A DNA stretch of 64,000 nt from the NCBI GenBank assembly GCA_051313645.2, contig JBNRSN020000002.1, forward strand, positions 390,848,001 through 390,912,000, given 5' to 3'. Numbering within the stretch: position 1 is the first letter of the stretch; each line of letters begins with the position of its first letter. Positions 1 through 64,000 of the stretch are shown piece after piece. This stretch comes from Centroscyllium fabricii (lineage: Eukaryota). The notes under the pieces are model-generated. The model was not told the origin of the DNA. It saw only the letters and a list, made by a program, of their open reading frames with translations, and did not search any database. The position numbers were made by a program, and so were the translations under genes.

Positions 1-157
1 ATTCAAGGGAAAGCTAGATAAAGTACATGTGGGAGAAAGGATATGTTGATAGGGTGAGATAAAGTGAGTTGGGAGGAGGCTTGTGTGGAGCATAAAGACC
101 GACATAGGCCATTTGGGTCAAGTGGCCTGTTTCTTTGCTGTAAAATTCTATGAAATT
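1..157 (+). mobile_element. CR1-type LINE 3' tail fragment
   Basis: Resembles the 3' UTR of other CR1 copies in the window (…tggcctgtttct…ctgtaaaattctatg tail). Confidence 0.55.
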
Positions 158-356
158 GGGAAGACTGATATAATATCCTCGGTAATCTATCTTTTTAACA
201 TTACTGTGTTGAGTTTCCCTCGAATATAGCACACTACAGCCTTACAATTCTTTAAGTTGCCATAAAAATCAATACCCAATGCGCAGTAGACACTTCAGGC
301 AGATCTAAGCAAATAAAGTACAGGTTTGGCTCAGAGGAAACCTGAGGACCTCAGAG

Positions 357-1591
357 GACCTCATTACAGCCTTGGTCTAAACATGGACAAAAGAGCTGAA
401 CTCAAGAGGTGAGGTGAGAGTGACTGCCCTTGACATCAAGGCAGCATTTGATCGAGTGTGGCATCAAGGAGCCCTAGCAAAGCTGAAGTCAATGGGAATC
501 AAGGGGAAAACTCTCCATTGGTTGGAATCATACCTGGCACAAAGGAAGTTGGCTGTGGTTGTTGGAGGTCATTCATCTCAACCACAGGACATCACTGCAG
601 GAGTTCCTCAGGGCAGTGTCCTAGGCCCAACCATCTTCAGCTGTTTCATCAATGACCTTCCCGCCATCATAAGGTCAGATGTGGGGATGTTCGCTGATGA
701 TTGCACACTATTCAGCACCATTCGAGACTCGTCAGATACTGACGCAGTCCATGTCCATATGCAGCAAGACCTGGACAACATTCAGACTTGGGCTGACAAG
801 TGGCAAGTAACATTCGCACCACACAAGTGCCAGGCAATGACCATCTCCAACAAGCGAGACTCTAACCATCTCCCCTTGACATTCAATGGCATTATCATCG
901 CTGAATCCCCCACTATCAACATCCTGGGGGTTACCATTGATCGGAAACTGAACTGGACCAGCCATATAAATACTGTGGCTACAAGAGCAGGCCAGAGGCT
1001 GGGAATTCTGTGGCGAGTGTCTCACCTCCTGACTCCCCAAAGCCTTTCCACCATCTACAAGGCACAAGTCAGGAGTGTGATGGAATACTCTCCACTTGCC
1101 TGGATGAGTGCAGCTCCAACAACACTCAAGAAGCTCGACACTATTCAGGATAAAGCAAGCCGCTTGATTGGCACTCCATCTACCACCTTCAACATTCACT
1201 CCCTCTACCACTGGCGCACTGTGGCTGCAGTGTGTACCATCTACAAGATGCACTTCAGCAACTTGCCAATGCTCCTTTAACAGCACCTTCCAAACCCGCG
1301 ACCTCTACCACTTAGAAGGACAAGGGCAGCAGACACATGGGAACAGCACCACCTACAAGTTCCCCTCCAAGCCACACACCATCCTGACTTGGACCTGTAT
1401 CACTGCTCCTTCACTGTCGCTGGGCCAAAATTCTCGAATTCCCTTCCTAACAACATTGTGGGTGGACCTACACCACATGGACTGCAGTGGTTCAAGAAGG
1501 CGGCTCACCACCATCTTTAGGGCAATTAGGGATGAGCACTAAATGCAGGCCTAGCCAGCCAGCGACGCCCACATCCCATCAATGGATAAAA
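357..1591 (+). mobile_element. 5'-truncated CR1/L2-group LINE (family A), RT domain plus 3' UTR
   Basis: ORF 414-1280 has non-LTR RT motifs LDIKAAFDRVWH, GVPQGSVLGP and FADD. The 3' end (cagcgacgcccacatcccat…ataaaaa) is shared with copies at 14018-14580 and 51033-51466. Confidence 0.85.
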
Positions 1592-1950
1592 AGGAAATAA
1601 TAAACCTTTCTCCTCCTTATTTCAATTATTTTGCTCCTCAGAGAGTGCTGATTCCAGGCTTCTGAAAATGCTCTGCTATTACCACTCCATACAAGGTGTG
1701 AGAAAATGGTTTGAGGTGACATTTTGGCCATCTCTCCGGGGAAGTGCCTGGATTCTGCTCTGTACCTCCCAGACAATCTCATTAACTGAAATATGGCTGC
1801 TCGCTTCAGGGAGAATTGCAGAACAAGTGCACGGTGTAAGAGGTTAATTATTTGGCCTGAACTGAACAAATGGATCAATGGATGACAATTTAATGAGTAC
1901 ACAATGAGCCAAATCAGTGATCTTAAAGTACTTTACTTTACTGAGTTATA

Positions 1951-2762
1951 GGAGAGAATTTTCCCAGCCCTGGGGAAGCAGATATGGAGGTGGGACTGCC
2001 GGGACAATGGCAGAAACCGGGAGCGGGTACTGAACCCACTTCCAACCCATGGCATCTTCCTTGGAGGCTGGTCCCCGACTCGCTCAGAGACCGATCTCCT
2101 GGAGGCGGTAGGGGATTAGAGCCTATTAACTACCTGTTAACAGGTAATTTACAGGCAGTTTTGAGGCTTATCCCCATTTTACCCCTGCAAGTGTGGGCTT
2201 CCCAATGAATGCAAACCTCGCCAGGGTCAGCGAGGCGAGCAGTGGGTCTGCAGGGTTGAGAGGGATCGAAAAGTCCGCTGTAGAGGTGAGTGATTGGTGC
2301 AAGTGTGGAGAAGTATGAGAGGTGCTGGAAAAAGTTTGCTTACCTTTGTTTCTTTCTGCAGGCTTCAACGCTTGGGAATCCGGAGGTGCCTCATCTCAAT
2401 GGCAGAGATGACAGAATGGCTGCTGCATTCTCAGATACAGCAGCCATCTGATTTCTGCTGAGCAAAGAGGTTTTGGTGAGCCTTCAGTGCAAGGGCTCAC
2501 TTTAGCACAGAGATTGTCAGTGTTTGATAGCTTCTCAAAACTGTCATGCTGAGAATTCATCTGTCAGAAATGTTTCGACAGATGAAACGTCATACGCTGA
2601 CGTCTTCCATCACCGGCTTTCGCTTAATTGGCCTGCTAAACCCGCTGGGTGGACTTAACCAGGTCAATCAAGGGAAAATAGCGTGGGTTGGCCAGACGTC
2701 ATTGGGGGTGGGACTGAAACCCAAAAACTAGCAGTCCTGCCCCCATTGACAAAATCCAACCC
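1951..2762. mobile_element. Probable PIF/Harbinger-type non-autonomous element
   Basis: Degenerate termini ggagagaatttt…aaaatccaaccc resemble other Harbinger-like ends in the window. No coding capacity. Confidence 0.4.
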
Positions 2763-3554
2763 ATAGTAACTGAATTAATAGGGTATTTGAACAATTTTTA
2801 ACAAAACAAATGAAGCTGTAGCAATTACAGAAATGCAAATGAGAAACAATATTAGTTATAAATGGCCAATAAAAGAAGCTGAGTGATAAATTTAAAATTG
2901 AAGGTGACGGCTCCGTTCAGTAAAAAGGCATAGTAGAATATTACCACCTTGTTTGTGTTGCACACAGGTTTCTACAAAATTGAAGAGAAACACATAACAT
3001 TTAATTTTGTATAGAAGTCTCTTAGCGAATTAGAAATCAACAGGATGACATGTATGCACCTATTTGTAAATTAGATTGAAACTAAGCCTTATCGGTAAGT
3101 TAATGATTTTAATTGCTTCTCTTCTGGTCAGAGGACTTTGTTGACTTATTCGAAGCCATTTGAGTTGTTATGTCATTTATTATCCCCATTTAAAAAAATA
3201 TATAAACTAACATCTCAATTACTGAGGCTGAATTAGATACATTTATTTTAGACAATCTATATTATCTTAATTTGTCATTCCTTTCAAAATGAAGATAGAC
3301 AAAAATATGTATGGCATAAGAAAAGCCCAAGGATTGTCAAAGAAAAATAAACCACACACTACACTCCTGTTTTAACTAAAAGGGCTTTGTGAAAAAATAT
3401 TCCTACAAATGACTGTTTGGGGGGGGGGTTCTTTCTGTTATTTTGTCATGCAGAAAGCTGACAGAGTTTGTAAAATAAAGACTTTTTTATTCAAAATGTA
3501 CATGTTTGGTGTTACCCATCATTGATGCCTTGACCAGTTTAAAGGTAGCGGGTT

Positions 3555-4482
3555 GATGACACAAAGCTGGGAGGGGGTGTGTACTGCGAGGAGGATACCA
3601 GGAAGCTCCAGGATGATTTGGACAGGTTGGGCGAGTGGGCTGAGATGTGGCAGATGCAGTATAATGTGGATAAATGCGAGGTTATCCACTTTGGGGGAAA
3701 AAACAAATGCCGACTATTATCTGAATGGCAATAGATTGGGAGAAGGGGAAGTACAATGAGACCTGGGTGTCCTTGTGCACCAGTCACTGAAGGTAAGCAT
3801 GCAGGTGCAGCAGGCGTTTCAGAAGGCAAATGGTATGTTGGCCTTCATAGCGAAAGGGTTCGAGTACAGGAACAGGGAGGTCTTGCTGCAGTTGTACAGG
3901 GCCTTGGTGAGACCACACCTTGAGTACTGTGTGCAATTTTGGTCTCCTTATCTAAGGAAGGACATTCTTGCCATGGAGGGAGTGCAGAGAAGATTCACCA
4001 GGCTGATACCTGGGATGGCAGGAATGACGTATGAGGAGAGACTGGGTAGACTGGGTTTGTACTCTCTGGAGTTTAGAAGATTGAGAGGGGATCTCATCGA
4101 AACGTATAAAATTCTAACTGATTTGGACAAACTTGATGCAGGAAGAATGTTCCCGATGATCGGAGAGTCCAGAACCAGGGGTCATAGTCTAAGCATAAGG
4201 GGTAACTCATTTAGGACAGAGATGAGGAGGAATTTCTTCACCCAGAGAGTGGTGAACCTGTGGAATTCTTTGCCATAGAGGGCGGTGGAGGCTAGTTCAT
4301 TGAATATATTCAAGAAGGAGCTGGATATATTTCTTAAGGCTAGAGGGATCAAGGTATATGGGGAGAAGGCAGGGACAGGGTACTGAGTTTGGATGATCAG
4401 CCATGATCTCATTAAATGGCGGAGCAGGCTCGATGGGCTGAATGGCCTACTCCTGCTCCTATCTTCTATGTTTCTATGTTTC
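3555..4482 (+). mobile_element. CR1 LINE 3' fragment (family B)
   Basis: ORF 3775-4278 has LYRALVRPHLEYCVQFWSP and RRLRGDLIETYKI. It ends in a (ttctatgt)n tail. Confidence 0.9.
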
Positions 4483-4484
4483 AT

Positions 4485-6173
4485 TCAGGTTCTTCTCGAT
4501 GGCAGAGGTCTTTTCATCACCAGGGGCCTAGAAGCGGCTTGCTATGAGCCTTTGACGGACAACCCTTCCACTTTCCACATCCCTCCCGCCTTGGTGCTGC
4601 TGCTGATGATCCTCCCCCTCCTCATCCTCCTCCTCCTCTTCCTCCTCCTCTGGTGGTGCTGCAATGCCTGGTGGCATTGGCTGGGTCCTGAGGATTGCAA
4701 TGTTATGCAGCATGCAGCACACAACCACAAAGTGGGAGACTCACGCAGGCAAGTACTGGAGGGATCATCCAGAATGCTTCTGCTGTCTGGACCATTGTTT
4801 CAGCACGCCGATTGTGTGCTCAGTTATGTTCCTAGTAGCCTGATGGCTCTCATTATATCGCAGCTCAGCAGGGGTGTTGGGCGTACGGAGCGGTGTCATC
4901 AGCCGGGGCTCAGAGGATATCCCTTGTCCCCGAGAAGCCATCCACCTGGGTGATTCGGTGCCTAGAAGCGGTCTGCCACAGAAGTCTGGCGCAGTATGAA
5001 GGCATCGTGGCTGCTGCCTGGATAGTGGGCATTGACAGCGAGTATCAGCTGTCTGTGGTCACACACCAACTGGACATTTAGGGAATGGAAGCCCTTTCTT
5101 TTGCGGTAATCCTCGGCATTCTCATGCGGCGCCCACAAAGCCACATGCGTGCAGTGAATGGCACCCTGGTCCATGGGGAAGCCCACTATCCTGGCTAAGC
5201 CCACTTCATGTTCTTGCTGCTTGTCCGGGGTCATGGGGAACGACATATACTGTCCTCTCCTTTTAAATAGGGCTTCTGTCACCTGACGGATGCAGCAATG
5301 CACCGCAAACTGGGAGATGTTAGCTATGTCCCCGGTAGCTGCTTGAAATGAGCCGGTGGCATAGAAGTTCAGAGCCACAGTTAGTTTCACTGCCACTGAC
5401 AGAGATGTCCTGGTCCTCAGTTGAGGCTGGAGGTCTGATTGAAGCAGGTGGCACAGCTCAGTGACCACCTCCTTCCTGAAGCGCAGCCTGCGCAAACACT
5501 CCTCAGAATTGCTGGCCAAAAACCCTGGGATGGTAAGGCCTCCTGCGCAGACGCCTGTTGGTCCTCCTCCGCCTGGCCATGATTGCTGCTCTCTGTTGGC
5601 GTCTCTGTGCCCTGTGAATGTGATACACCAGGACACCGCCCCCATCCAGTGCAGCTCCCATAGTCTCGAAGGAAGCCAAGTACAGAAGGCCACAAACCAA
5701 CAGTACCTGGAAAGTTATGAGCAGAGGCCCAAAGTGCCTCAGAAAGCAAAGAAGTCTCTCTTACTCTCTCTTTGTCTCTCTCCAAATCTTTCTCTCTCTC
5801 TCTCCGGCCGGGTGGTCCAAAAATGCCTACCACACCAAATCCTGGAAGAGGCCCCCTTTAAATCGCACCGCTCTGGCCCCACAGCGATTGGGATGCGTTC
5901 CAGTCTACCTGTCGTTGGTAGCACTGGGCAGAAAGGAGGGAGGTGCCACTCAATTTCTGGTCCGGGGTTCTCCAAGGGCATTGCATGTTGGAATGACATC
6001 AAGATCTGCACACGCAGGAGATTGCGCGATAATGTTTTGCGCCGCTGCCGAGCGCCTAGCCAATTTCCTGAGCGGCGCTAAACTCGCTGCGCCTGGGCGC
6101 TAGTTTGTTTGCGCCCCTATTCGCCCCCTCCTAGGACGCTAACGGGTGGCGCAAACAACTGAATTTTTCTCCC
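4485..6173 (-). mobile_element. PIF/Harbinger DNA transposon, truncated, one TIR retained
   Basis: The TIR/subterminal region at 6080-6173 (minus strand GGGAGAAAAATTCAGTTG…TTAGCGTCC) resembles the MITE at 50865. It contains a transposase pseudogene. The left part ends at the CR1 tail. Confidence 0.8.
4528..5700 (-). pseudogene. HARBI1-like Harbinger DDE transposase, disrupted
   Basis: ORF 4962-5693 has RLRFRKE, ALNFYATGSFQ, GAIHCTH (normally DCTH), RKGFHSLNVQLVCD and YPGSSHDAFIL. ORF 4528-4728 has CCMLHNIA plus an acidic tail. Stops and frameshifts are present. Confidence 0.85.
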
Positions 6174-6296
6174 ATAGAGTTATACAGCACAGAAAGAGGC
6201 CCTTCGACCCATCGTGTCTGCACCGGCCATCAAGCCCTGTCTATTCTAATCCCATTTTCTAGTACTTGGTCCGTAGCCTTTTATGCTACACTATAG
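6174..6296 (-). mobile_element. 3' tail of the long CR1 LINE split by Gypsy-1
   Basis: CR1-type tail (gaggcccttcgacccatc…) that continues at 10729 once the LTR element and one ATAG TSD are removed. Confidence 0.75.
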
Positions 6297-6534
6297 TGTG
6301 GCGGCACACCAAGACTGGCGAAGCCGCCTCGGGAGTCTGCGGGGCATAGCCCCGCCCACCGGGTGACGCGATGACGTCACCACGTCTCTCGGCGTGATGA
6401 GGTCACTAAAGCGGGCTGTTTAAATAAGCCTGCTCCTCATGGTTCAGTCTCTTTCTTGTACAGTAATGTAATTAAACGAGTGTTTTCTGTCTCTCTGGCT
6501 CTTGCGTGGTTCTTGGGTCCTGCAATCACTACAG

Positions 6535-6547
6535 TGGTGACCCCGAC
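6535..6547 (+). promoter_or_regulatory. Primer-binding site, tRNA-Trp type
   Basis: TGGTGACCCCGAC lies 1 nt after the 5' LTR and matches the known Trp PBS TGGTGACCCCGACGTGAT over 13 nt. Confidence 0.85.
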
Positions 6548-6623
6548 TTGGAACGACTTCCAAGGAAAAACAGCAGCTACAGGACTAAAAATCAAGCAGC
6601 CTCAGAACACTTTAAAAGGCAAC

Positions 6624-9600
6624 ATGTCTTCAAGGAACCAAGCTTCTCGAACACAAGGACTTGGCCAGAACTTCGGGCACAGACTTACCCTACCGGAGTT
6701 CTGGGAGCAACACCTGGCGGCCTGGTTTATGTGCATAGAAACCAGCTGCCGCACACATGGCATCCAGGGGGACGACCGCTACGACCTGGTCTTTTCGGCC
6801 CTACCGCAATCGACGATCGATCGGATGTGGTCGAAGCTACAGCGCGTGCCCGCAGCAGGCAGGTATGAGTTCCTCAAGGCCGCGCTTCTTAAAAAATTCA
6901 CCCCCTCCCAATTCGAGCGCGACTGCCAGCTCCTTAACCTCCCCGAACTCGGGGACGCAGACCCATCGGACTTTTGGGGACAAATGCAAGCGCTCACCGC
7001 CGATCCCGCCTCCCTGTTCCGCACCATATTCCTCCTCAAACTACCCCGCTCCATCAGACCGGCCCTGGCGGCCCTCTGCCACCGGAGCGGGGACGAGCTA
7101 GCCGAGGAAGCCGACAGGCTCATGGCGGCCGAGCGCACCCGCTCCACCACGTGCGACCTTAATGCCGCAGCTATCGAGCACAACCACTCGCCCCCCAGGT
7201 CCAACCCAACGCCTGAACCCAGGCCCCCGCGCCCTCCCAGGCAACCGCGTCCACCTAGCACCGGCTGGTGCTACTACCACACGCGGTTCGACTCTAAAGC
7301 GCACCGCTGCGTACAGCCCTGCACATTTAAGCCACGGCCCGGCCCAGCCCCCACTATGTCTGTAGGACACACCGGAGCACTGCTCTACCTCACAGACAGC
7401 GGCACAGGCCTCCGGTTCCTCTGCGACACAGGCGCGCAGCACAGCATCGTGCCAGCCTCCCCAGCAGAAGCCAAAAAAGGCACCCGGGGCCCGCCACTCG
7501 CGGCCAACGGCTCTGATATTAAGACGTACGGCACCCGCAAGCTCACAATCAAGCTTGCCGGCCACACGTATCACTGGGACTTTGTCACGGCCCAGGTCAC
7601 TTCACCCCTCCTCGGGGCAGATTTCCTCTGCGCCCACGGCCTCCTGATCGACATGACCCGTCGTCGCCTGGTTGACATTCACAACATGTCGACCATCCCA
7701 TACTCCACAGGGTCCGCACTCCTGGCCCACGCGGCGGCACAATGCCGCGCCCGGAACTCTGACGCATACGGCACGCTCCTCGCAGAGTTCCCAACCCTTA
7801 CCAACCCCACCTTCACCGCCCGCACGGCCAAACACGGGGTGGAACATTTTATCACCACCTCCGGCCCTCCCGTGCATGCCCACGCCCGCAGGCTGGACCC
7901 GGCCAAGCTGGAGATTGCGCGCACCGAGTTCCGCCCCATGGAGCAACTCGGCATAATCGGCCGCTCCAACAGCCCCTGGGCCTCTCCCCTCCACATCGCC
8001 CCCAAGCCGGGCGGAGGCTGGCGCCCCTGCGGCGACTACCGCCGCCTCAACAATGCCACCACCCCGGATAGGTACCCCGTACCCCACATCCAGGATTTCT
8101 CCGCCAGGCTAGCAGGCTGCACGATCTTCTCTAAGATCGACCTGGTGCGTGGCTACCACCAGGTCCCGGTGCACCCGGTGGATGTCCCCAAGACAGCCGT
8201 CATTACCCCCTTCGGCCTCTTCGAGTTCCTTGGGATGCCCTTTGGACTCAAAAACACGGCCCAGGCCTTTCAGCGCCTAATGGACTCGGTCCTACGGGAC
8301 TTGCAGTTCATTTTCGTCTACTTGGACGACATCCTCGTGGCCAGCACCTCCCCCCAGGAGCACCTCCTGCACCTCAGGACCCTGTTCCAGCGCCTGACCG
8401 AACACGGCCTCATATTAAGCCCCTCTAAATGTAAATTCGGCCTCGAGACCATAGACTTCCTCGGCCACCGCATTTCCAAAACCGGGGCCATACCCCTGTC
8501 CTCCAAGGTGCAGGCAGTTCAGGAATTCCCCCGCCTGCACTCCATTAAGGGGCTGCAGGAATTCCTCGGGATGGTTAATTTCTATAACCGCTTCATCCCA
8601 GGAGCAGCCGCTCTCATGGCCCCCCTATACCAGGCCACACGCGGGCAGTCCGGCAAAACTGCGGTCGAGTGGACGGCCGACGCCGCCACCGCCTTCACCG
8701 CAACCAAAACCGCTCTAGCCAACGCCACCCTCCTAGCCCACCCCAGGCCCAACGCCAGAGTGGCCCTCACCACCGACGCCTCCGACCACGCTGTCGGGGC
8801 CATTTTTGAACAGTGGACCGGCAACTCTTGGCAGCCCCTGGCCTTTTTCAGCCGACAACTCCGGCCCCCAGAGGTTAAGTACAGCACCTTCGACAGGGAG
8901 CTCCTCGCCCTCTACCTCGCAGTGCGCCATTTTCGCTTCCTCCTGGAGGGCCGTCCCTTCACAGCGTTCGTCGATCACAAGCCGCTCATTTTTGCAATGG
9001 CTAAGATCGCCGAACCCTGGTCGGCCAGGCAGCAGCGCCAACTCGCAGCCGTGTCGGAGTTCACTACCGACATCCAACATATCTCCGGCCGCGACAACGT
9101 GGTTGCTGACTGCCAGTCACGTCCCGCAATTAACGCCGCCCAAATGGCAGTCGATTACGCCAAGCTGGCAGCAGACCAGCTGGCCGTCCCAGACCTGCTC
9201 GACCCAGCAGGAAACCTCCCTGGCCTACGCTTGGCCAAAATCCCACATGGCCCCGCGGCCACCGTAGTCTGCTGCGACGTTTCTTTACCGCAGCCCAGAC
9301 CTGTCGTCCCCCACGCATGGAGGCGACACATTTTCGAGACCCTCCATGGCCTGTCCCACCCCGGCACCCGCGCTTCCATCAAACTAATTTCGGCCCGTTT
9401 CGTGTGGCGCGGCCTGCGCAAAGACGTCCGCGCCTGGACCAATTCCTGCATTGCCTGCCAGCGCGCCAAGGTGCACAAGCACATCAGGGCACCACTGGAA
9501 ACTTTCACCGTGCCGGCCAGACGCTTCGACCACGTCCATGTCGATCTCGTCGGACCACTACCGCCATCCCGGGGCCACACACACGTCATGACCATGGTCG

Positions 9601-9818
9601 ACCGCAACACTCGCTGGCCAGAAGCAGTCCCCCTCGTTGCTACCAGCACCACGGACTTGGCCAGGGCGTTCATCGCCACCTGGGTCGCCCGTTTCGGCGT
9701 GCCCACCGACATCACATCGGACAAAGGTCCCCAATTTACGTCGGCACTATGGGCGGCCATCGCCCGCGACCTCGGGGTAACCCTACATCGAATCACCGCA
9801 TACCACCCACAATCTTAA
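6624..9818 (+). CDS. Gypsy-1 Gag-Pol polyprotein (Gag-PR-RT-RNaseH-IN), frameshifted in the integrase
   Basis: Motifs: WCYYH-RF-KAHRC knuckle, protease LCDTGA, RT YLDD, RNase H TDAS…DRELLA, integrase H-H-C-C and VHVDLVGP…TSDKGPQF. The C-terminus continues in 9847-10450 (GPY motif) after frameshifts. Confidence 0.9.
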
Positions 9819-10728
9819 CGGGCTCTGCGAACGGTTCCACCGCTCCATGAAAGCATCCCTGCGGGCCAGCCTCAAAGACGCATCATGGACCGACCGTCTT
9901 CCGTGGGTACTGCTCGGGCTGCGCTCGGCAGCCAAAGAAGATCGACACGCCTCAGCAGCAGAACTCGTCTATGGCCAAACTTTAACAGTGCCGGGCGAGT
10001 TCCTCGCCGAACCAAACGCTCCCTGGTCGGCCGACCAACCAGTTCCTAAAGGACTTCGGCAACCCGGCACGAGCGTTCAAACCCGTACCGGTGGCCCGGC
10101 ACGGAGAGCCGGCAGCACGTGTACCGGACGGCATCAAAAACGCCAAGTACGTGTTTGTCCGGCATGATGCCCATCGCTCGCCACTACAGCCAACTTACGA
10201 CGGCCCATACAGAGTGCTTCGGGCGGGACCAAAAGCTTTTCAGTTACAGCTGGGCAACCAGACAGAAACTGTCTCTATAGACCGGCTAAAACCGGCACAC
10301 GTTATAGCGGGCGACGCAACAGTCCCCGCCCAACCACCTCAACGCGGACGCCCTCCCGCACCAACACCCGCCCACACTCCACCGCAGAACAAGGAGCAAC
10401 GCACGACACGTGCCGGACGCATCTTACGGCCACTACAACGCCTCACATAGACTCTTTCTCCTCTCGAACGGATTCTGGGGGGAGCTGTGTGGCGGCACAC
10501 CAAGACTGGCGAATCCGCCTCGGGAGTCTGCGGGGCATAGCCCCGCCCACCGGGTGACGCAATGACGTCACCACGTCTCTCGGCGTGATGAGGTCACTAA
10601 AGCGGGCTGTTTAAATAAGCCTGCTCCTCGTGGTTCAGTCTCTTTCTTGTACAGTAATGTAATTAAACGAGTGTTTTCTGTCTCTCTGGCTCTTGTGTGG
10701 TACTTGGGTCCTGCAAGCGCTACAATAG

Positions 10729-13620
10729 GAAGTTTCAAGTGCTCATCGAAATGCTTTTTGAATGTTGGGGGTTCCTGCCTCTACCTCCCTTTCAGGCAGA
10801 GTTCCAGATTCCAACCACTCTCTGGGTGAAAACATTTTTCCTCAAATCCCCTCTAAACCTTCTGCCCCTTACCTTAAAACTATGCCCCCTGGTTATTGAC
10901 CCCTCTACTAAGGGGAAAAGTTCCTTTCTATCTACCCTATCTATGCCCCTCAATTTTGTACACCTCAATCAGGTCTCCCCTCAGCTTTCTCTGCTCTAAG
11001 AAAAACAATCCCAGTCTGTCCAGTCTCTCTTCATAGCTGAAGCACTCCAGCCCAGGTAACATCCTGGTGAATCTCCTCTGCACCCTCTCCTATGCAATCA
11101 CATCCTTCCTATAGTGTGATGACCAGAACTGAGCACACTATTCCAGCTGTGGCCTAACTAGCGTTTTGTACAGCTCCATCATAACCTCCCTGCTCTTACA
11201 TTCTATGCCTCAGCTAATGAAGGCAAGTATCCCATATGCCTTCTTAACCAACTTATCTACCTATCTGCCGCCTTCAGGGATCTATGTACATGCACACCAA
11301 GGTCCCTCTGATCCTCTGTCCTTCCTTGGGTCCTACCATTCATGTGTATTCCCTTGCCTTGTTAGTCCTCCAAAAATGCATCGCCTCACATTTTTCAGGG
11401 TTAAATTCCATTTGCCACTGTTCTGCCCATCTGACCAACCCATCTATATCGTCCTGTAGCCTGAGGCTTCCCTCCTCGCTATTTACCACCCCACCAATTT
11501 TCGTGTCATCTGCGAGCTTACTGATCATACCTCCTACATTCATATCTAAATCATTAATGTACACTACAAACAGCAAAGGACCCAGCACCGATCCCTGCGG
11601 TACACCACTGGACACATGCTTCCAGTCACAAGAACAACCTTTGACCATCACCCTCTGCCTCCTGCCACAAAGCCAATATTGGATCCAATGTGCCCAGGTG
11701 CCCTGGATCCCATGGGCTCTTACCTTCTTGACCAGTCTCACATGTGGGACTTGGTCAAAAGCCTTACTGAAATCCATGTAGACTACATCAACTACACTAC
11801 CCTCATCCACACACCTAGTCACCCCCTCTCAAAATTCAATGAAATTGGTTAGACGTGATCTTCCCTTGACAAAGCCATGCTGACTATCCTTGATTAATCC
11901 TTGCCTCTCCAAGTGAATACTAATTCTGTCCCTCAGAAATTTTTCCAATAATTTCCCGACCACTGATGTTAGGCTCACTGGCCTGTAATTCCCTGGTTTA
12001 TCCCTACTACCCTTCTTGAATAATGGTACTACATTAGCTGTCCTCCAGTCTTTTGGTACCTCCCCTGTGGCCAGAGAGGTTCTGAAAATTTGTGTCAGAG
12101 CCCCTGCAATCTCCTCCCTTGCCTCACACAGCAGCCTGGGGTACATCTCATCAGGACCTGGGGATTTATCCACTTTTATGCCTGCTAAAACTGCTAGTAC
12201 GTCCTCCCTCTCGATGCTAATATGTTCAGGTATGTCACAGTCCCCTTGCCTGATTTCTATGCCTACATCATCCTTCTCCATTGTGAACACAGATGCAAAA
12301 TATTCATTTAAAACCTTACCTACATCTTCCAGTTCTACACACAGATTGCCACTTTGGTCCCTAATGGGCCCTACTCTTTCCCTAGTTATCCTCTTGCCTT
12401 TAATGTACTTATAAAACACCTTGGGATTTTCCTTTATTTTGCCCGCCAGTGTTTTTTCATGCCCCCTCTTCGCTCTCCTAATTTCTTTTTAAATTACTCC
12501 CCTGCACTTTCTATACTCCTCTCGGGTTTCCACTGTTTTTAGTCCTTTGTATCTGCCAAAAGCCTTCCTTTTTTTCCTAATCCATTCTTGTATATCCCTT
12601 GACATCCAGGCTTCCCTGGGCTCTTCTGGATGCACTTTTAGAATTCCACACCCTCTAAGCCTTTCACATTCTGACTATCCCAGTTAATATTGGGGAAGTT
12701 GAAATCCCCTACTATTATTACCCTATTATTTCTACACTTCTCTGAGATTTGCCTTCACATCTGTTCCTCTGTCTCTCCCTGACTGTTTGGGGGCCTATAG
12801 TACACTCCCAGTAAAGTGCTTGCCCCCTTTTTGTTTTTAAGTTCTACTCATATGGCCTCATTAGAGGGAACTGCTAAGATATTATCCCTCCTTACTGCAG
12901 TAATTGACTCTTTGATTGATATTGCGACACCCCCTTCTCTTTTACACCCTCCTCTGTCTCACCTGAAGATTCCATACCCTGGAATATTGAGCTACCAGTC
13001 CTGCCCCTGCCTCAACCATGTCTCTGTGATAGCAACAATATCATACTCCCATGTGTTCATCAACACTTTCAATTCATCTGCCTTACTCGCAAGACTCCTT
13101 GCATTAAAATAAATGTCATTCAGCCTTGCCATATTCCCTTATACCGTTACATATTTGCTCTGCCTTCCAGATTTTCTTCTATATTTGGCTGTGCATCACC
13201 CCCTACTATAACTCCACTCCGTATCCCATCCCCTGCCAAGTTAGTTTAAACAGCACTAGCAAACCTCCCCGCAAGAATGTTGGTCCCGTTCCAGTTCAGG
13301 TGCAACCCGTCCGACTTGTACAGGTCCCACCTTGCCCAGAGCAGACCCAGTGATCCAGGAAACTAAAGCCCTCCCTCCTGCACCAACTCTTTAGCCACGC
13401 ATTCATCTGCTCTATCCTTCAATTTCTATACTCACTAGCACGTGACACCGGGAGTAATCCAGAGATTACAACCTTGAGGTCCTGCTTTTTAATCTGCTAC
13501 CTTGCTCCCGAAATTCTTGTTGCAGGACCTCATCCCTCTTTCTACCTATGTCGTTGGCACCAATGTGAACCACGACCTCTGACTGTTCGCCTGACCTCTG
13601 ACTGTTCGCCTTCCCCCTTC
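10729..13620 (-). mobile_element. Long CR1 LINE with internal deletions (ORF1 remnant, endonuclease and RT)
   Basis: ORFs 11829-12419 (KSPGPD, WRTANVVPLFKKG…NYRPVSLTS) and 11340-11822 (DFSKAFD, GVPQGSVLGP, ADD). Endonuclease-like remnants lie at about 12650-13110. Confidence 0.9.
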
Positions 13621-14017
13621 AGAAGGCCGTATTGCCTGTTCCTACTTCTTAAAACAGTAACACTTTTAGCTTACCCTTAGGTGCATAAAAATCATAGACT
13701 GCTCTCTTGGATGGAAAGGACACTTCTGCAATATTAATCTGTATGAGTGGATATGAATGACCATATTGGCTGCACCCAGTAAATATAAAATAACTTCGAG
13801 TCAGATGTCCTTTCATTGGTTCTGCTGTGACAACATGTCAGCAAGTCAGTTTTGGTCTGAATGATTCTTGTTACCTTTTGCTTGGAGTGTCGACCCTTTA
13901 TAACTTGTGCACTTTGCCCAAACACACTGATCCAGGAGATATCAACAAGTGGTGTGCATCACGTTTATCTTGCTGGGTAAATAGTGTTACAGTAGTGTAT
14001 GTTTAATAAAATGTTTT

Positions 14018-14580
14018 TATTTATTCGTTCATGGGATCTGGACGTCGCTGGCAAGGCCAGCATTTATTGTCCATCCTTAGTTGCTCTTGAGAAGGTGGTG
14101 GTGAACCGCCTTATTGAACCGCTGCAGTCTGTGTGGTGAAGGTACTCCACAGTGCTGTTAGGTAGGGAGTTCCAGGATTTTGACCCAGCGACGATGAAGG
14201 ATCGGCAATATACTTCTAAGTCAGGATGGCGTGGAACTTGGAGGTGGTGGTGTTCCAATGCGTCTGCTGCCCTTGTCCTTCTAGGTGGAAGAGGTCGTGG
14301 GTTTGGGAGGTGCTGCCGAAGAAGCCTTGGTGAGTTGCTGCAGTGTATCTTGTAGGTGGTACACACTTCAGCCACGGTGCACTGGTGGTAGAGGGAGTTC
14401 ATGCTTAAAGTGGTGGATGGGGCGCCAATCAAGCGGGCTGCTTTGTCCTGGATGGTGTTGAGCTTCTTGAGTGTTGTTGTAGCTGCACTCATCCAGGCAA
14501 GTGGAGCGTATTCCATCACACTCCTTACTTATGCTTTGTAGATGGTGGAAAGGCTTTGGGGAGTGTATGGGGTCTCTGAT
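14018..14580 (-). mobile_element. Family A LINE 3' fragment
   Basis: ORF 14064-14519 (MEYAPLAWMSAA…IQDKAARLIG) is homologous to ORF 414-1280. Confidence 0.85.
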
Positions 14581-14855
14581 TTCACTGCCTTTAGGTTGCC
14601 TCCTTAAGTTCACAAAGTTCTTGTGTTAACTGTGATGAGCCAAGAAGATTTGTAGTTTTAATTACTTGAATGGATTTCTATGCTGCATTTAGGATGGTCA
14701 TACTTGATACTGGTGGAGATGTTACAAATTGGTGAGAGCGGCGTCTGATTTGTACCTTAGTATACCAGGTGGTTTTTTTCTACCCAGAAATATCCATTTA
14801 TTAATGTTAATGGATTGCTGTGCAAATTAGAGGAACTCTTGCAGGTTACCATTCT

Positions 14856-15356
14856 TGTAATGATGTGATGTATGATGTATGCACTATCGGGGGCTGGTGG
14901 ACGCGCTTTACGGCTGCAGTAAAGACACCAGCCTCTGAGTATAAAAGGAAGCCATCTTGACCACATGGTCAGAGTGCACAGAGCAGGCAATGAATTGAGA
15001 CCTCATTAAAGTACAGGAGTGAATCTCATCTCATGTGGCTCTCAGTAATTTACTGTTGTGAGAAACCTGTATTTACCACTGTATATAATGTCTGCACCAG
15101 TAATGACCTGACGGCATTACTGGACATATACCTGTACATATCTGTATATACCTGACGGCAGGAACTGCCCCACCTCTAACTCCTCCCCTCAGGTCGGAGT
15201 ACATAGGCGGTTGCTCACCAACCCCCATTCATTCACCGCCCTGAGCTCAGCCAAAGACCAGCTCTGTTTTATAGTTAATAAAAGCCTTTAGTTGAGGTAA
15301 CTATTCGTCTTTGCGTATTATTAACGATACGTCAACTGTAAGATAGTAACATTACA
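14856..15356 (+). mobile_element. Solo LTR hosting a nested solo LTR
   Basis: TGTAATG…CATTACA termini with 5-bp TSD ATTCT (14851-14855, 15357-15361). TATAAAA at about 14940. Confidence 0.8.
15057..15334 (+). mobile_element. Nested solo LTR related to the Gypsy-2 LTR family
   Basis: TG…GATACGTCA ends, TSD ACTGT (15052-15056, 15335-15339), an AATAAAAGCC signal, and similarity to the reverse complement of 26086-26366. Confidence 0.8.
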
Positions 15357-15423
15357 ATTCTGACCTGTGACCAGTCTCAAATCCATGTTTTTAAATGACT
15401 AAATTTATTGTTTAACAGTCAAT

Positions 15424-16183
15424 GGGCCAGAAATTAGGGTCGGAGGCTTGTCGCGTGTGCAAGCCTCCAAAGTGCACTTACCTTCCGCACCTGTGTTTTG
15501 GTGACTTCCGATGCGAGGCCCTCCGTAGTCCTTCTGAAATGTCAGCGCGCTGCGCTTCCGGATCCCAGCGGCGCAGTTAGTGCGATTTCTCGAGCGGGAT
15601 CACATGGGCTGCCTTGAGCCAATCGGAGCACAGAATTCTCCATTCATAAGTTTGACAGGAAGACCTGTCGAACTTAGGAATTACTACAACCCCAAAACCT
15701 CACTAAACCTTAAAATAATTTTTTTTTTAAACATCACATTTTTTAAAAATAACTATCAATGACGCAAATTAGCTATTTTAAACAAAAATTAAAAATTTTG
15801 AAAAAAATATTTAAAGTATTTAACGGGTCTAAAATCAACTTACCTTTCTTTAAAGTATTTAAAAATGAAAACTCTGGAAAAAATTTTTTTAATTGAATTA
15901 AATAACGACTTACCTGCTGTAGTCCACTGTTTGCGCATGAAAATAGGAGCCGTAACTATTTCCAATACTTACCCTGAAAAACACTTGGGAAAAAATCGGG
16001 AGTTCATTGCGCACCCACTCCCGCACACGCGCACGTGTCCCAACCCCTGATCCCTTCTTTCAGGGGATCGGAAGTGCCGGTTTCGCGCGGATGCGCGGTG
16101 TATGCCGGCAACCTGCACTTTGCAAGGCCGCACGCGTGAGTACCCCGTCCGTACTCACGCGTTGCGGGCCTAATCTCTGGCCC
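15424..16183. mobile_element. Harbinger-type MITE (GGGCCAGAAATT TIR family)
   Basis: TIRs gggccagaaattag / ctaatctctggccc. Homologous to 23888-24640 (reverse orientation) and 31100-31819. Confidence 0.75.
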
Positions 16184-16761
16184 ATTATTTGTTACTTTTT
16201 TTGTATAAAGTTATAAAACACTGAGGTATGGAACAGCATATTTTATCTTGTTGTGGCTAGCTATACTACACATTTGTGCATCAATGCAAAGCGATTTCAG
16301 CTTCACAATGACTCATTGTGTTGTGCAACTGAAGCGTGAAGGTGCCCAAATTCAGTTTAGACAAATGGGGTGAGACCCTCTCAGAACATAATGTACTTTG
16401 GTTCTGCATTAGTTGTAAGGTCTCTTGGGCATTGGTGAAACTTTATTTTGAATCATTGTAATATTATAGCGAGACGTTGTTGGTGAGTGCTGCCTGTTGT
16501 ATCATGATGCCTTGGGGCTCTTTCCACTTGTACATTATTTCACCTTTGTCCTGCTGGAAATCTGAGCGCATTTCAATAAACAGTTCAATTTATAACAGAC
16601 TAAGGGCAGCCTAATAAGAATAACACTTTCAGGCTTCAGTATTTGCATTTTGCTATCTGAATATTATTGGTGTAAGATATTACATTTTTACTCCAATATT
16701 TTTTTTGCCAAATTCATTTTATATTTTTGAACACTTGAGTTTTACTGATTTGAGTGAATTC

Positions 16762-16930
16762 GAACATAGGAACAGGAGCAGGCCATTCAGCCCCTCAAGC
16801 CTGTTCCACCATTCAGTTAGATTATGGGTGATCTGTACCTAAACTCCACCGACTTGGTTCCGTAACCCTTAATCCCCTTGCTTAACAAAACTCCATCAAT
16901 CTCAATTTTGCCATTTTCAATTGACCTCGA
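16762..16930 (-). mobile_element. CR1 3' tail fragment
   Basis: aacataggaacaggagcaggccattcagcccctc… is the reverse complement of the family B tail. Confidence 0.7.
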
Positions 16931-17169
16931 GCAAATCTAGGAGTTGCTAGTGATAAACATTGGCCTGCTTTGCAAGTTAATTTAGCAAATGTTTTGAAAA
17001 CATCTAAATGCTTGGTCAAATATCAGAATTCATGATCATCATGATGTATTCTGTTTTTGAACTTGTATTTTTAGATGCCTGTAAGAAAATTGGTACGATC
17101 TCACTAACGTGTAAATATTTGCCAAAGACAGGGTGCACCATCCTGTGTTCCATCAATTTCTCCGAATAT

Positions 17170-17392
17170 CTCTTACCATCCCCCACCTTCCAGCCTGTCG
17201 CTGATCTTTCCTTTGTTCTTTCAGCCACCCCCCCCCCTCCGCCTTTCCCCAGTCCCCACAAGCTTTAAATCTATCCCCCCTCCCGGCTTCTCCAGTTTTG
17301 AAAAAAGGTCATTGACCTGAAACGTCAACTCTGCTTCTCTCTCCACCGATGCTGCCTGGCCTGCTGATTTTCTCCAGCGTTTTCTGTTGTTA
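17170..17392 (+). mobile_element. Penelope-like element terminal fragment with decayed hammerhead-like core
   Basis: ttgaaaaaAGGTCattGACCTGAAACgtc (stem II plus GAAAC), followed by gatgctgcctggcctgctga. Confidence 0.5.
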
Positions 17393-18372
17393 GTGCATAT
17401 TATAACTGTGTGCAATCCCTTCTAGCAAAGCTGGGAGTGACCCCTACATTTATAAAAACATAATTTATGTTGTGTAAAGCCAGTTCTGAGCAGTCATTTT
17501 TCACTTTGGAGGCGATGTCGGGGTTGTCGGGGTTTATCTGAAGATGTCGTCGTAGTTCAGATGTGGCAGTGAATGAATGCAAATTGCCGGTTTTATGCTG
17601 TCGGCTTGATGCCAGGTAGCTGATGGCACAGGATGATGGATTAATGCTGTTGGTTAGTGAGCTGTCGGTGAAAAATGACTGAACATTCTTCCATGAGGTG
17701 ACTGTTAGTACAACAGACTGCAACAAGGTAGCTCAGTCCCTGTGTAGGCTAATTAAAAGCTCTGGTCTAATCCCTACAGAGCCTGGTTTTCATCCTTGTT
17801 TCACTATATCCAATCATGCACAATTGTCTCCATTCTTAAGGCATCATTTAAAGAGACAGCGTGCATGTTGTATGAGCTCGTATAAGCATTGTTTTGGAAG
17901 CACTACCAATAAAGTTGATGCAGTATCTTCTTTGATGTCACCACAGCTGTCTAGCAAATGTCTTGTGTTGTTAATTTCTAAACCATTTGAAGCCACTTGC
18001 GTACAGGATTTGTAATGGACTTACTAAATATAGATGCTTCTGAAAATTATGTTCCACAATGATTTGAGTATCCAAAAGTAATGTATTTAAAAAATTTTTT
18101 TTAACTGTTAACAAGGTGCATTTTATGTCGATCATCAGAAAGGGTATTATCCATTAGCCTTGCCACTTAACATGCCATTTGCAGTTTTGGAAAAGAAAGA
18201 GAGGTCGTTTTTTGTTAGGCTACTAAGGCTTTTAACAGGCATTGTAAGCAAGCACATGTTAAGTATGCAACCATTGGGCTGCAAACCTGCTGCAAGATTT
18301 TACAATGTGTAAGGGTTTGATGGGTCTAAGTGGTGAAATTATCATATAGAGGCTTCAAGAATAGCATAATTA

Positions 18373-18883
18373 CAGGTTGGGCACCGTTAATCCGGCACCC
18401 GAAAAACCGGCAGCTTCAGACGTCCGGTACAGAGTTCCCTGAGTGGTCGGCGCATGCGCAAAATAGCCGCCGCGCTCTGTGCATTCGCAAAATGGCCGCT
18501 GCGCTTGGCTGCCCATGCCCAGGCCTTCCCGAACGATATACGCATGCACAGACCGAAGCTTCAGTGTTAAAACTAAAGTTTCCTCCCAACCCACAAAAGG
18601 TGTGGTGTCTGGCTGCATACTTTGTTAGCTTTCAACTTTGAAACTGAGGCAAGATGCATTTACAATGGAACAGAATTACTTTCTCTAAATTTAAAAAGTC
18701 TACCTTGGTATCTTACCGAACGATGCGCGCATGCACAGACCATTAAAAATGGCCGCCGGCCTTTCGCAGCAGCCATTTTGAGTGGTCTGCGCATGTGCTC
18801 GCCGAAGCTTTAATCATTCGGAGTTTTCACAAATTCAGCACGGTCCTGGTCCCGACTGTGCCGGATTAACGGTGCTCAACCTG
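18373..18883. mobile_element. pogo/Tigger-type MITE
   Basis: TA|CAGGTTGGGCACCGTTAATCCGGCA…TGCCGGATTAACGGTGCTCAACCTG|TA: about 25-bp TIRs and a TA TSD. Confidence 0.85.
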
Positions 18884-18944
18884 TACAAGGGTAATGATCC
18901 TATTCCCTGCTCACCTCCATAGCTATTTCTAACAACTTGGGCAG

Positions 18945-19130
18945 TTACACAGAGAAAATACTGGAAGTATGCAATAGGTCAGAACACACCGGAAAGAGAA
19001 AAGACAGGTTAATTTTCAGGCGGCACAATTCAGTTCTCAGGAAGGATCCCAACTGAAACATTAAAATAAATGTCTCTTTCAGTCGCTGACTGACCTGCTG
19101 AGTATTTCTGCTCTTTGTTTGACATTCCAG
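18945..19130. mobile_element. Old fold-back Penelope-like fragment
   Basis: Head-to-head degenerate copies of the gacctgctgagtatttc tail seen near 17350. Confidence 0.35.
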
Positions 19131-20333
19131 CCTTCCTGATTTCTCGACTAATCTCTTGAGCATTTCTAACCTATTAATGAGCCCCTACTCATCACTTCCT
19201 CAAAGGGATTGCAATGCCACTTTCAAACTGTACCCCCACCCCCAATTTTGCTAATTCTCAAAAATCGTGCATCTTTGTTACGAAACCTTTTTCAGAGACA
19301 CGTTGAAAGACTGGGAGGAAGCGATGACAGGTCATTTTCCTCAACTAAAATAAAATGTTATTTTGTGACACGAATAAGGTGCATTAGGGAGTGCTGTGTA
19401 GGTTGAACATTGATGGCTATTAACTTCAACCTGTAGCTCTACAAGCTAACAAGAAGGGTATTATCATTTTAATTTTTTTTTAACTAACAAGGTGTTGATG
19501 TGTAATTGTGAAAGAAATTAGGTGGAGAATGGTTAAGTAGGACATGGAAATCTCAGCAGGGATCAAAACCAATCATAAATGCTATCAGCAGCTAGGTTTT
19601 AATGTTTTCATGACTTATCAGGAGAAATCCACAGCCTTGTTACCAGCTATTCCATCTGTAATAATTTCATCTACTGTCCCCATGGACTTATTGTATTAAC
19701 AAGTATAATATTTCCTTTTATTTTAAATCTGTATGCTACGGTAGTTATCCTATTTATAAATTAGGTGATTAACTTTTTTTTATGAGGTTCAGCTTGTGAT
19801 ATTTTAAGACCTCCTGAATAACCAACTGGAATCACCACTGGAATGACATTCTCCATGTAGAGATGGGTCAGTGTGTAGACAACCTAGATTCTGACCAATC
19901 CAAATACTTCAGGTGCATATAGTTTAGCTTTTGTTAAATATCTGACTGTTAGAAATGAAAAACATACCAAATTGTACAGCAGCTTTGCCAATTTTAGGAA
20001 GCATTTGCAAGTTTCAGTTGTATTCTGACGCATTTCAGGTGATTATCAATGCAAAAAATGAGAATATAACTCGAGAGTCGGGTTCCAATTTGAAACCTGA
20101 GCACTCAAAAGGCATGAGTTTGTAATGACTATCTCCAGTACCCAAAGCCATACATTCAAAGTCCCCAGGCAATCTGTTACCCCCGAGGAACTTTAAAAAC
20201 TTTTGCATGGCATTTATTTAATATTGGCAAAAAAGCAGATCTTCCTGCCAATTTTCTTCTAATTAAAAATGAGCACATATGTTGAAGTCAGATTGCAGTT
20301 AGTCCGCATTATAAGGCAAGTATCTGTCGAGTG

Positions 20334-20628
20334 TGTGGTAAACCACTCTTTGTATATATATATATATGTGTGTATATTACTGTAACCTACTGTAATCACC
20401 TTTAACCATGTTGTATAATAGTTCTCTGTGTGTGGTTGCCTGGACATGCCCATGCTGGCCCCGCCTGTGACTCCTCCCTCCCAGGACCAGGTACATAAGT
20501 GGCCGTCTCCCTTCCCCCAGCCATTCCTGGGGACGGTCGACTAGCTGGTGCATGTCCACCTTTAGCTAATAAAAGCCGATTGTTTCACCTCTTAATATCT
20601 CGTCTCCGAGGTCGTTAATTCGGTAACA
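20334..20628 (+). mobile_element. Solo LTR (TGTGGTAA-start group)
   Basis: TGTGGTAAACC…GGTAACA with TSD GAGTG on both sides and AATAAAAGCC at about 20568. Confidence 0.85.
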
Positions 20629-21272
20629 GAGTGCATGTCGAACCCGGCAGATGCTAATTTCAGATTGGCCGCCACAATATAACTAAGCTAAATGCCACAG
20701 TTTTATTATTCAGCTAGTTTAGAGTTGGATTTAACTTTGCAAACCTGAATTTTGGGCCTGGCCATAAAAGGAGTAGTCTTCCATCATTTTTCTCTATTTA
20801 AGTGCTGCCATTTTACCAGTCCTTCCCGGAGTTGAAAATCAATTTTCTAAGTGCATTTAAACATGATGGTGGAAAGCTGGCTTTTTTATTCACTCCACTC
20901 TGCTCCAGTAAGGCCATCCATCTCCTGTCTGTCTGCTGCTCCTCTCCCTCTCACGGTCCTCTGCATTGTGGTTCTTTCAATCAGTAGCAGCAGAAAGTGA
21001 GCTGGCGTCTAGGAGAATATTTTCACAATTTGGTAAATGGAGATGACTTTAAGTGGGGTTGTCTGGGATGTTTTGGAAGGTTTAGATTTATATTTTATAG
21101 ACCAATTTGAATAATTAAGTAGCATGGGTAGAAATTATTAACATTTGGTTTTACATACCAACTCTTGTATCTATGCTTTGGGCAGACGAGGGAAAGGCTG
21201 TTACTTGGATTTAAAAATTAGACTTCAGGTTCAGAACTCTTGAATTTCTGACACTGCTTGGGATGTTTTATT

Positions 21273-22121
21273 GGCCCAGAAATTCCAGTCCATCGCACGC
21301 TTAGCACCCGCAGGAGTGGCGCCTAATTTCCCGTGCTAGCTATCGCACGGGGCATGCGCAGGAATCCGGGCTTTCCGATGCTGAGCAGAAGAGGCTTCAG
21401 CATCGCACGCACAAAAGAATTATCACCCAAAAATCCTGATGTAAATGGGTGTGATTCTGTGCGCTAATCTGTGGGCAACTGGACTTCAAATAGCACGGGA
21501 AAAAAGGAGTCGTTAACCGTGCGTTAGTGAGAACAGTGCATTATTGAAGACGGTGAAGGACTTTTTTAGCATTGAATTTAAAGTTTTAGCAATTTTAATT
21601 GACTTTGTGGGCAGTTAACTACTATTTTTTGTGGATTTGGAATGTTTTTGAAAATTTTTAAAAATCGGCTTTTCAAGTGTTTTTCACCCGATTTTTTTGT
21701 ACAAAATTGTTTGGTTCTAAAGTCTTTCATCCTAAATTAAAAATTACCTACATGCTGTTAAAGGAACTTTAAAACTCTTTGAATGTTTAAAAAAGTTATC
21801 AAAAAAATCGCTGCAAATCAAAGATCCTTACCTTCGTTGCCAATGTGATGCTGCCCGCCCTTGCTCCCTGCCGATTCTGTGTTCACATCAGGGGGCATGT
21901 CCATTTAAATGAGACCTTCGTGGGCGGGGCATCAGACTAGCACACGCACCACGGCAATGCATATTTAGCGCACCTAGCGTGGCTGCACTGATACGCAGCC
22001 CAGGAACGCTAAAAAAAATACGGCAATTTTTCAGCGCTAAAAAGGTAAGATTCTGGTGCGCTGCGTTAGGGGTCCGCATGGCCCTGCACCCGCACGAAAC
22101 GGCAGACTGCAACTTCTGGGA
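21273..22121. mobile_element. Harbinger-type MITE
   Basis: ggcccagaaattccagt…actgcaacttctggga termini and an AT-rich core like its relatives. Confidence 0.6.
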
Positions 22122-22459
22122 TTATGTTAAAGATGCTATATAAATTCAAGTTGTTGTTGTTGAAATGCCAGACATGGTCTGAATTTAAAGTGTAACCATA
22201 CGATATGAGATGTTCTTCTTCAATCCAGTTTAACTTAGCCCAAATAATTAAACAAAATGCTTACTGTCGTTTTATTCAGCAAAAAAATAATCTGCAGAAA
22301 CAGCTCTCTTGATATCATTGATAAAATGGGATCACGTTGTAGAAACTTTTATTCTTTTATTAATCTACCTGGGCTATATTCAACCATTTTCAGGGCTTGT
22401 CTTAGTATGATTGTAAGTCAGAAATTCATATGTATAAACACAGGCATTGGGTTTCAGCA

Positions 22460-22523
22460 TTCAATTCAATTCAATTCAATTCAATTCAATTCAATTCAAT
22501 TCAATTCAATTCAATTCAATTCA
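22460..22523. repeat. (AATTC)n microsatellite derived from the LINE tail
   Basis: About 12 tandem ttcaa units. Confidence 0.95.
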
Positions 22524-23230
22524 AGTTTTATTGTCATTGCAGAGTACTAGTACAATACAACGAGACGAAGACTCGACTCTCCCGAGAGTAGTGTAGACAA
22601 AAGAAATAAATTACATAAATAAATTGCATACAGTAAAGTTCATTATCAGGCGTGCAGGTACCGGAGTTTCTTTTTAGAGTTCAGGAGGCTGACAGCCCTG
22701 GGGAAGAAGCTGTTCTGAAATCTAGTCGTGCGGGTGCAAATTGCTCTGTAGCGCCTCCCGGAGGGCAGAGGGGCGAACAGACTGTGGCTGGGGTGTGTGG
22801 GGTCTTTTATAATGTTCATAGACCTCCGTAAGCAGCGTTTGAGGTAGATGCTTTCCACTGACGGTAGCTGTGTACCGGTAATTCGTTGGGCAGTTTTGAC
22901 TACCCGCTGCAGGGTTTTCCGGTCCGAGATAGTGCAATTACCATACCAGACAGTGATGCAGCTTGTCAGTATGCTTTCTATTGTGCAGCGGTAGAAGTTG
23001 GAGAGGATGCCGGATGACAGCCTGGCTTTCTTCAGCTTCCTAAGGAAGTACAGGCGCTGTTGGGCCTTCTTAACCAGAGAGGAGGTGTTTAGTGACCAGG
23101 AGAGATCTTCCGAGATGTGGACCCCGAGGAACTTGAAGCTGGACACCCTTTCCACCTCAGCCCCTTGGATGAAGATGGGTGTGTGTCTTCTGCTTCCAGT
23201 CCTCCGGAAGTCCACTATGATCTCCTTCGT
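22460..23230 (-). mobile_element. Rex1/Babar-clade LINE 3' fragment with (TTGAA)n tail
   Basis: ORF 22646-23215: VERVSSFKFLGVHIS…KAQQRLYFLRKL…FYRCTIESILTSCITVWYG…LPSGRRYR. Microsatellite tail at 22460-22523. Confidence 0.85.
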
Positions 23231-23887
23231 TCAAAGCATCAAAGAGAACTTAATCCAGTTCTTCACAGTGGCAATATTTTTGGAGAGTTTCAAAACTTTA
23301 ATTGCCATAGAATAGCAAAGTATCCATCCAGTTAAATCTTTTGTATCTGGCATGTGTCCTTGGGACATGGCAAAGTGTCCATAGAACATAGCAAAGTGTC
23401 TGACACGCCTCAATGAAAAACCACTATCACCATCACGAAAAACATTTTTGTTATCTCTTTTATAAAGATTCTGCTAAAACACAAAAACAAATCATTGAAA
23501 ATACTTTTCAAAGTCCTTGCAGTAGCCATGTTGGTTTCCCACCAGATCCCACCATATTCTGATAAAAATAACATTTATAATGTAATAAACTTTTTAACAA
23601 AATAGCAACAATTGTGAGGGATAAAAATCTCCAAAGCTTGCGAGAAACTCGCACATTTCATCTTGTTCTTGTATTTCCCACTTTCTGCGTTGAGAGACCA
23701 CAGCCAATCTCTCTGCCCTGCCTTTCTTCCCCCAACCCCCCAAATGGGAAAGCTCCTAGCTCAGAATGCATCCCAGAACACAGGTCCTCCTGCAAGCACC
23801 CAAATTCCCCCTTCCCTTGAGTGCTCACAGAACCTAGTTTCCAGCCGCCCATTCCCTGAATGATCCAAGGTTCCACCTAGAATCATT

Positions 23888-24640
23888 GGCCCAGAAATGA
23901 GGGGCCCAGCGCGTGAGTACGGACGGTGTACTCACGCGTGGGCCCCTCGGAATTGCCGGTTTCCGGCATGCATCGCGCATGCGTGAGAAACCGGCAATCC
24001 GATCCGCTGTCTCAAGGGGTCAGGAGCCAGAGCGCGTTGGCCTGCGCAGCAGGAGGTGCGCAATGCAGTTCTGATTTTTTCACAGGTTTGTATCAGGGTA
24101 AGTATTTGAAATATTTACGGCTGGTATTTTCAAGCGCAAGGAGTGGATTTCATCAGGTAAGTCTTTATTTTATTCAATTTAAGCATTCTTTTCCCACGGG
24201 TTTTTCATTTTTTTAAACTTTAAGTTCATTTGTAGGCCCATTAAATACTTTAAATATTTTTTTCAACATTTTTAATTTTTGTTTAAAATAGCTCATTTGT
24301 ATCATTGATAGTTATTTAAAAAAAAGTGATGTTTAAAAAAAATTATTTTAAGGGTTAGTGTGGTTTTGGGGCTATAGTATTCATAAGTTTGACAGCTCTT
24401 CATGTCAAGCTTATGAATGGAGCATTCTTTGCTCCGATTGGCTCCCCGCGGACCACGTGATCCCGCGGGAAGCTTCGCACCAGCTCCGACGCTGAGATGG
24501 ATCAGCGCGGCCCGGGGCCCTCTCAGCATGCCCTGGATCTGGATTTCTTGATGGTGGAATCAAGAACGGCAGGCGCGCTCCGTAAGTGTGTGTTGGAGGC
24601 TTGCACTCGTGGGAAGCCTCCAACCCGATTTTTCTGGCCC
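23888..24640. mobile_element. Harbinger-type MITE, inverted relative of 15424-16183
   Basis: ggcccagaaat…atttttctggccc TIRs and a shared gtgagtac…gtactcacgcg hairpin. Confidence 0.75.
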
Positions 24641-25030
24641 ATAGATACTTACAGTACAACAGAAGTCCATTCGGCCCATTATACCATTATTAAATCTGCT
24701 CCCACCACTGTTTCAGGCAGTGCATTGGAGATCATCATAACTCTCTGCATAGAAAAAAGTCTCCTCAACTCCCCTCTGGTTCCTTTGCCAATTATCTTAA
24801 TCTGTGTCCTCTGGTTACTGACCAGCCTACCAGTGGAAACAGTTTATCCTATTTACTCCATCAAAACCCCTCATAATTTTGAACACCTCTGTTAAATCTC
24901 CCCTTAACCTTCTCTGCTCTCAGGAGAACAATCACAGCTTCTCTAGTCTCTTCACCTATATGAAATCCCTCATCCCTGGGATCATTCAGGTAAATCTCCT
25001 CTGCACTCTCTCCAAGGCCTTGACATGATC
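24641..25030 (-). mobile_element. CR1 3' fragment
   Basis: Reverse-strand remnants of the CR1 RT C-terminus and tail. Confidence 0.65.
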
Positions 25031-25059
25031 TTCTGTATTCCCAGACGCCAAAAACAACT

Positions 25060-25680
25060 TGCATTGATATTGTCTTTCATGTAGAAATGCATCCCAAGGC
25101 ACTTCAGAGACTTAAGGAAAATGGACACTTAACCAAAGAAGGAGAGGTGACCAAAAGCTTGGTCAAAGAGGTAGGCTATAAAGGAAGGTCTTAAAGGAAA
25201 AGAAAGAGGTGGAGAGACAGAGGGGATTGGGAAAGATTTTCAGAGAGTGGGCAGGTGAAGGAACTGCTGCCAATGGTGGGTGTGAGGAAGAAAGGTGCGC
25301 AAGAGAACAAAGTCAGAGGATCAGCGAGTTTATGGCAAGGATTGCAGCTGGCGAAGGCTACAAAAATAGGAAGTGGTGAGGCCATAGAAGGAGTTAAACA
25401 TAAGGATGGAAAGTTTTAAGGTTCAGGTATTGGGGGGGCCTGGAAGCCAATGTAGGTCGGTGAGGAGGGGGATGACGGGCAAGTGTGAATTGATGTGGAA
25501 TAGGTTACAAGCAGCAGAATGTTGGAGGCGCTGAAATTTAGAGTGTGGAGAATGGGAGGCTGGCTAAGAGTGCGTTGAAGTAATTGAACCTGGAGGTAGA
25601 AAAGGCACGAATCAGGGTTTTGGTGGGCATGGGCTGAAGCAAGGGTGAAGGCGGCAATGTTACGAAAGTGAAATTAGGCT
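25060..25680 (-). mobile_element. Decayed L2 LINE 3' fragment
   Basis: Purine-rich plus strand with an L2-like tail (catcccaaggcactt). Confidence 0.5.
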
Positions 25681-25923
25681 AGCCTTACCCCCCAGGTCGG
25701 AATTGCAAGTTTCCACCAATTGCACTGGTTAGGGAAGGCTCTTTAAATTGCACCCATGCTCCAACGCACACAGGCACAAGTAAGCACGTTTTAAACGTTT
25801 TTCCAAATCAAAAAATATTTATTTACTAAGAAACTGATGAGTGTACACCAATGATTCAGTATATTTGTTTTGAGTCATTTTCAGTTTTTAAATCCGGTTA
25901 CTCACAGGTGGAGGACTAGACAC

Positions 25924-26079
25924 CAATGTTTCCTCTAAGCTGCGGTGTAATTTGCAAGGTCCGGCGCAGGCTGCTCACTGGCTTTTCCATTGTAAATACC
26001 GTGCATGCGCAGAAATTTAAAGGGACCGCGCATTAAAAGAAAGAGACGCAGAACAAAGCGCTGCTTACAGGGAACATTG
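25924..26079. mobile_element. hAT-type MITE
   Basis: TIRs CAATGTTTCCTCTAAG…CTTACAGGGAACATTG. The 8-bp TSD CTAGACAC/CTGGACAC has its right copy split by Gypsy-2. Related to 32789-32946. Confidence 0.7.
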
Positions 26080-26085
26080 CTGGAC

Positions 26086-29000
26086 TGACGTATCGTCAAT
26101 AATACAAAGACGAGTAGTTACCTTAACTATAGGCTTTTAATAACTTAAAGATGGAGCTAGTCTCCAGTTGAACATCGAGTACAGAATGAATGGGGGCAGG
26201 GCAGACCTCACCTATAAGGCTCTCACCTGAGGGGAGGAGTCAGAGGTGTGGCTGACCTGACCTCACGACAGTGTTCTATACAATACCCCATACAATACAC
26301 CCAGCCACTACACACACTGGTCTGTGGTGTAACCCAACTATATACAATGGTAATATGATTACCACATTCACCCCTTCTTTGAAAATGAGTCCGGCAGGGT
26401 GAATGGAACAGAACCGATCAGTGCAACAAAAAAAATTATGTGTCCGTATCAGCAGTTCTCAATGAGTCTCTCCGGTGGTCGCGTCTGCCATGAAGACCGC
26501 CGGGGTTCCGGTAGTGGCGCTGGTGCCGGTTGTGGTGACGGGGTCGGGTCCTCCGGCAACCGTGCCTGCGGTGTGGCGTCCGGGCCTGGGTCATCAGCCG
26601 ATAGTGTCGGGGGCCCCGGTGTGTGCGTGTGTGTAGGCCAGTATTCGGTGGATGGTGGTCGGTATGCAGGCCAGTGTTCGGTCGGCGGTGGATGGTCGGG
26701 CTGAGGCTCGACCAGGGGGTCTGCTCTAGTGCTCCCGGCGGGCGCTATGTCTCTGATGGAAACTGTATCCTCGCGCCCGTCCGGGAACTGCACATAGGCA
26801 TACTGCGGGTTGGCGTGCAGCAGCTGCACCTTTTCCACCAGGGGGTCGGTCTTATGGCCGCGGACATGTTTTCTAAGTAAGACCGGCCCCGGCGTCGTGA
26901 GCCACGGTGGGAGTGCCGTCCCCGAAGTCGACTTCCTGGGGAAGGAAAATAATAGATCATGAGGTGTGGCGTTTGTAGCCGTACACAGCAGAGAGCGGAT
27001 GGAGTGGAGCGCATCTGGGAGGACTACCTGCCAACGGGACACTGGAAGGCCTCTGGACTTCAGGGCCAGGGTGACCACCTTCCAGATGATCCCGTTCTCC
27101 CTTTCTACCTGGCGGTTCCCCCGGGGGTTATAACTGGTCGTCCTGCTTGAGGCAACCCCTTTCTGAAGCAGAAACTGACGCAGTTCGTCGCTCATGAACG
27201 ACGACCCCCGGTCGCTATGGATGTAGCTGGGGAGACCGAAAATGGCGAACAGCATGGTGAAGTGTCTTATCACCGTTGCGCTCGTCATATCTGGGCAGGG
27301 AAAGGCGAAGGGGAAGCGGGAGAACTCGTCCACGACCGTGAGGAAGTACGAGTTGCGGTCGGTGGAGGGGAGGGGGCCTTTGAAGTCCACGCTCAGACGT
27401 TCAAAGGGGCGGGTGGCCTTGATGAGGTGCGCCGTGTCTGGCCTGTAAAATTGAGGTTTGCACTCGGCGCAAACAGGGCACTCTCGGGTCATAGCCTTGA
27501 TCTCCGTGATGGAGTAGGGGAGGCTACGGGATTTTACGAAATGGGCGAGTCTGGTGATACCTTTCTGGCAGAGGCGATCGTGGAGTTCCTTCAGCCGGTC
27601 CAGCTGGGCACTGGCGCACGTTCCCCTGGACAGTGCGTCCGGGGGTTCGTTGAGTTTGCCTGGTCGGTAAAGAATGTCGTACTCGTAAGTCGAGAGCTCG
27701 ATCCGCCACCGCAGGATCTTATCATTCTTGATTTTACCCTTTTGTTTATTGTTAAACATAAACGCAACCGACCGTTGGTCGGTGAGCAGGGTAAAACGCT
27801 TACCGGCCAGGTAATGACCCCAGTAGCGCACGGCCTCCACGATGGCCTGGGCCTCCTTTTCCACTGCAGAGTGGCGAGTTTCGGGTGCCTGTAGGGTGCG
27901 GGAGAAGAACGCTACGGGCCTGCCTGCCTGGTTCAGGGTGGCGGCAAGGGCAAAGTCCGAAGCGTCACTCTCCACATGGAAAGGGATGGACTCATCAACG
28001 GCGTGCATGGTCGCCTTGATGATGTCTTCCTTAATCAGGGCGAACGCCGTTTGGGCTTCTACTGAAAGGGGGAAGACGTCTGCCTTGAGGAGCGTTCTGG
28101 CCTTATCCGCGAACTGGGGGACCCATTGTGCGTAATAGGAGAAAAATCGCAGACATCTCCTCAGGGCTTTGGGGTTGTGAGGTAAGGGCAGTTCCTGTAA
28201 GGGGCGCTACGCTGTGGGTCGGGGCCGAGGACCCCGTTTTCCACCACGTATCAGAGGATGGCGAGCCGATCTGTACTAAAGACGCACTTGTCTTTATTGT
28301 AAGTGAGATCGAGCCGTTTCGCCGTGTGGAGAAAATTGGCGAGGTTGGCATCGTGGTCCTGCTGGTCATGGCCGCAGATGGTCAGGTTGTCCAGGTAGGG
28401 GAAGGTGGCCTGCAACCCGTTCTGGTCAAACATACGGTCCATCTCCCTTTGGAATACCGACACTCCGTTGGTCATGCCGAAGGGGACCCGGAGGAAGTGG
28501 TAGAGCCGACCGTTCGCCTCGAAGGCGGTGTACTGGCGGTCGACTTTCCGGATTGGGAGTTGGTGATACGCCGACTTAAGGTCGATTGTTGAAAAAACCT
28601 TATACTGGGCGATCTGGTTAACCATGGCCGAGATGCGGGGGAGGGGGTAGGCGTCGCGCCCGGTGTAGCGGTTAATAGTCTGACTGTAATCGATCACCAT
28701 CCGTAGTTTCTCGCCGGTCTTAACCACTACAACCTGGGCCCGCCAGCGGCTGGTGCTGGCCTCAATTATCCGCTCCTGCAGCATACGCCCGACCTCCGAC
28801 CTGATAAATGCCCGGTCCCCCGCACTGTAGCGCCGACTCTTGGTAGCAATGGGTTTGCAGTTAGGGTCGAGGTTGGCGAACAGCGAGGGGGGGCCGACTT
28901 TCAGGGTGGATAGGCCGCAAGTCGGGCTCCGCTTTAGGAAGGGATTGTCCCGGCTACTGACTGCGAGGGGGGCCAGGGTCCCGCCGAACTCCATTGTCAC

Positions 29001-30987
29001 GCTCTTCAGGTGGCACTGGAAATCCAGTCCCAGTAAGACTGGGGCGCACAACTGTTGGAGGATGTACAATTTAAAATTGCGGTACACGCAGTCCCTGACC
29101 ATGAGTGTGACGGAGCAGTAGCTGGTGACATCCGCCGTGTGGGACTTTGAAGCAAGGGAGATTTGGTAGTGCGTGGGCAGGCTCCGCAGTGCGTAGCGCC
29201 GCACTGTGTCGGGGTGGATGAAGCTCTCTGTGCTTCCGGTGTCGAACAGGCAGTTGGTGATGTGACCGTCAACTTTAATACCCATCATGGAATTTGATAG
29301 GGTGTGCGGCCTAGCCTGGTCAAAATGTCTGTGTGTGTGTGTGTGGGGGCCCTCCGCTAGCTGGGGCCGTGCACAAGCTGCCGGCGCCCGTGGTTCACAC
29401 GCGGCCGACCGCGGTGGACAAGATGGCGGCGCCGGATGGTCGCACATGGCTGGCCGTTGAGGACAAGATGGCGGCGCCGGGGAGTCACAAGATGGCAGCG
29501 CTGGGGAGTCGCACATGGCTGGCCGCTGAAGACAAGATTGCGGCGCCGTGGAGTCGCACATGGCTGGCTGCTGAAGACAAGATGGCGGCGCCCGTGATTC
29601 GCACGCGGCGGACCGCGGTCGATGAGATGGCGGTGCCCGTGGTTCGCACGCGGCGGACTGCGGTCGCCGAGGTGGCGGCGCCCGTGATTCGCACGCAGCG
29701 GACCGCGCTGGGCGAGGTGCCGGCGTTGGGGGGGTCGCCTATGGCCGGCCGCAGCCGTCTTTGGCGTGGCAGTGCCCGTGCCGTGTACGCGGCCGGCCTC
29801 TGCCGTACAGAGATGGGAGACGGAGGCGCCTGTGATCTACCCCCGGACCGCTGCTGGGTCGCGCGGCAACAGCAGCTTACCTTAGGCCATGGGATAACGT
29901 TGGAACTCTCGCAGGCCGCGCTGTGGTATCTGGAGCTGGGGCCGATTTGCAGGCCCTGGTGTAGTGTCCTTTCTTGCCACATCTCTCACAGGTCGCGTTC
30001 CTCGCGGGGCATTTCGCTCACGGGTACTGACCCTGGCCGCAGAAGTAGCATCTTCGTTCCGACGGCGTCTTCGCAGCTGCCGCTGCCTTTGTGAGGTTCT
30101 CGACCTGTCGTGGGGTCGCCCAGGGATCGAGAGTGTCGTGTGGGCCTTGGCCGCCATACGCCTCTAGCCGGCGGCGCGCTCCGTCCACTGCGTTAGAGAT
30201 GGAGATCGCCTCCTCCAGTGATAGTGTCCTTTTCCAACAACCGCTGACGGGCCTGGTTGGACCTAATCCCAGTCACGTAGGCATCTCGAACGAGGAGATT
30301 CGTCTCCTCCTGCGCCGTTCGTGGCTGCCAGTCACAGGCCCGAGTGAGGGCTTGGAGCGCTAACAGATATTGTTCATTCGACTCACTGAGCCGCTGTTGT
30401 CTGGTCGCCAGCACGTGTCTGGCATAGACCGAGTGGACCGGGCGCACGTAGCATTCCTTCAGTTTCTCCACGGCCTCTGGGTACGTTGTGATGCCGCAAT
30501 GAAGGAGTACACCCGGCTGCTGATCCTGGACGAGAGGACGTGTAGTTTGTCCCCGTCGGTCGTCGCCTTAGCGGCCGCCATGTAGTCCTCAACAAGGCTG
30601 AACCAATGTTCAAAAGTGTTGCCGGCGTCTGGTTCTTGAGGATTGATATCCAACTTTTCGGGTTTCACAGCGCCGCTCTCCATTTCGAAAATTAAGTTAT
30701 TAAAATTGACGTATCGTCAATAATACAAAGACGACTGGTTACCTTAACTATAGGCTTTTAATAACTTAAAGATGGAGCTAGTCTCCAGTTGAACATCGAG
30801 TACAGAATGAATGGGGGCAGGGCAGACCTCACCTATAAGGCTCTCACCTGAGGGGAGGAGTCAGAGGTGTGGCTGACCTGACCTCACGACAGTGTTCTAT
30901 ACAATACCCCATACAATACACCAAGCCACTATACACACTGGTCTGTGGTGTAACCCAACTATATACAATGGTAATATGATTACCACA
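26086..30987 (-). mobile_element. Gypsy-2: full-length Ty3/Gypsy LTR retrotransposon without a tRNA PBS
   Basis: 281-bp LTRs at 26086-26366 and 30707-30987 (about 4 differences), TSD TGGAC, PPT AAAGAAGGGGTGAA at 26367-26380 (minus strand). Gag starts MESGAVKPEKL at 30683. Confidence 0.95.
26449..29561 (-). pseudogene. Gypsy-2 pol (PR-RT-RNaseH-IN), frameshifted
   Basis: ORF 28251-29561 has LFDTGS protease and YLDN RT motifs. ORF 26449-28008 has SDASD RNase H and VDFKGP…HSDRG integrase motifs. Confidence 0.9.
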
Positions 30988-31099
30988 TGGACACCCTCTA
31001 CTAAAAATGCATTTCAGTTGTATTACTAAAATTGCACCAGGTTACCACCCTTAAAAACATCAAGAAATCCTTTTTAATGGAAAGAAAAGAACAATTGTT

Positions 31100-31819
31100 G
31101 GCCCAGAAATTAGCCTTGGAGCCTTCCTGCGAGTGCAAGGCTCCAAGGTACACTTACCCTGCACTTTTGCCGTTTTGAATTTCTACGATGTGAACTCCCG
31201 AGTTGTACAGCTGCTGAAAGTTCTAAGCGACCTGCTGGTGCAACTGAACGGCGTAATTAGTGCGAGATATCACACAAGACCACGTGATCGGCAGGGAGCC
31301 AATCAATGGAAGCAATCCTCCATTCATAACTTACACGGAGAAACCTGTGTAAGTTTTGAAAAGGAAGAGCTTCAAAAACACATCTAAACACAAAAATAAA
31401 ATTTAAAAAACACAATTTTTTAAACAATACTCTAGCATAAATTACCTATTTTAAAGAAAAAATAAAAATTTAGATTTTTTTTTAAAAGTCTTTAACTGGC
31501 CAAAAAGAATACTTACCTGTCTTTAAAGTTTAAAAAAAATAAAAACCTGTAAAAACAATACTTAAATTCTATAAAATAAAGACTTACCTGCTAAAAACGG
31601 GTGCTTACATCTGATATTTTTAAGTGTAAAATCTTCAATACTTACCCCGATAAAAAAAACTCGGAAAAACGCGATCCAGCGCGCAGCAGCTCGCGACCCC
31701 CACTGGCCGCCATTGGAATTGCAGGTGACAGCTGGAAACGGCTGCTCCCTGCAATTCGGAGCTCGGATGCGCTAACACCTGGCTCAAAAACCTCCTGCGC
31801 TCATCGGAATTTCTGGCCC
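31100..31819. mobile_element. Harbinger-type MITE (GGGCCAGAAATT family)
   Basis: ggcccagaaatt…aatttctggccc TIRs. Confidence 0.75.
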
Positions 31820-32263
31820 ATTATCTATTACTCTGCCCGATTATGCTGCTTCATTGAAGATATTTTGTTGTGATTATGCAAATTGATTTTAGCAGGAAGT
31901 TGAACTGTAACCTAACCAGTGCAATTTTGAATGCATTTTGGGTGCAATTTTCCAAAGCGGAAACTTTACCCCACAGTGTTTTGATTTAATAAGTTACTGT
32001 TTTATAGAAGGATGGCAGTAAATTCAATCTTAAGTATTGAATAAAAATATGGTAAACGATTGTTCTCAACTATAGAATCTTACAGCACAGAAGGAAGGCA
32101 TTCGGCCTGTCGTGCCTGTGCCGGCTCTTTGAAAGAGCTCTCCAATTTAGAAAAACAACCGCGTCCTTTTCCCCATAACTCTGCAAATTAATCCTCTTCA
32201 AATACATGTCCAATTGCCTTTTGAAAGTTCCAATGGAATCTGATTCTACCACCCTTTCAGGTA

Positions 32264-32636
32264 CAGGTTGAGCACCGGTAATCCGGCACCCTCGGGACCA
32301 GGCCGGTGCCGGACCACTGAAAATTCCGAACCACTGAAGGTTCGGGGGGAGCACGCGGGTAGAACACTCCCCGGAGCGCGCGGGTAGAACACTCCCCGGG
32401 GCCCGGAGCGCGCAGGTAGAACACTCCCCGGGAGGGAGCCCGGGGATAGAACAGTTACAAAACCTAAAAAACCAGAAACCCAAACGCCCAACGCCTCCGG
32501 CGCTCGCTCACCCTTCGCGGGAAATGGTGGCGCCGCCAAGCGGCCGCTCCGCAGAATGAAGAGCGCCAGTTTCCATTCGTGCCGGACCACTGAAGCTGCC
32601 GGAACATCGGGTGCCGGATTACCGGTGCTCAACCTG
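32264..32636. mobile_element. pogo/Tigger-type MITE
   Basis: TA|CAGGTTGAGCACCGGTAATCCGGCACC…GGTGCCGGATTACCGGTGCTCAACCTG|TA, with three internal ggtagaacactccccgg repeats. Confidence 0.85.
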
Positions 32637-32788
32637 TAGTGTGTTCCAGATCTTATCAGCCCTCTGTGTGAAGAAATTTCTCCTTCGTTCCCCTCTAGTT
32701 CTTTTGCTAATTATTTTATACCTATGACCTCTGCTTACCGACCCACTTGCCAGAGGAAACCATGTCTTCCTACTCGCTTGATCAAAAC

Positions 32789-32946
32789 CAGTGTTTCCTG
32801 TAAGGTGTGCGGGCGCGCGGCCACACTGTGCTCCAGGGAACCTGTGCAGCCGGCTTGCCGGCATTCCAATGTAAAAACCGTGCAAGCGTTGTATTGTGAA
32901 TGGCCGAGGGGCCCCACAGGGCCCAAAAAAATTACAGGGAACATCA
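32789..32946. mobile_element. hAT-type MITE
   Basis: 8-bp TSD ATCAAAAC (32781-32788, 32947-32954) and CAGTGTTTCCTGTAA…TTACAGGGAACATCA ends. Confidence 0.75.
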
Positions 32947-34266
32947 ATCAAAACCCCATATAATTTGGAAACCTCTATGTTTTCATAAGTCTCACTAAAT
33001 AGAAATGGTTTAGTATGTGGGCTAAAATCATTATAATTAAAGAGTTTATTATGTTGAAATTGATTTTAAGTGCACTCCACTGTATTATCGATTTGTCTTT
33101 ATGGTAACTTGTCTCTGAAGACCCTTCCTTGGCACTCTGCAAAGAATCATTGGATGTAGAAGTTTGAAACCAGCCTATTTAACGCAAAGTCTTTTTGCCC
33201 CCATTTCATTTAATTGAACAATGCATCAAGAGTTTCTAACAATGTTGCTGAACATGCATATCGCTAACTTTTTCAGTGTGACAGTTATTTCACCATGTCA
33301 CCGTACAAATTTTTTAAAGTTTTTTGTGTTATTGGTGATGTATCTATCTGTAAGTGCGTCTTTAAATCTACAATGTTAAGAATTTGTTTTAGTTCTTGCA
33401 CAGAGTGTCCTTTATTGAGTTTTAGTAAGGTTAAATGAACTGCAGCAGAGTGCCTTGGAACAATAATTAACAATTGAATGTTGTCTGTAGACTTTGCCCT
33501 CTCACAGGCTTTTCCTAATCCTAGAGGTTAATTCATTACAAGAGAGGTGGAGCATTTCAACGGCTGCTACACATTGTCAATGGACGCTTATGTAGGAGAT
33601 GGTAGAGCTGCTCTGATTTGTAATTTCTCTCATTCATTTCCTGCAGGCATCAGGTCCTGCTGAGGTGATAGTCTTGGAACGATGTTACATCGTGGAGTGC
33701 AGAGATAACAGGACCTCAGCGTTAACTATCAGTGAGTATTGACATGACAGATATTGATTCTGGATGATTCTAACTCAACTTTTAGTGGCATGAAACAATT
33801 TCGAAGTGTTTGATTATATCATTTTTTACAATTTAAAAAAACAAAAAAAACAAAATGAATTTTGATAAATGTGTCCTAGTAACACATTTTATCATTCAGT
33901 TTGTGTTGAAGAGTTGTAATCATTGGTAAAAGTTTATTGGCTACCTTTTTGTTACCATTTCTGATAAAAACTGAGACTCTAGTTCATGAATATAATTGAA
34001 ACTCTACGATAAAGATATATATTTTTGAGCCTTATATAATATAGCTTACAACCTGCTAGCCTCAGGTTGTTTTGGAGCAAAGTTGAATTTTTTTTCAACC
34101 TAATCTACTGGTCTTACAAGTGGCCAAATGTTTGAAACATAATTTTAAAGAAAAATGAAAGCACACAGGTTAATACATGCCTGAAGTGCAATAAGAATGG
34201 CTGAGTTACTGGCTCAGTGAGTAAATGCACTGCACATTTTTGTACTGAGATTTACAGAGCAGGCAG

Positions 34267-37200
34267 TGTAATGTTATTTAAAGATCAGACGGGAGGCCAA
34301 CACTAAGTTTCAACGGAGCTTTTTTAATCAGGTCTTATACACTACCACTCCAATCATCGACTGAAGCATGGCTAAGATGGCGTTGGCTCCCGCCACTTGG
34401 GCGTGACGTCAGACGTAAGTCAAGCCTGTGCTGTCTTTACGTCAGTCACAGCTATCCTTTCATCTCCCCCCTTCAGGGAGTACATTGTACATAACACTTA
34501 ATTGTAATAACTCAATAAACACAACATATTTACAATAATATACACAGTCATTGTGACTTTCCATAGGAGCCCTTTTCGATTTTAAATATGTGATCACACC
34601 TCTTGACATGGTGCTAGACAACAGGGCTATCTCTGGGTAATTTGAATAGTAATCGATGACTAACAAATAGTCCTTTCCCCCAAAATGGAACATATCTGTT
34701 CACACATTTTCCCACGGGTGGTTTGGAATTTCTGTGGTGATGAGGGGCTCCTTAGTCTGTTTGTATTGATATTCCTGGCACGTGGCACACTTACTTATTA
34801 ATGGATCAATGTCCGCATTCATATTTGGCCAGTACAGTGCCTCGTGCCCACCTTTGGGATTTTTCTGCCCCCAGGTGCCCTTCGTGTATCCTCCCCAGCA
34901 TCTCTGGTCTCATGGAGGTGGGCACCACTATTCTGTCCCCCTTGAGTAGGATTCCGTTTACCACAGATAGTTCACCTTGTATCTGATAGTATTGCTTGCA
35001 GGATCCTCTCTTCCAGCCCTCCTGCAGGTTTTTCATTACTTTTTTTAGTACTGGATCCTTTGCTGTTTCATTTGTTATCACTGCCAACTGTTGTGGTGAA
35101 GCTGGCAGTGCTGCGTAGACCATGTCTACATGGAGATTCACGTCCTCCTCTGTGTCACTGTTTTACGTGGCACATGGTGCAGCTTTCGACAGTGCATCCG
35201 TAATGTACATTTGTGTCCCTGGCACATATGTCAGATCAAAATCATAACGTTGAAGTCTCATCATCAAGTGTTGTATTCTTGGCGACATGTCGCATAAATT
35301 TTTCTTTATAATTCCTAACAGTGGCTTATGGTCTGTTTCCAGTATAAATTTTGGTAGTCCATAGACATATGTGTGAAATTTTTCGCACCCAAATGCCAAA
35401 CCCAGACATTCTTTTTCAATCTGTGCATACCTGCACTCTGTGGCCGTCATAGAACGTGACGCATATGCCGCCGGCCTCCATTCTCCGTCATCTTGTAGTA
35501 GGACTGCCCCGAGCCCATTCTTGGATGCATCGGTCGACACTTTGGTCCTTTTTTTTGGACAAAAGAATTTTAATAGGGGTTCACTTGCCAAGATCTGTAA
35601 TAGTCCCTTCCATTCCTGCTCATGCTGGTGTCCCCATTGGAACTCTGTTTCATGTTGCAGCAGCTTTCTCAGGTGCTCAGATTTTGTGGCTAGATTCGGG
35701 ATAAATTTCCCTCGATAGTTCACCATGCCAAGGGCCCTCTGCACCTCTTTTTTGTCTTCAGGCTTTTCCATGTCCTGAATTGCTTTAATCTTAGTCTTGT
35801 CTGGCTGTACCCTCTCTGTGGAGATCTTGTCTCCCAGGAAAGTTATCTCCTTTACTCTAAATTGGCATTTATCTATATTTAATTTAAGTCCATATTGCTG
35901 TATCGTCTGGAGCGTTTTTTCCAGCCTGCAGTCGTGCTCCTTCTGTGTGTAGCCCCATACCACCAGGTCATCCACATACACCCGCACCCCTTCCAAGCCC
36001 TCTATAATTGTTTCCATCACTCTGTGGAATATTTCTAGGGCTGAGCTTCTGCCAAATGGCAGATGCTGGTATGAGTATCTACCAAACAGGGTGTTAAATG
36101 TACACAGCTTGGCACTTTCCTCATCCAATTTCAGTTGTCAAAATCCATGGGAGGCATCCATTTTTGAAAAGAATGTTGCCTCTGTCATCTCACTCACTAT
36201 TTCTTCTCTTTTGGTAATTTAATAGTGTCCTCTCTTTATATTGGCGTTAAGGTCCTTGGGGTCCATGCATACCCTCAATTTATCATTGCTTTTTGAGTTG
36301 AGGCGGACCATTTAATTCACCCAATCGGTTGGCTGATCAATTTTTTTAATAACAGCCAGTCCTTCCATGCAATCCAGCTCTTTCCTCAGCTTCTCGCGGA
36401 GGGTCACTGGCACTCTCCGGGGTGCATGTATAACCGTTTGTGCATTGTCCCTTAATTTAATAGAGTATGTGAAGGGCAGCGCTCCAAACCCTTGAAATAC
36501 ATCCGCGTATCTTTGCACAATATTGTCTGAATTCATGTCCGAATTTTCTCGCAGGTCATTTTGTGTTTCATTTCCTCCATTGACTGTGTAAAATCTTTTT
36601 ACTAGACCTAAATCCACGCAGGCCTTATTTCCTAATAGTGATTCATGCCCTTCTGGCACTATAACAAAAGTGAGGAAGTGCCTATGCTGTTTTACTATCT
36701 GCCTCAATCTGCACATTCCTCTTGTCTCGATGCTTTGGCCATTGTAAGCCTTTAAAGACACAGCCCTGTTTATCATCTTAGGTTTCACTTTGAGTTTTGT
36801 TTACATCACCGCAACTTATCAAGTTCGCTTTTGCCCCTGTATCCAGCTTAAAGGGGATTATCATTCCATTTACTTGCAGGGGAGCTATCCAGGCCTCCTT
36901 GTTCGGCCCTCTGGACTGTGCGTCTTGCTGCACCATTCCCACATACCATGATTGAGCTCCCGCTTCTGCAGTCTCTACTGCGTGCACTGCCTTTTTACTT
37001 TCACCTCTTTGCTCCCAAAAGCACATTTTCGCAAAGTGATTTCTGCCTTTGCATTTCGCGCAGCTCTTCCCAAACGCAGGACACTGCCTGGCCCCATGTT
37101 TGTTTCCACACCGTTTGCACTCGAATGCCGCCATTTTGTTGTACTCACTGGGCCCTCTGGGCTCTCTGATATCATACGCCACCATTTCGTTGTACTCACT

Positions 37201-38323
37201 GAGCCCTCTAGGCTCTCTTGAGTCGTGAAACACCATTTTGTTATATTCTGTGGGCCCTCGTGGCACTCTGTAATCTGTTCACTGTATTCATAATTAATAA
37301 TTCAACTTTTATTGTCATTATACAATGTACAAGTACATGAACAACGAAATGTGATCTTGCAAGCTCCCAAGAGTCCAGCAAAGCCGCTGCGTCTGTGCGC
37401 GCCGCCATTCCATCTTTCCTTCATTCCGACAATCTTCAGCCAACCGCCCCTCCCCGGGGCTCCTTTCGTGACCTTGTGCACCTGGTATTCCCTGGTGGTC
37501 ACCCCTCCAAGTACTAACCAGGCCTGGCTCTGCTTAGCTTCCAAGCCTTGCCAGTGACCCTGTCCCTAGTCCCAGGAACATCCACCGGAAGGCTCTACGG
37601 CCCCAGGACGTTCCCCTCGAACGTTTTTGTTTGCATTGCTGAAAGCTCACTCATATGGCAAAGCTTTACTGCAGCACCCAATTTCAACTCGCTGTCTCTC
37701 AGCATTCTTTCTCTTAATTTCTTATCCAATATTCCAAAGACTATTTGATCCCTTATCATCGATTCTTTTAAATCTTGAAAATTGCACGACTGTGCTTTGA
37801 TTTTTAAATCGGTTAGAAAGACATCGAAGGACTCCCCTTGTTTTTGTGTTCTGTAGTGGAACACAAACCTTTCATCGGTTTCATTGTTTCACGCGCAAAA
37901 ATCTTCACTTTTTTTATAACTTTGTCAAAGTCACTTTTTTCTTCCTCGGATTCAAAAGTAAAGGTATTGAACAGCTCGCTTGCCTGCAAGCCCGCAACAG
38001 TTAGTAATAGTTCAACTTTACGTGATCCTGAGCTTGTAGCTGCCTTGATGGCTGTCAGGTATAGGAGACATCTCTGCTTGAATACTCGCCAATTCTCGTC
38101 AACGTTGCCTTCTAGTTGAGGATTGGCTGGGGGCTTAATACCTTCCATCATTCATCGTCAGTCTGTTTGTAAGTTCGTTACTCCTGGTACCATGTAATGT
38201 TATTTAAAGATCAGACGGGAGTCCAACACTAAGTTTCAATGGAGCTTCTTTAATCAGGTCTTATACACTGCCACTCCAAGCCTCAACTAAAGCATGGCTA
38301 AGATGGCGTCGGCTCCCGCCACA
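34267..38323 (-). mobile_element. Gypsy-3: decayed Ty3/Gypsy retrotransposon, PBS-Leu
   Basis: LTR copies start at 34267 and 38193 (the latter internally deleted). TSD GGCAG. PBS TGGTACCAGGAGT at 38180-38192 (minus strand). ORFs show the CKRCGNKH…CP…CAKCKGRNH knuckle, KLDTGA, YVDD, TDAS…IEKECL and integrase remnants. Confidence 0.9.
37297..37611 (-). mobile_element. 5S rRNA-derived SINE (SINE3-like) inserted in Gypsy-3 gag
   Basis: Minus strand at about 37484-37542 reads GGAAGCTAAGCAGAGCCAGGCCTGGTTAGTACTTGGAGGGGTGACCACCAGGGAATACC, matching the 5S internal control region. The 3' end is AATGACAATAAAAGTTGAATT. The 5' boundary is uncertain. Confidence 0.75.
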
Positions 38324-38727
38324 GGCAGATCCATGGTTTAATTGCTAAAGCTGAGCTGAATTTCCTGCTCTCAGTCTTGGCGGTGGCGAGGATGCTGCAC
38401 TTGACTTCAGCTCCCTTCAGCTATGGAAAGAGAAAACAGAAATTGGCCAGGCTTGTTGCTGTTGACGGTTATGCAGTTATGGATGTTGGGCGAGGGCTGG
38501 TTTGGGTTCCTGATGCCCTTCGTGTAGAATGACTTCCCAGCGTTTACTGTCACATGACAAAAGGCTGCTGGTGCCCATGGAACTGCACCCGGGTGTGTTT
38601 CAGTGCCTTTGGAGAGGAGTGAAAATATTGGGGATAAATAGGCTGTGAAGGAGCACATAACTTTGGAACACCACAGGCACAAATAAATCTCCGTGTTCCT
38701 TTTATATAACTAAGAATATGAAGACCA

Positions 38728-39481
38728 ACATCCCCGCCGCTTTCTCATTTTCGCCCGCCCAGATTCCCCGCCCCGAAACCTTCCCGCTGCCGACCGGCGG
38801 GGATGAGTTGTCACCTCGTTAAGGGTCCTTAATTGGCATCCTTAATGCCATTTTAAGGGCCCTCAGTCATTTTGCCTTTTGTCCTGTTTCCCGCCCTAAC
38901 CCCGCCACCCTAAACCCCGCAGAGTGAAACCCAGTGGGAGCACAGCGCTGGTCATTACTGTTGGACTATAACCTGGTGTTGTGTGACTTCTTGCATTTAT
39001 TACTTTCTCCTTCAAGGTGTGAAGGACATGCTGCCAAATGCTTGGCATGCCTCCAGAACCTTAGAGGAGTAGGTTACTCCGTTCTGGCTGCAGCAGCAGC
39101 TCTGAGCGGAAACTGAGCAATCTCAGCTCTGAACATGTCCTCACAGCCGCTGCGAGCTGTGCGAGATTCTGAGCCCGCCCGCCCATCTGTCAGTTATCAG
39201 CAATTGGCCTTTCCCATTGGCTCCACTCCACTGTAATGTCACAGTGGAGTGTTTCCATGGGAACTGACAACAACCAGTGCTGGAACTGTCAATCAAACTG
39301 CTCGCAGCCCCGCTGCAGCCCGACTCGATTGACCTAATTACCTCCCGCTGCCGCCGACGGGGATTTAACAACCTAATTAAACTAAAATTGCGTGGCCTTC
39401 CCAGCTGCTTGGGCGAGCGGGACCGGAAGCCGCCCAGACCAATCCCCGCCAGGTTCCCGCCCTTCCGGCAAAATCGTCCCC
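38728..39481. mobile_element. Harbinger-type MITE, left-truncated, same family as 44052-44837
   Basis: Long colinear similarity to 44148-44837, ending ggcaaaatcgtccc. Confidence 0.75.
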
Positions 39482-39627
39482 TCGGTTACAGTGCTGCATT
39501 AGAGTTACATGAAGTTTGATAGTGCTGTTATCGTTACATTATGTCTGACATTGGTGATAGGTACCTGATTGCCTTGGCCTGTCAGAGACTCGAGGACATG
39601 GAGTTTGATAGTGCTGTTATCGTTATA

Positions 39628-40289
39628 CAGGTTGAGCACCTTTAATTTGGCACGGGCGGAACTAGGCCTGCGCCGCGATACGAAAAAAACCGGGAGAATG
39701 AAGTCAACCAGTGCGCATGCACGCCAATGGCCACGCGCATGCGCACAACATTGGAAATGGCCGCCGAAAGTTTTGATCACCTGCAGTGTAGCTGCAGCTG
39801 CCCAGAACCCGCCGTGCAAAGATCCCTCGGCTCGGCTCACCAGGCAGACACGATGGGACTCTCCCCCCACCCACCCCGGCACACAACCAAAAATTAAGGC
39901 CCAGGCTGCAGGCCAGGCACAGCACTAACAAGTTAGCAGAGCCGGGTCCCAGTCCCAGGCAGCGCTGAGGGAGTGAGGCTGGAGCGAGCGACAGATCCTT
40001 ACCATTCGGCGGTGCACGAATGAAGAGGCAAAGGTCGGTCCAGCTGCCGGCGGCCGTTTTGAATGATCTGTGCTCGCCGTTCGGCGCACGCGCAGCTCAT
40101 TCAAAACTTCCGGCGGCCATTTGAATGACCTGCGCATGCGCTCGCCGTTCGGCGGCGCATGCGCAGATCATTCACCGAAGCATCGATCATGGCAGCCATT
40201 TTGCGCATGCGCAGGACAGTCGAGGCAATTTATGCTGGACGACCGAAGTTGCCGGCTTTTTGGTTACCGGATTAACGGTGCTCAACCTG
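39628..40289. mobile_element. pogo/Tigger-type MITE inserted in the Gypsy-4 5' LTR
   Basis: TA|CAGGTTGAGCACC…GGTGCTCAACCTG|TA, related to 18373-18883. Confidence 0.85.
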
Positions 40290-40299
40290 TATTATGTCT

Positions 40300-40995
40300 G
40301 AAGTCACACAACACCAGATTTATAGTCCAACGGTTTTATTTTAAATCACAAGCTTTCGGAGCGATGCTCCTTCGTCAGGTGAACAGAGAGAGACTGAACT
40401 CAAAGATCACACATTGGGGGAGGGGAGAAATCCGATCTCATACACATCTAACCCTACAGCACACAAAGGCATATTAGCATATTTTAACACCTCAGTCTGC
40501 GAACAATGAGGCACAGTTGCAAGGGGGGTCAAATGCTGCAAAACACACAGAATGATTTTTTTAAAAAGAGGCAAAAAAAGACAAAAATGTCCCTAGTCCG
40601 GATGACTCTATGTCAGGCGGGACAGATGTCCCGCCTGACGTAGAGTCATCCGGACTAGGGACATTTTTGTCTTTTTTTGCCTCTTTTTAAAAAAATCATT
40701 CTGTGTGTTTTGCAGCATTTGACCCCCCTTGCAACTGTGCCTCATTGTTTGCAGACTGAGGTGTTAAAATATGCTAATATGCCTTTGTGTGCTGTAGGGT
40801 TAGATGTGTATGAGATCGGATTTCTCCCCTCCCCCAATGTGTGATCTTTGAGTTCAGTCTCTCTCTGTTCACCTGACGAAGGAGCATCGCTCCAAAAGCT
40901 TGTGATTTAAAATAAAACCGTTGGACTATAAATCTGGTGTTGTGTGACTTCTTGCATTTGTCCACCCCAGTCCAACACCGGCACCTCCACATTAT
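40300..40995. mobile_element. Penelope-like fold-back insertion (652-bp palindrome at 40300-40951)
   Basis: 325-bp arms around a 2-nt spacer (40625-40626), hammerhead motifs in both arms, and flanking duplication of TATTATGTCTG from the LTR. Confidence 0.75.
40346..40382 (-). ncRNA. Minimal type I hammerhead ribozyme motif (Penelope-type)
   Basis: Minus strand TCAC-CTGACGA-A-GGAGC-ATC-GCTCC-GAAA-GC-TT-GTGA: CUGANGA and GAAA core, 5-bp stem II, palindromic AAGCTT helix III. The copy at 40869-40905 (+) has GAAA>AAAA. Confidence 0.65.
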
Positions 40996-43900
40996 GTATT
41001 ATGTCTGACATTGGTGATAGGTACTTGACTGCCTTGGCCTGTAACAGTTAGTTGGATCGAGCATTAAAACGACTCGAGTTGAGTTCTACATGCTGTCATC
41101 GAGTGATCCCTGCAAATGCAACATTTGGCGACGAGAATGGCTGAAATCTCTCTTCCACCACCTCCTCCCTTCTTTGCACTACTCGGTGAGCCCCCGATCC
41201 CATGGGTTCGCTGGTTATAGTCCTTTGAAACCTACCTCACGCTCTCGGACTAGAAAATGTGAGTGCAGCACGGAAAAGGGCACTGTTATCCCATTGCTGG
41301 GGAGCGGAGGGCCGGCGTGTTCTTGGGACATTATGGACAGCAGACTTAATACGAACATATGATATGGCTGCGGCTCTGTTAAGCACACACTTCTCTGCCC
41401 CAAAAAGTGCCCTCCTCCGGCGATTAAATTTTAGACAACGTCACCAACTCCCCGGCGAGTCTGTGCATCAGTACGCAGCTGATTTGAGGGGGTTAGCTAG
41501 CTTGTGCAAGTTCAGTGCACTACAAGACGAGATGGTGCGTGGTCAACTAATAGAGCACACCAACATTGTGAGAGTGCGTGAAAGACTGTTACTCGAGTCC
41601 GATGATCTGTTGTTGTCACAGGCAGTTAACATTGCCTTTCAAGTGGACGCTGCAGCCTAATGTGTAGCGAGGCTGGCGGGACATCCAGTGAGCGGCTTCT
41701 CCAGTGCCCCCTTCCACTCTGAATTCTCACACATGGTTCAGCCACACACACCAAGTGACCGCACCCTCGGCACCGACAACTCTGACACTGTAATGCTTGC
41801 GCGACTGCAACAACGCGTGCTACCGCGGCAACAGTGTGGAAACTGTGGATCTCGTTCACCTGCCACCAAAGTGCAGAATTGCCCCCCGCGCGGCCAAGCC
41901 TGTCGCAATTGTGGAAAACAAAATCACTTTGCCAAGATCTGCCACTCTGCCCCTGTTGCTACAAATGAACATTCTCAGTCCTCAAGCACCATAATTCACA
42001 ACATGAACTCTGGGACAGTAGTGGCTTTCAAGTCATGCACAGTGAACTTGAATGATGTATGCATTCCTGTGTTGTTGGATACCGGTGCCAGTGTCTCACT
42101 GCTGAATGTGGACACATTCAAACAATTATTCAGCTCCCTGCCACTTTCTGCGCCCTCCGCTGCCCTCTGCGGGTATGGTAATTCAAAAATTGACCTAGTG
42201 GGCTCAGTCAACCTCACTGTACGCTACGGAACAAAAGTTTTGCCAGATTTTTGTTTTCATGTGGCACGCCAAGGAGCTAACCTGATGGGACTGGATCGTT
42301 TCACTGACCTGGGTTTTTCTCTCTTGGACAACGGCGGATCTGCGATTCTGCACGTTGCCTCACCGTGGCGCCAAACATGGCCAGCACTCTTCGAGGGTCT
42401 GGGCTGCCTGAGTGCCTTCACCCACCAGCGCATGGTTGACTCCACCGATACCCCTGTCATTCAGCCACTGCGCCGCATCCCGCTTGCTCTCCGTGACGGG
42501 ATCAAAGCTGAACTAAAGCAGCTATTGAAAGGTGGCATCATCGAACCAGTTGATGCCTCCCCATGGGTCTCCAACCTGGTGGTCGCAAAGAAAAAGTCAG
42601 GTGGTCTACACGTCTGTGTCGACCTTCGAGCAGCAAATAAGGCCATAATCCCTGATGAATATCCACTGCTTACGTCAGAGGAACTCACAGCGCAGTTCTA
42701 TGGCTCCATCCTGTTCTCGAAGCTGGACCTTCGACAGGGCTATCTACAGGTGTCCCTCCACCCCAGCAGCAGGGACCTCACTGCTTTTGTGACACATGCT
42801 GGCGTCTTTCAGTACACCAGGATGCCATTTGGACTTGGCTCTGCACCCAGCTGCTTCCAAAAGGTGATGTCCTCTGTGCTCGCAGGCATACCTGGGGTGG
42901 CCATCTACCTTGATGATATCATCGTGCATGGGCCCTCGACCTCCACTCACGACGAATGCCTTCACAGATTTTTCGCGGCTCTAGCAAAACACAAGCTCAC
43001 ACTGAATGGCGAAAAGTGTGTCTTTGCTATTTCAGTGATCGAGTTTGTGGGGTTTCAGTTGTCGGCTGACGGTATATCCCCACTCCAGTCAAACGTGGAC
43101 ACCATTCACAGCATCCCGGAACCCAGCTCTGCAGCACAGGTTGCCTCCTTCCTTGGCATGACTGGGTACTACATGACCCAGTACTCAGCCACCACAGCCC
43201 CACTGCGCCAGCTCCTGCGAAAAGATGAGCCCTGGGTGTGGTCACAAGCCTGTACGGAAGCCGTACGTCTCCTCAAATCGCAGCTCACGTCGCCTCCAGT
43301 GTTGGCTCACTTTGACGTCGTCAGCCCCACACTCGTCTCCTGCGATGCGTCCGCTGCAGCTGTGGGGGCAGTGTTATCACAGATACAGAATGGAGTGGAG
43401 AAACCAATCGCCTTTGCCTCCTGAGCCCTTAGCCCCACTGAACAGAAGTACTCAGTAGGTGAGCGTGAGGCGCTGGTGTGCGTCTGGGCATGTGAGCGTT
43501 GGCACCTGTACACGTATGGCCGTGCCTTCACCCTGCGAACCAATCATCAGGCTCTCACTGCCCTGCTGTCGACATCCAGCAAGGGCCACAGACCACTGCG
43601 TCTACACCGCTGGTCTGGCCGCCTCCGCCAATACAATTTCAGTCTCCAGTTCACGCCAGGACATGACAATGTTGTTGCAGATCTGCTCTCCTGCACTGTC
43701 ACTGCCCCAGCCCCACTCGTCGGTTTTGAACATGTGGAACAGCATATCGTACAGATGCTGCACATGCCTCTCCAAACCACAGTCTCTCTTCAGGAGCTCA
43801 AAAAGGCCTCTGAACAGGATCTGGCCCTCTCCCAGCTGTGCATCTTCATCAGAGATGGCTGGCCTCGTAAGGTGCCTGAGGAACTGTCTGCCTACTCCAG

Positions 43901-44051
43901 AGTTAAAGAGGAGCTCTCCTGCTGGAATGACTCCTGTGTAGCACGTGGGCTCTGCACTGTGGTCCCAAATGCCCTTCATGCACGTGTTTTTTCCATGGTG
44001 CACGAGGGGCACTTGGGCATAGTGAAGCTCAAACAACGATGCCGAGACCTA

Positions 44052-44837
44052 GGGGGGGAATTTCATGTCCCCGTGAGGTGGGGTTTTCGGTGGCTCGGCC
44101 GGCAAAATAGCGCAACCAGTGGGTTGTGACCCCACCCCCCGCCGGATCCCCGCTGCTTTATCATTTTCCCCCGCCCTGATTTCCCACCCCGAAACCTTGC
44201 AGCCGGCGGGGATGGGTTGTCACCTCGTTAAGGGCCCTTAATTGGCATGTTTAATGCCATTTTAAGGGCCCTCAGCCATTTTGAGCCGTTTCCCACCCTA
44301 ACCCCATCACCTTAAACCCCGCTGGGTGAAACCCAGCGGGAGGACAGCGCTGGTCATTACTTTCTCCTTCAAGGTGTGAAGGACATGCTGCCAAATGCTT
44401 GGCATGCCTCCAGAACCTTAGAGGAGTAAGTTACTCCATGGTGGCTGCACCAGCTGTGGGCAAAAACTGAGAAGTCTCAGCTTTGCACATTTCCTCACAG
44501 CTGGTGCGAGCTGTCAAGGACTCGGAGCCCACCCGCCCACCTGTCAGTCACCAGCACTTGACCTTTCCCATTGGTTCCACTCGACTGTGATGTCACAGTG
44601 GAGTGTTTCCATGGGAACTGTCAACAACCAGTGCTGGAACTGTCAATCAAGCTCCTCGCAGCCCCGCTGCAGCCTGACTCGATTGAGTCAGTTATCACCT
44701 GCTGCCACCGGCGGGGATTTAACAACTCAATTGAATTAAAATTGCATGGGCTTCCCAGGTCTTTGGGTGGGCAGGACAGGAACCCGCCCCGACCAATCCC
44801 CGCCAGGTTCCCGCACTTCTGGCAAAACCCCCCCCCA
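44052..44837. mobile_element. Harbinger-type MITE inserted in the Gypsy-4 integrase
   Basis: Splits RCRDL|VWWPAIDREIE. Ends are gggggggaatttc…ggcaaaacccccccc. Confidence 0.8.
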
Positions 44838-45591
44838 CAGTGTGGTGGCCGGCTATCGACAGGGAAATCGAGGCCCTGGTCAAGGACTGTGCAATCTGCC
44901 TTGTAAGTGGCAAGACTGGCCACCAAGCTCCTCCACCCCTGCAACCTCTTCCCTCTCCGCCCTGGGAGCACCTGCAGCTGGACGTCTGTGGGGAGATCCA
45001 TGGTGTCCCCCACCATCAACGGTTCCTAGTGGTGACCTATGACCTGCACTCAAAATGGCCAGAGGTCACTGCCGTGGGCTCCGTCACCTCTCGGGTCATC
45101 ATCAATATCCTTGAGTCACTCTTCTCCCTCTGGGGGCATCCAAAGGCCATCACCACAGACAATGGCCCCCAAGTGGTCTCTTTGGAACTCTCCTCCTAAC
45201 TCGAGAGCAAGGGCATCTGTCACATACGCACAGCGTACTACTACCCTGAGTCAAATGGAGGGGTGGAGCGTTTTAACCAGACACTGAAAAATGGCCTCAG
45301 AGCACACCTATCCCAGGGGTGTGCGCTTGACAAGATCCTCTTCCACACACTGCTGCACTACAGAGCCTCCCAGTATTCCACTACAGAGGTCTCCCCCGCA
45401 TCCCTCATGCTAGGCCGTGAGCTCATGCTACCCCTTGACAGGCTCCACCCCTCGCTAGCTCAGAGCCCTGCTCCACGGGCTCAAGCCACAGTGCCAGACA
45501 GCAGGAGAATATGAAACTCCACTTCGACCAGTCCAAAAGGGCCAAGGCGCCCAACATCTCAGTTTCCGATTGGGTCAGAGGCAGGCCCCAC

Positions 45592-45874
45592 TGATGCACA
45601 ATCAATTACAACCAGTCGATGGTTTGATGCAACTGAGGCTCTTATTAGCTTAGAACTGTTACTACAGGTCTAGGCGATCTTCACGGTTAAGGTGAAAGCG
45701 AAAGAGTGTGCATGCAGATTTATACTCAGGTACGTGGGTGAAGCCTGGAAGGGAAGCTGATAGCTGAGTCCTCCCAGACAAGAAGTCACAAACTATATAC
45801 AGGCACTGTAATTTCAAGGAGGAGACACAAGGGGGAGACATTATACAATATATACAATATGGTGGTTTACCACA
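45592..45874 (-). mobile_element. Solo LTR (TGTGGTAA group) inserted in the Gypsy-4 3' region
   Basis: Minus strand TGTGGTAAACC…GCATCA with TSD CCCAC/CTCAC. Confidence 0.75.
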
Positions 45875-47641
45875 CTCACCGCAACAATAAGATGGCCTCA
45901 TTCTGGTCCTCCCCTCTTCAAATCAGCCACCAACTTGGACCAGCCACTTTCTGCCTCACTGACGGCTCTCGGTGGCATGCCAGCCACCTCCGGAAGGTGC
46001 CAGCACCCCCTGATGCAGGATTACACGGATCTCACCCCCAAGCCTTAACCCCAGAGTGGCGGGATGCACATGTGGCTCAACCAGCCAACCCTCAAGCCGA
46101 TAATGTACCTCGGCCTGCTCCTCACCAGTCCCCACCTCGGCCTGCTCCTCGCCAGTCCCCAACTCGGCCTGTTCATACACGTTCTCGCCCTGGCCACCTA
46201 CGGGACTTTGTCACTACATTTCATGTTTGAAATTCTGTGAGGGGGGAGGAAATGTTATGTCTGCACACTGGGTTACAGTGCTGCATTAGAGTTACATGAA
46301 GTTTGATAGTGCTGTTATCGTTATATTATGTCTGACATTAGTGATAGGTACTTCATTGCCTTGGCCTGTAACAGTTAGTTGGATCGAGAATTAAAACGAC
46401 ACGAGTTGAGTTCTACATGATGTCATCGAGTGATCCCTGCAAACGCAACAGTGACCTCGAGCAGCTCTGGCTGTTTAGGGCCCGGCTGCAGACTACTGTC
46501 TTGGCATTATCGGGGCACCTGGCTGTGTGGAAGCAATGAGGGAACTGGTTCAGAGTCTGGCAGGGGAGCAGACGTACAGTCATCTTGAGAGAGGGCAGCA
46601 TGAGCCTCTTCCATGGAGCCAATGCTACTGTCATGAGGCTGCACCTCTACACTCCCACTGCTCTGCATGAGAACAGAGTGAAGGAGTGTAATGATGCTTT
46701 GGAACCCCCTAGCCATGCACTCCACACTCGTATCCATGCTCTCCTTCATTGATTGAAAGCCTGAGGAAATGCTAGACCCCAGAGCCACGATGGCAGCAGT
46801 CTGAGCTCACAGCAATGCTGTCACCAGAAGCTCCATCATTGTGGGTCTCACTGCAGTGTTCATAGAGCTGAACAAATACTCCATGGTTAACTGCTTGATC
46901 TCAATGCCATGCTCGATAATCCCATACAAGTTAGAGCTGGATGCTCTGTGCTATTGTCCGTAAGCTTACTGGCAGGCTGTCCAGTGCATGGATAGTCCTG
47001 GGCTATAATCAGTCTTTTTAATGTCGCCTGTGTCCTTGAAGCCTTCATCTGTTCCTTCTGCAGCAAGGCGAGTCTGTGAGTTTTCCCTTGGGGAAAGCTG
47101 CTTCCTGAGCTGTCTTATTCCCCTGCACATCCTCCTGCATACTAGTGCTCTGATTCTCTCGGTCCAGGCCAACCTAGCCTATCCTGTAAAGAATGTGTCG
47201 TGCCAGTCTCTGAGCTGGTGCATGCTAGGCTACAACTGAACGACACTGTGCCTTCATTGGTGCTGTCTTCTTCCAGCTCCTTGACCCCTGGCACTCTACA
47301 GTTACTTACACTGAAAGTGAAGAGAGGGCCAAGGATTAGCATTTAGTGAAAGCAGCTGCACTTTGTCATGCATGGCGTGCGAGGGTGAGATTTCAGTGAG
47401 AAGGGACAGAGTGTAATATGGCCCAGAACCCTGCAGGATGCAACCTTCAGCCTCACCACTTGCCGCACCCCCATGATCAGCATGAAGTCCCCCTTGACTG
47501 AGGAGAGGACGTTAATGGACACTCTTCCTCTTTTTGTCCTCACCTGCTCGTTGTTATTGCTTGCAAGCTTGTCCTGCAAGAAAGAATGGAGAATTTTATT
47601 GGCAGTCTAGTGAGATGCTTTGAGGATGCGCATGAGAGTTA

Positions 47642-48371
47642 TGCCCTAGTTTCACTGGAGGCTAAGTATGCCAAGTATCCCAAGAATCGTCCAGAATCGA
47701 AATCTTGGCGATTCTTGGTGATTCTGCATGAAATGCGAAAAATACTTGGTTGAATCTTGGCGATTCTTGGTGAATTCTTGGCGATTCTGGACAAGGTTAC
47801 GAATCTATCACGAATTATTTTACGAATGAGGTACGAATCACTCACGAATCCACCACGAATTGCAAGAATTAATTAAGAATCCACTACGAACTCCACGAAT
47901 TAGTTACGAATTCTACGAATTAGCTACGAATTATCTACGAATGGCATTCGTAGTGCATTCGTGGACATTCGTGGACAATCGTGGTGCATTCGTGGTGCAT
48001 TCGTGGTGCATTCTTGATTTTGAAAAAATGAAGAATGCCCAAGAATAGTCAAGAATGCACCACGAATCCACTACGAATCAGTTACGAACGGTAAGAAAGG
48101 GTCACGAACGGTAAGAATGGGTCACGAATTGTTTACGAATCTATCACGAATTGAAAATTCGTGAACCCTCCTACGAATTTTTTTGACAAACAAAAACTTT
48201 CCTTAAAAGTAAAAGAACTCCCGCGAACTACCGCGAACTCTACGATTCCGCTACGAATCCACTACGAATCTACTACGAATCCACTACGAATTGCAAGAAT
48301 GACCCACGAATCGGCCAAATTTAAAAATCGGCACGATTCGGGAATTCGTAGCCTCCAGTGAAACTAGGGCA
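47642..48371. mobile_element. Harbinger-type MITE with ACGAAT-repeat interior
   Basis: Perfect 23-bp TIR TGCCCTAGTTTCACTGGAGGCTA flanked by TTA/TAA. Confidence 0.85.
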
Positions 48372-48410
48372 TAAGGTAAGATCTGAGTTAGAATTCTTAC
48401 CATAGCAACC

Positions 48411-48711
48411 TGACGTATCGTCAATAGTCTAATAAACTAAAGACACGTAGTTACCTTAACTAAAGGCTTTTATTAGCTTACAAAGGAGCTACGCTCCGAT
48501 CGAACATCAGGTACAGAATGAATGGGGGCAGGTCAGACCCCCACCTATAAGGCACTCACCTGAGGGGAGGAGTTAGAGGTGTGGCTGACCTGACCCCGCG
48601 ACAGTGTCGCAATACAGAACAGTTGTATCATGCACCCGGCTGCTATACATACAGTGTAATATTGGTGACAATATTAAGGTGGTAATAAGAGTACATATAA
48701 CGGTTACCACA
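48411..48711 (-). mobile_element. Solo LTR of the Gypsy-2 family
   Basis: tgacgtatcgtcaata…taccaca, TSD CAACC, strong similarity to 26086-26366. Confidence 0.9.
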
Positions 48712-49005
48712 CAACCCTGGTTAGGTCATTTAAACTTCTTTCGGCATTGCAGCCGGGTCTTTACAGAGACCTGTTCTGCCACTGGAGACATTCCTCCTCC
48801 TGTCGATCTCCTGCATCAATACCTCCAAAGCAGCGTCTGAGAACCGAGGGGCCCTTGCAACCTCTCTCTCGCCTGACATTGTAAGAAAACTTCAGTGACA
48901 GTTGGCTGCACCCATGGTGCACCTCCCCTTCTAAGAGGTGCAGACTGTGTCGGGGTGACCGATAGTCCTGCCTCCCCCTCCGTTAGGCAAGCTGCCAGTC
49001 AATAG

Positions 49006-49496
49006 TCCTCTCCAACTTCTACCGCTGCACAATAGAAAGCATACTGACAAGCTGCATCACTGTCTGGTATGGTAATTGCACTATCTCGGACCGGAAAACC
49101 CTGCAGCGGGTAGTCAAAACTGCCCAACGAATTACCGGTACACAACTACCGTCAATGGAAAGCATCTACCTCAAACGCTGCTTACGGAGGTCTCTGAACA
49201 TTATTAAAGACCCCACACACCCCAGCCACAGTCTGTTCGCCCCCCTGCCCTCCGGGAGACGCTACAGAGCAATTTGCACCCGCACGACTAGATTTCAGAA
49301 CAGCTTCTTCCCCAGGGCTGTCAGCCTCCTGAACTCTAAAAAGAAACTCCGGTACCTGCACGCCTGATAATGTACTTTACTGTATGCAATTTGCATGTAA
49401 TTTATTTATTTGCACTACTCTCAGGAGAGTCGAGTCTTCGTCTCGTTGTATTGTACTAGCACTCTGCAATGACAATAAAACTTGAATTGAATTGAA
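49006..49496 (+). mobile_element. Rex1/Babar LINE 3' fragment, near-identical to 22460-23230
   Basis: ORF 49155-49367 is almost identical to the C-terminus of ORF 22646-23215. (ttgaa)n tail. Confidence 0.85.
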
Positions 49497-50864
49497 GTAG
49501 GGCTGGCAGCCCACCTATTTAATAATGAAGGTCACTGACCATTTTGCTTCCTAGTTGCACCCACGTGATTGGACGTGTGCTGTCTGTGCAACACTGATTC
49601 TGAGCGCAAACTCTGGTCAGACATGTTGTTCTTGATGCACTGTAGTCTTGATGGAATTAGTTTTATTCTAACGTAGAATCAGGTGTAATGGCCGCAAGTT
49701 ATACCCTCCTAACTTAACAAACTTAACTTTTAAATTTCTTGCACAGTCTGTCTGAAATAGGAAGATCAGAATTAGTGTGAGTTCCAGCTGTTCTTTTGAG
49801 TCTCTATAGATGCTGACTGCTTTTTGAAGTATAGATAGATGAATGCACAAGGGGCTAAATGCTACTGAACTATTGAAAGTTTTCTCCAAGTAGAAGGCAT
49901 GTGTGTCTCTCCTGCAGCAATATACTGTTAGCATAGTAAGTAAGGAGTTTGGTACTTCCCAGTGAGCCAGAATGTGTGAGGACTGATTGAGCATTTACTT
50001 CTACAAAGCATTGCCCAAACGCCCCTGGGCATTGAGTAATTCACTAAAATGAACCTCCTACTAAAACAAATGTATCTTGCATTAAGGCTGCAACGTATAC
50101 CTTGAGTATTTCTAAAAGAATTTTGTTCTGTGATTTGTTTTGTTTTAGCTTTTGTTGGAAGCTATTATTGAGCAAATCAGGAATTCAATTCCCAGTTTCT
50201 GCTGAGCTAGTTGATATTGGCAGGTTGGTGGTGTGGCATCAACAAAGCTGGGGACAGGAGCTCTCTGACCTTGACGGAAAGTGTGTGCATGTGGATTTTG
50301 GGTAAGCACACAATCGGTCTTGGCTGTGATACCCATTATGATCAAACGGGCTGCTAACGCTATTATGGGCTAACGCTTGTTGTCAAGGTTCACTCAGAAT
50401 AATCTCCATTTGGGTGAAGTACCAGACGGAGCCAAATCCTGTGAAACAATATACCAGTGTCAGTCCACAGAATTAGATGATTTGAAAGAGAGAAAGTTGT
50501 TAATTTAAAAAAAAATGAAAATGTCGATGCCACTGTTGTGATGAGGTGGACTTAATCATTTACTGCTCCCAGGAGCACTTTATTGGGAATTTGGACACTG
50601 AGGTCAGCATGGCTAATTTGTGGCCCAAGTGATTTTCATCCATGTTAATACCTACAGGGGAAGAAACTGATACCAGAAGTAGTGGATATCAGTGTCACAT
50701 GTATATAATAACTGATCTAAAGCCTCTATTGGCATTTTCTATGGACTTTACATGAGGAAGTTGAAAGGAATCCCCAAGTTAGCAGGATACCTTTAGTATT
50801 GTCTGACAACTGCTGCTATATTAAAAGAATAACTTCCCAAATTTGGTATGCTGAAAATACAAAG

Positions 50865-52000
50865 GGGCTAAATTCGGTTGATTTGCACCTCCCATTAGCG
50901 TCCTTTCATTGGCACCTGCTAACGGGGCGCAAATCAACTAGCGCCTGGGAGCAGCGCTGCTAACGCCTCCTGTGAAATTCAGCGGGAAGTTAGCAGCAGC
51001 GCTGTGCCGCCAGTGATGACTTCATCACCATGTTTTTTTTTATCCATTGATGGGATGTGGGCGTCGCTGGCTGGCTAGGCCTGCATTTAGTGCCCATCCC
51101 TAATTGCCCTTGAGAAGATGGTGGTGAGCCCCCTTCTTGAACCGCTGCAGTCCATATGGTGTAGGTACACCCACAATGTTGTTAGGAAGGGAGTTCCAGG
51201 ACTTTGGCCCAGCGACAGTGAAGGAGCGGTGATACAGATCCAAGTCAGGATGGTGTGTGGCTTGGAGGGGAAATTGTAGGTGGTGATGTTCCCATGCGTC
51301 TGCTGCCCTTGTCCTTCTAAGTGGTAGAGGTCGCGGGTTTGGAAGGTGCTGTTGAAGGAGCTTTGGCGAGTTGCTGCAGTGCATCTTGTAGATGGTACAC
51401 ACTGCAGCCACAGTGCGCCGGTGGTGGAGGGATCGAATGTTGAAGGTGGTGGATGGAGTGCACCATTGAGTGGCGCCCTGACTTACCGCCGGACGCTATG
51501 CCTGACTTGGTTGAGGGGGCCTACCTGTGGCCGGGGTGGCGCTAGTTAAAGAGAAGGTGGCGGGAGGCCATTTTTGTTGCTGGCCGCCTGCCAGCACCTG
51601 CCTCAGTTGCTGCCCCCGGCCCCTGTGAAGCCCCCCCCCCCCCCACCGCGGGGTGCTGGCTGCTCTCCCTGAGCCCGGCACTCCTCTGCCAGGCTCATTT
51701 GCCGGCACTCCCGATCCCTGGTGGCTCAGCTGGGCGCCGGGATGCACTGTGCCAGGCCCCTCCCCTTTAAGAAGGGGAGGGAGGCCTGCAGTACCGCGGT
51801 GCGACGTGCTGCACCGTGTGGTGCTGCGGCACATAGTGTCGCAGATTTGGCTTGCAGCGCCCCAAGAGGGACGCGGGGCACTTCCAGTAGCACCCGTCCT
51901 CCCTTTCGGCGCTACCTGGGAAAATTGGCCGTGGGGGCACTAAAATTAACGCCCCAGTGAAGGTAGTGCCCGAAAGGGGTTACTATCTAATTTTACCCCC
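50865..52000. mobile_element. Harbinger-type MITE related to the 4485-6173 element, interrupted by a LINE
   Basis: gggctaaattcggttg…ttagcgtcc…ggggcgcaaatcaactagcgcc matches the TIR region at 6080-6173. AAG flanks both ends. Confidence 0.65.
51033..51466 (-). mobile_element. Family A LINE 3' fragment
   Basis: ORF 51100-51411 (AAVCTIYKMHCSNSP). The tail is nearly identical to 1530-1590. Confidence 0.85.
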
Positions 52001-52514
52001 AAGGGATGTTATGATTAATTATATTTTGCTCTCTGGCTCTCATTTGAAATGCTGTGTGGGACTTCTGTGATCTGTGACATCATCTGTTGAACAGATTGCA
52101 TGAAGAGTGTGGCTGGCGTTGAATGTGTCAGTCTTGAGAAACGATAGGCAGAAATGGCATGGCACCAGCCAGAGTAATAATAAGAAAATAGCTTCCAATG
52201 CATCAGATGTAGTTGTTGTGTTTTTCCAATTTATTGTACTGTACTGAGTTTTGTTGTTTGTATCTGTTGTGCAGATAAGATCGTGTGGGAGGCAGCAATT
52301 TTTTTAATGCTTTTCTGGTGCGCTTCGTAGTGATAATTAACAGCAAAGGAGGCAATAAAGATTTGGAAATGAAGTTTCGGGTATTTACTTTTTCAAAACG
52401 TATTTGGTACATGGCATAATAATGGCCAGTGTTTTTAGAAGTATGTCTTGAGCCATTTGTCTTGCAGATTGTGAGTGCAGAATTTTAAACTGGAATTACT
52501 GAGTTTGTGAAAAG

Positions 52515-52572
52515 GATTATCTGCACAATGCAAAAGTTTCAAGATTATCTGCACAATGCAAAAGTTTCAAGA
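52515..52572. repeat. 28-bp perfect tandem duplication
   Basis: gattatctgcacaatgcaaaagtttcaa occurs twice in tandem. Confidence 0.9.
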
Positions 52573-52625
52573 ATTTGGCTTTGATGCTGGAACAAATAAG
52601 AATTGATTTATACAGGGTGGCATAG

Positions 52626-52830
52626 CAACAGAAAATCCCGGGACTTCAAGGTAGGCCAGACAGCAGCATAAAGAGAAAGACTGGCTCACATTTTAGGTGG
52701 GACTGTTAACCAGAGCTGATGAACTACGCTTTGACAGAGGTATTACTTCCTTCCCTCTGAGATGCTGATAGTGTATTTGCAGCGTTTTCTGTTTCATTTC
52801 AGAATTCCAGCATTCTTATCTTTTCTTTCC
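52626..52830. mobile_element. Old fold-back Penelope-like fragment
   Basis: aacagaaaat…cagcgttttctgtt inverted ends with ctgatga in the centre. Similar to 18945-19130. Confidence 0.35.
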
Positions 52831-53307
52831 ATCTCATAGAGCAGCAGGCAATTTGTTTCTGACACTGTTAATGTAAATGTGTTTTGTTATTCGATTGTCA
52901 GTCTTCACTGTTGGATGGTGTTCTTGTATTCACAATGATTTCTGTGTGTATAATTGAGCTGATTGTTTGTGATAGATAAGATGTTGGTGCTGTTTCTCAG
53001 TGTGTAAATTAAGTTGAATTTAGAATTCAGAAAGCCTAATTAATTCCCGGGCAAGTCGTTTCTCTATTTTATTATTCCCTTTAGCTGCAAAAGAATAAAA
53101 CCATGCATTTTTTTTTTGTGTGGCTGAGGTATTTTTATAGTGGGGGAAAAAGAATTCCTCTTCCTTGGATCCTTCCTGCATTGAAATCAAGATTCGTCAA
53201 ATCATCTCCCACTTTTACTCATTATCCTGCAGGATCTCAAAAGTGCAGCGCTCCTTAACCACGTTAGTGTTTTCTCCTTGCAAGCAGTCTTGTGTCACGT
53301 AAGCACT

Positions 53308-53870
53308 AAACATAGAAACACAGAAGATAGGAGCAGGAGTAGGCCATTCAGCCCATCGAGGCTGTTCTGCCATTCAATGAGATCATGGCTGATCATCCAA
53401 ACACAGTACCCTGTCCCTGCTTTCTCCCCATATCCCTTGATCCCTTTAGCCTTAAGGAATATATCCAACTCTTTCTTGAATATATGTAATGAACTGGCCT
53501 CCACCGCCCTCTGTGGCAGAGAATTCCACAGGTTCACCACTCTCTGGATGAAGAAATTCCTCCTCATCTCAGTCCTAAATGGCTTACCCCTTGTCCTTAG
53601 ACTGTGACCCCTGGTTCTGGACTCCCCGGCCATCGGGAACATCCTTCCTGCATCTAGACTGTCCAGGCCTGACAGAATTTTATAGGTTTCGATGAGATCC
53701 CCTCTCAATCTTCTGAACTCCAGTGAGTATAAGCCCAATCGACACTATCTCTCATACGTCATTCCTGCCATCCCAGATATCAGCCTGGTGAATCTTCGCT
53801 ACACTCCTTCCATGGCAAGAACACCCTTCCTCGGATAAGGCAACAAAAACTGCACACAGTACTCGAGGTG
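53308..53870 (-). mobile_element. CR1 family B 3' fragment
   Basis: ORF 53295-53738 (GLYSLEFRRLRGDLIETYKI), close to 3555-4482. Confidence 0.9.
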
Positions 53871-54048
53871 CTAACATTTAGCCCCCAACTTAGCACCCAG
53901 CTGAATTTAGCGCTGGGCGCTATTTTTGGTGCTAATTCTGTGACGCCCAATTAGCACCCATTTTGGGCGCTAAGGCGCCAATTTAGCCCCCCGGTCTCTT
54001 GATCCTTGCAGCACCCCACTAGTTACAGCCTGCCAACCAGAAAATAAC

Positions 54049-55163
54049 GGGCCCTGTCTTCCTGTGCTCCAGAAGAGCTGCCCCCCCACGAAAATGCTTC
54101 GTGGGGAGGCAGCTCAGGTGCTTACCAGAAACGTGAACTTCCTGTGCTGATGGGCAAGGGGCTTCAGCTTCCTCCCCACGAAGCACTTTGAGCTGCAGAC
54201 TTCCTGTACTCTGATGCTCAAAATTCAGGTGTACAACGTGGGGAAGCCTCCATTTTTCTGCCCACGTAAATACCAGTCTTAAGAGAGTGCAGGCAGGTTT
54301 GAGAAGTGAAAAAAACAGGTTTAAAGTTTTTAAAAAAATTATTCCTTTGGAGATATTTGTTTGTGGTCTTACAGCTTGTAAATCTGATGGTTTTTATATT
54401 TTTTGTGATAGGTCAAAAATCGGCGATTTCAACCCCTGGCAGCTCTCAGCTGAAAACAGCTCTCCCTCAGCTGGAATCGTGTAGAAATCGCCGATTTTTT
54501 AACTATCACCCAAAAATATATAAAGCTTCATGTTTGTGATCTTACAGCTTGTAAATCTGCTGGTTTATATATTTTTTTGTGAAAGTTTAAAAAATCGGGA
54601 ATTTGAGCTGTTCAAATTCCCGATTTTTTAAACTTTCACAAAAAAATATATAAACCAGCAGATTTACAAGCTGTAAGACCACAAACATGAAGCTTTATAT
54701 ATTTTTGGGTGATAGTTAAAAAATCGGCGATTTCTACGCGATTCCAGCTGACAGCTGAGCTGTTTCAGCTGAGAGCTGCCAGGGGTTGAAATCGCCGATT
54801 TTTGACCTATTACAAAAAATATAAAAACCATCAGCTTTACAAGCTGTAAGACCAGCTTCCTACAAACTGAAAAAAAACAAAGAAAAACTTCTTCCTTACC
54901 TGTTCTTTTCTTTAGTTGAACACTTGATTTTCTTTGATCTGTGCGTTCTGTGGGGGCGTGGTCTCAAAAAGCCGACCTCAGGGGGCGTGTCCTGCACCCG
55001 ACCAACGCACAAAGCACTACGCACCAAAAAAAAACAGACCCCTGCCCACGAAAAAAAATCGACATTTCACACAGGAAGTCCAGCAGATAAAAAAATAAAA
55101 AATCTCGGACGGGTGCAAATCTGCACGCACCCGCAGCAATCAGCCCACAGGAAGACAGGGCCC
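54049..55163. mobile_element. Harbinger-type MITE with a large internal palindrome
   Basis: 18-bp TIR GGGCCCTGTCTTCCTGTG and an inverted repeat at 54364-54854. Confidence 0.75.
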
Positions 55164-55165
55164 AA

Positions 55166-55481
55166 TATGTTTGTCCCTACTCTGTTTTCTGCCTGTTAAC
55201 CAATCCTCCATCAATGCTACTATATTAACCCCAACCCCATGAGCCCTAATCTTGAATAGCAACCTTTTAGGTGGGGCCTTTTTGTACTCCAAATATACTA
55301 CATCCACTGGTTCCCCTTTGCCTTGCTAGTTACATCCTCAAAAAACTCTAATAAATTTGTTAAACATGAGTTCCCTTTCCTAAAACCATGTTGATTCTGC
55401 CTAATCATACTATTATTTCCTAAGTGTCCTGTTACCACTTCCTTAATAATGGATTCCAGCATTTTGCTGACGACTGATATC
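55166..55481 (-). mobile_element. CR1 RT fragment
   Basis: The reverse strand encodes decayed QHGF…FFEDVT-type RT segments. Confidence 0.6.
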
Positions 55482-55499
55482 TCTCCCTCCTTTTTTGAA

Positions 55500-56915
55500 T
55501 AATGAAGAAAATAATGGAACTAAAGACTGACAAATCCCCAGGACCAGATGTTTCTCATCCCAGCGCTTTAAAGGAAGTAGGTGAGAACATTGCAGGTGCC
55601 CTAAATATGATCTTCCAAAGTTCTCTCGATTCAGGAACCGTTCCTTTAGATTGGAAAATTGCACATGTTACTCCGCTGTTTAAGAAAGGTGAGAGGGGAA
55701 AACCAGGGACTTATAGATCAGTTAGCCGGACATCTGTTGTTGGGAAATTGCTGGAGTCTGTAATTAAGGATGGAGTGACTGAACACCTTGAAAATTTTCA
55801 GCTGATCAGAGAGTTCCAGCATGTGAAGAGTAGGTCATGTCTGATGGGCGGCACGGTGGCATAGTGGTTAGCACTGTTGCCTCACAGCTCTGGAGACCCG
55901 GGTTCAAATCCAGCCTCGGGTACTATCTGTGTGGAGTTTGCACATTCTCCCCGTGTCTGTGTGGGTTTCCTCCGGGTGCTCCGGTTTCCTCCCACAGTCC
56001 AAAGATGTGCGGGTTAGGTTGATTGGCCAGGATAAATTGACCCTTAGTCTTAGGGGGATTAAATATGTGGGGTTACGGGGATAGGGTGGGATATGTGTCG
56101 GTGCAGGCTCGATAGGGATATGGGGAGAGGGCAGGGGCGGGATGCTGGGTTTGGATGATCAGCCATGATCTCATTGAATGGTGGAGCAGGCTCGAAGGGC
56201 CGAATGGCCTTCTCCTGCTCCTATCTTCTATGTTTCTATGAACCTGATTGAATTTTTTGAAGCGGTGACTAAAGTAGTGGACAGGGGAATATCTTTCGAT
56301 GTTGAGGCATCAAGGGGTATGGGGAGAGAGCGGGAATATGGTGTTGAGATAGAGCATCAGCCACGATTATATTGAATGGCGGAGCAGGCTCAAGGGACCA
56401 AATGGCCTACTCCTGCTCCTATTTTCCTATGTTTCTATTTATATGGACTTTCAGAAAATATTCAATTGTGTTCCTCATAAGAGACTGTTAGCTAAAGTTG
56501 AAGCTCATGGAATTGAGGGCAAATTATTAACCTGGTCAGGAGATTGGCTGAACGGCGGGAGATGGTGGGTGGATGCGGTGAGGATATTTCCACTGATGGG
56601 TGAGACTAGTACTAGGGGGCATAATCTGAGAATAAGGGGCTGCCCTTTCAAAACTGAGATGAGGAGGAACTTCTTCACTCAGAGGGTGGTGAATCTATGG
56701 AATGTGCTGCCTCAGAGAGCTGTGGAAGCTGCGACATTAAATAAATTTAAAACGGAGATACAGTTTCCTAGCTAATAAGGGAATAAGGGGTTACAGGGAA
56801 CGGGAAGGGAAGTATACGTGAGTCTAAGTTCGGATCAGCCATGATCCTATTGAATGGCGGAGCAGGCTTGAGGGGCCGTATGGCCTACTCCTGCTCCTAC
56901 TTCTTATGTTCTTAT
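55500..56915 (+). mobile_element. CR1 LINE fragment with deletions, interrupted by a V-SINE and a CR1 tail
   Basis: ORFs 55502-55864 (KSPGPD…WKIAHVTPLFKKG) and 56443-56775. Tail at about 56900. Confidence 0.85.
55846..56240 (+). mobile_element. tRNA-derived V-SINE (HE1-like), CR1 family B tail
   Basis: A box TGGCATAGTGG, B box GGTTCAAATCC, V-domain GTGGGTTTCCTCCGGGTGCTCCGGTTTCCTCCCAC. Confidence 0.85.
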
Positions 56916-58122
56916 AATGGGCAGGCATTCTTATTGACAGGATGTGACTACTGGTGTCTCACAGGGATCTATCACCGACCTTCCTGCCCACCGCACCCCC
57001 TGGGGGTAAACCTGCTATTCTCCTCCCCACCCAACTCACCCCTCCCAGTGCTGACCCTGTGGACACTGGCAGTGGGTCAGCCATCACTGACTCACTCAGT
57101 ATCTCCCTCCAGAATGTCCGTTCACTTGCAAACAAGGCCCTTGCCATCCATGAGCTTATCGTGGGTGATTGCATAGACATCATGGCCCTGATGGAAACTT
57201 GGCTGAGGGGTGATGACACCTTACCCTTAAATGAAGCTGCCCCACCTGGCTATACCTTCCATCACTTGCCTCACCCAGACCACCGTGGTGGTGGTGTGGC
57301 TCTCATCAGCAAATCACACCTTGGTCTGTCACCCTACTCCTCCGGCACTTTCTCCTCCTTTTGAGCATCTCACCTTGTCCCACCCCTCTCACCTCTCATT
57401 TAAAATCCCGTTCTCTACCACCCACCCAAGTACCATAACATTTTTATTGCTGCTTTCCTCCCTCAGCCTCTGCACTGAGTGACTTCTCATCCTTGTTGAT
57501 TTCACTTCCATCTTAATTCATCATGCTCTCTCCCTGAGTTCACTACCCTCCCTTAATCTCTCTCTATGTAAATTCCCCAACCCATGTTCATGGCCACCCC
57601 CTTGAACTTGCCATCTCTTGTGGCCGCTACTCCCATCATGTCAATCATAGATAAGGCTACTTCCTTGTATCGCTGTCCACCCACATCTCCCCAACCCTAT
57701 TTCCTTCTATGTTGGTGCCTGGACAAAACTCTCTCCTAACTCTCTTACAATTGCACTTGCAGAATCCCAACTGTCCAGCCTTTGGCTCTCCTTTCACCAT
57801 AACATTTCTGCAGCTGTCAGTCTGCTCAAACACACCCTCACCACCACCTTTGATGCCCTAGCCCCTATTAAAAGCATTACTCACCCTCAGCTTGGCCATT
57901 CCCCGGTACAGCCCTCGTCTTCACTTTCTTAAGTCCGAGGGAATCAGACATGAAATGATATGGCAGACAACTGGTTTAGCCATTCACTGCCAGATCTGGC
58001 TGGATCACAAAGCATTATTGGGTCCTGCTCTCATCTGCCAAAACTGCTCACTATTCTAGGATCATTTTGGAATGCAAAGATAATGCCCGGGTTCAATTCT
58101 CTACTGCTAACAGTCTTCTTAA

Positions 58123-58530
58123 GGGCGGCACGGTGGCACAGTGGTTAGCACTGTTGTCTCACAGCTCTGGAGACCCGGGTTCAAATCCAGCCTCGGGTAC
58201 TATCTGTGTGGAGTTTGCGCATTCTCCCCGTGTCTGCGTGGGTTTCCTCCGGGTGCTCTGGTTTCCTCCCACAGTCCAAAGATGTGCGGGTTAGGTTGAT
58301 TGGCCATGATAAATTGACCCTTAGTGTTAGGGGGATTAAATATGTGGGGTTACAGGGGATAGGGTGGGATATGTGTCGATGTAGGCTCGATAGGGATCGA
58401 GGGATATGGGGAGAGGGCAGGGGCGGGGTACTGGGTTTGGATGATCAGCCATGATCTCATTGAATGGCGGAGCAGGCTCGAAGGGCCGAATGGCCTACTC
58501 CTGCTTCTAGTTTCTATGTTTCTATGTTTC
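58123..58530 (+). mobile_element. V-SINE (HE1-like), CR1 family B tail
   Basis: Near-identical to 55846-56240. Confidence 0.85.
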
Positions 58531-59097
58531 TTAAACCCCTCTCTCCTGTCTGCTCCACCCTCGCCTCCAACAACAAGTGGGAGGAGCTCAAGGACCTCTT
58601 TGTCTCTAAGATTGATCAGGTGCCTCTGCCACTTCCCTTTCTTCCCCTAGCCAAGCAGACTAAACTTCCTCTAAGATTCCACCCTGCCCTAGCCCTGAAC
58701 TCCTCCAGTTTCTCTCTGATTTCGCCTCATGCCCTCTCTGCACTTAGCTTATCCATGAGACCCACTTTCTGCTCCCTCGACCCTATTCCCACTAAACTGC
58801 TGACCACCCAACTTCCTTTTCTGGCTCCCATGTTAACTGACATTGTTAACGGTTCTCTCTCCTCAGATACCGTTACTCGCCTTCAAATCTGCTGTCATCA
58901 CCCCTTTCCTCAAAAAAACAAACCCTTGACCCCTCCATCCTTGCAAACTACTGCCCCATCTCCAACCTCCCTTTCTTCTCAAGTTCTTGACGTGTTTTTG
59001 CCTCCCAAATCTGTGCCCATCTTTTCTTGAACTCCATGTTTGAATCACTCCAAGCAGGTTTCCGCCCTGCCACAGTACCGAAACGACTCTCATCAAA

Positions 59098-59423
59098 GGG
59101 CGGCATGGTGGCACGGTGGCATAGTGGTTAGCACTGTTGCTTCACAGCGCTAGGGGCCCGGGTTCAAATCCGGCCTCGGGTGACTATCTGAGTGGAGTTT
59201 GCACATTCTCCCTGTGTCTGCGTGGATTTCCTCCGGGTGCTCCGGTTTCCTCCCACAGTCCAAAGATGTGCGGGTTAGGTTGATTGGCCAGGATAAATTG
59301 ATCCTTAGTGTTAGGGGGATTAAATATGTGGGGTTATGGGGATAGGGTGGGATATGTGTCGGTGCAGGCTCGATGGGCTGAAATGGCCTCTATCTGCACT
59401 GTAGGGATTCTATGATTCTATGA
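59098..59423 (+). mobile_element. V-SINE (HE1-like), short (GATTCTAT)n tail
   Basis: Same head and V-domain, ending ctgtagggattctatgattctatg. Confidence 0.85.
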
Positions 59424-60379
59424 TAAAGTCACAAATGACATCCTTTGTGTCCGTGACAAAGGTAAACTATCTCTCCTCATCCTTCTCAACCTGTCTGCAG
59501 CCTTTGATATGGTTGACTACACCATCCACCTTCAATGCCCAGCTGGGTGGGACTGCGCTTGCCTGGTTCCATTCTTATCTGTCTAATCATAGCCAGAGAA
59601 TCACCTGCAATGGCTTCTCATCCTGCTCCCGCATCATTCCCTCTGGTGTCCCCCAAGGATCTATCCTTGCCCCCCCTCCTATTTCTCATCTAGATGCTGC
59701 CCCTTGCCGACATCATCTGAAAACACAGTGTTCATTTCCACATGTACGCTGACGATGCCCAGCTCTACCTCACCACCACTTCTCTCGACCCCTCCACGGG
59801 CTCTAAATTGTTAGACTGCTTGTTTGACGTTGAGTGCTGCATGAGCAGAAAAATGCTCCAGTTAAATATTGGGAAGACCGAAGACAAATTATATTTATAT
59901 AGTTGTTGTTTCTGGTAACTCTTGAAGATTAAACCAATTACTGAAGAAGAATCAAGTAGAAGCAAACGTTATTTAAATCTTTGGGATTTTAAAAGTAAAA
60001 TAATTTTAGGATAAGAAATTGAGAAGCCTCAGGGAACAGATAAGAACTCGAGGAACTTGGCTCAAAGATGATATACAAGCAGGAGTGTTCGAAAAGTGTA
60101 TCAAAGCTTGACCCTGACATCCCTGCAGTCATGACACACAGTAAGGAGTGGCAAAACTGGACAATTATCCTGAAATTTTATTTCCAGGATACTCTGATAG
60201 ATTAAATAAGTAGGGAGTTTGTTTTCAATACAACAATTTTGAAGAAGATAGCAATTCTGTTGGAGTAAGGAAGAAGAAACCACGTGGGCTTACAAAATCT
60301 ACCACATATGTGTGTCGAGTTGCCAAATGATAAGTTCTCTATTGCAGTGACACAGAAAGTGAGTCACGGGAGCCTACTG

Positions 60380-61145
60380 TCAACAAGGGCAGACGTCGAC
60401 GACGATGTCTAACACTGCCTTCAATGTGCCAATGCAGCCTTTGGTCGTCTGAGGAAGAGAGTGTTTGAAGACCAGGACCTCAAATCCAGCACTAAGCTCA
60501 TGGTCTATAGAGCAGCAGTGATACCTGCCCTGTTGTATGCCTCCGAGACATGGACCATGTACAGCAGGCACCTCAAAGCACTGGCGAGGTATCAGCAACG
60601 CTGCCTCCGCAAGATCCTGCAAATCCATTGGCAGGATAGGCGCACCAGCGTCAGTGTTCTTGCTCAGGCCAGCATCGAAGCTTTAACCACGCTCAATCAG
60701 CTCCGATGGGCGGGTCACATTGTCCGCATGCCCAATACGAGACTCCCAAAACAAGTGCTCTACTTGGAGCTCTGGCACAGCAAGAGAGCCCCAGGTGGGC
60801 AGAGGAAACGCTTCAAGGGCACCCTCAAAGCCTCCTTGGAAAAAATGTAACAACCCCATTGACACCTGGGAATCCCTGGCCCAAGACCGCACAAAGTAGA
60901 GGAGCAGCATCCGGGAAGGCGGAGAACATCTCGAGTCTCTTCACCGGGAGCAAGCGGAAGCCAAGCGCAAGGAGCGTACATCAACTCAAGCACCCCACCC
61001 ACCCGCCCCTTCAGCCACCGTCTGCCCCACCTGTGACAGAGGCTGTAGGTCCTGCATTGGACTTACCAGTCACCTGAGAACTCATTTTTAATGTGGAAGC
61101 AAGTCATCCTCGGTTCCGAGGGACTGCCTTAGAAGAAAAAGAAGA
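60380..61145 (+). mobile_element. RTE-clade LINE 3' fragment
   Basis: ORF 60461-60850: TKLMVYRAAVIPALLYASETWT…QLRWAGHIVRM…RLPKQVLY…GGQRKRFK. (GAA)n-like tail. Confidence 0.85.
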
Positions 61146-62007
61146 GTGACCAAAAGCTAATCGCTGCCTATCCCCTTCACTGGCAGTTTCTAAACCCTCA
61201 CTCATCACAGGTTCCACCGTGCTCCAGGTAAATCAGTGTCTGGAAATTTAATTGATGCAACTGCTGCAAATTGAATTGAATGAAAATGTTTCTGACCCTA
61301 GTTGAAAGTAAACTCACTCCAGATGCTCTGTCAGTTTATATTTGCACTCCTGCCCATTCTCCTTCTACTTCAAGAACAAGAAAAGTGGTTTTGATATCTA
61401 GCGCAGACCTTTTACATTGAGATTATATTCTGTGCAGCACTGCAAATGCAATTCCTTGACTTTTGTGACTCGAGTTTTGCAGGGGAAATGTGTTTGAAAG
61501 CGTATGTGTTGTGTGGTGAATGGATAATAATGTAGGCATTTAAGAGTTAGCCAGCAGATCAGATTGATTTTTTGTTTCTCGGATGGTTTTGAAGAACATT
61601 ATTGACTAAGTATGTTTATTTCTTGGAGCTCGATTTACATTTTTTGCTCATGATTATTGTCCTTTCCTGTGTTTTACTCTCCCTTTAGTGCCAACATGAC
61701 ATGTATATTGTGAGCATGTTTTCCTCTCCCATCTTTTGCCTTTCTCTCAAAGGCACTGATACTCTTGCTGGTGTCTGGTTCTGTGGGCACCAGGTGCCAT
61801 TTGGTACTTGTATTCCTCATATCTGATCCTAGACAGCGACTGTACGCAGAATGGGAGCATCACAGCCAAACCAAACCCTGCACTTGCCCAACATTCACAC
61901 ATTCCAGCAGGCAATACAGAATAACAATCTTCCCTAGAACCGGGGAACTGATGTCAATTGTAGCACCCTTACGACTGTTGAACTGAAATCAATCAGCACA
62001 GCACAGG

Positions 62008-62160
62008 GAAATGTCAGGTTTTATAGAGCACAATTCAGGTGCAGCTTATTTTTAAGAGATGCATTTCAGGTAGGAGTCATCTGGCCAGAGTCATTTCCTA
62101 CCTGAAATCCATCTCTTAAAAACTGCACCTGAATTGTCCTCTGCAAAACCTCACATTTTC
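62008..62160. repeat. About 150-bp imperfect hairpin, probably MITE-derived
   Basis: caattcaggtgcag…taagagatgcatttcaggtagga pairs with tcctacctgaaatccatctctta…ctgcacctgaattg. Confidence 0.7.
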
Positions 62161-62372
62161 CTTTAATGCCTGCTGGTAGACTATCCCACTGCATTTTAAT
62201 GGGGTCAAGTGGGCATCTCTGATCCCCCACTTAACTTTCCCCAATTTATGCCCCAAATTATTACTTCTATTATATAAGTGGTGTTATCCCTGAGGCAACT
62301 ACTGCATTGAGGAGACCACTACAACTGAAGGTTGGTTTTACTTTGTCTGCATATTTGTTTTAGTTGTTTCTA

Positions 62373-62982
62373 CATAAGAAATAAGAATAGGTCATACGGC
62401 TCCTCGAGCCTGCTCTGCCATTGAATAAGATCATGGCTGAACTTCCACATCAACTCCACTTTCCCGCCATATTCCCAAATCCCTTGATTCACTTAGTGCA
62501 AAAAATCTATCTATCCCAGTTTTGAATATACTCATTGACTGAGCATTCACAACCCTCTGGGATAAAGAATTCCAGAGATTCCCAACCCTCCGAGTGAAGA
62601 AATTTCTCCTCATCTCAGTCCTAAATGGCCAACCCCTTATCCTGATACTATGACCCCTAGTTCTACACACTCCAGCAAGGGGAAACGCCCTCTCAGCAGC
62701 TACCCTGTCAAGCCCTCTAAGAATTTTAAACATTTCAATGAGATTACCTCTCATTCTTCTAAACTCCAGAGAATATAGGCCCATTCTACTTAATCTCTCT
62801 TCATAGTACAGCTCTCTCATCCCAGCAAACAATCTTGTGACCCTTTGTTGCACCGCCTCCAAGGCAAGTATATCCTTCCTTAGGTAATGAGACCAAAACT
62901 GTACACAGTAGTCTAGGTGCGGTTTCACCAAAGCCCTATATAATTGCAGCAAGACTTCCTTACTTACATACTCCAACCACCT
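62373..62982 (-). mobile_element. CR1 3' fragment
   Basis: ORF 62431-62976 (LYRALVKPHLDYCVQFWS). Confidence 0.9.
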
Positions 62983-64000
62983 TGTAAGGTCGCAATATTC
63001 CCTGTTAAATTGGATTCACAAAGACCAGAAACGAAGGATGGAGTATACACATTTTATTTTATTTGGACAATGACAGACAAGACAGGCTGCGGCCTGATCA
63101 GAGAAAAGGGGCCTCCAAGATGGCCGCCGGACCACATGGCATAGTGCAAAACCGAAACTAAACTCAACTCGAAAAGCCCGCGAAGAAACCAGACATAAAG
63201 GCGCTGTTAAACCTGGAAATAAATAGCCTGCCTTTTAGAAGCCGATTAGCCCGACAAAGAAATGCACCCAGTTTAAATAAACACCCAAAACAACTGCAGA
63301 AACGAAGCAGCTGGCTCGTTTAACCAGCTACAGAAATTGTATACCCTTCCAGCAGAAAGCGATTAGCGCCCTTGAAAACAATGGGACTCTAACCGGAGAA
63401 GTTAGAGCCACCATCAAAACTATTACCGGCAGGCTTGGCTGGACAAAAGGGGTGCAATAACCGCTTTCCACACACAATACAGGCTCTAATGGGAAAGACA
63501 TTAGGCAGTTCGACTTTGGGGTATAACTGGCAGCACATTTCTAGAATTCGCTCTCTTGTAATAGAATCTCTTGGAAAGCGGTTGGGAACTCTTCTCTTCT
63601 CTTATGACTTAGGACTCGTGGAGGCGACCTCTTGAAGCGGTGAGGTCTCTCTGGGCTCTTGGAATCGACTCGTGGAGGCGACCTCTTGAAGCGGTGAGGT
63701 CTAGCAGTGACTTTGGGTGGGCTGTCTTTCTCGAAGACTCCAGTTCAGCTTTCTGGGTGCAGGGCAAGCAGGGTGAAGGCTCTGGCAGGACAGCAGAGTT
63801 GGGTCAGGGCAGTATCGCATCGGAAAACCATTGCCGGTGAGGTAGTTAGTTGCTGAGGCCCATTAGCGGAGCAAAAGTGAGTGAGTTAGAACAAGACTGG
63901 TTGCCGTTGGCTCGAGAGAAACCATCATTCGAAGAGTGGGAGAACAATTAGGCTAGCAGCCCATTACAGTTCGGCTTGAGAGGGCAGGATCGGCATACCC
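62983..64000. mobile_element. Possible long LTR interrupting the CR1 and running off the window
   Basis: Abrupt start TGTAAGG and a direct repeat gactcgtggaggcgacctcttgaagcggtgaggtct at 63613 and 63668. No second boundary is visible. Confidence 0.35.

Follow-up and report, generated by a model that had tools for sequence, protein, structure and literature searches.

The Ty3/gypsy retrotransposon Gypsy-2, which lies in the 64,000-nt stretch of DNA analysed here (the window), is probably self-primed, with the leading ~53 nt of its own transcript acting as primer for reverse transcription. At the position of a primer binding site (PBS), its leader is a 14-nt exact complement of the poly(A)-signal region of the element's own LTR, and this arrangement is real, clade-wide and most likely a form of self-primed reverse transcription not described before. 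The mechanism that we propose is built on the position and polarity of the complement, on its co-variation among copies and on the end points of aberrant copies. In the portions of the literature available to us, self-priming in Ty3/gypsy elements is treated as a trait of the Tf1/sushi chromoviruses, and the Gypsy-2 clade falls outside that group. No report of a PBS complementary to a poly(A) signal was found in the part of the literature that our search covered, with Repbase Reports, GyDB and most subscription papers lying outside it.

Structure of Gypsy-2 and position of the complement

Gypsy-2 has the properties of a Ty3/gypsy LTR retrotransposon, namely the domain order PR-RT-RH-IN, TG...CA LTRs, a polypurine tract and a short TSD, and the nearest solved RT to its own is that of Ty3. 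Its features are as follows.

30987-26086, minus strand: whole element, 4,902 nt, with LTR pair and 5-bp TSD
30988..30992 (left) and 26081-26085 (right), minus strand: 5-bp TSD, GTCCA on both sides
30707..30987, minus strand: 5' LTR, 281 nt, TG...CA, 4 differences from the 3' LTR
30832..30837, minus strand: TATA-like box in the LTR; similar boxes occur in three related families
30808, minus strand: putative transcription start, an A in initiator-like context 29 nt below the TATA-like box, placed from DNA read-through footprints
30756..30808, minus strand: putative self-primer, the first 53 nt of the RNA, with a predicted 5-bp hairpin at 30787-30773
30756..30769, minus strand: paired 14-nt segment, 3' end at the A-run of ATTAAA (30762-30757); predicted cut at 30756/30755
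30707..30755, minus strand: loop of 49 nt comprising the end of R together with U5; hairpins are predicted at 30755-30741 and at 30735-30713
30692..30705, minus strand: PBS, exact complement of 30769-30756, 1 nt past the LTR end
26452..30683, minus strand: gag-pol, order PR-RT-RH-IN, several frameshifts and stops, RT motif YLDN
26371..26380, minus strand: polypurine tract, 4 nt ahead of the 3' LTR
26086..26366, minus strand: 3' LTR, 281 nt; the poly(A)-signal segment is present as in the 5' LTR, but no complement follows

The TATA-like label at 30832..30837 and the initiator-like label of the A at 30808 follow what we take to be the respective consensus sequences. An array of 45-nt repeats was seen between gag and protease (29327-29734), with 7 overlapping copies of a 114-nt unit.

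Downstream of the LTR-terminal CA we found one A (30706), the 14-mer (30705-30692), 8 nt and then the gag ATG at 30683. An earlier note on this DNA had described the 14-mer as an exact complement of LTR positions 30769-30756, with ATTAAA inside, and we observed the same. The polarity is that of a primer, in that the 3' end of the partner sits one base from the LTR end. About 9e-6 matches would be expected by chance for a 14-nt complement, and none of 3000 shuffles of the LTR reached 11 nt (maximum 10). The duplex is contained in the predicted fold of the inferred RNA from 30808 to 30670 (z = -2.3).

Three more Gypsy elements, with a PBS of the TGG type, are present in the window (6296-10724, 34267-38322 and 40997-46450), and a DUF7041 domain was noted within the long open frame of Gypsy-1. 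The earlier note's distinction between Gypsy-1, -3 and -4, which have a TGG-type PBS, and Gypsy-2, which does not, holds: TGG begins 1, 0 and 2 nt past the LTRs of the former, and the longest complements in these three neighbours, by the measure that gives 14 nt for Gypsy-2, are 8, 4 and 4 nt. A TGG site was seen in 0 of 30 close Gypsy-2 copies, nor did any of the gag-linked copies examined from Gypsy-2 and the solo-LTR families described below have a normal TGG PBS. Decay, which the earlier note thought an unlikely source of the missing TGG, is ruled out by the LTR pair (4 differences in 281 sites) together with co-variation of the duplex in 90 copies. With regard to a tRNA or other small RNA as partner of the leader, a search of the region with the Rfam models yielded zero tRNA-like matches. 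Pairing of the PBS with an internal tRNA fragment, of the half-tRNA type, appears unlikely from the sequences, since more than 10 co-varying PBS sequences argue against it.

Co-variation of the leader and the LTR segment

The Gypsy-2 family has at least 10,267 members in the 7.2-Gb host genome, as judged from matches across the genome to a pattern anchored only outside the duplex. For analysis of co-variation we used 90 of the first 100 matches listed, all of them from one contig and again anchored outside the duplex. If the leader and the LTR segment are partners, as the earlier note proposed, they should change in concert, and this we observed at columns 6, 8, 9 and 13. Column 6 was A-T in 45 copies and T-A in 43; column 8 was G-C in 60, T-A in 26 and C-G in 2; column 9 was T-A in 86 and C-G in 3; and column 13 was A-T in 59, T-A in 21 and C-G in 6. 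All 13 scored positions were paired in 67 copies, 12 in 22 copies and 11 in 1 copy, for a mean pairing of 12.73 vs 11.31 with permuted partners (maximum 11.64 in 2000 permutations). Position 15 was paired in just 3 of the 90 copies, so that the 14-nt boundary is sharp. Against strict pairing stand the 23 copies with at least one unpaired position among the 13, for which post-insertion mutation would be the expected cause, and the rare-variant events, which numbered 24 and of which 5 were mirrored in the partner segment and 19 were not. On trees made from flanking sequence, we counted 7-8 LTR changes and 9-10 joint changes for column 6, numbers that are indicative only, being from fast trees of recombining copies.

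Similar relationships were observed in the families of three solo LTRs of the window, which carry AATAAAAGCC at the site equivalent to ATTAAA, as the earlier note had reported.

15057..15334, plus strand: solo LTR with 5-bp TSD, from a sister family; a matching leader is present in full copies elsewhere
20334..20628, plus strand: solo LTR with 5-bp TSD, from a less closely related family (its gag shares ~40% identity with clade proteins); most read-through copies (below) stem from this family
48411..48711, minus strand: solo LTR of a sister family, 5-bp TSD; full copies have a 13-nt matching leader

The leader was the exact complement of the copy's own LTR variant in 8 of 10 gag-linked copies of the 48411 family, in 7 of 10 of the 15057 family (gag starts identified by eye) and in 10 of 15 of the 20334 family (copies gathered by pattern search).

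Relatives in other hosts

Protein relatives of the clade were found in sharks, rays, a coral, insects and a nematode, the closest being those of sharks and rays, from which the host genome is probably that of a cartilaginous fish; a scan of viral contigs gave zero relatives. We examined 16 foreign loci, on metagenome and MAG contigs, of which 7 could be scored and 9 had no readable LTR-gag junction. A duplex at the same offset was present in 6 of the 7 scorable loci; in the remaining locus with a gag start, L074, the anchored duplex was looked for and was absent. These six duplexes have 9-15 exact pairs, or up to 17 with one mismatch allowed, and represent 5 families (L071 and L073 being one family), with RTs 43-68% identical to that of Gypsy-2. 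The upstream hairpin predicted at 30787-30773 in Gypsy-2 was not evident in the foreign elements. Clade retrotransposons on contigs of bacterial MAGs (L069-L075, proteins P0013 and P0076) are named as bacterial integrases, and the L069-L075 contigs are probably mis-binned animal host DNA, that is, contamination.

The geometry of the PBS was the same in 14 of 14 representatives, drawn from 4 families of the host genome and 6 foreign elements: the offset is 1 nt, and the 3' end of the primer would coincide with the last A of the hexamer. The hexamer was AATAAA, ATTAAA or AGTAAA in all 14, and no other variation was seen in the 90 copies. As far as sequence can tell, this constancy suggests separate selection for poly(A) function.

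Placement of the clade, and sushi-like elements of the same genome

The earlier note had asked where the RT of Gypsy-2 stands in relation to Tf1/sushi. In an RT tree built with no named reference RTs, the 28 clade rows formed one long branch (100/99) apart from 5 chromovirus-like rows, and the best tree united the latter with the tRNA-primed Gypsy-1 (99/92). Rows L181, L183 and L188 of this tree, labelled 'sushi', are nested Gypsy-2-clade elements, and L185, L186 and L067 had no usable RT. An AU test in which all self-primers were constrained together, performed on reduced rows (without these six and some other rows), did not reject the constraint (p-AU 0.068). Neither a chromodomain nor an SH3_Tf2-1 domain was detected in Gypsy-2 or in any of the 10 clade proteins scanned; the control L177 gave an SH3_Tf2-1 match with E 6e-23 and a weak Chromo match below the cut-off (E 0.023). 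Gypsy-2 would thus be Tf1-like in using its own RNA, yet not a member of the Tf1/sushi group.

A search of the host genome for SH3_Tf2-1 gave 12 regions with sushi-like elements, of which 5 had a readable LTR and PBS (L177, L179, L180, L186 and L188). Each of these has an 11-nt PBS complementary to its own LTR; the matching LTR 11-mer starts ~30 nt after a TATA-like box, with the poly(A) hexamer ~80 nt downstream of it. Judged from these sequences, the geometry of the sushi-like elements is that of Tf1-type self-priming. No fold-back copies of the kind described in the next section were matched in the sushi-like family with a search pattern taken from one old copy only. Motifs of the Gypsy-2 clade were not found in those supplementary files that we could search from PMC6238403 (4 of 5 files) and PMC8556966 (11 of 14 files).

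Read-through and palindromic copies

In one of 20 loci of the 20334-family set (L146), the leader runs on as inverted LTR, not as gag. By pattern search we found 260 such read-through loci for the 20334 family and 64 for that of Gypsy-2, and examined 70 of the former and all 64 of the latter (134 in all, of which 3 of the Gypsy-2-family loci proved to be normal copies). The search patterns needed ~20 nt of complement, so that the sample consists of ends beyond that length. The ends fell largely into two classes, and most of the remaining short ends lie between the PBS and the stop of the first class.

Class 1 copies (24 of 134) stop at the initiator-like A, +/- 1 nt, and beyond it jump to internal sites of the element or to other DNA. 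There were 16 of these among the 70 loci of the 20334 family (13 distinct junctions, rough p 3e-14) and 8 among the 64 of the Gypsy-2 family (5 distinct junctions, rough p 1e-4), with L230, L263, L277 and L289 assigned to the start site by a motif rule where the aligner had them elsewhere. The stop A lies 31 nt (20334 family) or 29 nt (Gypsy-2) below the TATA-like box, 52-53 nt upstream of the hexamer end and 39 nt upstream of the paired segment. At some junctions a cap-templated C is possible, and is indistinguishable there from microhomology.

Class 2 copies (57 of 134; 22 of 70 in the 20334 family and 35 of 64 in the Gypsy-2 family) run to the start of U3. Both ends were intact in 34 of these, 23 with perfect 5-bp TSDs, all different, 4 with one mismatch and 7 with none; the 23 with perfect TSDs are palindromes of ~500 bp. 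Four of the 7 copies that have no TSD extend into the polypurine tract (L272, L292, L302 and L315, with L302 assigned to the past-start class by hand). The remaining 23 class 2 copies are truncated in the left arm, often close to the loop. The palindrome arms are 95-99.5% identical to each other; in all 17 palindromes scored this exceeded the between-copy median, and in 11 of the 17 it at least equalled the best other copy.

One read-through copy of the 20334 family, L213 (G000:C2:25063046-25066072), passes, where the two share a short motif, into the Gypsy-2 family's R/U3 in inverted orientation; this switch suggests that the two families can be co-packaged. A candidate for the poly(A) site itself, the single genome-wide match L413 (G000:C845:26388204-26391237), was rejected, as the LTR resumes ~640 nt later. 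The 3' LTR of L413 contains a LINE-like insertion ~15 nt past the hexamer, and the junction has an A-run that could pass for a poly(A) tail.

A proposed mechanism of self-priming in Gypsy-2

We propose the following scheme. The RNA would start at 30808, and its nucleotides +40 to +53, which end in the A-run of the hexamer, would pair with the PBS over a 50-nt loop. A cut directly behind the A-run, for which the element's RNase H is the probable enzyme if Tf1 is a guide, would leave a 3'-OH one base from the LTR end. The primer of Tf1 is reportedly released by RNase H-dependent cleavage. The loop at 30707..30755 would then serve as template for minus strong-stop DNA; after ~50 nt had been copied, RT would jump to the 3' end of the RNA through a short overlap at the hexamer/poly(A) site. 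Finally, the PBS would be re-copied from the primer during plus-strand synthesis. Re-copying in each cycle would keep the two segments matched, and this would explain their tight co-variation.

Plus-strand synthesis would usually end at 14 nt, and occasional runs to the cap, or fold-back on R, could produce the two aberrant classes. Read on the minus strand, a class 1 junction consists of the RNA sequence from start site to hexamer joined to strong-stop DNA, so that its simplest reading is a ~53-nt primer of which the last 14 nt are paired. For class 2, plus strong-stop DNA would fold back, its 3' end being able to pair with its own R, and then be inserted by integrase at its U3 ends. The earlier note's suggestion of a tRNA-independent route different from that of Tf1 is supported by these footprints, which put the start of the RNA 39 nt ahead of the pairing, and the 14-nt partner most likely forms the 3' terminus of a longer fragment from the 5' part of the RNA. 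Class 1 footprints could also be obtained if a 14-nt plus-strand end mis-primed on the 5' end of a co-packaged RNA; in that event they would fix the RNA start and would not prove that the primer retains the unpaired 39 nt. Support is accordingly better for the start site, and for an origin of the primer in the element, than for the primer's full length.

Among other explanations, a primer supplied in trans survives best, and we consider it unlikely. Here a ~53-nt fragment, derived from the second packaged genome or from short transcripts that solo or 3' LTRs give, would act in the manner of an element-encoded tRNA substitute. The primer copy does differ from the copy's own LTR in some read-throughs (L262 has the other haplotype, and L230 differs at two sites), L213 goes from the primer copy of one family into the inverted R/U3 of the other, and solo LTRs are abundant. 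However, L262 is also explained by an intermolecular first jump, the minimum-energy predicted fold is the cis duplex, and the tight within-copy coupling in 90 copies of mixed haplotype would be easier to maintain in cis.

Read-through ends cluster 39 nt upstream of the pairing, on an initiator-like A that follows the TATA-like box by 29-31 nt. This speaks against plain self-priming of the Tf1 type, in which the RNA would begin at, or be trimmed to, the paired segment and the primer would be just 14 nt long. Moreover, the primer of the sushi-like elements begins at the same spacing from TATA as does the stop A, whereas the paired segment of Gypsy-2 lies ~68 nt below the box. To this reading we give a slim chance, in view of the sharp 14-nt boundary and of the common origin with chromoviruses that the AU test did not reject (p-AU 0.068).

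Retroviruses with a poly(A) signal in R must suppress it. HIV-1 is proposed, in the part of PMC12789967 available to us, to occlude the signal in R with a 5' poly(A) hairpin, a stem-loop that is local and belongs to a tRNA-primed virus, whereas the partner in Gypsy-2 is the PBS, outside the LTR. By this precedent, and from the constant presence of a canonical-type hexamer within the duplex, the Gypsy-2 duplex might be a regulatory hairpin only, with some host-derived RNA as primer. We regard this as very improbable: the complement fills the exact position of a PBS in a leader of ~18-29 nt that has no space for another, a host primer would need to fit more than 10 different sequences, and products consisting of LTR end, A and complement require a plus-strand 3' end at that place. 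A priming duplex that also hides the 5' poly(A) signal, as a side function, is nevertheless plausible; it would form only at the 5' LTR, because the partner is the PBS, outside the LTR, and pairing is possible only at the 5' end. Priming by the 3' terminus of the genomic RNA, set free by a cut in 3' R behind the hexamer and circularising the template, would suit the 4 of 57 long read-throughs that pass U3 into the polypurine tract (L272, L292, L302 and L315), but can yield neither the start-site ends of 24 copies nor the flush U3-start ends of 53, and hardly deserves credence.

Returning to priming by the 5' RNA fragment, we advance a broader proposal with some reserve, rating it a little below an even bet: that a large animal Gypsy clade, that of Gypsy-2, evolved self-priming independently, as a second such system. 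Its primer would be a capped ~53-nt RNA, cut at its own poly(A) signal, an element-made substitute for tRNA with a long unpaired 5' part; one duplex would serve both to prime reverse transcription and to silence the 5' poly(A) site, and strong-stop DNA that folds back would give palindromic mini-elements inserted by integrase.

Comparison with known systems

The Tf1/sushi chromoviruses form a 'pretzel' of two extra duplexes flanking the PBS; predicted folds of the Gypsy-2 clade have hairpins within the loop that vary among families. According to the portions of PMC10085805 and PMC4600332 that we consulted, Tf1/Tf2 of S. pombe, Tj1, Tosmo and Tf1/sushi elements lack a tRNA site and have a PBS complementary to their own 5' LTR, and the Tf1/sushi primer is an element-derived RNA, the very 5' end of the transcript. 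As stated in the accessible part of PMC11042837, the 3' end of Tf1 cDNA often retains a copy of the PBS. Gypsy-2 resembles these elements in having no tRNA site and a PBS complementary to its own 5' LTR. It differs from them in that pairing involves a segment 39 nt into the inferred RNA that ends on the poly(A) hexamer, the clade's loop is only 30-57 nt, and the clade has neither SH3_Tf2-1 nor the chromodomain that Tf1/sushi elements carry at the integrase C-terminus, and occupies a separate long RT branch.

Self-priming has also been predicted in plants, for TAR-lineage Ty1/copia elements (Houba, Osr-1) and for Tcn1 (PMC6317226, as far as available). TAR elements being copia, self-priming would extend outside the chromoviruses, to which Tcn1 belongs; unlike the case in Gypsy-2, neither is linked to a poly(A) signal in the text of PMC6317226 at our disposal. 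Skipper of Dictyostelium and the fungal GalEa have no TGG site, and unconventional priming has been proposed for them (PMC5006619, PMC5445492); the sections available report for both that the LTR has no complementary segment, whereas that of Gypsy-2 is exact and co-varies.

If the proposed mechanism is correct, tRNA-free priming would be far commoner in animals than described, the Gypsy-2 clade would evade control by tRNA-derived small RNAs, and generation of the primer would be tied to 3'-end processing. The genomic read-through copies would map primer and start site without an RNA experiment, and exact predictions follow for Gypsy-2: the RNA should start at 30808 and be cut at 30756/30755, and the strong-stop DNA should be ~50 nt long.

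Rearranged derivatives of read-through copies

In four copies (L204, L286, L287 and L288) the entire 52-nt primer complement is rejoined to the normal leader or to the gag start. The duplex between LTR and leader is far longer in these copies, and in L204 a second PBS then follows. Short, internally deleted derivatives of read-through junctions were seen as L226, L241, L269 and L271, and also as L190, L191 and L215; some of these are present in several copies, and may be non-autonomous families.
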